A stretch of 63,887 bases of DNA, the filler included, from Reclinomonas americana ATCC 50394 (Eukaryota): assembly GCA_048213135.1 (NCBI GenBank). It is 23 parts of 23 records of this genome, joined end to end, with 100 filler letters (N's around TTAATTAATTAA, not from the genome) between each part and the next. Parts side by side here need not be neighbours in the genome. Positions count along the whole stretch, not along the records: positions 52,832 to 55,010 come from AFZH01023108.1; 22 more parts are not named here. One strand, 5' to 3'. Under the pieces are notes generated by a model, which made no database searches, was not told the origin of the DNA, and was given only the letters and a program-made list of their open reading frames with translations. Below are positions 1 through 63,887 of this stretch, in pieces (the stretch's first letter is position 1; each line of letters starts with the position of its first letter). The translations under genes and the position numbers were made by a program.

Positions 1-31
1 CTCTCTCTCCTACTCTCTCTCTCTCTCTCTA

Positions 32-77
<46 letters not shown>

Positions 78-445
78 ATTCCTTGCCTCTTTGCACATTC
101 TCTCAACCTGCAACTCTTGTCTCATACACATACACACACTAACAAACGCACACACATGCACACACACTCTCCCTCTCCCTCACTCTCACACAAGCACACT
201 CTCTGTCATTCCTTGCCTCTCTTGCATTCATTGCACACACCCTCAACCTGCATCTCTTGTCTCACACGCATACACACACTAACAAACACACATGCACACA
301 CTCTCCCTCACTCTCACTCTCACACAAACACACTCTCTGTCATTCCTTGCCTCTCTCTTGCATTCATTCTCAACCTGCATCTCTTGTCTCACACACATAC
401 GCACACACATGCACACACTCACACTCTCTTCCCCACACTCTCTGC
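1..445. repeat. (CT)n microsatellite followed by three degenerate ~130-bp CT/CA-rich minisatellite units
   Basis: ctctgtcattccttgcctct...ctcaacctgca...tcttgtctca recurs at ~71, ~201 and ~335. Confidence 0.85.
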
Positions 446-629
446 ATTTTCCCCTCTTTCATCCCCTTTTCATCCCCTTTTCATCCCCTTCTCCTCCCCT
501 TCTCACCATCGCCACCGCATCCGCCACCATCCACTCCGTCATCGCCTGCAACATCATCACCAACGCCGACTCACTCTCACTCTCCACAGACGACGAAGAC
601 AGCACTCGAATGCGCGCCAACACACGCCC

Positions 630-1465
630 AAGTCCTCTCAAACTCGCCTCATCTTCCTCCTCTTCTTCCTCCTCTTCTTGTTCCTCTTGTTCCTCTTCTT
701 CTTCGTCTTCTTCGCTGTCGACTTGCTCTCTGGTAGTGTACTCGATCTCTTCGCCTTCCTCGCGAGTGTCGTCGGGAAGACGCGCGCGCTCTGCAGACAT
801 TGTTTGGGGGAAGGCAGTGGGACAGGACACTTTCCTCTTGCGAAGTGCGTTCTGTGCTGCAGTGCTGGTTTGCAACTTGTGCAGCAAAGCAAAGGCTTAG
901 ACATTGAGCAAGCTTCCCTCCTTCACCCTTCGCAGTCCTCTCAAACTCGCCTCTCCTTCTTCTTCTTCTTCGTCCTCATCTTCTGCTTCGTCTTCTTCTT
1001 CGCTGTCGACTTGCTCTCTGGTAGTGTACTCGATCTCTTCGCCTTCCTCGCGAGTGTCGTCGGGAAGACGCGCGCGGTCGGAAGACATTCTGTGGGGAAC
1101 AAGGTGGAAATGGGACAGGACACTTCTCGTTCGAAGGGCGTTCTGTGCTGCAGTGCTGGCTTGCAACTTGTGCAGCAAAGGCTCAGACATTGTGCAAGCT
1201 CCCTCCCTTCAACCTTCGCAGTCCTCTCAACTCGCCTCTCCTTCTTCTTCTTCTTCCTCTTATTCTTCTTGTTCCTCATCTTCTTCTTCTTCGTCTTCGC
1301 TGTCGACTTGTTCTCTGGTATTGTACTCGATCTCTTCGCCTTCCTCGCGAGTGTCGTCGGGAAGACGCGCGCGCTCTGCAGACATTGTTGTGGGGAAGGC
1401 AATGGAACAGGACACCTCGTCATTGGCGAAGTGCGTTCTGTGCTGCAGTGCTGGCTTGCAGCTCT
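630..1465 (-). repeat. Three ~290-305 bp tandem units encoding an acidic motif (RARLPDDTREEGEEIEYTTREQVDSE+poly-E) on the minus strand
   Basis: Unit anchor gtcctctcaa(a)ctcgcctc at ~631, ~935, ~1221; near-identical cores; stops/frameshifts between units. Confidence 0.85.
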
Positions 1466-1697
1466 GCCTTGCTAGTTCTGCAACAAAAGCTGTGTCGTTC
1501 ATGCACACTCCACCTCTCTACGCCAGTCGAAACGTGTGGAGCAAGAGAGAGAACGACTCCTCCGTCACCAGAGAGAATACGTCGTGCTTCCCTTCTCTTT
1601 CGCCCATCTCCCTTCTCTCTTCTCCTTCTCCCTTCTCCCCTCGCCCTCTTCCCCTCACCCCCTTTCCCTCTCTCACCATTCTCATTAAACTCAACAT

Positions 1698-4600
1698 TCA
1701 TTGCGGTGACGATGAGTGCTTCGGCACCGACGTCGACAATGGTCGCGATGGCATCTGCCCGAGAACTGAATGAGCAACTCTCCCTTGTGAAAACAATCTC
1801 CAAATCCAACAAACCTCCGGCGATAACACGCCCACCCGATGCCGATCGAAGCGACCGCGGCCGACCACCGACGACGCGCCACGCGGCGACTGCGCATGTC
1901 TTTGATCGCCGACAGCCAGCGCCGACAGCGGCTCCAAGGATACACCGGTGCTCGCGCCACCACCATTGTGGGCGGGTGGCAACTGCAGACCGGGAATGGC
2001 AATGGCAGTGCTGCGCGGGGTCTTGGTGTCGGCGTAGGGCGAGTGACCGTTCGAGGAGGTGGCCACCGTCATGCCCGTGTCGGAGGTGTGCTCGTCGTCC
2101 AGCAGCGGCATGGCCAGCGGGTCCAAATCACCGCTGCCGCCACCCGTGAGGCCCAGGGGGAAGTGCTGCTCGGGCGTCTCCTGACGGCACGCGGCAATGG
2201 CCTTGGCGACAAAGAGGTGGCCGAGGATGGCCCACACGGGGGCCAGGCGGAACATGATGCGCAGGAAGATGATCAGCAGGCTGCCCCAGGCGTTCCTCTG
2301 TGGATGGGGAAGGGGGAGGGAGAGAGAGGGAAAGGGGGAGAAGGGAAGTGAGCAATAGGGGAAAGGGAGGGAGGGAAAATGGGTGGAACGACAGTGGGAG
2401 AGCGAGAGTGGGGGGAACGAGAGTGGGGGGAACGAGAGTGGGGGGAACGAGAGTGGGGGGAACGAGAGTGGGGGGAACGAGAGTGGGGGAACGAGAGTGG
2501 GGGAACGAGAGTGGGGGGAACGAGAGTGGGGGGAACGAGAGTGGGAGGAACGAGAGTGGGGGGAACGAGAGTGGGGATACTGGGAAAGGGAGAGCTGCAT
2601 GTCTCATCGTGCAGGCAAGTCGCACCTCCAGGTCCACTCCACACGACCACGCTCCACTCTTCAGATACTCGATTCGCGAGTACAGATCGTAAGCAAACTG
2701 TCACCACGAAGTGAGTCCCAAAATCGCAAAACAACACTGTGCAATCGAGGGGAGCGCACCTTGGCCAGCGCACATGCACAATTAACAATAATTAGGTACA
2801 CAATCTCCAGCCGCTTGCGTTGCCTGGCGGGCACTCGCATCATGCTGCTGCTGAGTCGGTGATTCTGCTCCACCGTGTCGACTTCGTTGGCCGCCACATC
2901 CAGCCGCCGCAGAATGAGCACGCCGGCCACGGCGAGGATGGCGCACACCACCACGCCGCTCGTTGATTGGAAGAGCCAGATGGAGCTGCCGCAGTCGATG
3001 TACTCCTGGGGAGGGGAAGGGGGGAGGGGGAGGGATAGGGGTAGGAGGGGTAAGGGAAGGATGAGGGAGAGAAAGAGAGGAAAGATGTGGAGGAAGGAGG
3101 AACAGAAGCAAGAAAGAGACTGGGAGAGAGTAATGAGAGACAGAGAGAAGGAGAGACAGAGAAAAGGAGAGACAGAGAGAAGGAGAGACAGATGAGAGGC
3201 AGAGAGAAGGAGAGACAGAGAGAAGGAGAGATAGAGAGAAGGAGAGAGGGAGAGGGCAAAAAAGAGTAAGGGATGGAGAGAGGGAGCGAAGGGGGACCAG
3301 CCAGAAAGAGAAGGAGAGAAGGAGAGTTCCCTCGATGACTGACGACTCAGACACTGCTGTCTTTACACGATTGATATGTTGGCACTCTTCCACTCTTTAC
3401 GCCTCCTCATTTGGATTGCGCCCTCCACCACTCTGGTCGGTTTTACGAAGTCTACCTCCTCGTTTCGTCTCGCATTCTCTTCCAACTATTAGACTACCAT
3501 TATCACACGTACGTCATTTCTTTTGCTTTTCTCCTCCATTGCTGTCGCATACTCTGTTGTTATCCGAAACTTACAGTCGCATATTCTAAGTCTCTCTCTT
3601 TTTTGACTCGCCCTTTGCTGTCTCTCTTGCTCTCGTTTCCTCGCACCCAATCGCTTTCTCCTTCTATCTTGTCCTCGTACTGTCCTCCTCTTCTCTCTCA
3701 CACACTCTCATTCTGATCTCTCTCGCTCTCTCGTTCTCACATTCGCTATGTCTCTCTCACACCATTGCCCTCTTGCTCTCCCTTCCTTCCTCATTCAGCT
3801 CTCTCGTCCTCAATTCCGATCGCTCTTTCTCTCTCTCTCTCTCTCACACTCACTCGCCACTCTTCTCTCCGTTTCCACTCCTTTCTACTTCTTCCTCTTC
3901 TCACTCGCTAGCTCTCTCTTGCTCACTCACTCACTCCCACTTCTCTTGCGTCCTCCTCACTCGCTCTCTCTCTCTCTCGCCCTCCATCTCTCCCTTTCCC
4001 TTCCTCCCTCTCCTTCTTCCGACTCACCGTCACCGTCAACACCCACGCATAGATGGCCACGCCAGTCGAATACAAGCACAGCAGGCCCATGGAATACAGC
4101 GGCCACCTGTGGCCCCTCAATGCACGTGAGCAATCAATCACTTCCATCTCCCAAAAAGCCACGCACCCTGACAACGCCTTGCGCCCGACACGATGTCTGG
4201 AGAGCACCAGCAAGCACGTGGCCAGCGCAATGTATTGCAGCTGCTGCAGCCAGTCGGTGGCGAACAACAGCGCCGCTCTGCCGCACACGAGTCGGCAAGG
4301 AGGAGGAGGGGAGGGAGAAGAAGGATGCGCGCGCAACAGATCGACCACGAGGTTCTTGAGGAACACCAGGAGCGCCTGCACAGCGCCGAGAATGAAGAGA
4401 ACGAGGTGGACGGCGTTGCGATCTGTGGGCACAAAGGTGAGGGAGAAAATAGGCAAAGGGCGCGAGTGGGCAAGTGAGGAGAGCAAGAGGTCAAGGGGGT
4501 GAGGGGGAGGAGCAGGGAGTGCGGAAGTGGAATAGGTCGGGAGAGGTGGAGACAGAGAGCGAGCCGAGTGCGAGAAGGCAAGAGTGAGCACGAGAAGAAA

Positions 4601-5135
4601 GAGTGCACGAACGAAGAGGCGAAGGAGGAGAAGGAGACAGTGAGAGACAGTCAAGGAGAGAAGCGAGAGGGACGACAGGCAGAGGGAAGGAAGAGAGAAT
4701 GAGGGGGATGGAGATGAAGGGTTGGAGAGCGACGGCATGAGTCAGTGAGAACGGGGGAGAGAGAGGGAGGGCGAGAGAGAGAGAGAGAGACGAAAGAGAG
4801 AATGAATGAGAGGGAGATGAAGGGTTGAAGAGCGATGGAATGAGTCAGTGAGACAGAGACGCAACACGAGAAGCGAGAGAGGACGGAGAGAGGGCGAGAG
4901 AGGGGGAAGGAGACGCGACATGAGAAGAATGAGGGGGAGAGGGCGAGAGAGGACGGAGAGAGGGCGAGCGAGGACGGAGAGAGGGCGAGAGAGAGGGCGA
5001 GAAGGGTGATATGAATGATTGTCTGTTTCCGTCAAACGCAACATGAAGGCAATCGCTTCCAGAACAGCACACAAGCAATGGCCACCAAAGCCCACACAAA
5101 AGTGGCCACTCCGAGAGCTCCAATCGTGATGATTC
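1698..5135 (-). CDS. Multi-exon eukaryotic seven-transmembrane (GPCR-like) protein, 5' partial
   Basis: Exons ~5135-5044, ~4422-4338, ~4280-4028, 3005-2760, ~2660-2581, ~2297-1698, mostly with GT..AG boundaries; seven hydrophobic segments (IITIGALGVATFVWALVAIACVLFW ... AWGSLLIIFLRIMFRLAPVWAILGHLF) and a low-complexity tail. One splice phase and the 3' end are uncertain. Confidence 0.65.
2399..2578. repeat. Intronic 15-16 bp tandem minisatellite (GAACGAGAGTGGGGGG, ~11 copies)
   Basis: Head-to-tail repeats, no unique spacers. Confidence 0.95.
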
Positions 5136-5144
5136 TGCACAAGG

Positions 5145-5253
<109 letters not shown>

Positions 5254-5255
5254 TA

Positions 5256-5355
5256 NNNNNNNNNNNNNNNNNNNNNNNNNNNNNNNNNNNNNNNNNNNNT
5301 TAATTAATTAANNNNNNNNNNNNNNNNNNNNNNNNNNNNNNNNNNNNNNNNNNNN
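5256..5355. other. Artificial contig linker N44-TTAATTAATTAA-N44 (first of 22; others start at 6814, 8173, 10325, 12508, 16311, 19750, 21790, 23126, 24352, 27531, 31174, 34012, 40485, 41672, 43147, 49425, 51207, 52732, 55011, 57678, 62756)
   Basis: Identical 100-bp N-run with a six-frame-stop 12-mer at every join; a standard pseudo-molecule spacer. Confidence 0.99.
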
Positions 5356-5417
5356 TCAGTCAGTCAGTGAGTGAGAGAGAGACAGAGAGAAGAGGAGAGA
5401 AGCGGAGAGAGGCACAG

Positions 5418-5543
5418 AACTTGAGCAGTGCCGCGACACCCGAGAACATCTGTGAAATGCTTGCACGCGCCCGCAAAGTTGTCCTGATTGACAACTTCAC
5501 ACTGGAGTACGTTGGCATCCAAGCATCGCCTAAGCTCCCTTAA
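5418..5543 (+). CDS. Possible terminal exon of an unidentified eukaryotic gene
   Basis: cacag acceptor, then open frame NLSSAATPENICEMLARARKVVLIDNFTLEYVGIQASPKLP*; no recognised homology. Confidence 0.25.
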   Translation, partial: NLSSAATPENICEMLARARKVVLIDNFTLEYVGIQASPKLP

Positions 5544-6159
5544 TCAGTAATCATGTCTTTCAACAACGACTTCGAGGCGCAAAGATTTCGGCGACGTTGA
5601 TATCGATTTCAATTTCCCAGCAATTGCAAGGAAGACCAATAGCGCAAGGAAGATTAGAACTGCAAGCAAGAGCGCACGTCCAATCACCGCGAAAGCAGAA
5701 CACAAAACCAGAGTGCAAAGCAGCGAGAAAATTGCATATCGCCGCAGAGCACCAACAGGACCTCTGATCTCCGTGCAAGCACAACCTCAAGCGAACGCAG
5801 AACTACGGCTGATCTACAGTCACCACTCGGCACAAAAAGAACCTCCATGCCAGAAACTCTCCGACCGCCACAACTCAAGCAGAACGCTTGCCAAGGATCG
5901 CAGCACAGAGCACAACAACACTCCACGACGGTCGCAACAAAAAAACCCTGCCATGGCATGTCACCGCCCTGCAGGAAGCTCCCCAACCCCTCGATCAGCC
6001 CCCTCCCTCCCTCCCCTCCTACCACCCCTCCCCCTAACTTCCCCCTCTCCCTAAATCCACGTTTTTTGTCTTTTTATAATACTTTCAGCGATCCCTCAAC
6101 CGCCACGGTGATAGCAACAAGCAGGGAGTTGTCTGTGTGTCTGTGTGCGTCGAGCATCT

Positions 6160-6657
6160 TCACTCCATCGCCACATCGTACTCGCCCTTGGCGGCGAGGC
6201 CGTTCATGTGTGCGCGCTTGAAGAAGGCATCCTGTCCCGCCTTGAAGTTCTCGGACTTGCCTGCAATATCACACAAACTCTCGTCAGTCATCAAGTTTCA
6301 CCCAAGAAAGCACCCTTCTCATTCCCCACAAACCATGCCACGCCTCAATGCACGAGTGCTGCAGCGCACGGCCGTACGAGAACGACAGCGCCCACGGGCG
6401 GTTGGCGCCCAAAATTTTGTTCATCAGGTCCAGGTGCAGCGTCGACTCCACCTCCTCCTGACCACCGGACAGGAACACAATGCCGCGCACCGCAGCCGGC
6501 ACAGCGGACTTGAGCACGCGCACCGTCGCCGCCGCCACGTCCTGCGGGCCAGCGCGGCCCTCCGAGTCGTAGCCCGACAGCACCATGTTGGGCTTCAACA
6601 AGATGCGCGAGATGTCGACGTGGTGGGCGTGCAGCGCGGCGAACACAGACGAGAGCA
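6160..6657 (-). CDS. FBA: Fructose-bisphosphate aldolase class I, last two exons (6657-6334, 6260-6160), 5' partial
   Basis: LLKPNMV Schiff-base lysine motif, FLSGGQ, SFSYGRALQ, RAHMNGLAAKGEY; GT-AG intron 6333-6261 restores frame. Confidence 0.95.
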
Positions 6658-6913
6658 CTGTGTGGGGGAGAGAGGAAGGGAGTTTAGTAAAGGGGACAGG
6701 GAGGGGAGAGGGGGGAGAGGGAGGGGAGAGGGGGGAGAGGTAGGGGAGAGGGGGGAGAGAGGGAGAGAGCGACAGCGAGCGCCCAGAGAGGGAGAGAGCG
6801 ACAGCGAGCGCCCNNNNNNNNNNNNNNNNNNNNNNNNNNNNNNNNNNNNNNNNNNNNTTAATTAATTAANNNNNNNNNNNNNNNNNNNNNNNNNNNNNNN
6901 NNNNNNNNNNNNN

Positions 6914-8140
6914 GTCGACCGGGTTGAGCCGCGCCGCCTGCCGCGCCGGCAGATAGCCGGCGACACCGGCCGAGACCAGGGCGAAGCCGGCAGCGATCAG
7001 GTAGTGCCAGATGCTCCAGGCCAGCGGCAGACGGGTGATCTCCTGGGCGACATTGGCGCCCGACAATTCGAAGCGGACCAGCGAGAGCGCGAAGCAGAGG
7101 AGGAAGCCGAACGCCCAGCCGATCAGCGAGCCGCCGGCGCCGAGCGCCAGCCCCTCCAGCAGGAAGAGGCGGCGCATATCGGTCTGCGTGAAGCCGAGCG
7201 ACTTCAGGATGGCGATGTCGCGCGCCTTCTCATGGGTGATGGTCGAGATGATGTTGAAGATGCCGAAGCCGGCCACCAGCAGGATCGCACCGACGACCGT
7301 GTACATGATGACATTGCGGATCACGAGCGCCTGCAGCAACGACTCGTTCGCCTCCTGCCAGGCCATCGCCTTGTAGCCGATCTGCGCCTCGGCCCGGCGC
7401 GCCACCTGCGGCGCGGCGTTGGGATCGTCGAGCTTCAGCCTGATCTCGTTGATCGCGTTCGGGCGCTCGCTCAGAATCTGGGCGCTCTTGAGCAGGACAT
7501 AGCCTTCGCCCTCGTCGCGGGCGGTGGTGCCGGTGTGGAACAGGCCGACGATCTTGAAGGCGCGGCTTTGGCCCGTGGATGAGACGACCGTCACGGTCGT
7601 GCCGAGCTCGGCGCCGAGGCGTTGCGCCAGCTTGTCGCCCACGACGATGTTGTTGCCGCCGGCGATCAGCGAGGTGAAGCTGCCCTGGCGGAAATCCTTG
7701 GCAAGCGAGGAGACCTTCATCTCCGCCTGCGGCTCGATGCCGATGACGGCAATGCCGACGTCGCGGCCGGAATAGCGCACCACCCCTTGCGTCTTCAGGC
7801 TGAGCGCCAGCCGCCCCGGCACCCAGGCCCGCAGCATCGCGACGGCCTCGGTCGGGTTCAGGATGCCGCGCCGATCGTCCTTCGGCCGCAGGCCGGCGAT
7901 CTGGACCGCGGCAAAGGCGTCCTGCGCCGGCTGGCGGCGGGCATTGCGGTATTCGTCGGTGATGTCGACATGCGGCATGGTGTCGACGAGGCGCGCGACG
8001 AAATCGTCCTCGCCGCCCTGCATCAGCGCCGCCATGGCGATCGAGAAGCCGACGCCGAGCGCGACGCCGATGATCGCGACCAGGGTCTGCCGGCCGCGGC
8101 CGCGGATATGCGTCAGCGCCAGGGCCAGGATCAGGCGCAC
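6914..8140 (-). CDS. MacB/LolE (FtsX-family) ABC transporter permease, last codons lost in gap
   Basis: N-terminal TM, large periplasmic domain, DIAILKSLG, C-terminal PARQAARLNPV. Confidence 0.93.
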
Positions 8141-8143
8141 GGT

Positions 8144-8725
8144 TCAGCCGCCCTGCGCGGCGACGCGGGCGCNNNNNNNNNNNNNNNNNNNNNNNNNNNN
8201 NNNNNNNNNNNNNNNNTTAATTAATTAANNNNNNNNNNNNNNNNNNNNNNNNNNNNNNNNNNNNNNNNNNNNCAGCACATAGTTTTCGAGGCGCGCGGTC
8301 TGGCCGGCGATCAGCGCCGAGGCCTGCCCCATCTCGCTGCGGGCACGGTCGAGCGCCTGCTGGCTCCCGACATTGCGCTCGACCAGCACCGCGAGCCGGT
8401 CATGCTCGGCAGTGGCGAGCTTCTGGCGGGCCTTGAGCTCGGCCAGGGTCGCCTCGGCCTGCACGCTATCGAGGCGAGCGAGGACATGCCCCTGCTCCAC
8501 GCGCTGGCCCTCACAATCGCAGCGCTCGACGATTCGCTCGCGCACCAGCGCCGTGACCTTGGCCCAGTTGCGCGGCTCGACCGTGCCGGTGGCGTAGACG
8601 ATCTCGGCGGCATCGCCGCGCCTGGGTGCGACGGCTGCAACCGCAGCCGGCTTGGTCAGGAACCAGTAGGCGCCGCCAGCGGCGGCGATGGCCGCGGCGA
8701 TGGGAAGAAGACGAGAGAACTTCAC
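8144..8725 (-). CDS. Efflux membrane-fusion (periplasmic adaptor) protein, interrupted by linker
   Basis: N-terminal anchor, VYATGTVEP, lipoyl-like EGQRVEQGHVLARLD, coiled hairpin; GTG 8725 with GGGGGA RBS; probable 3' end 8144-8172. Confidence 0.88.
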
Positions 8726-8824
8726 GACATCCCCCGCAGGAGGCATCACGCCGGCCTGCCCTGCTCGCGATCATCGCGAGTCGGACGCGTTGCACCGGCA
8801 GCGTCTTGCGCGCACAATCACGAA

Positions 8825-8862
8825 GACCGACCGTCGGTCATATTACAGACCGACGGTCGGTC
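8825..8862. promoter_or_regulatory. Two 15-bp palindromic TetR-type operators (GACCGAC-N-GTCGGTC) overlapping the divergent promoter
   Basis: Palindromes at 8825-8839 and 8848-8862; minus-strand TTGACG-N16-TAATAT overlaps them. Confidence 0.8.
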
Positions 8863-8882
8863 GTCAAGAGGAAGTGCGTCGC

Positions 8883-9572
8883 ATGCCCCGTATCGTGAAG
8901 TCCGCGGATGATCGCAGGAACGAGATCCTCGACGGCGCCCAGGCACTGTTCTTCGAGCGCGGCTACGAGCGGACGACGGTCAACGACGTGATCGCCAAGG
9001 TGGGCATCTCGAAGGGCGGCTTCTACCACCACTTCTCGGCCAAGGAGGATCTGCTGGAAGGGATCACCGCCCGGCTGGCGCAGGACGCCGTCGCGCGCGT
9101 CCGCGACATCCTCGACGACCCCGCGCTCGGCGCACTCGAACGCTTGAACGCTTTCCTCGCCCGCTCACGCCAGATGAAGCGCGAGGACGCACCGAAGCTG
9201 CGCGCCGCCTTCGACGTCATCTTCCGGCCCGAGAACCTCCTGCTCTACCACAGGATCAACGCCGCCTCGATCGCGGTGATGCGGCCGGTCCTGACCCGCA
9301 TCATCGTCGAAGGCACGGCGGAAGGCGTGTTCGCGGTGCCCGAGCCGGAAGCCGCGGCGGACGTCATCCTGCATATCGGCGCGAGCACGCACGACATCAT
9401 GGCGCGCACCATCGCCGCATCGGGCACGGCCGAGGAGGATGCGGCGATCGAGGAGCTCGACCGGCGCCTGCACTTTTACGGCATCGCGGTCGACCGCATC
9501 CTCGGCCTGCCCGACGGAAGTGTCCCCTTCGTCGAACCGGGCTTCACCCGCGCGGTGATGACGGCGCGCTGA
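8883..9572 (+). CDS. TetR/AcrR-family regulator
   Basis: HTH RRNEILDGAQALFFERGYERTTVNDVIAKVGISKGGFYHHFSAKE; divergent from efflux operon. Confidence 0.95.
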   Translation: MPRIVKSADDRRNEILDGAQALFFERGYERTTVNDVIAKVGISKGGFYHHFSAKEDLLEGITARLAQDAVARVRDILDDPALGALERLNAFLARSRQMKREDAPKLRAAFDVIFRPENLLLYHRINAASIAVMRPVLTRIIVEGTAEGVFAVPEPEAAADVILHIGASTHDIMARTIAASGTAEEDAAIEELDRRLHFYGIAVDRILGLPDGSVPFVEPGFTRAVMTAR

Positions 9573-9599
9573 GCGCGCCGTCGGCAACCCAAGGCCGGG

Positions 9600-10324
9600 T
9601 CAGTCGAGCTTGAACTTCGACAGCTCGCGATGCTCGCCATAGATGCGGCGGACCGTGCCGGTGATCGAGCGGTAGACGATCGTTTCGGTCTCGATCACCT
9701 CAGGCCCGAAGCGCACCCCCGAGAGCATGCCGCCATCGGTGACGCCGGTGGCGCAGACGATGACGTCGCCGGAGGCCATCTCGGCCATGTCGTACTTCTT
9801 GTTCGGGTCCTTGACGCCCATGGTCGCAGCGCGCGCCCGCTTCTCCTCGGTGTCGAGGATCAGGCGGCCTTGCATCTGGCCGCCGACGCAGCGCAGCGCC
9901 GCCGCAGCGAGAACGCCTTCCGGCGCGCCGCCGATGCCGAGATAAAGGTCGATGCCGGTCTTCTCCGGCTCGGTGCAGAAGATCACGCCGGCGACGTCGC
10001 CATCGGTGATCAGGCGGATCGAGGCGCCGGTCTTGCGGACCTCGGCGATCAGCTTCTCGTGGCGCGGCCGATCCATGATCAGCGTGTTGATCTCATGCGG
10101 CTTGACGCCCTTGGCCCGGGCCAGCGCGTTGATGTTGTCCGCGGCCGAAGCGTCGAGATCGACGACCCCCTGCGGATAGCCGGGACCGATCGCGATCTTG
10201 TTCATGTAGACGTCGGGGGCGTAGAGCAGCTGGCCAGCGCCAGCCATCGCCATCACCGCGATCGAGCCCGGCATGTCCTTGGCGCAAAGCGTCGTGCCCT
10301 CGAGCGGGTCGACGGCGATGTGGA
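9600..10324 (-). CDS. glpX: Class II fructose-1,6-bisphosphatase, 5' partial
   Basis: AVDPLEGT, APDVYMNKI, DRPRH, ITDGDVAG, GIGGAPEGVLAAAAL, ATGVTDG. Confidence 0.96.
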
Positions 10325-10510
10325 NNNNNNNNNNNNNNNNNNNNNNNNNNNNNNNNNNNNNNNNNNNNTTAATTAATTAANNNNNNNNNNNNNNNNNNNN
10401 NNNNNNNNNNNNNNNNNNNNNNNNCGTCTGGTGGAAGCGGGCGGAACTGGTTGGCTGGCTCTGGAACTTGGCCTTGTCGCAAGACCGGACATCAGTTTTG
10501 CGACGGGCAT

Positions 10511-10535
10511 AAAAAAACCGCGCTCGGGGCGCGGT
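10511..10535 (-). terminator. Intrinsic terminator of putative attenuator
   Basis: ACCGCGC-CCCGA-GCGCGGT stem followed by a U-tract. Confidence 0.75.
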
Positions 10536-10563
10536 CGCGGGCGTTCGGGCTGGAAGCCGAGCG

Positions 10564-10623
10564 TCATCGCGGGCGCGCCGGAGCGGCCTGTTCGGTGCGA
10601 CGTCGGGTCGGGTTCACGGTCAT
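10564..10623 (-). CDS. Putative leaderless leader peptide MTVNPTRRRTEQAAPARPR
   Basis: ATG at predicted TSS; CGA-CGT-CGC run; followed by antiterminator/terminator. Confidence 0.55.
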   Translation of the reverse strand: MTVNPTRRRTEQAAPARPR

Positions 10624-10630
10624 GCGGGGC

Positions 10631-10659
10631 TATATGTTCCCTGCCCGGCTGCCTGTCAA
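10631..10659 (-). promoter_or_regulatory. Sigma70-type promoter TTGACA-N17-CATATA, 7 nt upstream of a short ORF
   Basis: -35 at 10659-10654, -10 at 10636-10631; resembles the alphaproteobacterial RpoD consensus. Confidence 0.7.
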
Positions 10660-11171
10660 TCGGCGCTGTACACCAAGGACGCCAATCGGTCCTCGATCAG
10701 GCGCAGGGCGTCCTCGACCGAAAGGACGGCCGTGTCGACGATCAGCCGGTCGCCGGTCCAGGGCTGATAATCATGTGTCTCCACCGAAGTCCAGTCCGGG
10801 ACGACAAATCCCGGGATATCGGATCGTCGCTGCTCGACCCTGCGCCGGTGCTCCGCCTTGTTGGAACAGACGACTTCGATGTCGAGATGCGGCACGGCCG
10901 AAGCCCGAGCGAGCTCGCGCCAGGCCGCCCTGCTCTCGGCGACCGGATTCACGCAATCGGCCACGACGGCCATGCCGAGCGAAAGGTTTCCCCCCGCGAT
11001 CGCGAGAGCGACGACATAGCCACCCGGCCCGATATCGCTGCCGGGCGATATAGAGCGAAGCGCGTGCTCGATGCTGTCGATGCGCAGATAGGCCGCCGAC
11101 CGACTTGCCGCGAGCTCGCGGGCAAGCGTCGTCTTGCCACTACCCGGCAGTCCGCTGAACACGATCAGCAC
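10656..11171 (-). CDS. AAA_33-type P-loop kinase/ATPase
   Basis: GLPGSGKTT Walker A, YLRIDSIE, VVADCVNPV, EHRRRVE. Confidence 0.9.
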   Translation of the reverse strand: MLIVFSGLPGSGKTTLARELAASRSAAYLRIDSIEHALRSISPGSDIGPGGYVVALAIAGGNLSLGMAVVADCVNPVAESRAAWRELARASAVPHLDIEVVCSNKAEHRRRVEQRRSDIPGFVVPDWTSVETHDYQPWTGDRLIVDTAVLSVEDALRLIEDRLASLVYSAD

Positions 11172-11264
11172 GCAGGTCCCGCTTGGTTCAGGTCGGTTCT
11201 CACGTATTCTGAAGCCCTTGATGCGTATCCTTGTCAGGATGATTCAAGCACCTCGCAGCCCGAT

Positions 11265-12221
11265 TCAACCAGCCTTCTTCAGCGCCAAGGCCTGCAGATA
11301 ATGCTGCGCCACCGCAGCGCCGGCGATCGCGGTCGCATCGGCATGATCATAGGGCGGCGAGACCTCGGCGATGTCCATGCCGCGGAAATCGAGATCGCGG
11401 ATCGCCCAGACCAGCTGCAGCGCCTGCGCCGAGGAGAAGCCGCCGGCGACAGGCGTGCCGGTGCCCGGCGCGAAGGCAGGGTCGAGCGCGTCGATGTCGA
11501 AGGTGAGATAGGCCGGCCCCTGCCCCACACGCTCCTTGATCCGCGCCGCGATGCCGTCGACCCCGAGCCCATGCGCTTGGTAGGCGTCGAGCACCTCGAT
11601 GCCGCAATCGCGCGGCGCGACGGTGCGGATGCCGACCTGGATCGAGCGCTCGGTGTCGATCAGCCCCTCGCGCACCGCCTCGAGCACGAAGGTGCCGTGA
11701 CTGATCGCGCCGACGCCGTCGTCCCAGGTGTCCTGATGCGCGTCGAACTGGACGATGGCGAGCCTGCCATGGCGGGCGACATGGGCGCGCAGCAGCGGCA
11801 GGGTGATGAAATGGTCGCCGCCGAGGGTGACGAGCTGGGCGCCGCTGGCGATGATCGCGGCGGCCTCGCTCTCGATCGCCCGGGCACAGCCCTGCAGGTC
11901 GCTGCGCGGCAGCAGGCAATCGCCATAGTCGACCACGGCGAGCGTTTCGAACGGGTCGATCCGCGAGGGATATTGCGCGTCGCCGTCGAAGATCGCGCTG
12001 ACGCGGCGCATCGCCTGCGGCCCGAAGCGCGTGCCGGGCCGGTTCGAGACGGCGAGGTCGAAGGGCACGCCCCAGACCACGACATCGCAGCCGGCGACGT
12101 CCTTGCTGTAGCGGCGGCGCATGAAGGAAAGCGCGCCGGCATAGGTCGGGTCATGGGCCGGGCCCTTGCGGTCGCCGGTGAAGGCGTGGTCGATCGTCGG
12201 GGTTTCGGCAGGTTCGGTCAT
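11265..12221 (-). CDS. speB: Agmatinase (ureohydrolase family)
   Basis: GVPFD, RPGTRFGP, GGDHFIT, DAHQD, SHGT, TFDIDALDPAFAPGTGTP; substrate not certain. Confidence 0.88.
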   Translation of the reverse strand: MTEPAETPTIDHAFTGDRKGPAHDPTYAGALSFMRRRYSKDVAGCDVVVWGVPFDLAVSNRPGTRFGPQAMRRVSAIFDGDAQYPSRIDPFETLAVVDYGDCLLPRSDLQGCARAIESEAAAIIASGAQLVTLGGDHFITLPLLRAHVARHGRLAIVQFDAHQDTWDDGVGAISHGTFVLEAVREGLIDTERSIQVGIRTVAPRDCGIEVLDAYQAHGLGVDGIAARIKERVGQGPAYLTFDIDALDPAFAPGTGTPVAGGFSSAQALQLVWAIRDLDFRGMDIAEVSPPYDHADATAIAGAAVAQHYLQALALKKAG

Positions 12222-12240
12222 GTCGGGAATCCGTCGGGGG

Positions 12241-12423
12241 TCAGCGCCGGCCGTTGAGCCAGACATAGAGGCACCAGGGCAGGATCAAGGCGAGGCCGGT
12301 CAGGACGAGCCGCAGCGTCGTCCAGGCAACCGGGTATTGCAGCGCCCTGCCGTCGAGCTCCGGCACGCCATGGATCAGGCCGAGCGTGAAAGCCGGCGCC
12401 AGGAATACGATCAGCGCATTCAC
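12241..12423 (-). CDS. Small membrane protein; coupled to an upstream partial hydrophobic ORF (12420-12507)
   Basis: Two hydrophobic segments; GTGA start/stop overlap. Confidence 0.5.
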   Translation of the reverse strand: MNALIVFLAPAFTLGLIHGVPELDGRALQYPVAWTTLRLVLTGLALILPWCLYVWLNGRR

Positions 12424-12607
12424 GATCCGCCGGCCGCGCGGCAGGTCGCTGCGGCCAGTGCGAGCAGGGCCGGCACCGCGACCATGCCGAAGGCGATCAG
12501 GACGAACNNNNNNNNNNNNNNNNNNNNNNNNNNNNNNNNNNNNNNNNNNNNTTAATTAATTAANNNNNNNNNNNNNNNNNNNNNNNNNNNNNNNNNNNNN
12601 NNNNNNN

Positions 12608-12653
12608 GCACATGCGCGGGCTTGGTGGCGTAGGTACGCTCGTCGAGGATCAT
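12608..12653 (-). CDS. NIPSNAP-family protein, N-terminus only
   Basis: MILDERTYATKPAHV fits the NIPSNAP start pattern; GAGGGAG RBS. Confidence 0.6.
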
Positions 12654-12886
12654 CGCTCAGCCGCTCCCTCCTGGCGAGGCCGCAGAGCGGCCGAGCGATC
12701 AGATAGCCGTCTTCGCCGCAAAGCCCAACCGGTGCGGCTCCGGCCGAGCCTGCGATCGGCGCATGACGGCAGTCTGTCGCCCCCGGCAGCGAAGCGACTT
12801 CGCGCCGGAGCCGCGTCGCGGAGAAGAATGAACTGCGCCCCAGCCCGCCGGGAGCAACATCCTGCTTTTTTAGGCGATCGGGGCGC

Positions 12887-13391
12887 TCAGCCGCCATGCA
12901 GATAAAGATCGGCCCTGGCATCGCCGCGGTAGCCGGGCTCTGCCAGCACGAATCCGGCCTGTCGCAACAGATGCACGGAGGGGCCGTTGCCCGGATCGAC
13001 CGTCGCCCGCACCGGCGTGATGCCGCGCTCGCCGGCAAAGGTGACCAAGCCGGCGAGCAATTCCTTGCCCAGCCCCCTGCCCCAGCTCGCGCGCCGCAGT
13101 CCGTAGATCACCTCTTCGGTGCCATCGCCCGGCCTGGCGAAACCGGCCCAGCCGATCAGCTCGCCGCTGGCCCGCTCGGCGACAGCGCCGGTGCCGTAGC
13201 CGAAGCGTTCGAGATTGGCCGCCGAGCGCTCCACCCCAGAGCGCCGCGACATCCGGTGTGAGCGGCCGGCCGTCGTCGACGAAGCGATGGACCTGCGGGT
13301 CAGCGAAGAGCGCGACGAGCAAGGGAGCATCGGCGGCCAGGAAAGGCCGCACGACGAGACGCGCCGTCACGAGCTGGGACTGATGGATCAT
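12887..13391 (-). CDS. RimJ/RimL-type GNAT acetyltransferase; one frameshift in G-run near 13235 (probable sequencing error)
   Basis: LVTARLVVRPF...LFADPQV in one frame; GELIGWAG...WGRGLGKE...NGPSVHLLRQAGF in the next. Confidence 0.85.
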
Positions 13392-13481
13392 GCGTGCGAC
13401 GGAACAGCTTGGCACGGCCGGAATCCGTCAGGAGCGAAACCCACGGTCGCGGCTGCGGTTGAAGGGCCGGATGACCCGCGG

Positions 13482-13715
13482 CTATTCCTCGTCAGAACGG
13501 TAGGATCGCTCTGCGCGATACGGCCGCTGCCCGGCTTGACGCTCGTAACGCCGTTCACGGTCGCGATCCTGCGTCATGACGCAGTTGGCATAGGCGTCGG
13601 TGCCGCGCTGGAAGCCATAGGCGTCGCAGCGCGAGCGATCCTCGACGATCGGGTCCGGCGTGCTCGCGCAAGCGCTGAGAGCCAGGGTGAGAGCAGATGC
13701 GGCGATGATCCTCAT
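13482..13715 (-). CDS. Small lipoprotein
   Basis: Lipobox LSAC; CDAYGFQRGTDAYANCV disulfide motif. Confidence 0.75.
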   Translation of the reverse strand: MRIIAASALTLALSACASTPDPIVEDRSRCDAYGFQRGTDAYANCVMTQDRDRERRYERQAGQRPYRAERSYRSDEE

Positions 13716-13798
13716 GGGGCGAGGATGGAAGCGCCGCATGGCTGCTTTGGGGCGACAATCCGGCACTGATGCGGAGAGAGATGCACCGGCTCAGGGCC

Positions 13799-14005
13799 TC
13801 AGTTGTCGGCAGTTCCGGCGGCACTTTCGAGAATCCTGACAGTCTCTTCCAGACTTTCCTTCACGCCGAGCTGGAAGTCCTTGCGGAAGGCGATGATCGT
13901 GTCCGGCGGCTGGCCCTTGAAGGTATAGACCACGCTGACCTGGTCGGGATTGACATAGAGGGGCTTGCCGTCGGTAGGCGAGGTGAACTTGCAGAGCTTT
14001 GGCAT
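13799..14005 (-). CDS. 68-aa protein resembling the FlbD/SwrD family
   Basis: GKPLYVNPDQV...PDTII...VKESLEE pattern. Confidence 0.6.
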   Translation of the reverse strand: MPKLCKFTSPTDGKPLYVNPDQVSVVYTFKGQPPDTIIAFRKDFQLGVKESLEETVRILESAAGTADN

Positions 14006-14053
14006 GTGACGACTCTCTGGAAGGATCCGAGCGATTCAGTCGTCATAGCCTAG

Positions 14054-14091
14054 CAAAAGGACAGGCCCCGCCACAGCCGTGGCGGGGCCTG
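14054..14091 (-). terminator. Intrinsic terminator downstream of the small secreted-protein pair
   Basis: 13-bp stem CAGGCCCCGCCAC/GTGGCGGGGCCTG, then TCCTTTT on minus strand. Confidence 0.8.
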
Positions 14092-14113
14092 CGCAGGGAT
14101 CGATCGGAAATGA

Positions 14114-14338
14114 TCAGCGCGCGATGCGCGGGCGTCCGCCGCAGAATTGCTGCTCGACCGCGCGCTCGTAGCCGAGCTCGCGGTCATAGACCATGACCGT
14201 GCGGGTCAGGCAGTCGCCATCCTGCACCAGCCCGGTGTTGATGAGGCGACCATTGGGATCGGCAACGACGGTCGGGCCACAGGCCGCGGCGGCGGTAGCC
14301 AGCCCGAGGCCGACGATGAACTTCGCGATACGGTTCAT
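14114..14338 (-). CDS. Small lipoprotein with C-x22-C motif
   Basis: MNRIAKFIVGLGLATAAAAC lipobox; CLTRTVMVYDRELGYERAVEQQFCG. Confidence 0.75.
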   Translation of the reverse strand: MNRIAKFIVGLGLATAAAACGPTVVADPNGRLINTGLVQDGDCLTRTVMVYDRELGYERAVEQQFCGGRPRIAR

Positions 14339-14346
14339 GACAGCGC

Positions 14347-14598
14347 TCACATATAAAGGCCGCGGCCGCAACGGCGCACGCGCCGGTTCTCGTAATAACC
14401 GGTATAGCGGTTGAACACGCGAACGGTCTTGTAGAGGCAGTACTTGCCGTCGTTGCGGCCGTCGTAATAGGTCCGGCCGGTGTCGAGATCGACGCCGAGG
14501 AACTCGTCCTGGCCCTTCTTGCCGCCCTGGGCGAAGGCCGGAGCCGTCGCAAGGCTGATGGCGGCGAAGCCGACTGCGGCGATGGCTATCTTGAGCAT
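14347..14598 (-). CDS. Small secreted cationic protein with C-x22-C motif
   Basis: Sec signal ending AFA; AGGAG RBS; CLYKTVRVFNRYTGYYENRRVRRCG. Confidence 0.8.
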   Translation of the reverse strand: MLKIAIAAVGFAAISLATAPAFAQGGKKGQDEFLGVDLDTGRTYYDGRNDGKYCLYKTVRVFNRYTGYYENRRVRRCGRGLYM

Positions 14599-14904
14599 GG
14601 CAGTTCTCCTGTCTTGCGGCGGAAATGTGTCCAGCACCGCTTGGCGAGGCTTGCACCGGTCAGTACGGTTTTCGCGTACCCCCCGCATGTTTATCCATGG
14701 TGAGCAGCCAGATCGGCAGGCAGATCACCGCTCTTCCCCCCATGGACCCATAGCAGATCAGCTTGCGGCTTTGCTACCCGCAACGCGCCGCAGTCTGGCC
14801 ATGATTATGCCACGAGCCAGAATCGATGATTTCGCGCGGGGTCGATGCGAGCCCGCAAGCCCATGCATCGGGGCCGGAGAGCCCTGCCCTGCAGACCGGT
14901 GTGC

Positions 14905-15066
14905 CGGAGGCTTGGCTCAGATACTACAACGAGGATCGGCCGCACGGGGCCATCGGCAACAGGCCTCCTATGCCGCTGCAGAATCCCGGCGGAGCACCCA
15001 GCTCGCCGCCGTGATCCAAGGCCGGAAACTCAAGCCTCCGGCAATCCAGAAAATGGGCTCGGATCA
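14905..15066 (+). mobile_element. IS3-family remnant: transposase C-terminus plus right end
   Basis: EAWLRYYNEDRPHGAIGNRPP (integrase-core C-terminal YN..RPH motif), stop at 15014, terminal ...GGATCA. Confidence 0.75.
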
Positions 15067-15357
15067 GGGATATTTGCCATGAGTGGTGCCTCGCATCGGC
15101 ACCGCCGACCCTTCTAGCTCGGCCGAATGAGCGCGCAGGTAACGACGTTTCCGCCTGCGTCTCAGCCACAGACCGAATGCGAAGGGCAGCAAGGCGCTGA
15201 CAGCAAGCGGTGTCGCGTGCGGCGTGAGCTCGATGCTGTAGAACTTCCCGACACCCCATACGGCCACCGCAAAAAGGCAGACGCTAATGAGGCCGTAAGT
15301 CAGCGCCGAGCCGACTGGCGCGGGAGCGTAGGCGGAGGCCGCGATTTCGGCCTCCAT
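15064..15357 (-). CDS. Hypothetical two-TM membrane protein
   Basis: Two hydrophobic segments then RRRRKRR; start uncertain; stop abuts IS end. Confidence 0.45.
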   Translation of the reverse strand: MEAEIAASAYAPAPVGSALTYGLISVCLFAVAVWGVGKFYSIELTPHATPLAVSALLPFAFGLWLRRRRKRRYLRAHSAELEGSAVPMRGTTHGKYP

Positions 15358-15940
15358 GTCCTGGCGATCAACGCGGTTCAATGCGATACGACCGCAAAAG
15401 CCAATGCCATGGCTGAAAACATCAGATGGTCCGCGCCGATCGACGTGATCCCGATATGGCACCGTCCACCATCGTCGGTTTCGAGCATCAGGTCGCCTTG
15501 AAGATCCGCAAGGGCCAATATGCTCGGGTCGCAAATGAGCTTGCCCGATCTCTCATTCGACATGTCGCAGACCATCTCGGCACGCTGTCCTGTCTTCGTG
15601 GTCAAACGAGCCATGGTTCGAATCTGTCTTTCTGCACCAAGGCAGGCACACCGCACACGCTCAGAATGACATTCGGCCAAAGTCCTCGTTCGCGAGCGCA
15701 GCATCATTAATATGGGAAGTCATCTCGCAAATCGGTAGAGACAAAAATAATAACAGGAAAAAGTCTTATATATCGAGATATTAACCCTGTGATTTCAACG
15801 TTTTGAAGGAAACCTATGTCAGGAAAATATCCAAATATGACTATGTTTATGTAAGCCCTCTGAAAGAAAATTATTTGTTGAGCCTTGTATCTGGCGAAAA
15901 TTATCCTAACTTCGAGGATAGTCAGTCGGTATCATAGTCA

Positions 15941-16231
15941 ATGGCCGCTAGCGGTCTGGCTGTGGCCAGGAACGCCGATGGCGACACACAATGGCGGGTG
16001 GAAGCGGTGCGCGCCTTCGTCTGGTTCATGGACGAGAACGGTCTGTCGACACCGCTGGTCGATCGCGAAACCGGCGCCTGCCGCGATGGTCTCCACCGCG
16101 ATCGGCAGAATGAGAACAGCGGCGGCGAATCCGTGGTATCCTATCTTTTCAGCCTCGCCGAGTTTCGCCAGCTCTCCCGCATGAGTGGGGACCGCCCGAA
16201 ACTGGCGCCGCTTCGGGTCTTGCACGCCTGA
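15941..16231 (+). pseudogene. C-terminal remnant of a glycosyltransferase (GT4-type) gene
   Basis: RAFVWF...TGACRDGLHRDRQNENSGGESVVSYL resembles the C-terminus of the GT usually preceding GH130 genes; upstream is AT-rich non-coding DNA. Confidence 0.65.
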
Positions 16232-16268
16232 GCCTCCAGCGATCCGCACAAACCGAACTGGGGCCGCC

Positions 16269-16310
16269 TTGCCGCAAGCCACCTTCCTGAATCGGCAGGC
16301 GTTGCACCTG
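16269..16310 (+). CDS. GH130-family glycosidase, N-terminus only
   Basis: TTG start MPQATFLNRQALHL; synteny with GT remnant. Confidence 0.5.
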
Positions 16311-16613
16311 NNNNNNNNNNNNNNNNNNNNNNNNNNNNNNNNNNNNNNNNNNNNTTAATTAATTAANNNNNNNNNNNNNNNNNNNNNNNNNNNNNNNNNN
16401 NNNNNNNNNNCCCAAATGGGGGGCGATAGCGCACCTCCAGGCTGATACCGTCAGGCTGGGGAAAACAATATGTCCGAACTCGGCGAGCTCTACTGCCCGT
16501 TCAGGCCCGAGGTCATCTCGGCGATTTCGCCGCGATTGGCGATGCTGATCCACGGCATGGGCATGTCGGCCCTACTGTTTCTCGGGTTCTGATCTCGTCG
16601 CCCTGACCCGGTC

Positions 16614-17852
16614 CTAACGCTTGGTCATCTCGATGTCGGGGATCGTCGGCCCGCTGGCGCTGCGCTCGCCTTCGACGATGGGCGGTGACGGAACCCGCGA
16701 GATCCGCAGCGCGATGTAGATCGCGACGGCGACCGACAGCCCGACGAGATAGATCAGCATGCCCTGCGGCCCCCGAAGCTGCATCAGCAGGGTCGCGGCC
16801 AGCGGCCCGATCGCCGAGCCGGTGCCCCAGAGGAACAGCAGTTGCGCCGAGAGCCCGACGGCCTGGTCGCGTCCCATGCGGAAATAGGCATGCGTGACCG
16901 CGACCGTATACAGCGGGACGCTGCAGCCGCCGATCAGGGCGAACAGGCCGAAGAGCCAAATCCGGCCATGGGCCGCATCGACCTCCAGCAGCATCATCAG
17001 GCCAGCCGCGACCACCGCGACGATACTGGTGGCGACAAGCATGATCAGGCGGCTGGCGACCCTGTCCGCCAGCAGGCTCATCGGCCATTGCAGCAGCAGA
17101 GCGCCGATCTGGATGCCGGCGGTGAGCAGGATGGTGGCCCGCTGATCGAGACCCGAGAGGATGCCGTAGGCGGGCGCGACGCTGGTCAGCGGGCCGCCGA
17201 CCATCCCGACATAGAGGCAGCCGACCACGGCGGCCGGCGCCTGCTGCCACAGTGTCCGCAGGCCGACGGAGACGATCTCGCTCGATTCGGGCCCTCTCGC
17301 CCGCGTCAGCGCCACCGGGATCAGCGCGAGCGAGAAGGCCATGCTGGCGAAGAGGAAGACGTCCTGCGACTGGATCGCGACATAGCCGATGCCGATCTGC
17401 GAGCCGATCAGCGCGACGCGGTTGAGGATCTGATAGATGCCGAAGATGCGGCCGCGCTGCGCCCGGTTGGCCTGCCCGCTGATCCAGCTCTCGATGCAGA
17501 TGCCGTGGCCGGCCGCCGCCAGGCCCATGACCAGCCGCGAGATCCCCCACCAGGCTTCCGGCAGCAGCGGGAGAGTCAGCGTCGAGACCGCCTGGAACGC
17601 AGCGAAAACGGCAAAGCCACGGATATGGCCGACGCGGCGAACGAGCGAGGGATTGACGAAGCAGCCGATCAGGAATCCGAACGAATAGGCCGAGGCGACG
17701 AGGCCGATCAGCAGCGGCGGCTGGTTCGCGATCGCCATCTGCAGCGGCACGACCGTATTCACGATCGTGCCGGCGACCTGCAGGATCAAGGCTCCTGCAA
17801 CAATGGCGCCGAGCGCGGCGACAGAACCGCCCCCTTGGGTCTTTGCTGTCAC
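16614..17852 (-). CDS. MFS transporter (YcaD-like)
   Basis: About 12 TM segments; RRVGHIRGFA, IESWI, RGRIFGIY, LQWPMSLLADR. Confidence 0.92.
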   Translation of the reverse strand: MTAKTQGGGSVAALGAIVAGALILQVAGTIVNTVVPLQMAIANQPPLLIGLVASAYSFGFLIGCFVNPSLVRRVGHIRGFAVFAAFQAVSTLTLPLLPEAWWGISRLVMGLAAAGHGICIESWISGQANRAQRGRIFGIYQILNRVALIGSQIGIGYVAIQSQDVFLFASMAFSLALIPVALTRARGPESSEIVSVGLRTLWQQAPAAVVGCLYVGMVGGPLTSVAPAYGILSGLDQRATILLTAGIQIGALLLQWPMSLLADRVASRLIMLVATSIVAVVAAGLMMLLEVDAAHGRIWLFGLFALIGGCSVPLYTVAVTHAYFRMGRDQAVGLSAQLLFLWGTGSAIGPLAATLLMQLRGPQGMLIYLVGLSVAVAIYIALRISRVPSPPIVEGERSASGPTIPDIEMTKR

Positions 17853-18071
17853 TGCACCGTCATACCCGAATAGCCGATCCAACCAGGCTATCAGCTCGCT
17901 CGGATTCGGGAAGGCGAAGGTGGCGGGCAAACGCTTCGTCACAAACGGGGGCGGCCAAAGGCAGGTCGCCTGCTCCGCAAGAAAATCCACCCGGCGCTGC
18001 ATCCGTACCCGTCTCTTGGGCGTATCGGGCTAATGCCTAAGCCTAATAGCCGGAAGCGGCCGGCCGCTGAG

Positions 18072-18218
18072 ATGCCGCTATCGACCAAGTATCCAATCGA
18101 TCTCGAAACCCAACGCAGATTGAGACGTGACCTGAAGCTGACCAGCGAGGATATCGCGGAGATCGACCTCGAACTCGCGATCGAGGCAGGGTTGCTGAAA
18201 AAGCCGAAACGACGATGA
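18072..18218 (+). CDS. Small hypothetical protein
   Basis: 48-aa ORF followed directly by a terminator-like hairpin. Confidence 0.45.
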   Translation: MPLSTKYPIDLETQRRLRRDLKLTSEDIAEIDLELAIEAGLLKKPKRR

Positions 18219-18223
18219 GACGA

Positions 18224-18254
18224 GAAAGCCCGACCTGCCAAGGTCGGGCTTCTG
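18224..18254 (+). terminator. Hairpin AAGCCCGACCT/AGGTCGGGCTT
   Basis: 11-bp stem just after the stop codon. Confidence 0.65.
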
Positions 18255-18423
18255 TCATCCTGCGCGCTGGTAAATCCCCAGCCGCCGAAAGCAAGCCGTC
18301 AGCGCCTAACTCAAGAGGCCACGGAACTCCTGATTCCGGAACCGAACGACCATTCCCGCGCCTCGTCATCGGGCGCAGGCATCGTGTCAAAAAATGAATG
18401 AAATCAACGCTCGAAGAGCAAGG

Positions 18424-18508
18424 TGGTGGGGGAAGCAGGACTCGAACCTGCGAAGGCATAGCCAGCGGATTTACAGTCCGCCCCCTTTGCCGCTCGGGAC
18501 ATTCCCCC
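18424..18508 (-). tRNA. tRNA-Tyr (GTA)
   Basis: 85 nt, GGGGGAA acceptor, CTGTAAA anticodon loop, long variable arm, GGTTCGAGTCC, encoded CCA. Confidence 0.97.
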
Positions 18509-18587
18509 GCCTTGCCGCAAGCCGAACCCGAAGGACCGGCCGCAACCGCCTGTTTCACTTTTGTGAAGGGCGGCAGGCGCGGGCGGA

Positions 18588-18616
18588 CTTATGAGGAGAG
18601 GGCCGCCGCCTGTCAA
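18588..18616 (-). promoter_or_regulatory. tRNA promoter TTGACA-N17-CATAAG
   Basis: Perfect -35, 17-nt spacer, GC-rich discriminator. Confidence 0.7.
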
Positions 18617-18660
18617 CGCCTAAAAGCCATCTAACGACAAGCAATCGCAACGAGCGCCTT

Positions 18661-19239
18661 CTAGCCTTGCGGCCAGTTGGCACGATGACGCCTGCGCCAG
18701 TCCATGGCAGCCGGCACGAAGGCCTGGAACGGCGTCGTGTCCGGCCGCTCGATCGCATCGGCGAGATCGGGCGGCGGGTGAATCAGGCTGCGCACGCCAT
18801 GGCGATGCACCCAGACCGGCAGCTCGCCCTGCCGGGCGAACATCGCGATAACCTGCCTGACCAGCTCACTGCGCAGCGCTCGCGAACTGCCGACGGGCCG
18901 CGCCACCACGCAGAAGCGGGCGAACGGATTCGGATGGTCGTCTTCGCCCTCCAGGCAGAAGATCACGCCGCAACGGTCCGGCCGCGCCTCATCAGGCATC
19001 GCATCGATGCGCCGCCACAGGCAGAACCAGCGCCGGCAGATATCCGGCCGCGTCGCATGGATGCCGCAACCGCTGCCGGTGTTGTGGCGGCACATGATGC
19101 CCGCCGGCTTGCCGACATCGGGATCGACGATGCGCAGCACCTCGCAGCAGGCGACGCAATCGCCGCAGTCGCGCCCGGGCACCAGATGGTTCAGCGTCCG
19201 CCCCGAGCGCATCGTGCCGGCCTGCGCGCTTTCCACCAT
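18661..19239 (-). CDS. YkgJ-like cysteine-cluster (CxxCxxCC) protein
   Basis: RDCGDCVACC, CRH, GCGIHATRPDICRRWFCLW, RPDRCG; GAGGAG RBS. Confidence 0.85.
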   Translation of the reverse strand: MVESAQAGTMRSGRTLNHLVPGRDCGDCVACCEVLRIVDPDVGKPAGIMCRHNTGSGCGIHATRPDICRRWFCLWRRIDAMPDEARPDRCGVIFCLEGEDDHPNPFARFCVVARPVGSSRALRSELVRQVIAMFARQGELPVWVHRHGVRSLIHPPPDLADAIERPDTTPFQAFVPAAMDWRRRHRANWPQG

Positions 19240-19275
19240 GACGCGCCTCCTCAAGGCAGCGGCGAAGCCCTGAGC

Positions 19276-19749
19276 CTATCGCGGTTCCTGACCTATCGGA
19301 AGCGAGGCGCGGACACGGTCGAGCACGAAGGCGGCGCGCGTCTCGACATCGGCGCGGGGCAGTTCGAGCAGTTCATAGCCATGGTCGCGATAGGCCGCGG
19401 AGACCGCCTCATAGGTGCGCTCGGCCTCGGCAAAATCCTGCTTGCGCTCGCCATCCTGCGCGTAGATCTCGCGCCAGGGCGGTGCGACGAAGACGATGGG
19501 GGCATAGCGGAAGGCATGGGCCGCGCGCTCGACATGGTCCGGCACCGGCAGCCCGCACAGCCTGAGATAGCCGATGCTGTCGGGCACGCCGCGGTCGAAG
19601 AAGACCGGAGCCTCCTTCGCCTGTACCTCATGATAAGAGCGCAGGTCGAAGTTCAGCATCAGCTCGGCGAACATGGCCCGGTCACGCCAGGGCAAGGCCG
19701 GGCCGTCGATGGCGAGCTGGTCGCGGATGATCGCCCGCCCGGCCTCGGG
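19276..19749 (-). CDS. AAA_28-type ATPase, 5' partial
   Basis: VFFDRGVPD, VFVAPPWREIY, ERKQ, GYELLELP. Confidence 0.85.
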   Translation of the reverse strand, partial: PEAGRAIIRDQLAIDGPALPWRDRAMFAELMLNFDLRSYHEVQAKEAPVFFDRGVPDSIGYLRLCGLPVPDHVERAAHAFRYAPIVFVAPPWREIYAQDGERKQDFAEAERTYEAVSAAYRDHGYELLELPRADVETRAAFVLDRVRASLPIGQEPR

Positions 19750-19849
19750 NNNNNNNNNNNNNNNNNNNNNNNNNNNNNNNNNNNNNNNNNNNNTTAATTA
19801 ATTAANNNNNNNNNNNNNNNNNNNNNNNNNNNNNNNNNNNNNNNNNNNN

Positions 19850-19874
19850 GAGTTCGATCCTCTCCGCCGCACCA
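19850..19874 (+). tRNA. 3' end of a tRNA (T-arm, acceptor strand, CCA); possibly Leu
   Basis: GAGTTCGATCCTCTCCGCCGCACCA at contig start; anticodon not visible. Confidence 0.7.
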
Positions 19875-19942
19875 TCTATCCCCCAGTCGGAGCTCTCGCG
19901 CCGAGTCTGGCGCCAGGACTCGGCCAAGCCGCCGAACGCCCG

Positions 19943-21789
19943 TCAGGGACTCTGGAGGTGGCTCGGACGGCTCGTGGCCGGCGAGATCGCGCTCGGTCCC
20001 GGCCGGGACAGGCAGGTCTGGCCACGCCCGCCTGCCTTGGCGCGATAGAGGGCCTTGTCCGCTAGCTCGATCATCTGTTCCACCGTGAGACCGGGATCAT
20101 CATTGCCGGCAAGACCGGCGCTGAAGTTGACCGGTATCGTCGCGTCGCGATGAGCCCGGATCTGCCGGATGTCCTGGCGCAGCCGTTCGAGATGCGCCGC
20201 ACAATCCTCGATGTCGCGGCCATTGAAGATGATCAGGAACTCCTCCCCGCCCCATCGCCCGATCGACGCATTGGCGGGCAAGCGCGCAAGTGCGATATCG
20301 GCGACCCGTTTCAGCACGGCGTCACCGATCTGGTGGCCGTAATTGTCGTTGATCGCCTTGAAGTAATCGAGATCGAGGAGCGCGACCGAGAAAGCGCCGC
20401 GAGCCGACTCGAACTGAGCGTTGGCACGCTCCAGGATATATCGGCGGTTCGGCAGGCCAGTGAGGGAATCCGTATTCGCGATCTCGGTCAGGTGCCTGCG
20501 GTGGCGCAAGTCAAGATAGTGCATGCGGAAGAGAACCAGCAGGATCAGCACCATCGCGACGACGGTGACGAGCATGTTCCTCGTGTAGGCGTAGCTCTCA
20601 GCCCGTTCAGCGTCGAGAGTCCTTTGCAACGCTTCGGCTCGCGCCGCCTGCAGATCCGCGGTGAACTGCTCCGACAGAACGAGCGTCTGGCGTGCCGTAG
20701 CGGCGTCCTTCCAACGGCCTTGCCTTTCAATGTACTGGTAGAGATCCGACAACGCCGCCGAGAATTCCCCCTGCCGGCGATTAAGCTCGGCCCGCAACCG
20801 GAACGGCTCGAATGAGATGACGCCCGTCGTTGCGTCTCCCTTTCCGATGACCGCGTTCAGACGGCTGCGCGCCCCGTCGAGCTTTCCCTCTGCCAAATCG
20901 ATTTCCGCCGTCAGCAGCTCGATTTGATCAAGCTCCGCCTCGCCCAGCCGGACGAATTTCTCCCGCGCCCGCTCGCAATGGCGCCGCGCCATATCCCATT
21001 GCTTGAGCCCGATACGTGCACGGCAGAATTCCCGCTCGATATGGGCTTCGCTCGCTTCGGCGAAGAAGCGCCGGTGCGAGGCGCGAGAGGTCTCGAGCTC
21101 CGGCAAGGCTTCCGCGAAACGGCGGCTGTTGTTCAGGTAGATTCCGCGATAGCCGTGCGCCATCCCGAGAAGAAAGGCGTTTCCGGCAGCGCTCTCGAAA
21201 TCGATCACGGCCCGGTTGAGATCCAGCGCAGCCGCGTCGCTACCCGCATCCCCCCAGACACGGCCCAACAGGCGGGTCGCCTCGATGTTGGCGAGCGTCA
21301 AGCCCGAAACATTGCTCGCGCGATAGGCCTGGAATATGAGCCGCGCCGCCTCGCCGAAATTGCCGCGCGTCCGCTGGATGTTGCCGAGCGCGATGTCGAG
21401 GCAGATGGCCATCGCCGATTGCGGCACGACCTTCGCGGCGAGCTCTTCGATTTGCGATTGCAGTTCGGAGAGCTGGTCGGGACGGGACGTATTCGTCGCC
21501 ATGATCCAGAGCAGCTCCACCCGAGCCTCGCTGTCCGCCGCCAGCGGCTCCGCAAGCCCAAGCCCGGCGAGGCTTCGCGCAGCCGCCGCTTGCGATCGTC
21601 GCCCGAAGCCCTCCGCCTGCAGAGCGAAGAGGCGGCCTCTGCTCTCGGGAGTCAGGTCGTCCCGGCTGGCAAGAACATCTTCGGCAAGCTGGGAGGCCAA
21701 CAGGGGATCTTTCCCGACGAGCCCGCTCACATTTGAAAGCAATGGGCCAGAGGGTGCTAAACAGGAAGCTTCAACCGCCGAACTCACCA
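19943..21789 (-). CDS. TPR-like sensor + TM + GGDEF diguanylate cyclase, 5' partial
   Basis: TDSLTGLPNRR, DLDYFKAIND, GDAVL, RWGGEEF, ADKALYRAKAGGR; one TM; helical repeats. Confidence 0.93.
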
Positions 21790-21959
21790 NNNNNNNNNNN
21801 NNNNNNNNNNNNNNNNNNNNNNNNNNNNNNNNNTTAATTAATTAANNNNNNNNNNNNNNNNNNNNNNNNNNNNNNNNNNNNNNNNNNNNCGTTCGCTGCC
21901 GGCGAGACCAGAATCGATCAGGGACAGGTTCAAGACCCTCGCATAGCTCGGCGCGGCGT

Positions 21960-22971
21960 TTACGCCCTCATCGTTGATTCCCGGACCACGAGTTCAGGAC
22001 CGAGTAGCTCGGCGCTGCGGTCCGGGCTCTCGTCCAAGATGATCGTGAGCAGCTGCCGGGCTGCCAGCTCGCCCATCTGCACCGTCGCGGACTTCACTGA
22101 CGTAAGCGGGATCGGTAGGTACTGCGCCAGGGGGAATGTCGTTGTATCCGACCAAGGCCAGGTCAACTCCCACGCGCCGTCCCGCCTCACGTGCCGCTCC
22201 CATCGCGCCGATAGCCGCGAAGTCGTTGGTCGCGAACACGCCGGTGATTCTCGGGTCACGCTTCAAAAGCTCGTGCATGGCTGCGTAGCCTCCTTCAGCG
22301 GAGTTGGACGAGGAGACGACGAGGTTTGGGTCGGTCAGCACGCCAGCGGCGCGGAAGGCATCAGCGAAGCCGAAGGCCCGCTCCACGCCCGTGCTTGTGA
22401 ACTCGGGGCCGGCCAGCACGCCCACCCGGAGGTGGCCAAGTGAATGCAGGTGACTGCCGGCGAGGCGGCCGCCGGCGACATCGTCGGTGGTCACACCGGG
22501 CTGGCCATGAAGACGACGGTTCGCGAGCACATACGGGTGCCGTCGCCGCTCGAGAGTCGCGACCACCTCATCTCCATCCAGGCGAGCGTCGCAGATAACG
22601 AATCCTTCCACCCGTCGAGCCAGCAGCGTCTGCAACTGGCTCATTCGAAGCTGTGGGTCATCTTCCGTGTCCGACACGAGCGTGGCGTACCCGGCCGCGT
22701 GGGCGACCTGCGTCACGCCCTCGTAGATGGATGCGAGGACGTAGTCCGTGACGCGGGGGACGAGAACGCCAAGGGCGCCGCTTCGCCCTGTGCGCAGGCT
22801 CGCCGCGGCGTGGTCGCGCATGTATCCAAGGTCTTCGGCGATGCTGCGGATACGGGCGACGGTGTCTCCGCCCACCTCAGATGAGCCAGAAAGAGCGCGC
22901 GAGACGGTCGATTTGTTGACGCCGGCGCGACGCGCGATCTCAGTGATCGTGACGGTGCGTCTTGCGGTCAT
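21960..22971 (-). CDS. LacI-family regulator; frameshift in G-run near 22132 (probable sequencing error)
   Basis: VTITEIARRAGVNKSTVSRAL HTH; NDFAAIG; VGYND then PLTSV...LVVREST in shifted frame. Confidence 0.93.
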
Positions 22972-23111
22972 CGTGTAGCCCCCTGCATGTGGTGAGCCAG
23001 CGGCATCCTCCCGACGCGCTCGCCTCGTTTGAGCATACCGGCCGGCGCTGACTCTCACTCTGTACTCGAAATGGTCTCTTGCGCACCTCTCGGAGGCTGT
23101 GATTTAGTTTA

Positions 23112-23125
23112 CGCAACCGTTTGCG
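23112..23125. promoter_or_regulatory. LacI-type operator CGCAACCGTTTGCG
   Basis: Near-perfect palindrome with central CG upstream of the LacI gene. Confidence 0.65.
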
Positions 23126-23225
23126 NNNNNNNNNNNNNNNNNNNNNNNNNNNNNNNNNNNNNNNNNNNNTTAATTAATTAANNNNNNNNNNNNNNNNNNN
23201 NNNNNNNNNNNNNNNNNNNNNNNNN

Positions 23226-23896
23226 ACCTGTTGCGTGGAGCACTTTTTTTGAGCCTTCGACCCGGCACGCTCGTTATCGACATGAGCTCCTCTCGCCCAG
23301 AAAGCACTCAGATGCTTGCGAGCGAAGCCGATGCTCTCGGGCTGTCGTACCTCGACGCCCCCGTGTCCGGCGGTCGAGCCCGCGCTCTCACCGGGGAGCT
23401 CGCCATCATGGTTGGCGGAGACGACGACGCTAAGCGTCGCGCCCGTCCCATTCTGGAAACCCTCGGAGGGTCTGTCGTGGACACCGGTGCCTCGGGAACT
23501 GGGCATGCGATGAAGGCCTTGAACAATTTGCTGTCCGCGACGGGACTTCTCGCCGCCTGTGAGGTGCTCGTTGCCGGCTCGCGATTCGGGCTCGACCCTC
23601 AGGTCATGCTCGACGTGCTGAACACGTCCACCGGACGGAATCATGCTACGGAGGTGAAGATGGCCAAGTTCGTCCTCTCCCGCAGCTTCGACGCAGGGTT
23701 CGCGCTCGACCTGATGGTGAAAGACCTCCGCACCGCCGCGGAACTCATCGACGGCGTCTTCCCCGAGCCCTCAGTGACGGCGGCGACGGTCGCCGCTTGG
23801 GCGAACGCGCAGGCGTTCCTCAACGATCCCCGCGCAGATCACACGGCCGTCGCGCGATGGGTTGAATCTCGCGACCACGTCGAAGCGGCGATCTGA
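23226..23896 (+). CDS. 3-hydroxyisobutyrate dehydrogenase-family oxidoreductase, 5' partial
   Basis: IDMSS, LDAPVSGG, LAIMVGG, GHAMKALNN, GFALDLMVKD. Confidence 0.93.
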
Positions 23897-23897
23897 C

Positions 23898-24351
23898 ATG
23901 TGTGGCGCATGCGGGTCTGGGGTCGCTATCGCCCCCTGGGAGACGGAGCTGCTCGGTGCCGGGATCGCGTCACGCAGGCTCCTCGCCTCAGTGCTCGCTC
24001 CTCACGCCGAAGAGGCCGGGTTGCGTATCGCCATCAACTCGTTCGGACAGGGGTATCTCATCTCTCGCCCCTCAGGCGGCCGTGTCGTGGTGGGTGACCT
24101 TGATGGGGCCGTCGACCACCTGGGTTTGATTCCGCTACCGGTCCCCGCCGGAATGCACACCCCGACGGATGAGTCCGTTGCGCAAGCGCTCGTACTGGTT
24201 TCGCGTGCCCGCAGGTCTGACGCCGGCGCGAGCATCGTCGTCCTCCGTCTCGAGAATTCGCTGGTGCACCTGCAGGTAACACCCGACGGTGCCGATGTCA
24301 CTGTCGACCGCCCCTCGGATTCCGCGGGTGTAACAGAGAGCGGTCCCATTG
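23898..24351 (+). CDS. Hypothetical protein with N-terminal MCGACG motif, 3' partial
   Basis: Starts 1 nt after the upstream stop; CxxC. Confidence 0.6.
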
Positions 24352-24451
24352 NNNNNNNNNNNNNNNNNNNNNNNNNNNNNNNNNNNNNNNNNNNNTTAAT
24401 TAATTAANNNNNNNNNNNNNNNNNNNNNNNNNNNNNNNNNNNNNNNNNNNN

Positions 24452-24927
24452 GTCTCAGGGGTCTGCACGATTTCCAGCCGTTCTACGCGAGAGTCGGCGA
24501 CACCTGGACGAAGATCGACTATTCGAAGCCAGCGGCTACGTGGATGAAGCCCCTCGAACGCGGAAAAGAAATCGACCTCGTCGAATTCGGTGGGATCTGG
24601 GAGGTGGACGACCTCCCACCGATGATGTTCAACAAGCACAACCCGAACAGCTTCGGATTCACCAACCCTCGAGACATCGAACAGATGTGGCAAGACCAGT
24701 TCGACTGGGTCTACGACAACTACGAATACGCGGTGTTCCCGTTCACCATCCACCCCGATGTCTCGGGAAAGCCGCATGTGCTGGCCATGCTCGAGCGACT
24801 CATCACGCACATCTCGTCCAAGCCCGGCGTTTCCTTCGAGCCGAGTCGGGATATCGCTCGCGACTTCCGAAAGCGTTTCCCGTTTGAGAGCAACTCGCAG
24901 TACCCCTTCGACCGCGACCTCGGTTGA
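24452..24927 (+). CDS. Polysaccharide deacetylase-family (PgdA/HP0310-like) hydrolase, 5' partial
   Basis: [46 protein letters not shown]. Confidence 0.9.
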
Positions 24928-24933
24928 GGCTAT

Positions 24934-24960
24934 TGGGCGGCCGCTATGAGCGGCCGCCCA
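24934..24960. terminator. 12-bp perfect intergenic hairpin
   Basis: TGGGCGGCCGCT-ATG-AGCGGCCGCCCA; no U-tract. Confidence 0.55.
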
Positions 24961-25180
24961 CGTACCCGGGCACGACCCACTCACGACAATTGCCATGCGG
25001 TGTTGCGCACAAGGCGCACTGTGGCGACCCCCACGCACGTTCAACGTGCGACTCTCCGCTATGCAGAACGAACCCAAGCCCGTTCCTACACGGCCTTGTC
25101 TCTCGTCAACGATGACGAGAACTAACACACAGAACCTGGACCGCCTCCCGACGGTCCGTATCCAATACTAGGAGAACGAA

Positions 25181-26545
25181 ATGGCACAACGCAGCAAGAC
25201 TGCCACCGATGTCATCAACCTCGGCAGGCTCGTCGTGAGCAAGCGCGAGACGAGGGTGGGCACCACCATCGCCTTCGTCGCATGGACGCTAGCGGTCTAT
25301 GACCACATGCTGTTCGGTACGATCCTTCCCGAGCTGAGCGCAGAGTTCGGCTGGGATGCCGCCGCAGCGAGTGGTATCACCACCGCCATCGCGGTCGGCA
25401 CGTTCATTGTGATGCTGGCGGTCGGTCCCGTGGTCGACCGCCTCGGACGACGTCGCGGCATGATGGTCACCGTGGGCGGCCCCGCCCTCGCGTCCGGCCT
25501 GACCGCGCTGACATTCAGCCCGTTGTACCTCGTCGGAGTCCGCTCCATCGGCGGCCTCGGCATGGCAGAGCAGTCCGTCAATGCCACCTACCTGAACGAG
25601 ATCTACTCGGCGACCGAGGACAAGTTCTTCAAGAAGCATCGTGGGCAGATCTACGCACTGGTGCAGAGCGGATGGCCTCTCGGCGTCTTCCTCGCCGCCC
25701 TGTTCGCCGCCCTCCTGCTCCCGCTAGTGGGCTGGCGCGGAGTGTTCCTCATCGCAACGTTCCCGGCGATTGTGCTGCTGATCATCCGCTCCCGACTCAA
25801 GGAGACCCCGCAGTATCTCGTCATCGAGCGCGCGCGGCGCCTGCGCAAGGAAGGCGATGAGGAGACCGCGAAGAGTCTTCTGCGTAGCTTCAACCTCGAC
25901 GAAGAGCAGCGCGCACCGTTGCGCACGATCTTCAGTAAGAAGTACCGCCGCAACACCACGTTGCTGACTCTTGTCTGGATCTCCAACTTCTTCGCCGTCG
26001 TGGCTTTTACCGTCCTCGGCACCACGCTCCTCGTGGACGGCAAGGGCATCCCGTTCGACCTGTCGCTGGTCATCTTTATGGTCGCCAATCTCGGCGGATT
26101 CGTCGGCTACCAGATTTTCGGATACCTCGGCCAGAAGTTTGGTCGTCGTAATGTCACGGGCGCGGGCTTCATCATCGCCGGCATCGCCTACGTCGGACTT
26201 CTGTTCGTCGCGCAGGACACCATCTCCATCATGGCGTTCTACGCAATCGGTCAGGCGTGCATGGCGGGCCCCTTCGCGGCGTTCATGTTCTACATGGGGG
26301 AGGCCTACGATGCAGACTGCCGCGCAACCGGCACCACGTTCCTCAACGCGATGAGCCAGCCGGGAACCATCATCGGTGGTGTGGTCATGACTGCACTGCT
26401 CGCCTCGGGCGTCGGCATCATCATGGCGGCGCTGCTCGTCGGAGTCACCGGATGCGTGGTCTCGGGCCTGCTTATGTTCGCCTGCAAGAATGCGACCGAG
26501 CTGGCGGACTTCACTCCTCGTGAAGAGGTAGAGGTCACCGCGTGA
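25181..26545 (+). CDS. MFS transporter
   Basis: DRLGRRR motif A, GWRGVFL, LKETP; AGGAG RBS. Confidence 0.95.
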   Translation: MAQRSKTATDVINLGRLVVSKRETRVGTTIAFVAWTLAVYDHMLFGTILPELSAEFGWDAAAASGITTAIAVGTFIVMLAVGPVVDRLGRRRGMMVTVGGPALASGLTALTFSPLYLVGVRSIGGLGMAEQSVNATYLNEIYSATEDKFFKKHRGQIYALVQSGWPLGVFLAALFAALLLPLVGWRGVFLIATFPAIVLLIIRSRLKETPQYLVIERARRLRKEGDEETAKSLLRSFNLDEEQRAPLRTIFSKKYRRNTTLLTLVWISNFFAVVAFTVLGTTLLVDGKGIPFDLSLVIFMVANLGGFVGYQIFGYLGQKFGRRNVTGAGFIIAGIAYVGLLFVAQDTISIMAFYAIGQACMAGPFAAFMFYMGEAYDADCRATGTTFLNAMSQPGTIIGGVVMTALLASGVGIIMAALLVGVTGCVVSGLLMFACKNATELADFTPREEVEVTA

Positions 26546-27312
26546 CGAATCGACAGACCGTCGTCATCACCGGAGGAGCGAGCGGCATCGGCGCAGCCGT
26601 GGCCAGACGCTTCGCAGGAGCGGGCTGCGCGGTAGCCATTGGCTTTCACCCAGCGGACCCGCATGATCCTGCCCTGGTGCTCGAAGACATTCGCGGGGAG
26701 GGCGGCGTGGCTGCCGCCTTCCCAGTGGATGTGCGGGACAGAACCCAGGTTGACGGGTTCCTCGCTGATGCAGCCGCACAGTGGGGACGCGTGGACCACG
26801 TCATCGCGAACGCTGGCATCCTCCGCCGCGCCGCACTCAGCGAACTCACCGACGACGCATGGAACGAAGTGATCGACATCGACCTCACAGGTGTCATGCG
26901 CACGGTTCGGGCCGCATTGCCGTACTTCCCGGAAACCGGGGGATCGGTCGTCGCGGTGTCATCCATCGTGGGTGCCAACTACGGCTGGACAGAGCACTCT
27001 CACTACGCCGCGGCAAAGGCAGGGGTGCTCGGGCTGGTGCAGAGCCTCGCACAGGAACTCGGGCCGCGCGGCATTCGGGTCAACGCGGTTATCCCCGGGA
27101 CTATTGAGTCTCCGCAGTCGTTGGACGCCAAGCACTCTCTCGGCAAAGTGGGCATCGACCAGCAGTCGGCGCTGCTTCCCCTGGCGCCGCGAACAGGCAC
27201 TGTCGAAGACATCGCCGCTGCTATCGGCTTCCTTGCGTCGGACGCCGCCGGCTTTATCACCGGAAGCTCGTTGCTCGTCGACGGTGGATTGGGGACGGTG
27301 AGTCCGCGATGA
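26542..27312 (+). CDS. Short-chain dehydrogenase/reductase
   Basis: TGGASGIG, NAG, YAAAK, VDGG. Confidence 0.95.
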   Translation: MTNRQTVVITGGASGIGAAVARRFAGAGCAVAIGFHPADPHDPALVLEDIRGEGGVAAAFPVDVRDRTQVDGFLADAAAQWGRVDHVIANAGILRRAALSELTDDAWNEVIDIDLTGVMRTVRAALPYFPETGGSVVAVSSIVGANYGWTEHSHYAAAKAGVLGLVQSLAQELGPRGIRVNAVIPGTIESPQSLDAKHSLGKVGIDQQSALLPLAPRTGTVEDIAAAIGFLASDAAGFITGSSLLVDGGLGTVSPR

Positions 27313-27530
27313 CCGGGACACTGCAAGGCAAACGGGCGCTGGTCGTAGGCGGAACGCTCGGGATCGGCGCGGCGGTCGCGCGCGAGTTTCTCCGAGAAGG
27401 AGCACGAGTTGTGGTCGCCAGTCGGCGCGGAGCCGACGGCGCGGAGGTGGACTGTCCCGCGGTCAGCATGGACGTGACCAGCCAGGCATCGGTCGATGCA
27501 GCGGTCGCGGAGGCGAGAGATCACCTGGGG
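27309..27530 (+). CDS. Second SDR, 3' partial
   Basis: GKRALVVGGTLGIG; ATGA coupling. Confidence 0.9.
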
Positions 27531-27630
27531 NNNNNNNNNNNNNNNNNNNNNNNNNNNNNNNNNNNNNNNNNNNNTTAATTAATTAANNNNNNNNNNNNNN
27601 NNNNNNNNNNNNNNNNNNNNNNNNNNNNNN

Positions 27631-28436
27631 CGCGCCGGCCGGCCCAACGAACCGGCGGGCGTCGGTTCGTCGTCGTCGGCGCGCGCGCTCTCACGCCGCG
27701 CGGGAGCAGCTGGCGATGTACGGGCACGACGGGCCCCTACCCTGAACCCGAAAGAGCCAGCCTCGAACAGCTGGACGAGGTCATCGGCGCGTTCGTGAAA
27801 GCCGCACTGCGAGCCAAGGAGGCAGGTTTCGACGGCGTGGAGGTCCACGGCGCAAACGGATACCTCCTGGACGCCTTCCTTACGGACTACCTCAACGACC
27901 GGGATGACCAATACGGCGGAGGCCCTGAAGCTCGAGCGAAGCTCACCGTCGACGTGTGCCGGGCTGTCCGTGACGCCGTGGGCCGCGACTTCGTCGTCGG
28001 CGTTCGCATCTCGCAAGCGAAAGTCAGCGACCCGCACCACAAGTGGACCGGCGGGGCGGCAGAGGCCAAGGCTATCTTCCGCGCACTGTCCACAGTCGAT
28101 CTCGATTTCATCCACACTTCTGAGCACCACGCCCTCGCGCCCGCATTCGAGGACGACCCGCGATCTCTGGCCGAGTTTGCCTCTGAGTTCGGTCGCACGG
28201 TGGTGATCGCGAATGGGCACCTGGACACCCCCGAGCTCGCCGCACAGGTCATCGATGAGGGACGCGCCGACCTGGTCGCACTGGGCAAGTCGGCGCTCTC
28301 GAACCGCGACTGGGTGCGCCGCGCCGCGCATGGTCATGAGATCGCTGCGCCATTCGTCGTTTCCGAGTTCGGAGACCTCGCCACCGTCAAAGACTGGGAG
28401 CTCGTCCTCCCGTCCGCACTGGCCCACCGCGAATGA
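27631..28436 (+). CDS. NADH:flavin oxidoreductase (Old Yellow Enzyme family), 5' partial
   Basis: AGFDGVEVHGANGYLL, NDRDDQYGG, ADLVALGK. Confidence 0.93.
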
Positions 28437-28437
28437 C

Positions 28438-29503
28438 ATGACTTTCGTCAACGAAAACCATGACCCCGTCGCCAGCTATGACGACGTAACGGGACCTCCG
28501 GCGGGTGGAAATGTTCACGACCGGAGGGACGATCTCTGCGACACCGACCGGCAAAGGCGGATCCGCCCCGGCCCTGACGGGGGACGCTCTGCTGACCGGG
28601 GTCGCCGTTGAAGGCCTGGATATCCGCATGCGCGAGCGGGTTCCGCTGCCCTCGAACTGGATGACCATCGCCGACGCCATCGACCTGGCAGACGTCATCG
28701 ATGCGGCCGCCGCTGACGGGGCCGACGCGGCGCTGGTCGTTCAAGGCACCGACACGCTCGAGGAGACCGGGTTCGTTATCGAACTTGCTCGTCGCTCAAC
28801 GATTCCGGTGGCGCTCACTGGAGCGATGCGGACGCCCGCGACGCCCGGCGCGGACGGACCTGCGAACATCAGCGCATCGCTCGCGTATTTACGCGACGCA
28901 CTCCCGGAGACCACTGCCGTCGTGATGAACGATGAGGTGCATCCGGCCCGCCACGTGCGAAAAGAACACACGATTCGGACGGACGCGTTCGCCTCGGCGC
29001 CGTTCGGCCCGCTCGGCACGATCGTCGAATCGGAGTATCGCGCGTACCGTCCGGCTGCGCCGTTACCCCGGCATGTCGTCGCCGGTCTCCGCCGCGAGCC
29101 GGGGAACGTGCTCATCGTCAACGGTGTGCTGGGCGAGGACTTTTCCTGGCTTCCAGCCATCATCGGGCGCTTCGATGGTGTGGTCGTAGACGCCCTCGGC
29201 GCGGGCCACGTCTCTCGCGGCGCAGCACATACGCTCGAGATCATCGCAAACCGGGTACCGGTGGTCATCACCTCCCGCACGGGGGCCGCGCCCATGCCGA
29301 CGAGCACTTACTCTTACGAGGGCTCCGAGACGTTCCTTCGCGAGGCAGGCGCATTGCTCTCTGGGGGACTCGACGCGTTGCGCGCGCGCCTCCTCCTGTC
29401 GCTGGTGTGCGACGGCGACATCGAGCGAGCAAAAGCACGGTACCGGGCCGTGGAGTCGTATCTCGTGCCCGGTCTCGCCGCCCATCAGCAGGGCACGAGA
29501 TGA
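28438..29503 (+). CDS. Asparaginase-family amidohydrolase (possible frameshift near 28488; alternative start 28505)
   Basis: TTGGTI, QGTDTLEET, TGAMR, DGPAN, GAGH. Confidence 0.88.
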
Positions 29504-29982
29504 GCCTCGCCCGTGATCTGTACATCGGCGGGGAGTGGGTTCCCGCGGAAGGGGACAAGCGCTTCACCGTTCTTGATCCCGGCAATGCGGAAACTATTGC
29601 CAAAGTTGCTGATGCGTCGCCAACGGACGGACGAAGAGCGTTGGATGCGGCAGCGTCTGCCCAGGAATCATGGGCAGCGACGTCTCCGCGTGACCGAGGC
29701 GAGCTTCTCCGACGGGCATTCGATCTGCTCACTGCTCGGCGCGAAGAGTTCGCGACGCTGATGACCCGCGAGATGGGCAAGCCCCTGGCTGAGGCTCGCG
29801 CGGAAGTGACGTACGGTGCCGAGTTCCTTCGCTGGTTCAGCGAGGAGGCCGTGCGCATCACCGGACGCTACGGTGACAACCCGGCGGGAACGGGCAAGAT
29901 CGTTGTGTCATACCGCCCCGTCGGACCCTGCTTCCTCATCACCCCCTGGAACTTTCCACTGGCGATGGCCACGCGCAAGCTT

Positions 29983-30015
<33 letters not shown>

Positions 30016-30936
30016 GTCAAACCAGCTGCTCCCACCCCGCTCACCACCCTGGCGTTCGTCCGGCTGCTCGAGGAGGTCGGGTTGCCGACAGGGGTTGTCA
30101 ATGTCATTCCCACGTCGCAGTCCTCTGCTGTCTCCGCCCCGATAATCGCCGACTCACGTCTGCGCAAGCTTTCGTTCACCGGGTCGACGAACGTTGGCCG
30201 CGCGCTGATGAAACAGGCAGCTGACGGGATTCTCCGCACCAGCATGGAACTCGGCGGGAACGCGCCGTTCGTCGTCTTTGAAGACGCGGACCTCGACGAG
30301 GCGGTCGCCGGCGCACTCATCGCGAAGTTCCGCAACGTCGGGCAAGCATGCACGGCCGCCAACCGATTCATCGTTCACGCCGATATCGCCGCGGAGTTCG
30401 CGACCAAGTTGTCGACCCATGTCGCCGCTATGCGGGTCGGTCACGGCCTGGAGCCCGAGACGGTCATCGGACCGCTCATCGACGAGGGAGCCGTGACATC
30501 CGCTGCGGAGCTGGTCCGCGATGCCGTCGAACGCGGCGCAGACCTCCTCGCTGGCGGTCACCCAATCGAGCGACCGGGCACGTACTTCGAGCCGACGGTG
30601 TTGACAAACGTCGGGCCCGGGACGCGTCTTCTCTCCGAGGAGATCTTCGGCCCTGTGCTCGCGATCTCGACGTTCACCAGCGACGATGAAGCCGTCTCGC
30701 TCGCCAACGACACCGAATACGGTCTCGCCTCCTATGTCTACACGCGCGACCTCGGACGCGCGCATCGGATGATTGACCTGCTCGCGACCGGAATGATGGG
30801 CATCAACGCGGGCGCAATCTCCGACGCTGCGGCACCATTCGGCGGCATCAAGATGTCAGGTCTCGGACGTGAAGGAAGCGTCGAAGGCATACACGAGTAC
30901 CTCGATCTCAAGTACAGCTTCATTCCGAACCTCTGA
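29500..30936 (+). CDS. gabD: Succinate-semialdehyde dehydrogenase-type ALDH
   Basis: ITPWNFP, SFTGST, MELGGNAP, RNVGQAC, EEIFGP, PFGGIKMSGLGREG. Confidence 0.9.
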
Positions 30937-30946
30937 GGAACCACCA

Positions 30947-31400
30947 ATGACCGACCCCCACCACACCGGCCTTCTTGTCGTTGCCGAATACACTCTCTCA
31001 CCGGAGGACCTTCGACGATGTCTGGGCCCTGGTCACCGACCTCGCAGTAGCCAGCAGGCAAGAGCAGGGGAACCTGTCCTATGAACCGATAGCGACAGGA
31101 AAGGAACGCGTCCTGATCCTCGAGCGGTACAGAAGCGCGACTGACGTTCGGCGTCGCGACCGGGTCTCGCCCGNNNNNNNNNNNNNNNNNNNNNNNNNNN
31201 NNNNNNNNNNNNNNNNNTTAATTAATTAANNNNNNNNNNNNNNNNNNNNNNNNNNNNNNNNNNNNNNNNNNNNCGAGCGGTACAGAAGCGCGACTGACTT
31301 CGGCGTGCACCGGGTCTCGCCGCACTTTCAGAGCATCGCGGTGGAGCAGATCATCCCCAGATTGGTCTCCCGAAATGTCGAGATCTACCGTCCTGCTTGA
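30947..31400 (+). CDS. ABM (antibiotic biosynthesis monooxygenase) family protein; split by linker and a frameshift
   Basis: ASRQEQGNLSY...LILERY...HRVSPHFQ; contig ends overlap. Confidence 0.8.
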
Positions 31401-31842
31401 GCCCGCACGCGCTGCTCCATCTCCTCAATGAACTCGTTTGATCAAGGAGTGAATGGAAGCCGCGGATACCGCCACACAGGTCAAGACTGTCTGCCCGATC
31501 GCGGCGGGCGGGGAACTCTCAACCGTTGCAACCACTCCTCTCGAACGGTTTCGAGAGCGGACAACTACGAGAAGCCGTGGAGCATCTTCCCCCGCCTGTG
31601 CATGTGTCCCTCCGCTCCCTCGACCGCTCGCCTCGTGGAGACGCAACGAAGGGGCCGCTGACCCTTCGGCGGACCGCGCAGCCCCAGCGTTTGCCTGGAC
31701 CAACCACCGCGGATCTGGATCAGGTTAGAAAACGACCCGTAAGTGATAGGCGGCTGACCTGCCCCTGTGCATAGCTCTGGCTCTACTTCGCGGTCCGATT
31801 GGGCCGACCCTGCATCTGCGTGAGCACGCCTTCTGCGAAGTT

Positions 31843-32902
31843 CTTCGTCGGCAGCACGGACACCCCGACCCTCATGGCATCCGCATGTGGTGCCTCGGTA
31901 ACGAACTCGATGGCGAGCACCAGATTGGACACAAGACGGCGACCGAGTACGGTCGTCTTGCCGCAGAGACAGCGAGGGCGATGAGGATGGTCGATCCCGG
32001 TCTCCAGCTCGTCGCGGTCGGGTCATCCGCCTCGACTTTCCCCACTTTCGGCCATTGGGAGGCGGAAGTCCTCGAGCACACCTTCGACGTGGTCGACTAC
32101 ATCTCCGCACATGCGTACTACGAAGAGTTGGAAGGCGACCCGGAGAGCTTCCTCGCCTCAGCTGTCGACATGGACCGCGTGATCGACACGGTGGCCGCCA
32201 CCGCGGATGCGATCGCTCTTCGACGCAACAGTCCCAAGCGAATCATGATCGCGTTCGACGAGTGGAACGTCTGGTATCGCGAGCCCTACTGGGCTGCGGG
32301 CGGCGCACCGAAGGACTGGCGCAAGAACCCGCGCCTCATCGAGGACAGTTACTCGGTGACGGATGCCGTCGTCGTCGGTAGCCTGCTCATCTCCTTGCTC
32401 CGCCATGCCGACCGGGTGACAGTGGCTTGTCTCGCCCAGCTCGTGAACGTGATCGCGCCGATCCGAGCCCGGCGGCCCGGCGTGGAAGCAGGCGACCTTT
32501 CACCCCTTCGCTCTCACGGCATCCTTCGCGAGAGGAACCGCGCTGCGGGCGGCTGTCGCGTGCGGGACCCACCCGACGTCGCTGTACGGACAGGTCGACG
32601 ATCTCGATCTCTGCGCGAGCCACGACGAAAGCACCGGCGAGATCACCGTCTTCGTCGTGAACCGGATGCTCGCCGACTCGATCGCCCTCACGCTCGATCT
32701 CACCGCGTTCGGGCCCGTCCAGGTCATGGAGGCGGTCAGCATCCAGGACGAAGACCGCCACGCCCGCAACACGATGCTCGAACCGGACCGGGTCGTGCCC
32801 GTCCGCGTGCTCGATTTCGTTTCGGCCGATGAGGACGGGACTCTTCGCGTTGAACTGCCGCCCGTTGCCTGGACGATGTTGAGACTGCGTAGCTCTTCCT
32901 GA
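31843..32902 (+). pseudogene. GH51 alpha-L-arabinofuranosidase, N-terminally truncated and frameshifted
   Basis: WCLGNELDG, FDEWNVWY, AQLVNVIAP; homology starts mid-contig; frameshift near 32465. Confidence 0.8.
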
Positions 32903-33240
32903 ATGTCGCCGACCGTCTTCTGCTAAATCGAAGCTATCGATGCGCTCACCGTCCGGAGACTCAACGGCGCTCCCTCGTCGGGTGGAGACGGGGAGAAGCA
33001 AGCACTCGAAACAACGTCGCCGTTTTCTAGGACCGGGAAAAGGCGGTCCTCAGCCGCTCCAGAAGGCGGCCACGAGAGCGACGAGCACACTCGAGGGTCA
33101 GGATGAGCATGGGTGATGAAACGGCGGGTCAGAGGCCCGGATCCGCGAAATCTCGCGGGTTCGGCCTCTTTCGTGCCCTCTTCGAAATGACAGAGGAGAA
33201 CAGAGATGACCGGGAATACCCGTGACTTTTGCAGGCGGGG

Positions 33241-33837
33241 TCACCTACTGCTGGTCCCTCCTGCGGCCGCGGCAGCAGTGGCGTCCCTCGTGTCGAGCAA
33301 CCCCTCCCACAGCCGCTGCAACGCCGCTCGCAATAGCTCTGCGTCCACCCCAGCCATGAACTGGAGGACGATTCCATCCAGAGCGGCGAAAGCGGATCTG
33401 GCGAGTGCGCCTGAAGGATCATCGACGCCGTGATGTTTCAGGCTCGCGGCGACGACCTCGTGATACCGGGTATAGAGGCGGCTGACGTAGGGCCGGTACC
33501 GAGGATTTCTTCGCGATTCGAGAATCATCTCGTATTGGAAGGCCTGTAGCTCTGGCCGTTCGGCGACGGAGTCGAGCAAGCCGTCAGCGAAGGCGCTGCT
33601 TGTGGCGAGATCGAGCAGGCCGGTGGTGTCGATCGAGCTCTCGACGCTCCACTCCAGTGCGGCCGCGAGCAACGATTCTCTGCTTCCGAAGTGGTGAGCG
33701 ATCAGCGAGTTGTTGACGCCAGCCCGGTCGGCGACAGCTCGAAACGTCATCCCGCGGAGGCCTTTCTCCGCGACGATGCCCACTGTTGTCGCCACCAGAA
33801 GATCGCGACCGCTGCCGTAGGGAACCTGTCGAGCCAT
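33241..33837 (-). CDS. TetR-family regulator
   Basis: GLRGMTFRAVADRAGVNNSLIAHHFGSRE HTH; GGAGG RBS. Confidence 0.93.
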   Translation of the reverse strand: MARQVPYGSGRDLLVATTVGIVAEKGLRGMTFRAVADRAGVNNSLIAHHFGSRESLLAAALEWSVESSIDTTGLLDLATSSAFADGLLDSVAERPELQAFQYEMILESRRNPRYRPYVSRLYTRYHEVVAASLKHHGVDDPSGALARSAFAALDGIVLQFMAGVDAELLRAALQRLWEGLLDTRDATAAAAAGGTSSR

Positions 33838-33874
33838 ACCTCCACTAAACCCTACAAATGCCCTCTTGCGTTGA

Positions 33875-33892
33875 ACTAAGCAATTGCTTAGT
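33875..33892. promoter_or_regulatory. Perfect 18-bp palindromic operator ACTAAGCAATTGCTTAGT
   Basis: Lies between the TetR gene and the divergent operon. Confidence 0.8.
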
Positions 33893-33939
33893 CTGGGCCA
33901 GTGCGCAGAGAAGCGCGAGGCTCGTCGAGGAGGACACGA

Positions 33940-34011
33940 ATGCCTGATCAGTTCATCACCGCCAGCACGCAGGACCACACGAAGAGCGAGCCCTTCGAAG
34001 TCGGCGAGGTG
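33940..34011 (+). CDS. Probable cupin-domain protein, N-terminus only
   Basis: GAGGAGG RBS; MPDQF...EPFEVGEV. Confidence 0.5.
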
Positions 34012-34111
34012 NNNNNNNNNNNNNNNNNNNNNNNNNNNNNNNNNNNNNNNNNNNNTTAATTAATTAANNNNNNNNNNNNNNNNNNNNNNNNNNNNNNNNN
34101 NNNNNNNNNNN

Positions 34112-35043
34112 AGCCCTTTCGCCCCTTGAGCACACAGGTCCGGGAAGTCGACACCCGCTCCCTAGCCGACGAGATCGCTGCACTACCGATCAGCGCGGAG
34201 CGACGCGCGCTGATCGAGTCCTTTTGGACGCTCAACTTCAATGGGAATATCGCCGATGCCGCATTCACGCAGGCGCTGCGGTGGGTGTCACTGACCAACG
34301 GCGACTGGAAGGTCAACTTCGAAGCGTGCGCGACATACAAGATCGCGGGAGGCACGCGCGCTCTCGCTGAGGCGATCCTCCAGGACACTCCTGCGGACTT
34401 CGTTTTGGGCGCCGACGTTCGCGACATCACGCAGGAACAGTCATCCGCTGTCGTGACAACGGTCGACGGGACGGAGTACTCGGCGCGAGATGTGATCCTC
34501 ACGGTGCCGCTGCAGACGCTGACGCGTATCCACTTCGAGCCGGCTCTCCCCCAACCGGTGAGCATGGCAGCCGACCGCGGCCAGCTCGGCCTCGGAGTCA
34601 AGGCGTGGTTCACCGTCGAGGGTGAGCATCGTCCGTTCGTCGCACTCGGCGGCTCGGACTGGCCGCTGAACTTCTTCCAGTCCGAGTACGTGCGAGACGG
34701 GCTCACCTATGTCATCGGGTTCGGCCCCGATGCCTCGGCCCTCGACCCCAATGACCCTGAGGCCGTTCAGCGGGTGCTGAACCGCCTCGTACCGGACCTG
34801 CGCGTCACCGCCAGTGTCGGCCACGACTGGGTCGGAGACGAATTCTCCAAGGAAACCTGGCCGATGCACCGAACCGGTTACCTCTCGGGCTCTCTGCCAG
34901 CGCTGCAACAGCCGCTCGGGCGGATTCGACTCGCCGGATCAGACATCGCCGACGGATGGGGCGGTTTCATCGACGGAGCGATCGAGAGCGGCTTGAAAGC
35001 AGCTCTCGGCGTTCTCACGGCATCCCGCCTAGTGGCCGCCTGA
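34112..35043 (+). CDS. Flavin monoamine oxidase-family protein, 5' partial
   Basis: KIAGGT, VILTVPL, HDW...FSKETW, LAGSD...GFIDGAIESG. Confidence 0.93.
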
Positions 35044-35083
35044 TTCGGCAACACCCAACCACAAGAGATCAAAGGTGATCATC

Positions 35084-36565
35084 ATGTCCACAAGAAACGA
35101 AGCCAGCCGGGTGGCCCTCGCTGAGCGAGGCGATACCGACGACCGCACATCACTTCGCAAGGGGGCCGTCGGGGTACTCGGGATTCTCTTCTTCGTCCTC
35201 TCTGCTCAAGCCCCGCTCACTGGCATCGCCGGTGCCTTGCCGCTGACGATCCTGCTCGGCAACGGGGCGGGCGCGCCCGGCGCGTATCTGCTCATCGGCA
35301 TCATCATCGTCATCTTCGCCGTCGGCTTCATCGCCATGTCACGTCGGATCGACGGGAAGGGTGCCTTTTACGCATATGTGTCCGCCGGGCTGGGGCGCAG
35401 GACGGGCACAGGTTCCGCATGGCTCGCGATCGTCGCCTACGCGACCGTCCAGGCGGCGATGTACGGCCTGTACGGCGCGAGTTTCAGCGGGCTTCTCGCC
35501 ACCGTCGGTGTCGTCGTGCCGTGGTGGGTTCCGGTGATCGTCACCATCGTTCTCGTGCAGGGCCTGGGCTCGCTCAACATCGAGCTGGGTGCGCGGGTCC
35601 TCGCTGTGCTGGTCGGCCTGGAGGTCGCGATACTGCTCGCCTTCGCGGTGGGCACGTTCGTCCTGGGCGGCGGCCCCGAGGGGTCGATCGATGTGGCCTC
35701 GAGCTTCTCGCCGGCGTCGGTGATGTCCGGCGCGCCGGGCGTGGCCCTCATGTTCGCCGTCGCCTCCATGTTCGGGTTCGAATCCACGGCGATCTACTCC
35801 GGCGAAGCCAAGGATCCTCGCCGCACCGTGGCGCGCGCGACCTACCTCTCCGTCGGCGTCATCGCGCTGTTCTTCTCTTTCGTCTCGTGGATGTTCATCT
35901 CGTTCTATGGTGCGGACGCCGCGGTGGTCGCTGCAGAAGAAGCCGTCGTCTCCGGTGACTCGACTGTCTTCGTCTTCAACGCACTCGTCGGCATACTCGG
36001 CGCCTGGTCCGGACCCGTGGCCGGTGTCCTCCTCGTCACTTCTCTCTTCGCCGGCATCCTGGCCTTCCATAACGGCATCAACCGATATATCCATGCGCTG
36101 GCGACGCAGCGTTCCCTGCCGCACGCCCTCGCTCGCACCAATCGCCAGAGCGCACCTCACGCGGCTGCATGGGTTCAGTCGATTCTCGCGGTGCTGATGA
36201 TCCTGCCGTTCGTCGTGCTCGGTCTCGACCCCGTGCTCACCCTGTTCTCGTGGTTCAGCGGACTCGCCGTCGCTGCCCTGATCACGCTGTACGTTCTTTG
36301 CTCCATCGCCGTGATCACCTACTCGGTGAGCAACCCGGGAGGTGGAGCGTGGCAGACACTAGTCGCACCTGCCGTTGCGGCAGTGCTGCTACTCGGGGTG
36401 CTCACCCTCGTCGTAACCAACTTCACCTCTCTCATCGGCGGTGACGTGACGACCGCCGCCGTTCTTCTCGCTGTCGTGCCGGTCGCATTCGCGATCGGAT
36501 TCGCTACCGAGCGAGGCCGCTCAGCCGACGCGACCTCATCCGCATTCGACAAGGAGACATCATGA
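35084..36565 (+). CDS. APC-family amino acid/amine permease
   Basis: SAQAPLT, GAFYAY, GFESTAIYSGEAKDP; about 12 TM. Confidence 0.94.
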   Translation: MSTRNEASRVALAERGDTDDRTSLRKGAVGVLGILFFVLSAQAPLTGIAGALPLTILLGNGAGAPGAYLLIGIIIVIFAVGFIAMSRRIDGKGAFYAYVSAGLGRRTGTGSAWLAIVAYATVQAAMYGLYGASFSGLLATVGVVVPWWVPVIVTIVLVQGLGSLNIELGARVLAVLVGLEVAILLAFAVGTFVLGGGPEGSIDVASSFSPASVMSGAPGVALMFAVASMFGFESTAIYSGEAKDPRRTVARATYLSVGVIALFFSFVSWMFISFYGADAAVVAAEEAVVSGDSTVFVFNALVGILGAWSGPVAGVLLVTSLFAGILAFHNGINRYIHALATQRSLPHALARTNRQSAPHAAAWVQSILAVLMILPFVVLGLDPVLTLFSWFSGLAVAALITLYVLCSIAVITYSVSNPGGGAWQTLVAPAVAAVLLLGVLTLVVTNFTSLIGGDVTTAAVLLAVVPVAFAIGFATERGRSADATSSAFDKETS

Positions 36566-37973
36566 CCACCGCGACCGCACTTCTCGACGCCATCACAGTC
36601 CGCGAAAGCCACGGGCGGGCGATCCCTGACGCAGCGACCCGGGAGACGATCGGCTACGCGCCCATACACGGGCTGGCCGATCTCGATTCGGCCGCGACGG
36701 CGGCCCGGAGCGCTCAACCGGCGTGGGCTGCTCTCGGCCACGCTGAGCGCAGTCGCATCCTTCATCGAATCGCTGACGACATCGAAGCGCGCTCCGAGGA
36801 ACTCGCGGTAATCCTCTCCCGCGAACAGGGCAAACCGCTCGACGGCCCCAACGCCCGTTTCGAGGTCGGCGCCGCCGCCGCCTGGACGAGGAGCGCCGCA
36901 GATACCGCTCTCGAACCCGAGGTCGTGTTCGAGAACGGCACCTCCCGTGCCGAGGTGCACTACGACCCGCTGGGCGTGGTCGGAGCCATTGGTCCATGGA
37001 ATTGGCCGATCATGATCTCGGTCTGGCAGATCGCACCATCGCTGCGGATGGGCAACACCGTGGTCGTGAAGCCCAGCGAGTACACGCCGCTGTCGGTGCT
37101 CGCTCTCGTCGAGGTGTTCAACGCGCATCTTCCCGAAGGAGTCCTGTCGGTGGTCGTGGGAGACCGCGAAGTCGGCGCCGCGATCGCAAAGCATCCAGGC
37201 CTCGACAAGATCATGTTCACGGGTTCCACCGCGACGGGCAGAAAGATCATCGAATCGTCGGCGCAGAACCTCGCCCGACTCACCTTGGAGCTCGGGGGAA
37301 ACGATGCCGGCATCGTACTACCGGGAACGGACGTGTCGAAGATCGCCCAGGACCTCTTCTGGGGCATCTTCATCAACACCGGGCAGACGTGCGCTGCACT
37401 CAAGCGACTGTACGTGCACGACTCCGTCTACGACTCGGTCGTGGATGCCCTCTCTCGGCTCGCCTCGACGATGCCGATGGGACCAGGACTCGAAGAGGGA
37501 AATGTCCTCGGACCTCTTCAGAATCAGAGGCAATTCGACATCGTTAGCCGCCTCATCGACGAGGCGCGGTCCGGAGGAGCCAAAGTCGTCACCGGTGGTG
37601 CACCCGCCGAAGGCCTCGGTCCGCTCTTCTACCAGCCCACAGTCGTCGTCGACATCGCAGACGACGCTTCTCTCGTCGTCGAGGAGCAGTTCGGCCCGGT
37701 CATTCCCGTGCTGCGGTACTTCGACATCGACGACGCTGTCGCACGGGCGAACAGCTCGTCGCAGGGGCTCGGGGCATCCGTCTGGTCGGCTGACATCGAT
37801 GCAGCCCTCGACGTAGCCGCTCGTCTGCAGGCTGGGACTGTGTGGATCAATCAGCACGGCGCGCTCAATCCACAGGTTTCCGTTCGGCGGCACCAAAACA
37901 GTCCGGATACGGCCAGGAGTTCGGGGTAGCGGGGCTCAAAGCCGTCGCGGCCCCGAAGGTTATCTCGCGATGA
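36562..37973 (+). CDS. Aldehyde dehydrogenase; two homopolymer insertions near 37878-37898
   Basis: PWNWP, FTGST, LELGGND, NTGQTC, EEQFGP; corrected end PFGGTKQSGYGQEFG...KVISR*. Confidence 0.93.
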
Positions 37974-38643
37974 GAAAAACCCTCTATGGCCACTCCTTTC
38001 CTTCTCGGGGAGAGTGACGGGCGTCGGAGCCGACGACGACCCGGCGCGGGCGACGCCATCGAGAGCCACTAAGGTGCCATCCGACGACCTGGAACTAGTC
38101 GCCGGCAGAGGCGGCCGGGGCGAGAGGACGGCGATCGTACCGAGAAGACGGCGTCGGCGGAGCCAGACCACTCCGGTGGAGATCGCGACCGCGGTCGCGA
38201 GCCGGTTGAGGCTGCTCACGCCCGCGTGTCCACCCTCGACCCGGCACTACCACTGATCGCCGTGATCTCGTCGCGACTCGACGCCGAGGGTCCTGGGGAG
38301 AGGCACCCGGCCCGCGACCCCATCGAGTTCGGTCTCCCCGCAGCGGACGAGCGAGGCGCGTCGGGAAGTGCTCCAGAATCACGGCCAGTCGGTGTTCAGG
38401 TCCCCGCGGAGAGCGTGAGTGGGACTCGCTCTTCGTGCGGTGTGCGGACTGACAAATCATGAACGAGTGAATTGCATGCGAGGCAAAGTATCGCAAATAT
38501 AGCGGAAGCCGCAGAAAAGTAATTCAGTAGTTGACGAACTGCGCCGTGTTCCGTAGTCTGACATTGACGCTGGTCAAGGCAGGACGGCGAGTTGGTTGGT
38601 CGTTCGAGTGACCAAATAGTCGGCAACGAAGGAGTGGCAGACG

Positions 38644-39180
38644 GTGAATCACGAGGATCTGACGCGGCATCTGATCGCACTGGAGCGAAGGGTCGAGGAT
38701 CTCGAGTCGACTCAGGCCATAGCCGCGCTTCATCACAAGTACATTCGTGACCTGGCGGCGCGCGATTGGCGAGCGGTGTCTTCCGCCTACACCGAGGACG
38801 CGCTCTGCGACATCCGTCATCACGGAGTGCACCGAGGTCGTGAGGCCATCGATGCCATGTTCACGAGGGACTTGGTTCCTGTCGTGCACAGCAACGATGG
38901 GTACATTCTGTCGTCGCCGGACATCGTGGTCGATGGAGATGCAGCGCGCGGCACGTGGACGTGGCATCGACTGCAGGCGGACTTCAAGACTTCGCTCGGC
39001 ATGCTTCGCGTCTGGGGGCCCTGGTCGGAAGGCCGTTACGAGACCGAGTACGTCCGGGAGAACGGGGAATGGAAGATCTCCAAGCTCTGGTTCCGCGTTC
39101 ACGCGCCCGATCATGACGAGGAGATGGTCGAGGTCGGTGCTGCTGGCGGCGTCATCGGGGGCGGTCTGCGACGGCGTTGA
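38644..39180 (+). CDS. SnoaL/NTF2-like protein
   Basis: LESTQAI...VDGDAARGTW...GRYETEYVRENGEWKI; AAGGAG RBS. Confidence 0.88.
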   Translation: MNHEDLTRHLIALERRVEDLESTQAIAALHHKYIRDLAARDWRAVSSAYTEDALCDIRHHGVHRGREAIDAMFTRDLVPVVHSNDGYILSSPDIVVDGDAARGTWTWHRLQADFKTSLGMLRVWGPWSEGRYETEYVRENGEWKISKLWFRVHAPDHDEEMVEVGAAGGVIGGGLRRR

Positions 39181-39276
39181 AGCTCAGTACTTGCCGTTCA
39201 GCGGGCGCGAACCCGCGACGACTTCTGCCACTTTTTCAATGTTCTCCCGCCCTTCCAGAAAGATCGGATTGAAGAC

Positions 39277-40484
39277 ATGACACGCATGATGGTTCTTACG
39301 ACGTTCGTGATGCCGCTTGGCTACCACCGCAACAGCTGGTGTCGTCAAGGGAGCCGCGCAGAGGAGGTGCCGGGACTCGACCTGCTCACCGATATCGCGC
39401 GAACAGCCGAGAACGCCAAGCTCGACGCGCTGTTCTTCGGTGACGTAGTTCACGCGACACCTACGTTGCGTGGCGACACGATGATGAACGGCTTCTATGA
39501 GCCGATGACGACGCTTTCAGCATTGGCGGCGCGAACTCGCCATATCGGCCTCATCGGGACGCTGTCTACGTCCCTCATGGATCCGTACAACGTTGCGAGG
39601 ATGCTTGCGTCGCTGGACCACCTCTCGGCGGGGCGCGCAGGTTGGAACATCGTGACTTCGGGCGATGGCTATCAGAACTTCGGCTTCGCAGAGACCCCTG
39701 ACCCAGCACAGAGGTATCGTCGGGCACAGGAGTTCGTCGAGGTCGTCAAGCAACTATGGGACAGTTGGTCCGATGACGCAGTGGTCGTGGATCGCTCCGA
39801 GCGTCGGTGGCTCGATACCGCAAAACTGCGCAAGATCGACTTCGCGGGCGACTACTTCACGGTGGAGGGGCCGCTGAATATGCCCCGGCCGCCGCAGGGT
39901 CACCCGGTGCTTGTGCAAGCCGGTTCCTCCGGTCCCGGCATGGCATTGGGGACGTCGGTGGCAGATGCCATCTACACCGCCCAGCCGGACTTCGACCAAG
40001 CGGTCTCGTTCTATGCCTCGAGCAAGTCCATGATCGCTGCGAATGGGCGCGACCCCGACGCCGTGAAGATCATCCCGGGGATCGTGCCCGTGGTCGCATC
40101 TACACAGCGTGAGGCTGACGAGATTGCGGCCGAGCTGAGCTCGTTCCTCGATGTCGAGCAGGGGCGACTCCAGATTGCAGGCGACCTCAAGGTGGATCTA
40201 TCTGACCTCGACCTCGATGAACCGGTCCCGGCTGAGCGGTTTGATCAGATTCCGCAGCGATCCAGTCGCCAGGAGATCTATCGTCGCAAGTCGGTCGACC
40301 AGGAACTGTCTCTGCGCGATCTCATTCACGATCGAGCGCGGTCGACAGGGCATCAGTGGATTGCCGGCACGCCGGCAACGATCGCGGACCGGATGCAGAA
40401 GTGGTTCGAAACCCCCGCGTGCGACGGGTTCAATCTCAATTCTCCCTATAACCCCGAGGGGTTTGAGCGGATCTGTTCCATGCT
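39277..40484 (+). CDS. NtaA/DmoA/DszA-family FMN-dependent monooxygenase (LLM class), 3' partial
   Basis: ASLDHLSAGRAGWNIVTS, VEGPLN, PQGHPVLVQAGSS, CDGFN. Confidence 0.94.
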
Positions 40485-40584
40485 NNNNNNNNNNNNNNNN
40501 NNNNNNNNNNNNNNNNNNNNNNNNNNNNTTAATTAATTAANNNNNNNNNNNNNNNNNNNNNNNNNNNNNNNNNNNNNNNNNNNN

Positions 40585-41570
40585 CGGCCAATCTCGAGGC
40601 GCATCCCCTCGATGACTGGTACTACGCCGACAAGTACGGAGATCTCGCCACTATAGATGTGCCGGCATACGTCGTCGCATCGTGGAGCGACCATGGGCTG
40701 CACACCCGCGGCACGCTCAATGCGTTCGCAGCGATGGTTTCGCCGAACAAGTGGCTGGAGGTGCATGGGCAGAAGAAGTGGCAGTACTTCTATGAGCCGG
40801 CGAGCGTCGAACGGCAGCGCGTATTCTTCGACACCTTTCTCAAACAACGGGAATCCGGGATCCACGACTGGCCTCGTGTCCGAGCTGAGCTGCGTGACAC
40901 GGGCGACTCCGCCGAATCCCGATGGGTGGAATTGCCTGACTGGCCCGTCGCGGAACGTTTCGAGACGCTCCATCTGGACGCCGCGACCAGGTCGTTGTCG
41001 GGCGCCCCGCCCGAGACCGGAGCCACTGCGACTTTCGATCCGCAGACCGAGTCGTTTGATGCTGCGTACCTGTTCACACAAGACCGGGACGTCATCGGAC
41101 CTGTCTCGCTGTCGATCTGGTTGAGCGCGGACGAGAGCACGGACGCAGACGTGTTCATCGTGGTACGAAAACTGCGCGCCGACGGAACCGAGGTGCTCTT
41201 TCCCATCAATTCGCTTTTCGCGGACGGGCCCGTCGCACTCGGATGGTTGCGAGCCAGCCACAGAGCGCTTGACCTCACGCGCTCCACCGCTTTGGTCCCT
41301 TATCATCCGCATGATGCGGAGCAGCCCCTCACGCCAGGAGCGCCCGTCTGCCTGAATATCGAGGTCTGGGCATCCGGCACAACTTTTCATGCCGGCGAAA
41401 GCCTCGTGCTGACCATTCAAGGGCGAGATTGGATGAAGCGACCGATGTCGGGTGGCGTGCCACCGCTTCAGATCCTCCATGAGGAGTCGCGGACCGTCGG
41501 CACGTGGAGTATCCGCACGGGAGGCGCCCATGAAAGCGTTCTTCGCCTGCCGGTCGTCGAATCGGATTGA
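40585..41570 (+). CDS. CocE/NonD-family hydrolase, 5' partial
   Basis: ASWSDHGLHTRG, KWLEVHG, GWLRASHR, FHAGESLVL. Confidence 0.9.
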
Positions 41571-41771
41571 ACGCATAAACACACAGCTTGGGAGTGCGCT
41601 CTGCCCGTTGCGAGCCGGTCTCGTTGAGAAGCGCATCCACGCACTGGAACCCGATCATTCTTGAATGAGGANNNNNNNNNNNNNNNNNNNNNNNNNNNNN
41701 NNNNNNNNNNNNNNNTTAATTAATTAANNNNNNNNNNNNNNNNNNNNNNNNNNNNNNNNNNNNNNNNNNNN

Positions 41772-42824
41772 ACGACCGAGTCCGATGGCCGCCTCTTCGG
41801 GACGACAGCTTCCGCGGTGGCATCGTTGTCGATGGATCCGCCGATGATGCTGGTGTGCTTGAACAAATCGAGTTCCACTCATGATGCCATTCGTGAGCGG
41901 GGACGATTCGCGGTCAACATCTTGGCGCTCGAACAGCGCGACTTCGCAACTCGGTTCGCTACGAAAGGCGCCGACAAGTTCCGCGATGTCCCATACGCTC
42001 AAAGCGAGCGAGGACTGCCGCTCATTGAGGGTGCGCTCGCAAGCATCGAATGTCGCGTGGCAGACACAGCTCCCGGCGGAACTCATACCGTCTTCATCGG
42101 AGAGGTTCTCGACGCGCGGTCTCGGCCTGGGGAGCCTCTCGCATACTTTCGAGGAAAATTCGGATCGCTTGAGCGGATACTCGAAGCCAGCAGCTACGAA
42201 TCGGTTCGCGAGCTCGTCTTGCGGCGACGCACAGCCGTCGGCGAGGAAATTCATATCGACGATTTCGCCGGGGAACTCCAGACGGAATCTGCACTGGTGT
42301 ACAACTCACTGGTACGGCTTCTCGCTGAGGGACTCGTATTGCGTTCGGAGGAAGGCGTGTTCACGCCGACGCCGATTACTGAGGAGTTCGTCGATGACTT
42401 CTATGGAGCGCGCCAGACGATCGAGGTCGGTGTGCTCGACGCGTACCTGCACGACGCCCCAGATCACCGAGTGCTCGACATCGTCCGGCGTGGGCATGCC
42501 CTGGCCAAGAGCGAAACCGGCACTCCCGATGCACTCGACGCGTTCCTGCGTGACAACCTCGACTTCCATGCTGCGATTGTCAGCCTTGCCGGATCTCGGC
42601 AGCTCGAGCTCCAGTTTCGGCAATTGAGTCTCGCCACTGTCTGGCGCGAGACCTATCAGTCTCCTCTATGGCGCGACCAGTCCGGTCACCCGTTGATCCA
42701 CAGACTGGCCTTGGCCATCGAGAGCCGCGATGCCGAAACCGCGAGTGAACTCGTGCGCACTCAGGTTTCGTTCGTCACGGACGCCGCGAAGGAACTCATC
42801 AGGCTGGGCGGCGGCGCGTTGTGA
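41772..42824 (+). CDS. Flavin reductase fused to GntR wHTH + FCD domain, 5' partial
   Basis: SLSMDPP, FAVNIL, GTHTVFIGEV, PLAYFRGKF, then YESVRELVL...VRLLAEGLV, ARQTIE, NLDFHAAIVSLAG in one frame. Confidence 0.88.
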   Translation, partial: TTESDGRLFGTTASAVASLSMDPPMMLVCLNKSSSTHDAIRERGRFAVNILALEQRDFATRFATKGADKFRDVPYAQSERGLPLIEGALASIECRVADTAPGGTHTVFIGEVLDARSRPGEPLAYFRGKFGSLERILEASSYESVRELVLRRRTAVGEEIHIDDFAGELQTESALVYNSLVRLLAEGLVLRSEEGVFTPTPITEEFVDDFYGARQTIEVGVLDAYLHDAPDHRVLDIVRRGHALAKSETGTPDALDAFLRDNLDFHAAIVSLAGSRQLELQFRQLSLATVWRETYQSPLWRDQSGHPLIHRLALAIESRDAETASELVRTQVSFVTDAAKELIRLGGGAL

Positions 42825-43246
42825 ATCACCTCCCGGCCGGTGCAGATTCTCGCCATGTCCCGAGCCGTCGTGTGAGTGATGCCTATGACTGGCGAGGGCC
42901 TCGCGGATCCCGACGCCGCCATGTCGAGCGCCCTCAACGGCAGGATCTCGGTATTCACTGTCACGGCGACATTGACGAGGTCAAGATCCAGTGAAAGTGA
43001 CAGGTCGATCTTCGGCTTCGCGGCCAGCGGCATCAGCCCGTCCTCTCCCGGTGACCGCAGTCAGATGCTCTTGATCCGACAGGCCAAGAAGTTAACTTCT
43101 GAATCTGCCAACGGTCTACATTTTCGCCCTTGATTGCGCCTCGTACNNNNNNNNNNNNNNNNNNNNNNNNNNNNNNNNNNNNNNNNNNNNTTAATTAATT
43201 AANNNNNNNNNNNNNNNNNNNNNNNNNNNNNNNNNNNNNNNNNNNN

Positions 43247-44600
43247 CCGGGTAGTCGTCCGGGGCGTCGGACCGACGTGGTCGACTCGTACAGTTCGTTC
43301 GGGCAGCGCGACCGAAACGGAGCCCGTACTCGCCGAGAGCGTGACCGCCTCCAGCGATGCCACGACCTACACCGTGGTCCTGAAGCCTGATCTGACGTTC
43401 TCCGACGGTTCGCCGTTGACGAGTGAAGACGTGGTGGCTTCGCTCACCAGATTGCGGGACATCCCCGGACCGAACCAGAGCTACGCGGAGATGATCGTCG
43501 ATCTGGCAGCGCCCGACACGACGACGGTGACCATCGGGCTGAGCATGCCGTTCGCGGGTTTCGATCAGATGCTTGCCGTCCCGGCCATGGGCATCGTTCC
43601 CGCCGCCGCTGCGACGAACGAGGACTACTTCCAAGGCGAGCCCGTATTCTCCGGTCCTTACGTCCCCGAAGGCAACGTCAAGGGGAGCTCGTTCTCACTC
43701 GTGCGGAATGAGACGTTCGCAGGGGCCCTCCCCTCCATCGACAAGCTCGATTTCACTGTGGTGGCCGACACTCCCACCAGCGTCAAGCGCCTTCAGAGCG
43801 GCGATGTGGACTTCATTCCCGCGCTGCCGCACGAAGTGTCGGCACAGCTCTCGGGAGACGTGACGGCTCAGCAGGTCGACGGTCTCGCGAGTCTGTTCAT
43901 CGTGCCGAACAATCGGCCGGGTGGACTGTTCGAAGACGTGCGCATCCGCCAGGCGATCGCCTGGGCCATCGACCGCGAGGCCCTGGCGACGTCCGCGTTC
44001 GGGCCGGACGTCATACTTCAGAGCGGGCCGTACCCTGCCGTGGCGGACTACCCGGTACCGGTGAAAGTCTACGCGGAGCAGGACGTCGCCCAGGCGGAGA
44101 AGCTGCTTGAAGGTACCGCCTGCGAGAACGGTTGCTCGTTCACCGTCAGCTACTTCGCGAGCGCCTCAGACGAGGCGGGGCGAGTGGCCGCTGTGCTTCA
44201 GCAGCAGCTCGAGCCGCTGGGGCTGAACATGAACATTCAGCCCGTCGAGGACCAGCAGTTCATTCAGAACTCGGTGGACGGCGCGTTCGACCTCAACATC
44301 GTCACGTTCAGCAAGTTCAATGCTCCGAGTTCTGCGAAGGGCAACTTCGACCCCGCGGCCACGATGTGCATCTTCGCCGGTTGCGAGAACGAACAGATCG
44401 CGCCCGCATTCAATGATCTGTTCGGAGCTCAGACGCCAGAGGACCAAGAAGCGGCATCTGCCCAGGTGTTGCGGGTGTTCGAAGAGTGGACGCCGATCAT
44501 TCCCGTCTCCGGCGTGACGGGCAGTTACGGCGTTCGATCCAACCTCGTCGACGTGATCGGTCTGCAGCCGAACTCGGAGTTGTGGATTGCCGGCCAGTAG
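43247..44600 (+). CDS. ABC substrate-binding protein (family 5, Opp/Dpp-like), 5' partial
   Basis: FSDGSPLTSEDV, SGPY, DVRIRQAI...IDR. Confidence 0.93.
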
Positions 44601-44702
44601 GCAGCGCGCCCTCGCCCGTCGCCGGAGCCTCTCGATTCACGCGCAAGGAGATGACATGAACGGGTTCGTAGTCGCCTCCGTCTCAGCTCGGGGTGAGAGA
44701 TC

Positions 44703-45707
44703 ATGAGTGCCACGACTGAGGCCATCGCGGCCGGCTCCTCCCCTGCCCGGGGACGACGCGGATGGTCACGGTTGGTGCGGAGAGTCGGGCAGAGCATCCT
44801 GCAGCTCGTGATCGTGGTGGCGCTGATCGTGGTCGGCACGGCCGTGCTCGTCCGGCTCGTACCCGGCGACCCGGCGCAGGCCATCCTGGGTATGCAAGCG
44901 ACGCCCGAGACGCTCGAGGCGTTGCGTGCTCAGCTCGGTCTGGACCAACCGCTCTTCTCTCAGGTCCTGAATCAGCTCGCGGGGCTCCTGATCGGCGACT
45001 TCGGAACGTCGATGACTTCGGACCAGCCGGTCTTCTTCATCGTCGGTGAAGCCCTCCCCGTCACGCTTTCCTTGGTTGTCACGGGGATCCTCTTCACACT
45101 CGTCATCGCTGTTCCGCTTGGTCTCCTCCCGGCCTTCGGCGTAGGCCTTCGAGGCGTTCGCGTCCTCCGGATGTCGATGGTCGTCCTCATCGCCATCCCG
45201 TCCTTCCTGATCGGTATCTACCTGCTCATCCTGTTCAGCGTTCAGCTTCACTGGGCGCCCGCGGGTGGGTGGTCGAGAGATTGGCCGGACACGCTGCGAT
45301 ACGTCTGGCTTCCCAGCTTGGCCCTGGCGCTGTTCATGACGCCGATCTTCGTCCGATCAATCGAGCGTGAGTCGACGAGATTGATGGGCGAGGAGTTCGT
45401 GGAGGCCGCGATCAGCCGTGGCGTCTCGCGGCTCTCGCTCGTCGTCCGCCACGTCCTGCCCAACGTGCTTCTCCCGATCATCACCCTTGTGGGGTTCAGC
45501 ATGGCCGTGCTCATCGGCGGTGCGGTGGTCATCGAGGCGCTCTACGGGATTCCGGGAATCGGCTCCGTGGTCGTGACGGCCGTCGGACAACGCGACTATC
45601 CCGTGATCGTCGGGGTGACCGTGTTCACAGGCATCTTCACGGTCGTGATCAGCCTCATCACCGACATGATCTACACGATCGCCGACCCAAGGGTGCGTGT
45701 TCAGTGA
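44703..45707 (+). CDS. ABC permease (DppB-like)
   Basis: PGDPA, LGLDQP, GDFGTS, EAA loop, RDYP, DPRVR. Confidence 0.95.
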   Translation: MSATTEAIAAGSSPARGRRGWSRLVRRVGQSILQLVIVVALIVVGTAVLVRLVPGDPAQAILGMQATPETLEALRAQLGLDQPLFSQVLNQLAGLLIGDFGTSMTSDQPVFFIVGEALPVTLSLVVTGILFTLVIAVPLGLLPAFGVGLRGVRVLRMSMVVLIAIPSFLIGIYLLILFSVQLHWAPAGGWSRDWPDTLRYVWLPSLALALFMTPIFVRSIERESTRLMGEEFVEAAISRGVSRLSLVVRHVLPNVLLPIITLVGFSMAVLIGGAVVIEALYGIPGIGSVVVTAVGQRDYPVIVGVTVFTGIFTVVISLITDMIYTIADPRVRVQ

Positions 45708-46603
45708 CTACCATTCCGCGGACAACCGCTATTCCTGTCGCGGCGAAACGACGCCGTGCCGAACGTGGTCTCACGGAGATCATCGTCGGCGCGGTGGTGC
45801 TACTGCTCTTCCTGATCATGAGCTTTCTCGCGCCCGTCCTCATCGGTTACGGCCCCAACGAGCTCGGCGGGCCGCCTCTGGCGCCACCGTCCCCTGAACA
45901 CCCGTTCGGGACCGATGTGCTCGGGCGCGACGTGTTCGTCCGGACTTTCGTCGCCGTCCACGTCGACTACCTCGTGGCGCTGGTAGGGGCGTTCGTGTCA
46001 CTGGCGATAGGGACACTTCTGGGCACTCTGGCCGGCATGGCGAGGCGGCGCGCCTGGGGCACGGTCCTGATGAGGGTGACAGACGCACTCATCGCCGTCC
46101 CCTTTCCGCTGCTGATCCTTCTTATTCTGCTCACCGTCGGCAACCAGGTAAGTGTGCTGGGCACGCCGCCGGGCGTGTTTCAGATCCTCGTCGGGATCGT
46201 GGTCGTCGGCTGGTCGATCTATGCGCGTCTCGCGCGTGCCGAGGCCGCTGGCCTCCGATCACGCGAGTACATCGTCGCCGCCGAGTTGATGGGATACGGG
46301 AAAGGTCGGATCACGTTCCGTCACATCATGCCTGCTGTGATTGCCGTGACCGGGACCTATGCGGTCGCCGACGCCGTGATCATCGTCGGATTCGTCGCCA
46401 GCCTTCCGTTCCTGGGAGCTGGTGTACCGCCGCCCACTCCGGAGTGGGGATCGATGATGTACGAGGGGCGCTCCTCGATCGTCTTCGCCTGGTGGCAGGT
46501 CATCTTCCCTGCGCTCGCATTGACCATCTCGGCGGTCGCGGCGTCGGTCATCGCCGACGGACTCCTCGATCGCACTTCGCGCAAACTGAGGAGACAGGAA
46601 TGA
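45704..46603 (+). CDS. ABC permease (DppC-like)
   Basis: HPFGTDVLGRD, REYIVAA, FLGAGVPPPTPEWG. Confidence 0.95.
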   Translation: MTTIPRTTAIPVAAKRRRAERGLTEIIVGAVVLLLFLIMSFLAPVLIGYGPNELGGPPLAPPSPEHPFGTDVLGRDVFVRTFVAVHVDYLVALVGAFVSLAIGTLLGTLAGMARRRAWGTVLMRVTDALIAVPFPLLILLILLTVGNQVSVLGTPPGVFQILVGIVVVGWSIYARLARAEAAGLRSREYIVAAELMGYGKGRITFRHIMPAVIAVTGTYAVADAVIIVGFVASLPFLGAGVPPPTPEWGSMMYEGRSSIVFAWWQVIFPALALTISAVAASVIADGLLDRTSRKLRRQE

Positions 46604-47583
46604 CTCTGGACACCGCGCCGGAAGCGCAGCTCAGCCTGCGAGTCCGAGACCTCGAGTTCTCAGTGGGAGACAGCGTCAGGCTGGGGCCCATCACGCTGGA
46701 AGCTGCTCCCGGAACCACTCTCGGCGTGGTCGGGGAGACGGGTTCTGGAAAGTCCCTGCTCTGCCGCGCCCTGGTGGGGATGCTGAGCCTCTCCGGTGGA
46801 ACCATCGACGCAGGCTCGATCGAGTTCCAGGGCGAAGAATTCGCGCGAGCCGACAGCCGCCGCTGGGCTCAACTGCGGCGACGACGCGTCGGGTACATGC
46901 CGCAAGCCTCCATGGCGGGCCTCAATCCCGTGCGCAGGGTGGGCAGTCAGCTCAACGACATCCTCGTCGGCCCCCGGACACTGCAGCTCGACAAAGCACG
47001 CATGCTGATGCAACAAGTGCAGATGCGTGACCCGGACCGCGTGCTTCGCAGCTATCCCCACGAGCTTTCCGGGGGGATGCGGCAGCGTGTGATGCTGGCC
47101 TTCGCGCTCGCGGGCGACCCCGACATCCTCGTCGCTGACGAGCCGACGACGGCCCTGGACGCGACGGTCCAGAACGAGGTGCTCGGTTTGATCCAGCAAG
47201 TGCAGAAAGAACGAAACATGGCTATGGTCATCGTCTCGCATGACATGCGCGTGATCCGCCGAGTTTGCGATCGAGTTGCCGTGATGTACGGAGGACGAAT
47301 CGTCGAACTCGGCCCGACATCGACTGTCTTGTCCGCACCGTCGCACCCGTACACGAGAGCTCTACTCCAGGCAGATCCTACGCTCGCAGCGCGTAAGACA
47401 GTCCTGGGTGCGATACCGGGCGCGCCGCGACCACCTGTCGATTGGCGGGACGGTGGTTGTGTCTACCGCGAACGGTGCTCGTTCGCCACCGAGGTGTGCG
47501 CCCAGTCGGTGCCCGAACTCCGGAACGTACGCGTGGGCGACGCAGCCGCGTGCCACCATGCAGAGAAGGTCGTGGCAGCATGA
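46600..47583 (+). CDS. ABC ATP-binding protein (DppD-like)
   Basis: GETGSGKS, YPHELSGGMRQR, ADEPTTALD, HPYT, C-terminal Cys cluster. Confidence 0.95.
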   Translation: MTLDTAPEAQLSLRVRDLEFSVGDSVRLGPITLEAAPGTTLGVVGETGSGKSLLCRALVGMLSLSGGTIDAGSIEFQGEEFARADSRRWAQLRRRRVGYMPQASMAGLNPVRRVGSQLNDILVGPRTLQLDKARMLMQQVQMRDPDRVLRSYPHELSGGMRQRVMLAFALAGDPDILVADEPTTALDATVQNEVLGLIQQVQKERNMAMVIVSHDMRVIRRVCDRVAVMYGGRIVELGPTSTVLSAPSHPYTRALLQADPTLAARKTVLGAIPGAPRPPVDWRDGGCVYRERCSFATEVCAQSVPELRNVRVGDAAACHHAEKVVAA

Positions 47584-48365
47584 GTGACACTCCCGCGATC
47601 GAGCTACGTGACGTGCGCTATCGGTACACCGGAAACGGTCCTGAGGTCTTGAAAGGCATCAGCCTCGCGGTTCCGGCGGGCACGATCACAGGGCTCGTCG
47701 GGGAGAGCGGATCGGGGAAGTCGACCCTGGGTCGACTCGTCGTCGACGAGCGCCGACCGACGGACGGCGACATTCTCATCGAAGGGAGACGCTGGGATCG
47801 CAATTCGCGTAGGAACGGTATGCGTCGATCCGTGCAGATGGTGTTTCAGGATCCGTTCGCGGCACTGAACCCCTACTTGTCACCGCTCGCCGCTGTGACC
47901 GAGGCGGTTGCTGTCGCAGATCGGCAGGGGCGCGCCAGGGCGCGAGACCGGGCGATCGAACTGCTCACGCAGGTCGGTCTCAGCGGTGCCCTCGTAGAGA
48001 GGGCTCCCAGTTCCCTCAGCGGTGGTCAACGACAGCGCGTCGTGATCGCCCGCGCGTTGGCATGTCGACCTCGGGTGTTGGTAGCGGATGAAGCAACATC
48101 CGCACTCGACGTATCCGTGCAGGCACAGATTCTGAACCTGTTGATGGGGCTGCAGCGGGAGCTCGGGCTGACGATCCTGTTCATCAGTCACGACATCTCG
48201 GTGATCAATCATCTGACGGATGAAGTGGCGGTCCTCAAGGGCGGTGTGATCGTCGAAAGCGGTGCGACCGACCAGATCATGAACGCGCCGCAACATGCCT
48301 ACACGCGCACTCTGCTCTCAGCGTTCGGCCACACAACGATCCCTCCCCGCGTTCTTCCTCGTTGA
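47580..48365 (+). CDS. ABC ATP-binding protein (DppF-like)
   Basis: GESGSGKS, VFQDP, LSGGQRQR, ADEATSALD. Confidence 0.95.
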   Translation: MSDTPAIELRDVRYRYTGNGPEVLKGISLAVPAGTITGLVGESGSGKSTLGRLVVDERRPTDGDILIEGRRWDRNSRRNGMRRSVQMVFQDPFAALNPYLSPLAAVTEAVAVADRQGRARARDRAIELLTQVGLSGALVERAPSSLSGGQRQRVVIARALACRPRVLVADEATSALDVSVQAQILNLLMGLQRELGLTILFISHDISVINHLTDEVAVLKGGVIVESGATDQIMNAPQHAYTRTLLSAFGHTTIPPRVLPR

Positions 48366-48491
48366 ACCGGGTCCGACGGGCGCTGCACTCGCCATTCCGT
48401 TGCCGCCGCGGAACACCCACTGGCAACGATGTGGATGAGCGATCGTCCACCACTCAATCAATGACCAGACAGTTAGAGAAAGGCATCCGGC

Positions 48492-49963
48492 ATGATCAAC
48501 GAGATTCCCGGTGCGACAGAATCTCCGTCGTACCTCCCCGAGCAGATCTCGCAGAACTTCGCTGCCATCCGTGAAGCAGGCTACGACGTCCGGGAATACT
48601 CGATCTCGGCTCCGGCGCGCGTTTTCGCCGATAGCAACGGCGCTCTTCCCCATTCGGTGACCGCCACTTCCGAGTTCACGAGTCGTGTCGTCAGCGTCTT
48701 CCCGCTCAGTCCGGAGAGGTTCAGTGGGAACGTTCACTTCGAGCTCTTGAACCCTTCGGGCGGGATGGAGTCATCGATGTTCTGGCCTGACGCAGCCGGA
48801 TACATCCTGCAGCGTGGTGATGCGTACGTGGGACTCACCTGCAAGAACGTGATCGTGGAGGCGCTCAAGGCAAGCTCTTCTGCCAGGTACGCGCATTTGT
48901 CGGTGGGGCACGACGGGCTGCTCTGGGACATGATCGCTGCTGTCGGGCGCGCGCTCCGCACTTCCGAGGGCGGTGGCTTGCTCCCCGGGCTGAAGCCGGC
49001 GGAGCGGATCATCGCGAACGGATGGTCGCAGTCGGGTAGCTTCCTCCGTACTTACCTTTCAGAGCACCTTCACGCCCTGCACAGTCTCGAGGCTGGTCAC
49101 GACATCATCGACGGCTACGTGATCGGGGTCTCAAGCGGCGGGTTCGGGCCGATGGGCTACGTGAACATCGACCGGGATGGCGAACTGGACTTCGACGAAG
49201 ACTTGAGGCCGATCGGCGAATTCGATCAGCTTGAGCTCGACGACCCGCGGCGAGTCGTCCGGGGGGCGTCGGTGCCCGTCATGGAGTTCATGACTGAAGA
49301 TGAGGTCATGCAGCACCAATGGCACAGTCGGGGGGACAGCGACACGCCAGGTGACCTCTACAGGTGCTATCAGATCCCCGGTCGCGGTCACATCAGTGGC
49401 GTTCGCAGAGTGCATTACGAGAAGNNNNNNNNNNNNNNNNNNNNNNNNNNNNNNNNNNNNNNNNNNNNTTAATTAATTAANNNNNNNNNNNNNNNNNNNN
49501 NNNNNNNNNNNNNNNNNNNNNNNNGGAGCATGTGGCGACGATCTTCCTCCTTGCAGCAGCCCTTGACAACGTCATCCTCTGGACCAGGGGTGTGACACCG
49601 CCCCGCGCCGATCCGATCGTCGTGGACATTCCGGCGTCGTATGTCCGGGATATGGCGGGCGTGGATTACCGAGCGCTGCGATCGGCGAAGGACTCCTCAG
49701 GGCATGCTAGAGGCGGGGTCCGGTATCTCGACGTCGACGTGCCGCGCACATTGATGGCCGCCGATGTCGATGGCCCCTTGACCATGAAGTACTGGGAGCA
49801 CCGGGCCCTTTCCGCAGAGCAGATGCGAAGCCTCTATGGCTCAGTCGACGTCTATAGAGAACGCGTCGAAAGGCGGCTGGCGGAGCTCGTCGAGGAGCGT
49901 TGGTATCTACCTGAGCACGTGCCGGCCGCGTTGCACCATGCCCTCGACGGCATCGACTTCTGA
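48492..49963 (+). CDS. Alpha/beta-hydrolase-domain protein, split by linker
   Basis: FSGNVHFELLN, GWSQS nucleophile elbow, DGY, GHARGGVR, LYGS...LV.ERWYL. Confidence 0.8.
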
Positions 49964-49996
49964 GTGTCCGAGAACGAGTCCTGAGAGGAACAAGAA

Positions 49997-51431
49997 ATGG
50001 CTTCCAAGATCTTTGTAAACGGTTCGATCTACGTGACGGGGGTCGGTTCGCGGCCGGCTGCGGTCGGCGTCGTAGACGGTGTCATCGCTGCGATCGGGAC
50101 CAGAGGCGAGGTGGGCGATCGAATCGGGCGGGCCGACGAGATCGACCTTGCCGGCGGCCTGCTCAGTCCGGGTTTCATCGACGCCCACCTGCATCCGATC
50201 ATGGGAGGGGCGGAACGTGGTCAGTGCGATCTCAACCAAGCGGCGACCCGCGAGGAGGTTCTTCGAATCGTCGCTGAGTTCGCAGCGGTGTTGCCGGAGG
50301 ACGCGTGGGTGACCGGTGGGGGATGGAGGCAGGACGTTTTTCCGAATGGGCTTCCTACGCGCCAGGAGCTCGACGCGGCGACAGGCGGTCGTCCGGCCAT
50401 CCTGCGCAGCGGGGAGCGGCACAGTGCGTGGGCTAATACCGCGGCGTTCCGCGCAGCGGGCATCGGAGTGACCTCCCCTGATCCATCCGATGGGCGCATC
50501 GAGAGAGAAGCAGACGGATATCCATCCGGCACCCTGCACGAGGGAGCCATAATGCTCGTGCAGTCCGTCGCACCCGAACCCGATTTCGGTGCCATGTACC
50601 GCGGGTTGCTCGTCGCCCAGGATCACTGCTTCTCACACGGAATCACCGGGTGGCAGGACGCCATTCTGCGTGTGCACGACAACGGTATCGACGCGCTCGA
50701 CGTATACCTTCAGGCACTGGAACGCGGCGACCTGCAGGCGAAAGTCCGGGGCGCCTTGTGGTGGGACAGGAACCGCGGACTGGACCAGGTCGGCGAATTG
50801 ATCGAGCGCCGGAATCGTGCGCGCGACTGGGCGCCGCGTTTCCGCGCCGATTCAATCAAGATCATGCTGGACGGGACCTGCGCGAACTTCACCGCGCTCC
50901 TCACCCAGCCGTACCACGATGGTCACGGTCATGCCACCGAGAACCATGGGATGAGACTCGTGCCGTTCGAGCAACTCGGGTCCGCCGCCAAGGAACTGGA
51001 CGCAGCCGGCTTCCAGATGCACTTCCACGCGCTGGGCGATCAAGCGGTTCGGGATGCGCTCGATGCGATCTCGTCGCTGCCGCGCCCTTCCTTGCAGCGA
51101 CACCACCTTGCGCACCTGCAGATCGTGCAGCCGGACGACGCGGATCGTTTTCGATGCTCGGTGCGATCGCGAACCTCCAACCGCTGTGGCGCAGAGCGAT
51201 GCGTACNNNNNNNNNNNNNNNNNNNNNNNNNNNNNNNNNNNNNNNNNNNNTTAATTAATTAANNNNNNNNNNNNNNNNNNNNNNNNNNNNNNNNNNNNNN
51301 NNNNNNACGCCGACTTCGCCATCTTCGACACTGACCCGTTCACCGCACCTCCCGAGCAGATCGGGGAGGCCCGCGTGGTATCGACCTGGGTCGACGGACG
51401 AGAAGTCTACTCAGACGATGCTCGCGTCTGA
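49997..51431 (+). CDS. YtcJ-like amidohydrolase (amidohydrolase_3), split by linker
   Basis: PGFIDAHLH, HSAWANTAA, KIMLDG, HALGD, end ADFAIFD...TWVDGREVY. Confidence 0.92.
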
Positions 51432-51526
51432 GCGCCGCAGGCGAGCGCTCGATCGTGTCAGATCCGGAGCAGGCAGTTGCTTCGCGACTTCCACAACCGC
51501 AGATCCAATAGGAATGAGGAACCCGC

Positions 51527-51985
51527 ATGCGTGATCCAGGCCTGGAACTTCTCTTCGAAGCGACTGGTGATCTCTCAGCTGCTGTGACCATCGGGAGCAC
51601 CCCGAATGGACTGGAACGGGTGATTCCCATCCCCCCTGGCGGGCCTTTCGAGGGCCCGCGCATCCGGGGCAAGATGGTCGGTGGATATGATTGGCAGCTG
51701 ACGCGCCCGGATGGGGTCACTGTCATCGATGCGCTCTACCTTCTGGAAACGGACGACGGTGTGCACTTGCGGTGTCGCAACCGCGGACTTCGTCATGGCG
51801 ACCCCGCGGTGATGCAACGTCTTGCGGCAGGCGAGGAGGTCGACGCTGACGAGTACTACTTCCGATGCGTTCCCGAGTTCTCGGCCCCCGCAGGACGATA
51901 CGGATGGATGAACGACAACATATTCGTGAGCACGGGCGCTCGTTTCTCTCAGTCGATCAAGGTCCGCTTCTACCGTTTGACGTAG
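51527..51985 (+). CDS. DUF3237-family protein
   Basis: GSTPNGLERVIPI, GGYDWQ, ETDDG, EYYFR, YGWMN. Confidence 0.9.
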   Translation: MRDPGLELLFEATGDLSAAVTIGSTPNGLERVIPIPPGGPFEGPRIRGKMVGGYDWQLTRPDGVTVIDALYLLETDDGVHLRCRNRGLRHGDPAVMQRLAAGEEVDADEYYFRCVPEFSAPAGRYGWMNDNIFVSTGARFSQSIKVRFYRLT

Positions 51986-51999
51986 TGGACGACATGAAC

Positions 52000-52029
52000 G
52001 GTGATACCCGAATCAGCTCGGGTATCACC
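52000..52029. promoter_or_regulatory. 12-bp inverted repeat before the MarR gene (operator or hairpin)
   Basis: GGTGATACCCGA-N6-TCGGGTATCACC. Confidence 0.5.
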
Positions 52030-52043
52030 AAGGGGGTAAGGCA

Positions 52044-52580
52044 ATGACACAGTCAAGAGCGAGTCTTCCTGAAGACCGGTTTCTGGACTTCGTGAAGCTG
52101 GCTGGTGATCGCACCGCAGCCGAACTCGGGCATCTCGGAAGCGGACCCACCGTGCTATTGACACTGCTCACGCGTCGCGTCACGCGACAGTTGGCGGACA
52201 GCGATAGCGTGGTGTTACCCGACGGCCTCACTTGGGCAGGCTTCCGAGTCTGTTTCGCGTTGTGGGTTGCCGGGCCACTTGAGCCCCACCGCCTTGCATC
52301 TCTCACGTCCATGAGCCGGGCGGCCGTGTCCGCTGCCCGTAAGCCCCTCGAATCCCACCAGCTGGTGACGTCGGTCGGCTCGTCCACCGATCAGCGATCC
52401 ATTCTCCTGTCGCTGACACCGCAAGGCGCCGACCTCGTCCTGGAGATCCACGAACGTGCGATGCGGAACGCTACCGAAGCCCTCAATGCGCTGACGCTGC
52501 CCGAGCAACACCTGCTCGTGGGGCTTCTCGGAAAGGTTGTAGGCGACGAGGAAGATGCTTCGACCGCCTCCGACGGGTGA
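52044..52580 (+). CDS. MarR-family regulator
   Basis: GLTWAGFRV, SRAAVS, DQRSILLSLTPQG. Confidence 0.88.
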   Translation: MTQSRASLPEDRFLDFVKLAGDRTAAELGHLGSGPTVLLTLLTRRVTRQLADSDSVVLPDGLTWAGFRVCFALWVAGPLEPHRLASLTSMSRAAVSAARKPLESHQLVTSVGSSTDQRSILLSLTPQGADLVLEIHERAMRNATEALNALTLPEQHLLVGLLGKVVGDEEDASTASDG

Positions 52581-52604
52581 AGCACCGGTTCCGCTCGCCG
52601 CGGC

Positions 52605-52731
52605 ACACCCGTCGACACCGCTTCGATGTACCCCGGCGCGCTCGCGTACCCCAGCGCGCGCACCTCCGCGAGCTTTCGCCGCAGGGCCGCCGGGTCCGTG
52701 ATCGTCTCGACCGAGACGGCGGGAAGCGGTC
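52605..52731 (-). pseudogene. IclR effector-domain fragment, apparently 3' truncated
   Basis: TITDPAALRRKLAEVRALGYA...STGV, then homology is lost where AVPV is expected. Confidence 0.55.
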
Positions 52732-53054
52732 NNNNNNNNNNNNNNNNNNNNNNNNNNNNNNNNNNNNNNNNNNNNTTAATTAATTAANNNNNNNNNNNNN
52801 NNNNNNNNNNNNNNNNNNNNNNNNNNNNNNNTCTCTCTCTCTCTCTCACTCCGTTGTCACCACCTCGACAACAACCCAATCAGCGTTTTTTCCTTTCTCT
52901 CACCGTGTAGTTCCTCTATCTCTCTCTCATGTGCGCGCGTCTCTCTCCATCTCTGTGTGTGTTCCTCTCTTCGATTTCCGTCGACAAAATGTGTGTGATG
53001 CCATGAGAAGAAAAAAGAAAAAAGAACAAAAAAAGACAACCGCGTGTGTTTTTT

Positions 53055-54968
53055 TCAATGCCCGCTCTCTTCCCACCCGAGGTAGATGGCCTCCTTGACT
53101 GCAATGTGCGCAATCGGCCGGTACAGCTGGCGATGTAGTTGCATGGTGTACTGCGAGACGAGAGGAGTGAGTTTCACGCGAGGCAAACGGCAATACAAAC
53201 AAGGGGGTTTACCTCGGGAATGGCGGGAGCATCACGCAATGCGGGAACGACCTTGTTGCGCAGGTAGGCAAAGGCCTGCAGTGGGCGACGCCGACTCCTC
53301 TGCTTGTCGTCGTCGTCGTCGACGATGTCGCTGTCAAGTCGCACGGACACTGCCTGGCGCGTGTAGTGGCCCTTGAATATGCCTTCGTATTCGTCGAGAC
53401 CGGCCAGGGTCTCGTCGCTGACACGCCACACCTCGCCGCGCACGGGGTGGCAGGCGCTGCCGTCGCCGGCACCGTGGTCGCCCGGACGCAGGAGGTACGG
53501 TACGCCCGAGTCGCCAACGACCAGCGGCATGGGCACGAGGGTGGTGGCCGGACCGAGTCGGCGTGCGCCGCGGCTGAGGAATTTGGCGTTCCAGTGGAAG
53601 CCGCTCTTCAGTGTGCCGTACACGAACAGCAGGTGTGGATGCTCCGCGTCGTCTTCAACAACAACAGCGGCGGCTGCAGGTGCTGTTCTCGGCGGAGCGC
53701 ACCACTGCCGCTTGCACCACCAGCCGACGCAGGCAATGGCGGCCAGCGTGCTGAGAAAATTGAGGGCCATCGAGAGCGGCCACTCCTTGAGGTAGAACAC
53801 CACGACGACGTCGACGACAAAGAGCAGCACCGCGGCCGTCAGGGCCACAGTGACGCGACTCAGGGACGACCACCAGCGGAGAGCGGCTTCGCCGAGGGGC
53901 ACGGGTGGTGGGGGTGGTGGTCGCACGGCGGCCGGGTACCACTGCGCGTAGTGTGGCACGTCACCCTGCCAGCGCATCTCCCAGTTGACCTCCACCAGGT
54001 CGCCGAGGTGCGGGTGCAGCTTGTCGTTGAGGCGGAACTCGAATGGACCTGCGGCGGCACAAGCAGGCCAAGCGTGAGTGGGTGATGGAGAAGGGTGGCA
54101 TGACTACAGGGAGGCGCACCATTTTCCAGCTGTTTCCGGTCATGCTCCCACCGGAAGAGCGCCGTGCCGGTGCAGGTGAGGAACGGACTGATCTCAATCA
54201 GCCGCGCCTTGCCACTGCGCGATGCGGGTGAGGAGATTGAGTGTCGTCCGCGCTGTGCTACTGCAAAAAAAAAAACATACCTCGCTGGCAAGTAGGCAAA
54301 GTCGACAATGTACGAGTCGACGCCCACGTGCGGGTGCACCAGACGCCACTCCTCCATGATGCACTCCTGTATCCGCTCCTTTAGTGGCTCCAGGTGCGGG
54401 TACACGGCGTAGTGGTCGTACTGCAGAGAGAGCGAGTGGGAGTCGATCAGCCACAAAGACAGGGCATGAAACACACGTTGTGCACACCCACCTGCGACAT
54501 GGCGGTGACCTGCCCTCGCGACACAAACACGCGGAACTCATAATCCAGCGTCATATCCTCCTCCCAACACCGAAACACCAGCTGCTCCGGCTCACCATAC
54601 TCCAGCCAGTCGCGCAAATCCGTAAACACACGCTCGCTGGTCAACAGCAACGCCATGGCCGCGGCACCGGAGCTCACTCGCAAGTAGCGCACTTGCGACA
54701 CGGCCTGCAGCTTGACATTGGCCGGCAACGCCCTGTACTCTGCCCTGTCCATGTCACAGCTGTCGTCGTCACCTCCCTCGACCACTTCCGGCAGCGACAG
54801 CCCTTGCGCGGCGCACACTTGTCGCAGAGCGCGCACGTACTGCCGTCGCACATCATCGCGATCCAGCGGATCTGCGTCCTTGGGCGATCGCCCGCACAGT
54901 CGCATGAATGCTCCACTGGCCAGCCGCTCATCGCCTCGCAGCAGCACGTCGATCGTTGACTCCAGGTT
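53055..54968 (-). CDS. Cdc123-like (R2K) ATP-grasp + 2 TM + gamma-glutamylcyclotransferase fusion, 5' partial
   Basis: Exons 54968-54492, 54420-54281, 54214-54120, 54048-53213, 53150-53055, all GT-AG, give 547 aa in frame. Motifs FMRLCGRSPKD, SERVFTDL, EFRVFV, SQY, YIVDF, IEISPF, ALFRW; LFVYGTLK, PYL, GEVW, LDEYEG. Confidence 0.85.
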
Positions 54969-55110
54969 CTGCAACGCGACAAGGTCATGACTTGACTTGA
55001 CAGATTCACANNNNNNNNNNNNNNNNNNNNNNNNNNNNNNNNNNNNNNNNNNNNTTAATTAATTAANNNNNNNNNNNNNNNNNNNNNNNNNNNNNNNNNN
55101 NNNNNNNNNN

Positions 55111-58606
<3,496 letters not shown>

Positions 58607-58703
58607 TCTTCTTCTCTCTGCTTCACGCCTGTCAATGCAATCGATGTCGACCTTCGGCGATTTGTCCAGCTAGGGCACGATCGATCGACTTCGCCTTCAG
58701 TTT

Positions 58704-61700
58704 TTACTCTGTTGAGTCGTCGTCGTCGGTGAATGCGTGTGTCGCGGCGGCGCGCTGGAGGATGCGATCGCGCAGTGTGTCGCGCAGGCTTCGTTGTGGC
58801 GGCTGTTGTTGTTGTGGCGACGCGGGCGATCGTTGCGGTGGAGGTACTCGGCGGCCCCAGCCTTGTGGCGACGTCGGTGGCATGGTGCGCATGGCGATGG
58901 GATCGCCGCTGCTGCCGGCGGCGGCGGCGAGCGTCGTGGCGTTGCGAGCGAGAGGCAACTCGCTGGGTAGTTGCACCGGTGGGAGCGGAAGTGCGGCGGC
59001 GGCGGCGGCGGCGGCATTCACGGCGTTGGGGTGTGTGCCGCGGTTGCGTTCCTGTTGCAGGCGAGCGTGTTGGAGGCGCTGTCGGAAGTTCAGCAACACC
59101 TGCTCGCGGCGCTCCGGCGACAGCTGGCTCACTGTGGGCGATGCAGTCGATGGCCGCACAGGCGAGGGACTGGCAGAGATTGGAGAAAAGGCGCTGGAGG
59201 GGCGGAGAGAGAATTGTGGCGGCTGCGGTGGCTCGGGTCGCTGCAGTCGCGGTTGCCGCAGACCGGGCGGTTGCAGATCGGCGAGTGGTGCGGGTGGCTG
59301 CAGCGGAGCAAACGGCGACGCGTGTGCCAGCAACGAGGCACCCGACGACGACGACGACGATGTCGGTGGTGTGCCACGCGCCGCCGCCGTCGACTGTCGG
59401 AGCAGCTGCGCCGCGTCGCCGGTGCTTGGCGGTCGATACACAAAGGCCAGTGTTTTGGCCTGCACAGAGATGCACAAGGTCAGTCGAGATGGTCATTCAC
59501 ATACACGTTCCACACTGTCGTGAACAGCATCACCTCCAGCGGCAGTCGTGGCGAGAGACGGCCGAATCGACCGGCGGGAAGCGGCGGTACCACGGGCGAC
59601 TCGGGGAGCGACGGAAGCACTCGCAAGTGGTACGGCAACTCCGCAGCTGATGACAGCGGAGGAGTCGTCGCGCGGCTGCTCCGCCCGCTGCCGCCAGTGC
59701 TCTGATCCGCCGGCAGGCGCATAATGTTGACTGCCGTAGGCATGAGCGCGTGAGTGAGATGAACACACAAAGTAACAAAAGGAAGAGTGCGCGCAACGAG
59801 TCTCCTCCAGTCCAGGCCGTGGCTCTGTGGCCGCGACTTGTCGCAACGACTGCGATGCACGCAGAAGCGGCTCTGCCGTCGAATTCTGCGAATGCATTGT
59901 GAAAACCACGGCCAGCGAGATAATAACCACCACACATAACGCACTTGGTGCACACTCCGGTAGCGTCGCAACTCGGGCTGCAGCGTGGGCTGCGCCGACG
60001 AATCAGCACCAAACTTCACCGCCGACATGGTCGACGGCAGGTACAAGGCACTCGACGAGGCCAACTCTGCGCGCCGAGGCGAGTGCGTGAGTGAAGAGCC
60101 GCGACACGACACTTTCACAGCGCGAGGCACAAACCGACACCGCGAATCTGGTTGCGCAGACGATCGAGGCACCAGAAGAGCGAATTGAGGCGAGTGATGG
60201 TGCCCTCGAACAGGTCGCGCTCATCGTCGCTGCACGAGCACACATCAGTCAGCAAGCAACGAATACCGCCGCATCCTCGCCGAGTGCCGACGCAACAACA
60301 TGTGGCGATGCAGGATGCCCTGGATGGTGGAGAAGAGAACAGTCGAGTACGAGAACACCACCGGCACGTGTTTGCTGTCGAGTGTGGGTCTCTCGTCTTC
60401 CTCGATGCGCATGTACTCGAGCACTGGAATCTGTCCGTGCAAGACGCGGCGGAAGGCGACCGTGGGCGGCAGGGTGCGACCCTCCGCCACCACGATCTTG
60501 CCGTTGAGCTGGAAATCCTGCACCGGATCAAGCGGGTCCTGCAGTTGCACGCCAAAGGTGAGCAACACACAACAATGTCACACAGCCAGCCACAGGACTC
60601 ACCGGCGGTGGTTCTGGAACCGAGGTGTGATGTCCTTCGATGAGAATGTTGCCACGAATGTAGTAACGTGCGGCGGTCAGCACGGGCACATCGACTGCGT
60701 TGGGCACTGTCCGCTTGAGGAACTCATTCGTGTCGCGCAACAACGGGTCGATGGACGACGCCATGATGAAACCGCAGCCAGAGGGATCGTACTTGCGCCA
60801 CAGCAGCTTGAAACTGAAGCGCGGTGAGCAGTGGAAGGGATGCGCACATCTACAAGTATCGCCAACTCAACTCCTCAAACATGAGTTTCGCGAGTACGTT
60901 GCACGTTCGTGAACTCAGCCACTGGAATTGCTCCAGCAGGGCGCCGACAAACAGGGCAATGACTAGCGAGGCGGCAAAGACGCGGAATGTGACAAAGTAC
61001 AAGCTGGCAAACAGCGATCCGCAGTCGTTGGTGCCGTCGGGATAGTAAGTGCACGCCGGAGCGTGGATGGCGCAGTCTGCGTGGCGGGCGGTATGAGTAA
61101 CAGTTAGCCAAACAGAAGAAGGGGGCACGGGGTGGCGTACCTGACATGAGGTTCTCCCAGTCTTCGCCCGTCGACACGCGAATCAGTAGCAGCACCGCGT
61201 TGGTGAATGTCTGGAAGTTGACTTGCCGCATCACGTGCGTGCCGTAGCGCGTCGAGCCGCACATCTCCATGCCCATCACAGCGTACAAGAAGAAGACAAC
61301 GACGAGAAGCATGAGCACTTCGCCGATCGAGGCCAGACTGGCCCTGTTCAAACAAAAGCATACAAGTGTTTTTAGTCGACTTTACATGTATGAATGTATG
61401 TGTGCTTGCAAATGGATACAAACCAGGTGGCCTTCAGCAGAATCTTGAGCCACTGGAAGCGCTCAAGGAGGCGGAGCAGGCGAAGGAAGTTTGTGACGCG
61501 ATACAGTTGCAACCCTGCATCAAAGAGTGTCACCAAGATGGTATCCAGAGAAAGCAGCGTTGGAAAAACAAGTCATGAGTTACCTGCCAGGGCAGTGCCG
61601 ACCCACTCGAAATGCGCCCACTGCATTCCGAGTGCCACCCAACTCGTGACCAGGACGACAAAGGCGAAAAGGTTCCAGCGAATGCTCAGATACACACGCA

Positions 61701-62498
61701 GGCCGAGTCCAAACGACAGCACCAGCATCTCCATCGTGTACACCGCCAGGAAAAATGTGATCAGGGATTCTGTGCAGGGAGGCACGGTGAACACCTCGGC
61801 ACTGAGCGCCCAACACTAGAAAAGGTGCAACAAAAAAACGCAACGACGAGTGGTTGTCCAGTAGCCCGGCTCCTGCCAAAACTGGGAGGCGCAGATGCAC
61901 ACATCCACAATCAAGGTGATGGTGATGCACCGATAGAACCTGGCGTAGGCGCGACTGCCGGTGACGGAGAATGCACCGAATTGGTGATGCAGCCACTTGC
62001 CTAGGGCCGTGGGCGGCGGTGCACGGAAGGTGCCGAGGCTGACCAAGTTGAAGAGCGTACGCAGATTCAACCACAACTTGCGTTCGCGGGTCATGCCGAG
62101 GTTGGCGGTGCGAACATCGTTCATGGCGTCAATCACCACACCAAAGATCTGAGCGCCCCGATCGTGTGAGTACAACGGCATCCTTATGCAAGGTGAAATT
62201 CACCGCGGGGGCGACGCAACGATGCGGAAAAAGTAGTAGCTGCTGAGGAAGACGTAGGCGAGGGCGTATGCCGAGTTGACCATGGAGTAGTCCTGCTGCG
62301 GCTGCTTCCCAGGCCCCACAATATCCATCGTGGAGAACATGATCGGCGTCCATCCTTCCAGGTTGGCGATGATGAAGAGGGAACTGGCGGCCTGGTACAC
62401 ATTATCGAAATTGTTGTCTGCATTGCTCCACACGCGCGGCGCAATCACGCCCAGATCATTGGCGTAGACACCGCTGCACGAATCCTCTCCGTCGACAT
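58704..62498 (-). CDS. Four-domain cation channel alpha subunit (NALCN/Cch1-like): domain III pore, domain IV, C-tail; 5' partial
   Basis: APRVWSNADNNFDNV...ANLEGW; S4 YRVTNFLRLLRLLER; RQVNFQTF...RVSTGEDWENLM|DC...NDCG; WRKYDPSGCGFI. Joining of the distal tail exons is less certain. Confidence 0.85.
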
Positions 62499-62624
<126 letters not shown>

Positions 62625-62649
62625 CGACGACGACGACGACGACGACGAC

Positions 62650-62705
<56 letters not shown>

Positions 62706-62718
62706 TACGTACGTACGT

Positions 62719-62755
<37 letters not shown>

Positions 62756-62855
62756 NNNNNNNNNNNNNNNNNNNNNNNNNNNNNNNNNNNNNNNNNNNNT
62801 TAATTAATTAANNNNNNNNNNNNNNNNNNNNNNNNNNNNNNNNNNNNNNNNNNNN

Positions 62856-63484
62856 GTCCACTCGACCTCCGCTGGGCTGACGAGAACGTGCCGGCGATCG
62901 TGCAGGCGTGGTACCCGGGGACCCGGGCCGGCGAGGCGGTGGCATCCGTGCTTCTGGGCGCGACGAGCCCGGCCGGTCGCCTGCCTTTCACATGGCCGCG
63001 GCATGTCGGGCAGGTTCCGCTCGTCTACGCACACAATCGCACCTTCCTCCCGGAGGAAAACGACGCGCGGTACTACGAGGAATCGAACGCACCCCTCTAT
63101 CCGTTCGGTCACGGACTGTCGTACTCGACGTTCGAATACAGCGATCTGCAGCTGGACCGGTCACGCATCTCGCGAGGCGAGTCGACCTCGGTCAGCGTCG
63201 TCGTCACGAATATCGGCGGTCGGGAGGCCGACGAGGTCGTCCAGCTGTACATTCACCAGCGACACGGGACATCGACGCGTCCGGTGCGAGAGCTGAAAGG
63301 CTTCCGCCGCATCACGCTCGCAGCCGAGGAGTCGCGTCGCGTCGAGTTCGAACTCGGGCCCGATCAACTCCAGTACTGGAGTGCTGTCACTTCGTGCACC
63401 ATCCAAGACGCCACGACCTTCGATGTGGCGATCGGCGGCGACTCGACCGCGCCATTCGCGGAAACGCTCACGGTGACAACATGA
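62856..63484 (+). CDS. GH3 beta-glucosidase C-terminal + Fn3-like domain, 5' partial
   Basis: AWYPG, PAGRLPFTWP, PLYPFGHGLSYSTF, EVVQLY, RPVRELKGF. Confidence 0.95.
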
Positions 63485-63887
63485 CCGACCGACCTGCTGC
63501 GTTCGGATGGGCGATCCTCGGGACGGGAACCGTGTCGCACTCGGTGGCTTCCGACCTGAGCGCCGTCGATGCAACGCGGCGGGTCGGCGTCTGGTCACGC
63601 GACGCGGAAAAGGCCGAGTCGTTCGCAGCGATGCATCGATTCGAGCGAGCATTTGATTCGATCGACGATGTGCTTGCCGCGCCGGTCATTGACATCGTCT
63701 ATATCGCGACACCGCACGCAACGCACGCCCGTCTTGCGATCGCGTCCCTCGAAGCGGGAAAGCACGTACTCGTAGAAAAGCCGATCGGCGTCAATGCCGA
63801 CGAGGCCAAGGCCATCGCACGGGCGGCGGAAGCGAACGGTCGTTTCGCCATGGAGGCGATGTGGATGAGATTCGCGCCCGCGTATGT
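63481..63887 (+). CDS. Gfo/Idh/MocA-family oxidoreductase, 3' partial
   Basis: WAILGTG, VYIATPH, GKHVLVEKP, MEAMWMRF; ATGA coupling. Confidence 0.93.
   Translation, partial: MTDRPAAFGWAILGTGTVSHSVASDLSAVDATRRVGVWSRDAEKAESFAAMHRFERAFDSIDDVLAAPVIDIVYIATPHATHARLAIASLEAGKHVLVEKPIGVNADEAKAIARAAEANGRFAMEAMWMRFAPAY

Follow-up and report, generated by a model that had tools for sequence, protein, structure and literature searches.

A divergent Cdc123-like ATP-grasp domain and a GGACT-type domain predicted on one polypeptide from a 5′-truncated gene of Reclinomonas americana

The R2K/Cdc123 clade of ATP-grasp enzymes has been predicted since 2015 to consist of amide-bond ligases, and we know of no product for any of them; to our knowledge, CDC123 is the only R2K.1 protein that has been studied. 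GGACT-type cyclotransferases act only on gamma-glutamyl-amines whose alpha-amino group is free. In butirosin biosynthesis, the ATP-dependent ligase BtrJ adds a transient gamma-glutamyl protecting group, which the GGCT-fold enzyme BtrG removes as 5-oxoproline. This make-then-cyclise logic is shared with the proposal made below, but BtrJ and BtrG are separate bacterial proteins that work through a carrier-protein-bound intermediate, and they are not of R2K type, not fused and not membrane-bound. Excerpts of PMC4431377 place R2K enzymes among peptide/amide-bond ligases, credit the ATP-grasp enzymes of the R2K assemblage with many different amide products, and call the strand-2 Lys of R2K enzymes "absolutely conserved". 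Canonical CDC123 is presented as an eIF2-assembly chaperone with ATPase activity in an excerpt of PMC12860950 from which "ligase" wording is absent, and the PDB entry titles of solved Cdc123 structures name eIF2-gamma domain 3 and ATP as bound partners. For GGACT, part of PMC7022552 lists gamma-glutamylamines, including free ones, as substrates, and characterizes the GGCT fold by a catalytic Glu together with a YG(S/T)L motif. Among known systems, trypanothione synthetase-amidase and glutathionylspermidine synthetase/amidase come nearest to the cycle considered here, in working principle only; for trypanothione synthetase-amidase, part of PMC2427367 describes an ATP-grasp C:N ligase and a breaker of the same amide in one chain, with "conflicting" activities that require regulation. 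Trypanothione synthetase-amidase differs from the protein described here in its unrelated ATP-grasp family, its N-terminal, papain-like CHAP amidase, its solubility and its glutathione-spermidine bond, and neither a GspS-type ATP-grasp nor a CHAP amidase was present among the Pfam matches of the window pieces and 15 relatives.

The window, by which we mean the whole stretch of R. americana DNA that was analysed (63,887 nucleotides), is made up of 23 short contigs with N44-TTAATTAATTAA-N44 spacers between them, and the locus occupies the minus strand of a contig of 2,179 bp (positions 52832-55010, GC 0.608). An earlier note on this DNA had proposed that four GT-AG introns join a 547-residue frame, and the gene model bears this out: five exons splice into 1,641 nt, or 547 codons plus a stop (Table 1). 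Each unspliced fragment hits stop codons in the ORF list, where exon D lies inside ORF 53174..54103. In the alignment of the spliced protein to 23 homologues, all four junctions are free of gaps and insertions, and in tblastn of three homologues against the window the matching segments are interrupted at the intron positions; because of these two observations, the predicted splicing pattern is beyond chance. Exon D alone spans both domains, and the fusion is therefore independent of any splice call. The reading as a single gene held up on this continuity and on the transcriptome ORFs of relatives, which carry both domains.

The gene had been given the extent 53055..54968, of which the stop codon and the introns stand while the start does not. 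Position 54968 was rejected as an exon start, since the frame stays open for 14 further codons up to the contig edge at 55010 and tblastn similarity reaches 54995, 54986 and 54974 with three homologue queries. Because this similarity continues upstream, the "ttgcag" before 54968 is probably not an acceptor. Approximately 65-100 N-terminal residues of the homologues are absent from the window, and by this comparison the 547 residues are a 5′-truncated part of the protein. For the missing 5′ exon, a tblastn search of the whole window with three homologues returned the known locus only, all other matches having E ≥ 0.05. Metagenome contigs yielded one related locus (L001; 51% identity, GC 0.47, with introns), which is too distant to give the missing 5′ end.

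Table 1. Exons, introns, motifs and domain features of the locus, in window coordinates and in the order of the coding strand; P0002 is one of the homologues.
Feature	Position	Strand	Remarks
Exon A	54492..55010	-	5′ end open at contig edge; encodes N-terminal half of ATP-grasp
FMRLCGRSPKD	54908-54876	-	exon A
SERV	54638-54627	-	exon A
GEPEQ	54596-54582	-	exon A
EFRVFV (ExR motif)	54539-54522	-	exon A
Intron 1	54421..54491	-	71 nt, GT..AG, phase 0; junction of ...AMSQ and YDHY... gap-free against homologues
Exon B	54281..54420	-	140 nt; carries strand-4 Asp (YIVDF)
YIVDF	54312-54298	-	exon B; strand-4 Asp equivalent to human Cdc123 D233
Intron 2	54215..54280	-	66 nt, GT..AG
Exon C	54120..54214	-	95 nt; carries LIEISPF and CTG
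LIEISPF	54201-54181	-	exon C; ExS motif at the place of Cdc123 D246xN248
CTG	54174-54166	-	exon C
Intron 3	54049..54119	-	71 nt, GT..AG; tblastn segments of homologue P0002 break here
Exon D	53213..54048	-	836 nt, uninterrupted; ATP-grasp end, linker and most of GGACT domain
Pro-rich stretch	53923-53897	-	exon D
Hydrophobic segment 1	53854-53798	-	exon D; Kyte-Doolittle peaks of the two segments 2.76 and 1.64
Hydrophobic segment 2	53776-53720	-	exon D
GGACT domain start	53635	-	exon D, continues into exon E
LLFVYGTLK	53632-53606	-	exon D; aligns with N-terminal motif of human GGACT
LDEYEG	53398-53381	-	exon D; putative catalytic Glu codon 53386-53384
Acidic insert	53335-53285	-	exon D; low model confidence
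Intron 4	53151..53212	-	62 nt, GT..AG, phase 0; junction of ...IPE and YTMQLH... gap-free against homologues
Exon E	53055..53150	-	coding 53150-53058, TGA stop 53057-53055; conserved GGACT C-terminal tail 53150-53076

The N-terminal domain had been assigned to the Cdc123-like ATP-grasp enzymes, and Pfam matches of homologues, profile searches of the PDB and a fold search all agree with the assignment. The exon A piece alone matches Pfam D123 (PF07065) at E 0.0013 with 18.4 bits (cutoff 24), and phmmer of exon A alone against the PDB found no match even at E ≤ 10. All six full-length homologues score above the D123 cutoff (40-70 bits), and so do the scanned relatives taken together, 15 of 15 (40-88 bits), with the match in homologues covering profile positions ~105-278 of 300. 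Precomputed domains place PF07065 and PF06094 together in each of the 23 long homologue matches. When N- and C-domain HMMs were built from 23 homologues with the window sequence left out, the spliced window protein matched them at 3.8e-102 and 1.3e-55, respectively. Against the PDB, the family profile retrieved human Cdc123 8phd (7e-19) and S. pombe Cdc123 4zgn (1e-11). The AF2 model of P0002 (pLDDT 80.2, pTM 0.76), a homologue 62% identical to the window protein over 239 tree-alignment columns, matched Cdc123 structures in Foldseek (4zgp, E 7.3e-12, TMt 0.66; 8phd, E 8.6e-12), with D-Ala-D-Ala ligases ranking behind at E ~2e-3 and weaker.

Every motif named in the earlier note is present, from RSPKD, EFRVFV, SQY, VDF and IEISPF through the Pro-rich stretch and the pair of hydrophobic segments to LFVYGTLK and LDEYEG. 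Relative to the R2K signature, the strand basic residue is Arg instead of Lys, and the terminal metal-binding motif reads ExS in place of ExN/DxN. Two basic residues lie 7 positions apart (R..K in FMRLCGRSPKD), the RSPKD stretch being compared by spacing and not by a tool alignment. The same spacing separates R94-K101 in P0002 and K104-R111 in mammalian CDC123, with Arg and Lys swapped at the two positions; in the P0002 model a predicted strand ends with the first residue, and the second lies in the loop. Among 61 fused sequences, the strand residue is Arg rather than Lys in 60, the loop Lys is kept in 60, and three features are kept in all 61: ExR, the Asp of strand 4 and the last-motif Glu. 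This Asp and Glu align with human D233 and D246, and at the position of the Asn of the (D/E)xN motif (N248) the window has Ser. Canonical CDC123 (PF07065; 8phd, 4zgn) thus shares with this family the ATP-grasp fold, ExR, the strand-4 Asp (D233) and an acidic residue at D246, yet differs in overall sequence (~18% identity) and in its DxN motif, and it is a soluble protein, whereas the window family is fused to GGACT and often membrane-tethered. The low identity, partial profile coverage, fusion and predicted membrane anchors argue for a paralogue rather than a canonical CDC123 orthologue.

An unfused sister clade, which includes Pelomyxa schiedti "cell division cycle protein 123-like" and sequences from Dermamoeba and Cymbomonas, shares the RSPKD, SER, ExR, Asp and Glu signature, with D123 scores of 59-88 bits. 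By comparison with the fused clade, these proteins have no GGACT domain, read QYN rather than QYD, and retain ExN in 19 of 19 sequences, whereas ExS is found in 59 of 61 fused sequences. Two Cys residues conserved in the fused clade (53/61 and 56/61) are Ser or Thr in the sister, and GEPEQ is likewise specific to the fused clade. These active-site changes fit an altered chemistry that accompanied the fusion, and the substitution of Ser for the metal-motif Asn could mean that ligase chemistry was altered or lost.

For the C-terminal domain, first described as GGCT/AIG2-like, the assignment was upheld by Pfam, profile and structural matches. Exon D passes the Pfam GGACT (PF06094) cutoff of 22.8 bits with 56.0 bits (E 7.4e-15), as do 6 of 6 full-length homologues (43-71 bits). 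The family profile retrieved mouse GGACT 1vkb (1.7e-17) and human GGACT 3jub (3.9e-15) from the PDB. In the AF2 model of exon D, the GGACT part has a pLDDT near 95, and Foldseek matched the model to 1vkb, 3juc, 3jud and 3jub at E 1e-9 to 3e-9 (TMt 0.72-0.73; 28-30% identity to 1vkb and 3juc), placing it nearer to GGACT than to GGCT (3cry, 2rbh; ~5e-6) or ChaC2 (~1e-3). The P0002 model likewise matched GGACT 3jud (E 1.9e-9, TMt 0.73). The Glu of the LD..E motif, for which a catalytic role had been suggested, is aligned with E82, the catalytic residue of human GGACT: it is the second Glu in LDEYEG and corresponds to the position at which wild-type 3jub and the E82Q mutant 3jud differ. Of 66 fused proteins, 58 retain this Glu and 59-60 retain YGTLK. 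In the family profile, the C-terminal tail aligns to the C-terminus of mouse GGACT. Fold, YGTLK, the E82-aligned Glu and the tail are therefore common to this domain and GGACT/A2LD1 (PF06094; 3jub, 3juc, 1vkb), the differences being that here it lies C-terminally in a protein at least 561 residues long and carries an acidic insert.

Between the two domains, the AF2 model of exon D (pLDDT 80.4) contains two helices at residues 51-86 and 91-115, in agreement with the hairpin envisaged earlier, and basic residues at both outer ends of this hydrophobic hairpin fit an arrangement with both domains on one membrane face. As a family feature, the hairpin was rejected. At least one hydrophobic linker segment occurs in 41 of 123 fused proteins and none in the other 82, compared with a hydrophobic segment inside the N domain in 3 of 123, and tethering is therefore not essential to the chemistry of the family. 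In the sister clade, 19 of 27 unfused proteins end in CxxX (a CaaX-like box), a predicted lipid anchor in contrast to the linker hairpin of the window protein; with hydrophobic linkers in part of the fused clade and CaaX-like ends in the sister, membrane association appears to recur in this branch. A complex prediction for the N domain (1-330) and C domain (428-614) of P0002, run without controls, returned no verdict (score 0.00, mark 0.34) and weighs neither for nor against docking of the two domains.

Both domains were present in 124 of 287 retrieved proteins, and in every one of the 124 the N-domain comes first. Named carriers belong to Amoebozoa, Heterolobosea, malawimonads, choanoflagellates, Rhizaria, Picozoa and stramenopiles, and the fused proteins comprise complete ORFs in transcriptomes (Gefionella, Acanthoecidae and several Amoebozoa) as well as NCBI genome models. 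Databases annotate them as no more than "gamma-glutamylcyclotransferase", "AIG2-like" or hypothetical proteins, and the full-text literature searched, which included the text and one supplement of the founding R2K paper PMC4431377, yielded no account of the fusion. The suggestion that the architecture was undescribed thus stands for the literature searched; judged from these sequences, the architecture is not rare but widespread in protists, yet uncharacterised, with a fixed domain order. No prokaryotic or viral relatives were obtained by tblastn among 21 and 19 motif matches (185,579 species genomes; IMG/VR), which came from two short patterns that distant relatives could escape. In a tree without canonical CDC123, the fused sequences all fall on one side of a branch with SH-aLRT 96, which suggests one old fusion kept under selection.

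Taken as a gene prediction, the locus is a 5′-truncated nuclear protist gene whose single polypeptide comprises a divergent Cdc123/R2K.1-type ATP-grasp domain, a variable linker and a GGACT-type domain, and we consider the architecture and the family membership close to certain. Since a Cdc123-like domain is here fused to a cyclotransferase of narrow specificity, a concrete guess can be made at the bond that it would form. We tentatively favour a coupled gamma-glutamyl function, a chemically coherent scheme in which a gamma-glutamyl-amine bond would be made at the expense of ATP and taken apart by the cyclotransferase, and we give it somewhat less than an even chance. The hairpin with its basic outer flanks would keep both domains on the cytosolic membrane face, where the ATP-grasp domain would bind Mg-ATP and activate a carboxylate, at best guess the gamma-carboxylate of free L-Glu, as an acyl phosphate. 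Coupling to an amine, for instance that of a Lys side chain, of a polyamine or of a lipid head group, would give a gamma-glutamyl-amine with its alpha-amino group free, and the conserved Glu of the GGACT domain would then promote attack of this alpha-amine on the gamma-amide, freeing the amine together with 5-oxoproline. Making and breaking the bond may be a regulated cycle, or may open and close a route in which the gamma-glutamyl unit serves as a "protecting group"; an unregulated ligase and cyclotransferase acting on the same bond would only consume ATP and Glu. Further points against the coupled function are the Arg at the strand-2 Lys position, the Ser at the metal-motif Asn and the chaperone ATPase account of canonical CDC123 in the excerpt of PMC12860950.

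Among the alternatives, the one that survives best holds that the domains work independently, with the N domain a CDC123-like ATPase, not a ligase, that binds or assembles a membrane-proximal partner in an ATP-dependent way, and the GGACT domain a catabolic cyclotransferase that is merely co-localised or co-expressed. It draws on the chaperone ATPase role in eIF2 assembly reported for canonical CDC123 in the excerpt of PMC12860950, on the Cdc123 entries titled as complexes with eIF2-gamma domain 3 and ATP, on the replacement of the ExN Asn by Ser in the fused clade, and on a linker that varies from 25 to 171 residues across the fused family, as expected for loose coupling. On the other hand, independence sits poorly with a domain order fixed in 124 of 124 proteins and a fusion retained across many supergroups, with the grouping of fused sequences beyond a single well-supported branch, with the conservation of catalytic residues in both domains, and with clade-specific active-site substitutions that arrived with the fusion, and we regard it as unlikely, although it deserves serious weight. 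A second alternative reverses the order of the coupled reactions into a salvage route, in which GGACT would first free the amine and 5-oxoproline from a gamma-glutamyl-amine, for instance one left by the breakdown of cross-linked proteins, and the ATP-grasp domain would then build that amine, or a different carboxylate, into some other product, so that each domain would work on a bond of its own. Such a route would avoid a futile cycle, and both the free gamma-glutamylamines listed as GGACT substrates (in part of PMC7022552) and the diverse amide products of the ATP-grasp assemblage (in part of PMC4431377) are compatible with it; the C-terminal position of GGACT and the conserved active sites, however, fit either order, and we judge salvage to be improbable. 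Finally, an artefact of two adjacent genes or a chimeric assembly, to which the short contig in a stitched window and the many ~300-residue database matches with a D123 domain only might point, is scarcely credible, as a stop-free 836-nt exon runs from the end of the ATP-grasp through most of GGACT and 124 independent proteins, complete transcriptome ORFs among them, have the same architecture, which together effectively refute two separate genes, while most of the ~300-residue matches stop exactly at the domain edge or at the window intron positions and fit gene calls cut at that point.

Returning to the coupled gamma-glutamyl function, a broader and rather unlikely extension is that the fused family and its CaaX-ended sister represent an ancient, possibly LECA-age, membrane-associated Cdc123-like branch that would place a so far unrecognised, reversible gamma-glutamyl mark on an amine near the membrane, be it that of a protein lysine or of a lipid head group, with the eraser built into the fused form. 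Should the reversible mark be real, the GGACT fusion would, for the first time, hint in chemical terms at what R2K.1/Cdc123-type enzymes ligate. If the domains are instead independent, what remains is an additional member of an unstudied fusion family. The fusion also offers, in the Glu-to-Gln change of the E82Q type known from human GGACT, a trap mutant for catching the product. The predicted anchors, which recur as a hairpin among the fused proteins and as a CaaX-like box among their unfused sisters, suggest where the substrate may be sought, and with the family spread over so many supergroups, any such modification would be of general interest for protist cell biology.

Exon D of the fusion gene, a single exon free of stops, by itself runs from the end of the ATP-grasp domain, through a Pro-rich stretch and the two hydrophobic segments, into the GGACT domain, most of which it encodes, so that the fusion is independent of any splice assumption. 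Both Pfam domains also occur in all 23 long database matches, and the relatives include complete transcriptome ORFs from Gefionella okellyi, an acanthoecid choanoflagellate and several Amoebozoa; two separate genes are thereby effectively ruled out, and the single-gene reading of the earlier note stands. The same note had joined one frame through four introns (71, 66, 71 and 62 nt), all of which are bounded by GT..AG. Counted from 54968, the joined exons comprise 1,641 nt, or 547 codons, in agreement with the length given in the note; without splicing, every fragment in the ORF listing meets stop codons. The splice model was validated by the alignment of the spliced protein to 23 homologues, with zero gaps or inserts at all four junctions, and by tblastn segments from three homologues that were interrupted at the intron sites. 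Position 54968, the 5′ limit of the span in the note, had to be given up: the frame stays open for 14 further codons, to the contig edge, and tblastn similarity runs past it to 54995, 54986 and 54974 for the homologous proteins P0002, P0001 and P0012, respectively, so it is not a start and probably not an exon boundary either. Since the frame is open to the edge and a conserved N-terminal region of ~65-100 residues in full-length homologues is absent from the whole window, the gene is 5′-truncated by the contig end.

Coordinates of the fusion gene, sites within it and the adjoining contigs
Feature	Position	Strand	Remarks
Exon A	3′ end at 54492	minus	frame open to contig edge 55010
Exon B	54420-54281	minus	strand reading and junction location
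Exon C	54214-54120	minus	strand reading and junction location
Exon D	54048-53213	minus	836 nt
Exon E	53150-53058	minus	then TGA stop 53057-53055
Clade-specific Cys (C96 of P0002)	54908-54876		
Clade-specific Cys (C268 of P0002)	54174-54166		
Insert in GGACT domain	53335-53285		Asp run, then Arg run
Contig with fusion gene	52832-55010	gene on minus	2,179 bp, GC 0.608
Next contig	55111-57677	minus	MCM helicase
Contig on other side	51307-52731		
ORF with MarR-family match	52005-52577	plus	intron-free

The window comprises 23 contigs of 1.0-6.4 kb each (GC 0.555 to 0.689), with spacers of the form N44-TTAATTAATTAA-N44; genes on either side of a spacer have no physical linkage, and gene neighbourhood therefore carries no information here. 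On the next contig, a eukaryotic-type MCM helicase is split between two frames, one ORF holding MCM_OB and P-loop profile positions 3-122 and the other positions 122-224 plus the lid, which indicates an intron and therefore that this contig is eukaryotic too. The ORF on the contig to the other side matches the MarR family (E 1.2e-5, 25.5 bits), and bacterial contigs may be mixed with eukaryotic ones in the assembly.

Assignment of the C-terminal domain to GGACT was confirmed by Pfam, which exon D matched at E 7.4e-15 (56 bits; cutoff 22.8), and by phmmer against human GGACT, which aligned LLFVYGTLK on the N-terminal motif and the second Glu of LDEYEG on the residue that differs between the wild-type structure 3jub and the E82Q mutant 3jud. 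AF2 modelled exon D at pLDDT 80.4, with the GGACT part near 95, and the best structural matches of the model were mouse and human GGACT (E 1e-9 to 3e-9, TMt 0.72-0.73, 28-30% identity), with other GGCT-fold structures at ~5e-6 (GGCT) and ~1e-3 (ChaC2). Of 66 proteins, 59-60 retain YGTLK and 58 the catalytic Glu; both are present in the window. The acidic-then-basic insert in the window domain was modelled with low confidence and is missing from most homologues.

For the N domain, exon A alone scored 18.4 bits against Pfam D123, short of the cutoff of 24. HMMs built from 23 homologues, with the window excluded, matched the spliced protein at 3.8e-102 in the N domain and 1.3e-55 in the C domain, and all 15 relatives scanned passed the D123 cutoff at 40-88 bits. 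The family profile matched Cdc123 of human (7e-19) and S. pombe (1e-11), and the model of P0002 (pLDDT 80.2, pTM 0.76) had Cdc123 as its closest structures (E 7e-12, TMt 0.66). Through its homologues there is thus strong, indirect evidence for the Cdc123-like ATP-grasp that the earlier note had recognised. In the profile alignment, where the human Cdc123 chain is numbered native + 20, the family-invariant Asp and Glu-x-Ser fall on human D233 and D246xN248, residues named in the text of the 2015 R2K paper (PMC4431377). Of the 61 fused sequences whose N domain is near-complete, all have ExR, Asp and Glu, 60 have the Lys of the RSPKD loop, and 60 have Arg, not Lys, as the basic residue ending the preceding strand; every one of these residues is present in the window. 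The Arg-to-Lys spacing of 7 equals that from K104 to R111 of mammalian CDC123, where R111 is described as an ATP contact (PMC12860950), and from this spacing we infer that the two pairs are equivalent.

A phmmer search with exon A against 1.84 billion representatives returned only 278 proteins at E ≤1e-3 and 104 at ≤1e-10. Over all searches, 124 of the 287 fetched proteins have both domains, the ATP-grasp first in every one. The named sources are Amoebozoa (Planoprotostelium, Protostelium, Clastostelium, Luapelamoeba, Mastigamoeba, Pelomyxa, Physarum), Heterolobosea (Acrasis kona), malawimonads (Gefionella), choanoflagellates (an acanthoecid), Rhizaria (the foraminifera Nonionella and Bolivina, the cercozoan Mataza), Picozoa (one representative) and stramenopiles (Heterosigma, Seminavis), and one partial record carries a rotifer label; databases list these proteins as 'gamma-glutamylcyclotransferase', 'AIG2-like family' or 'hypothetical protein'. 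Motif-based scans of 185,579 prokaryotic species genomes and IMG/VR, using two short patterns that distant relatives could escape, gave no prokaryotic or viral relatives. A 51%-identical relative on a metagenome contig (L001:791-2300, GC 0.47) is also intron-bearing, as tblastn breaks its N-terminal half into three or more segments that lie in two frames. The acanthoecid record P0225 (1,343 aa), a cluster mate of P0012, has the two-domain unit at 17-606 and ~700 residues beyond; its domain architecture may be longer, or the transcript may be chimeric.

In a quick maximum-likelihood tree of 110 near-complete N domains, one branch (SH-aLRT 96) divides 83 rows, with all 61 fused and 22 unfused sequences, from 27 rows, none fused; the 22 look mostly like truncated gene calls. 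A CxxX end, often with an extra Cys just upstream, is found in 19 of the 27 sister-clade proteins (P0164, P0180, P0182, P0183, P0186, P0190, P0191, P0198, P0200, P0203, P0204, P0207, P0209, P0211, P0215, P0216, P0218, P0219 and P0223) compared with 2 of the 61 fused ones, suggesting that Pelomyxa, Dermamoeba, Cymbomonas and others have Cdc123 paralogues that are prenylated and bound to membranes. Pelomyxa schiedti has one fused-type and one sister-type gene. Whereas the sister clade keeps the canonical ExN (19 of 19) and QYN, the fused clade has ExS (59/61), QYD (60/61), GEPEQ and two specific Cys (53/61 and 56/61; the sister clade has Ser or Thr), one beside the ATP-loop Lys and one just past the ExS motif.

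Linkers could be delimited in 123 fused proteins and span 25-171 residues (median 65). Of these linkers, 82 lack a hydrophobic segment, 20 have one, 19 have two and 2 have three; within the two domains such segments are rare (3 and 5 of the 123 proteins). The hydrophobic linkers are scattered over the N-domain tree, requiring at least 16 changes. With 82 of 123 linkers devoid of such a segment, a hairpin was rejected as the defining trait of the fusion. The window protein does have the two closely spaced hydrophobic helices initially described, with Kyte-Doolittle peaks of 2.76 and 1.64, 7 residues apart, and two long helices in the AF2 model. Their outer flanks carry 2 and 3 Lys/Arg, an arrangement that would fit a hairpin holding the two catalytic domains together on the cytosolic face. 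The CxxX ends of the sister clade together with the hydrophobic linkers of the fused proteins indicate that membrane association is recurrent in this branch.

Two active sites, both conserved and apparently competent, stand in fixed order on one chain. Cyclisation requires a free alpha-amino group on the gamma-glutamyl moiety, and BtrJ and BtrG of butirosin biosynthesis provide a precedent for make-then-remove logic. As described in PMC7022552, GGACT cleaves gamma-glutamyl-amines and GGCT-fold enzymes share a YG(S/T)L motif and a Glu; the text of PMC4431377 places the R2K clade within amide-forming ATP-grasp ligases. The N domain would use ATP to join Glu, through its gamma-carboxylate, to an amine, and the C domain would then strip the gamma-glutamyl group as 5-oxoproline, giving either a regulated cycle or the opening and closing steps of a protecting-group route. 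Trypanothione synthetase-amidase, a single chain with ATP-grasp ligase and amidase and 'conflicting' activities in the account of PMC2427367, is a precedent for this logic. The main rival takes the N domain as a chaperone ATPase devoid of ligase chemistry, with the domains independent; CDC123 is described as such an ATPase in PMC12860950, and we consider this reading rather unlikely for the fused protein. The Ser replacing the metal-motif Asn is compatible with it and with a coupled ligase.

Our literature search found no paper that describes the fusion, how widely it occurs or its sister clade with CaaX ends, and the text and one supplement of PMC4431377 do not mention the fusion. The earlier note's impression that the architecture was undescribed agrees with this search, although both domains are from known families and the combination already sits in many database records. 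The fusion family is widespread in databases and uncharacterised, and is useful as a hint at the chemistry of Cdc123-like enzymes.
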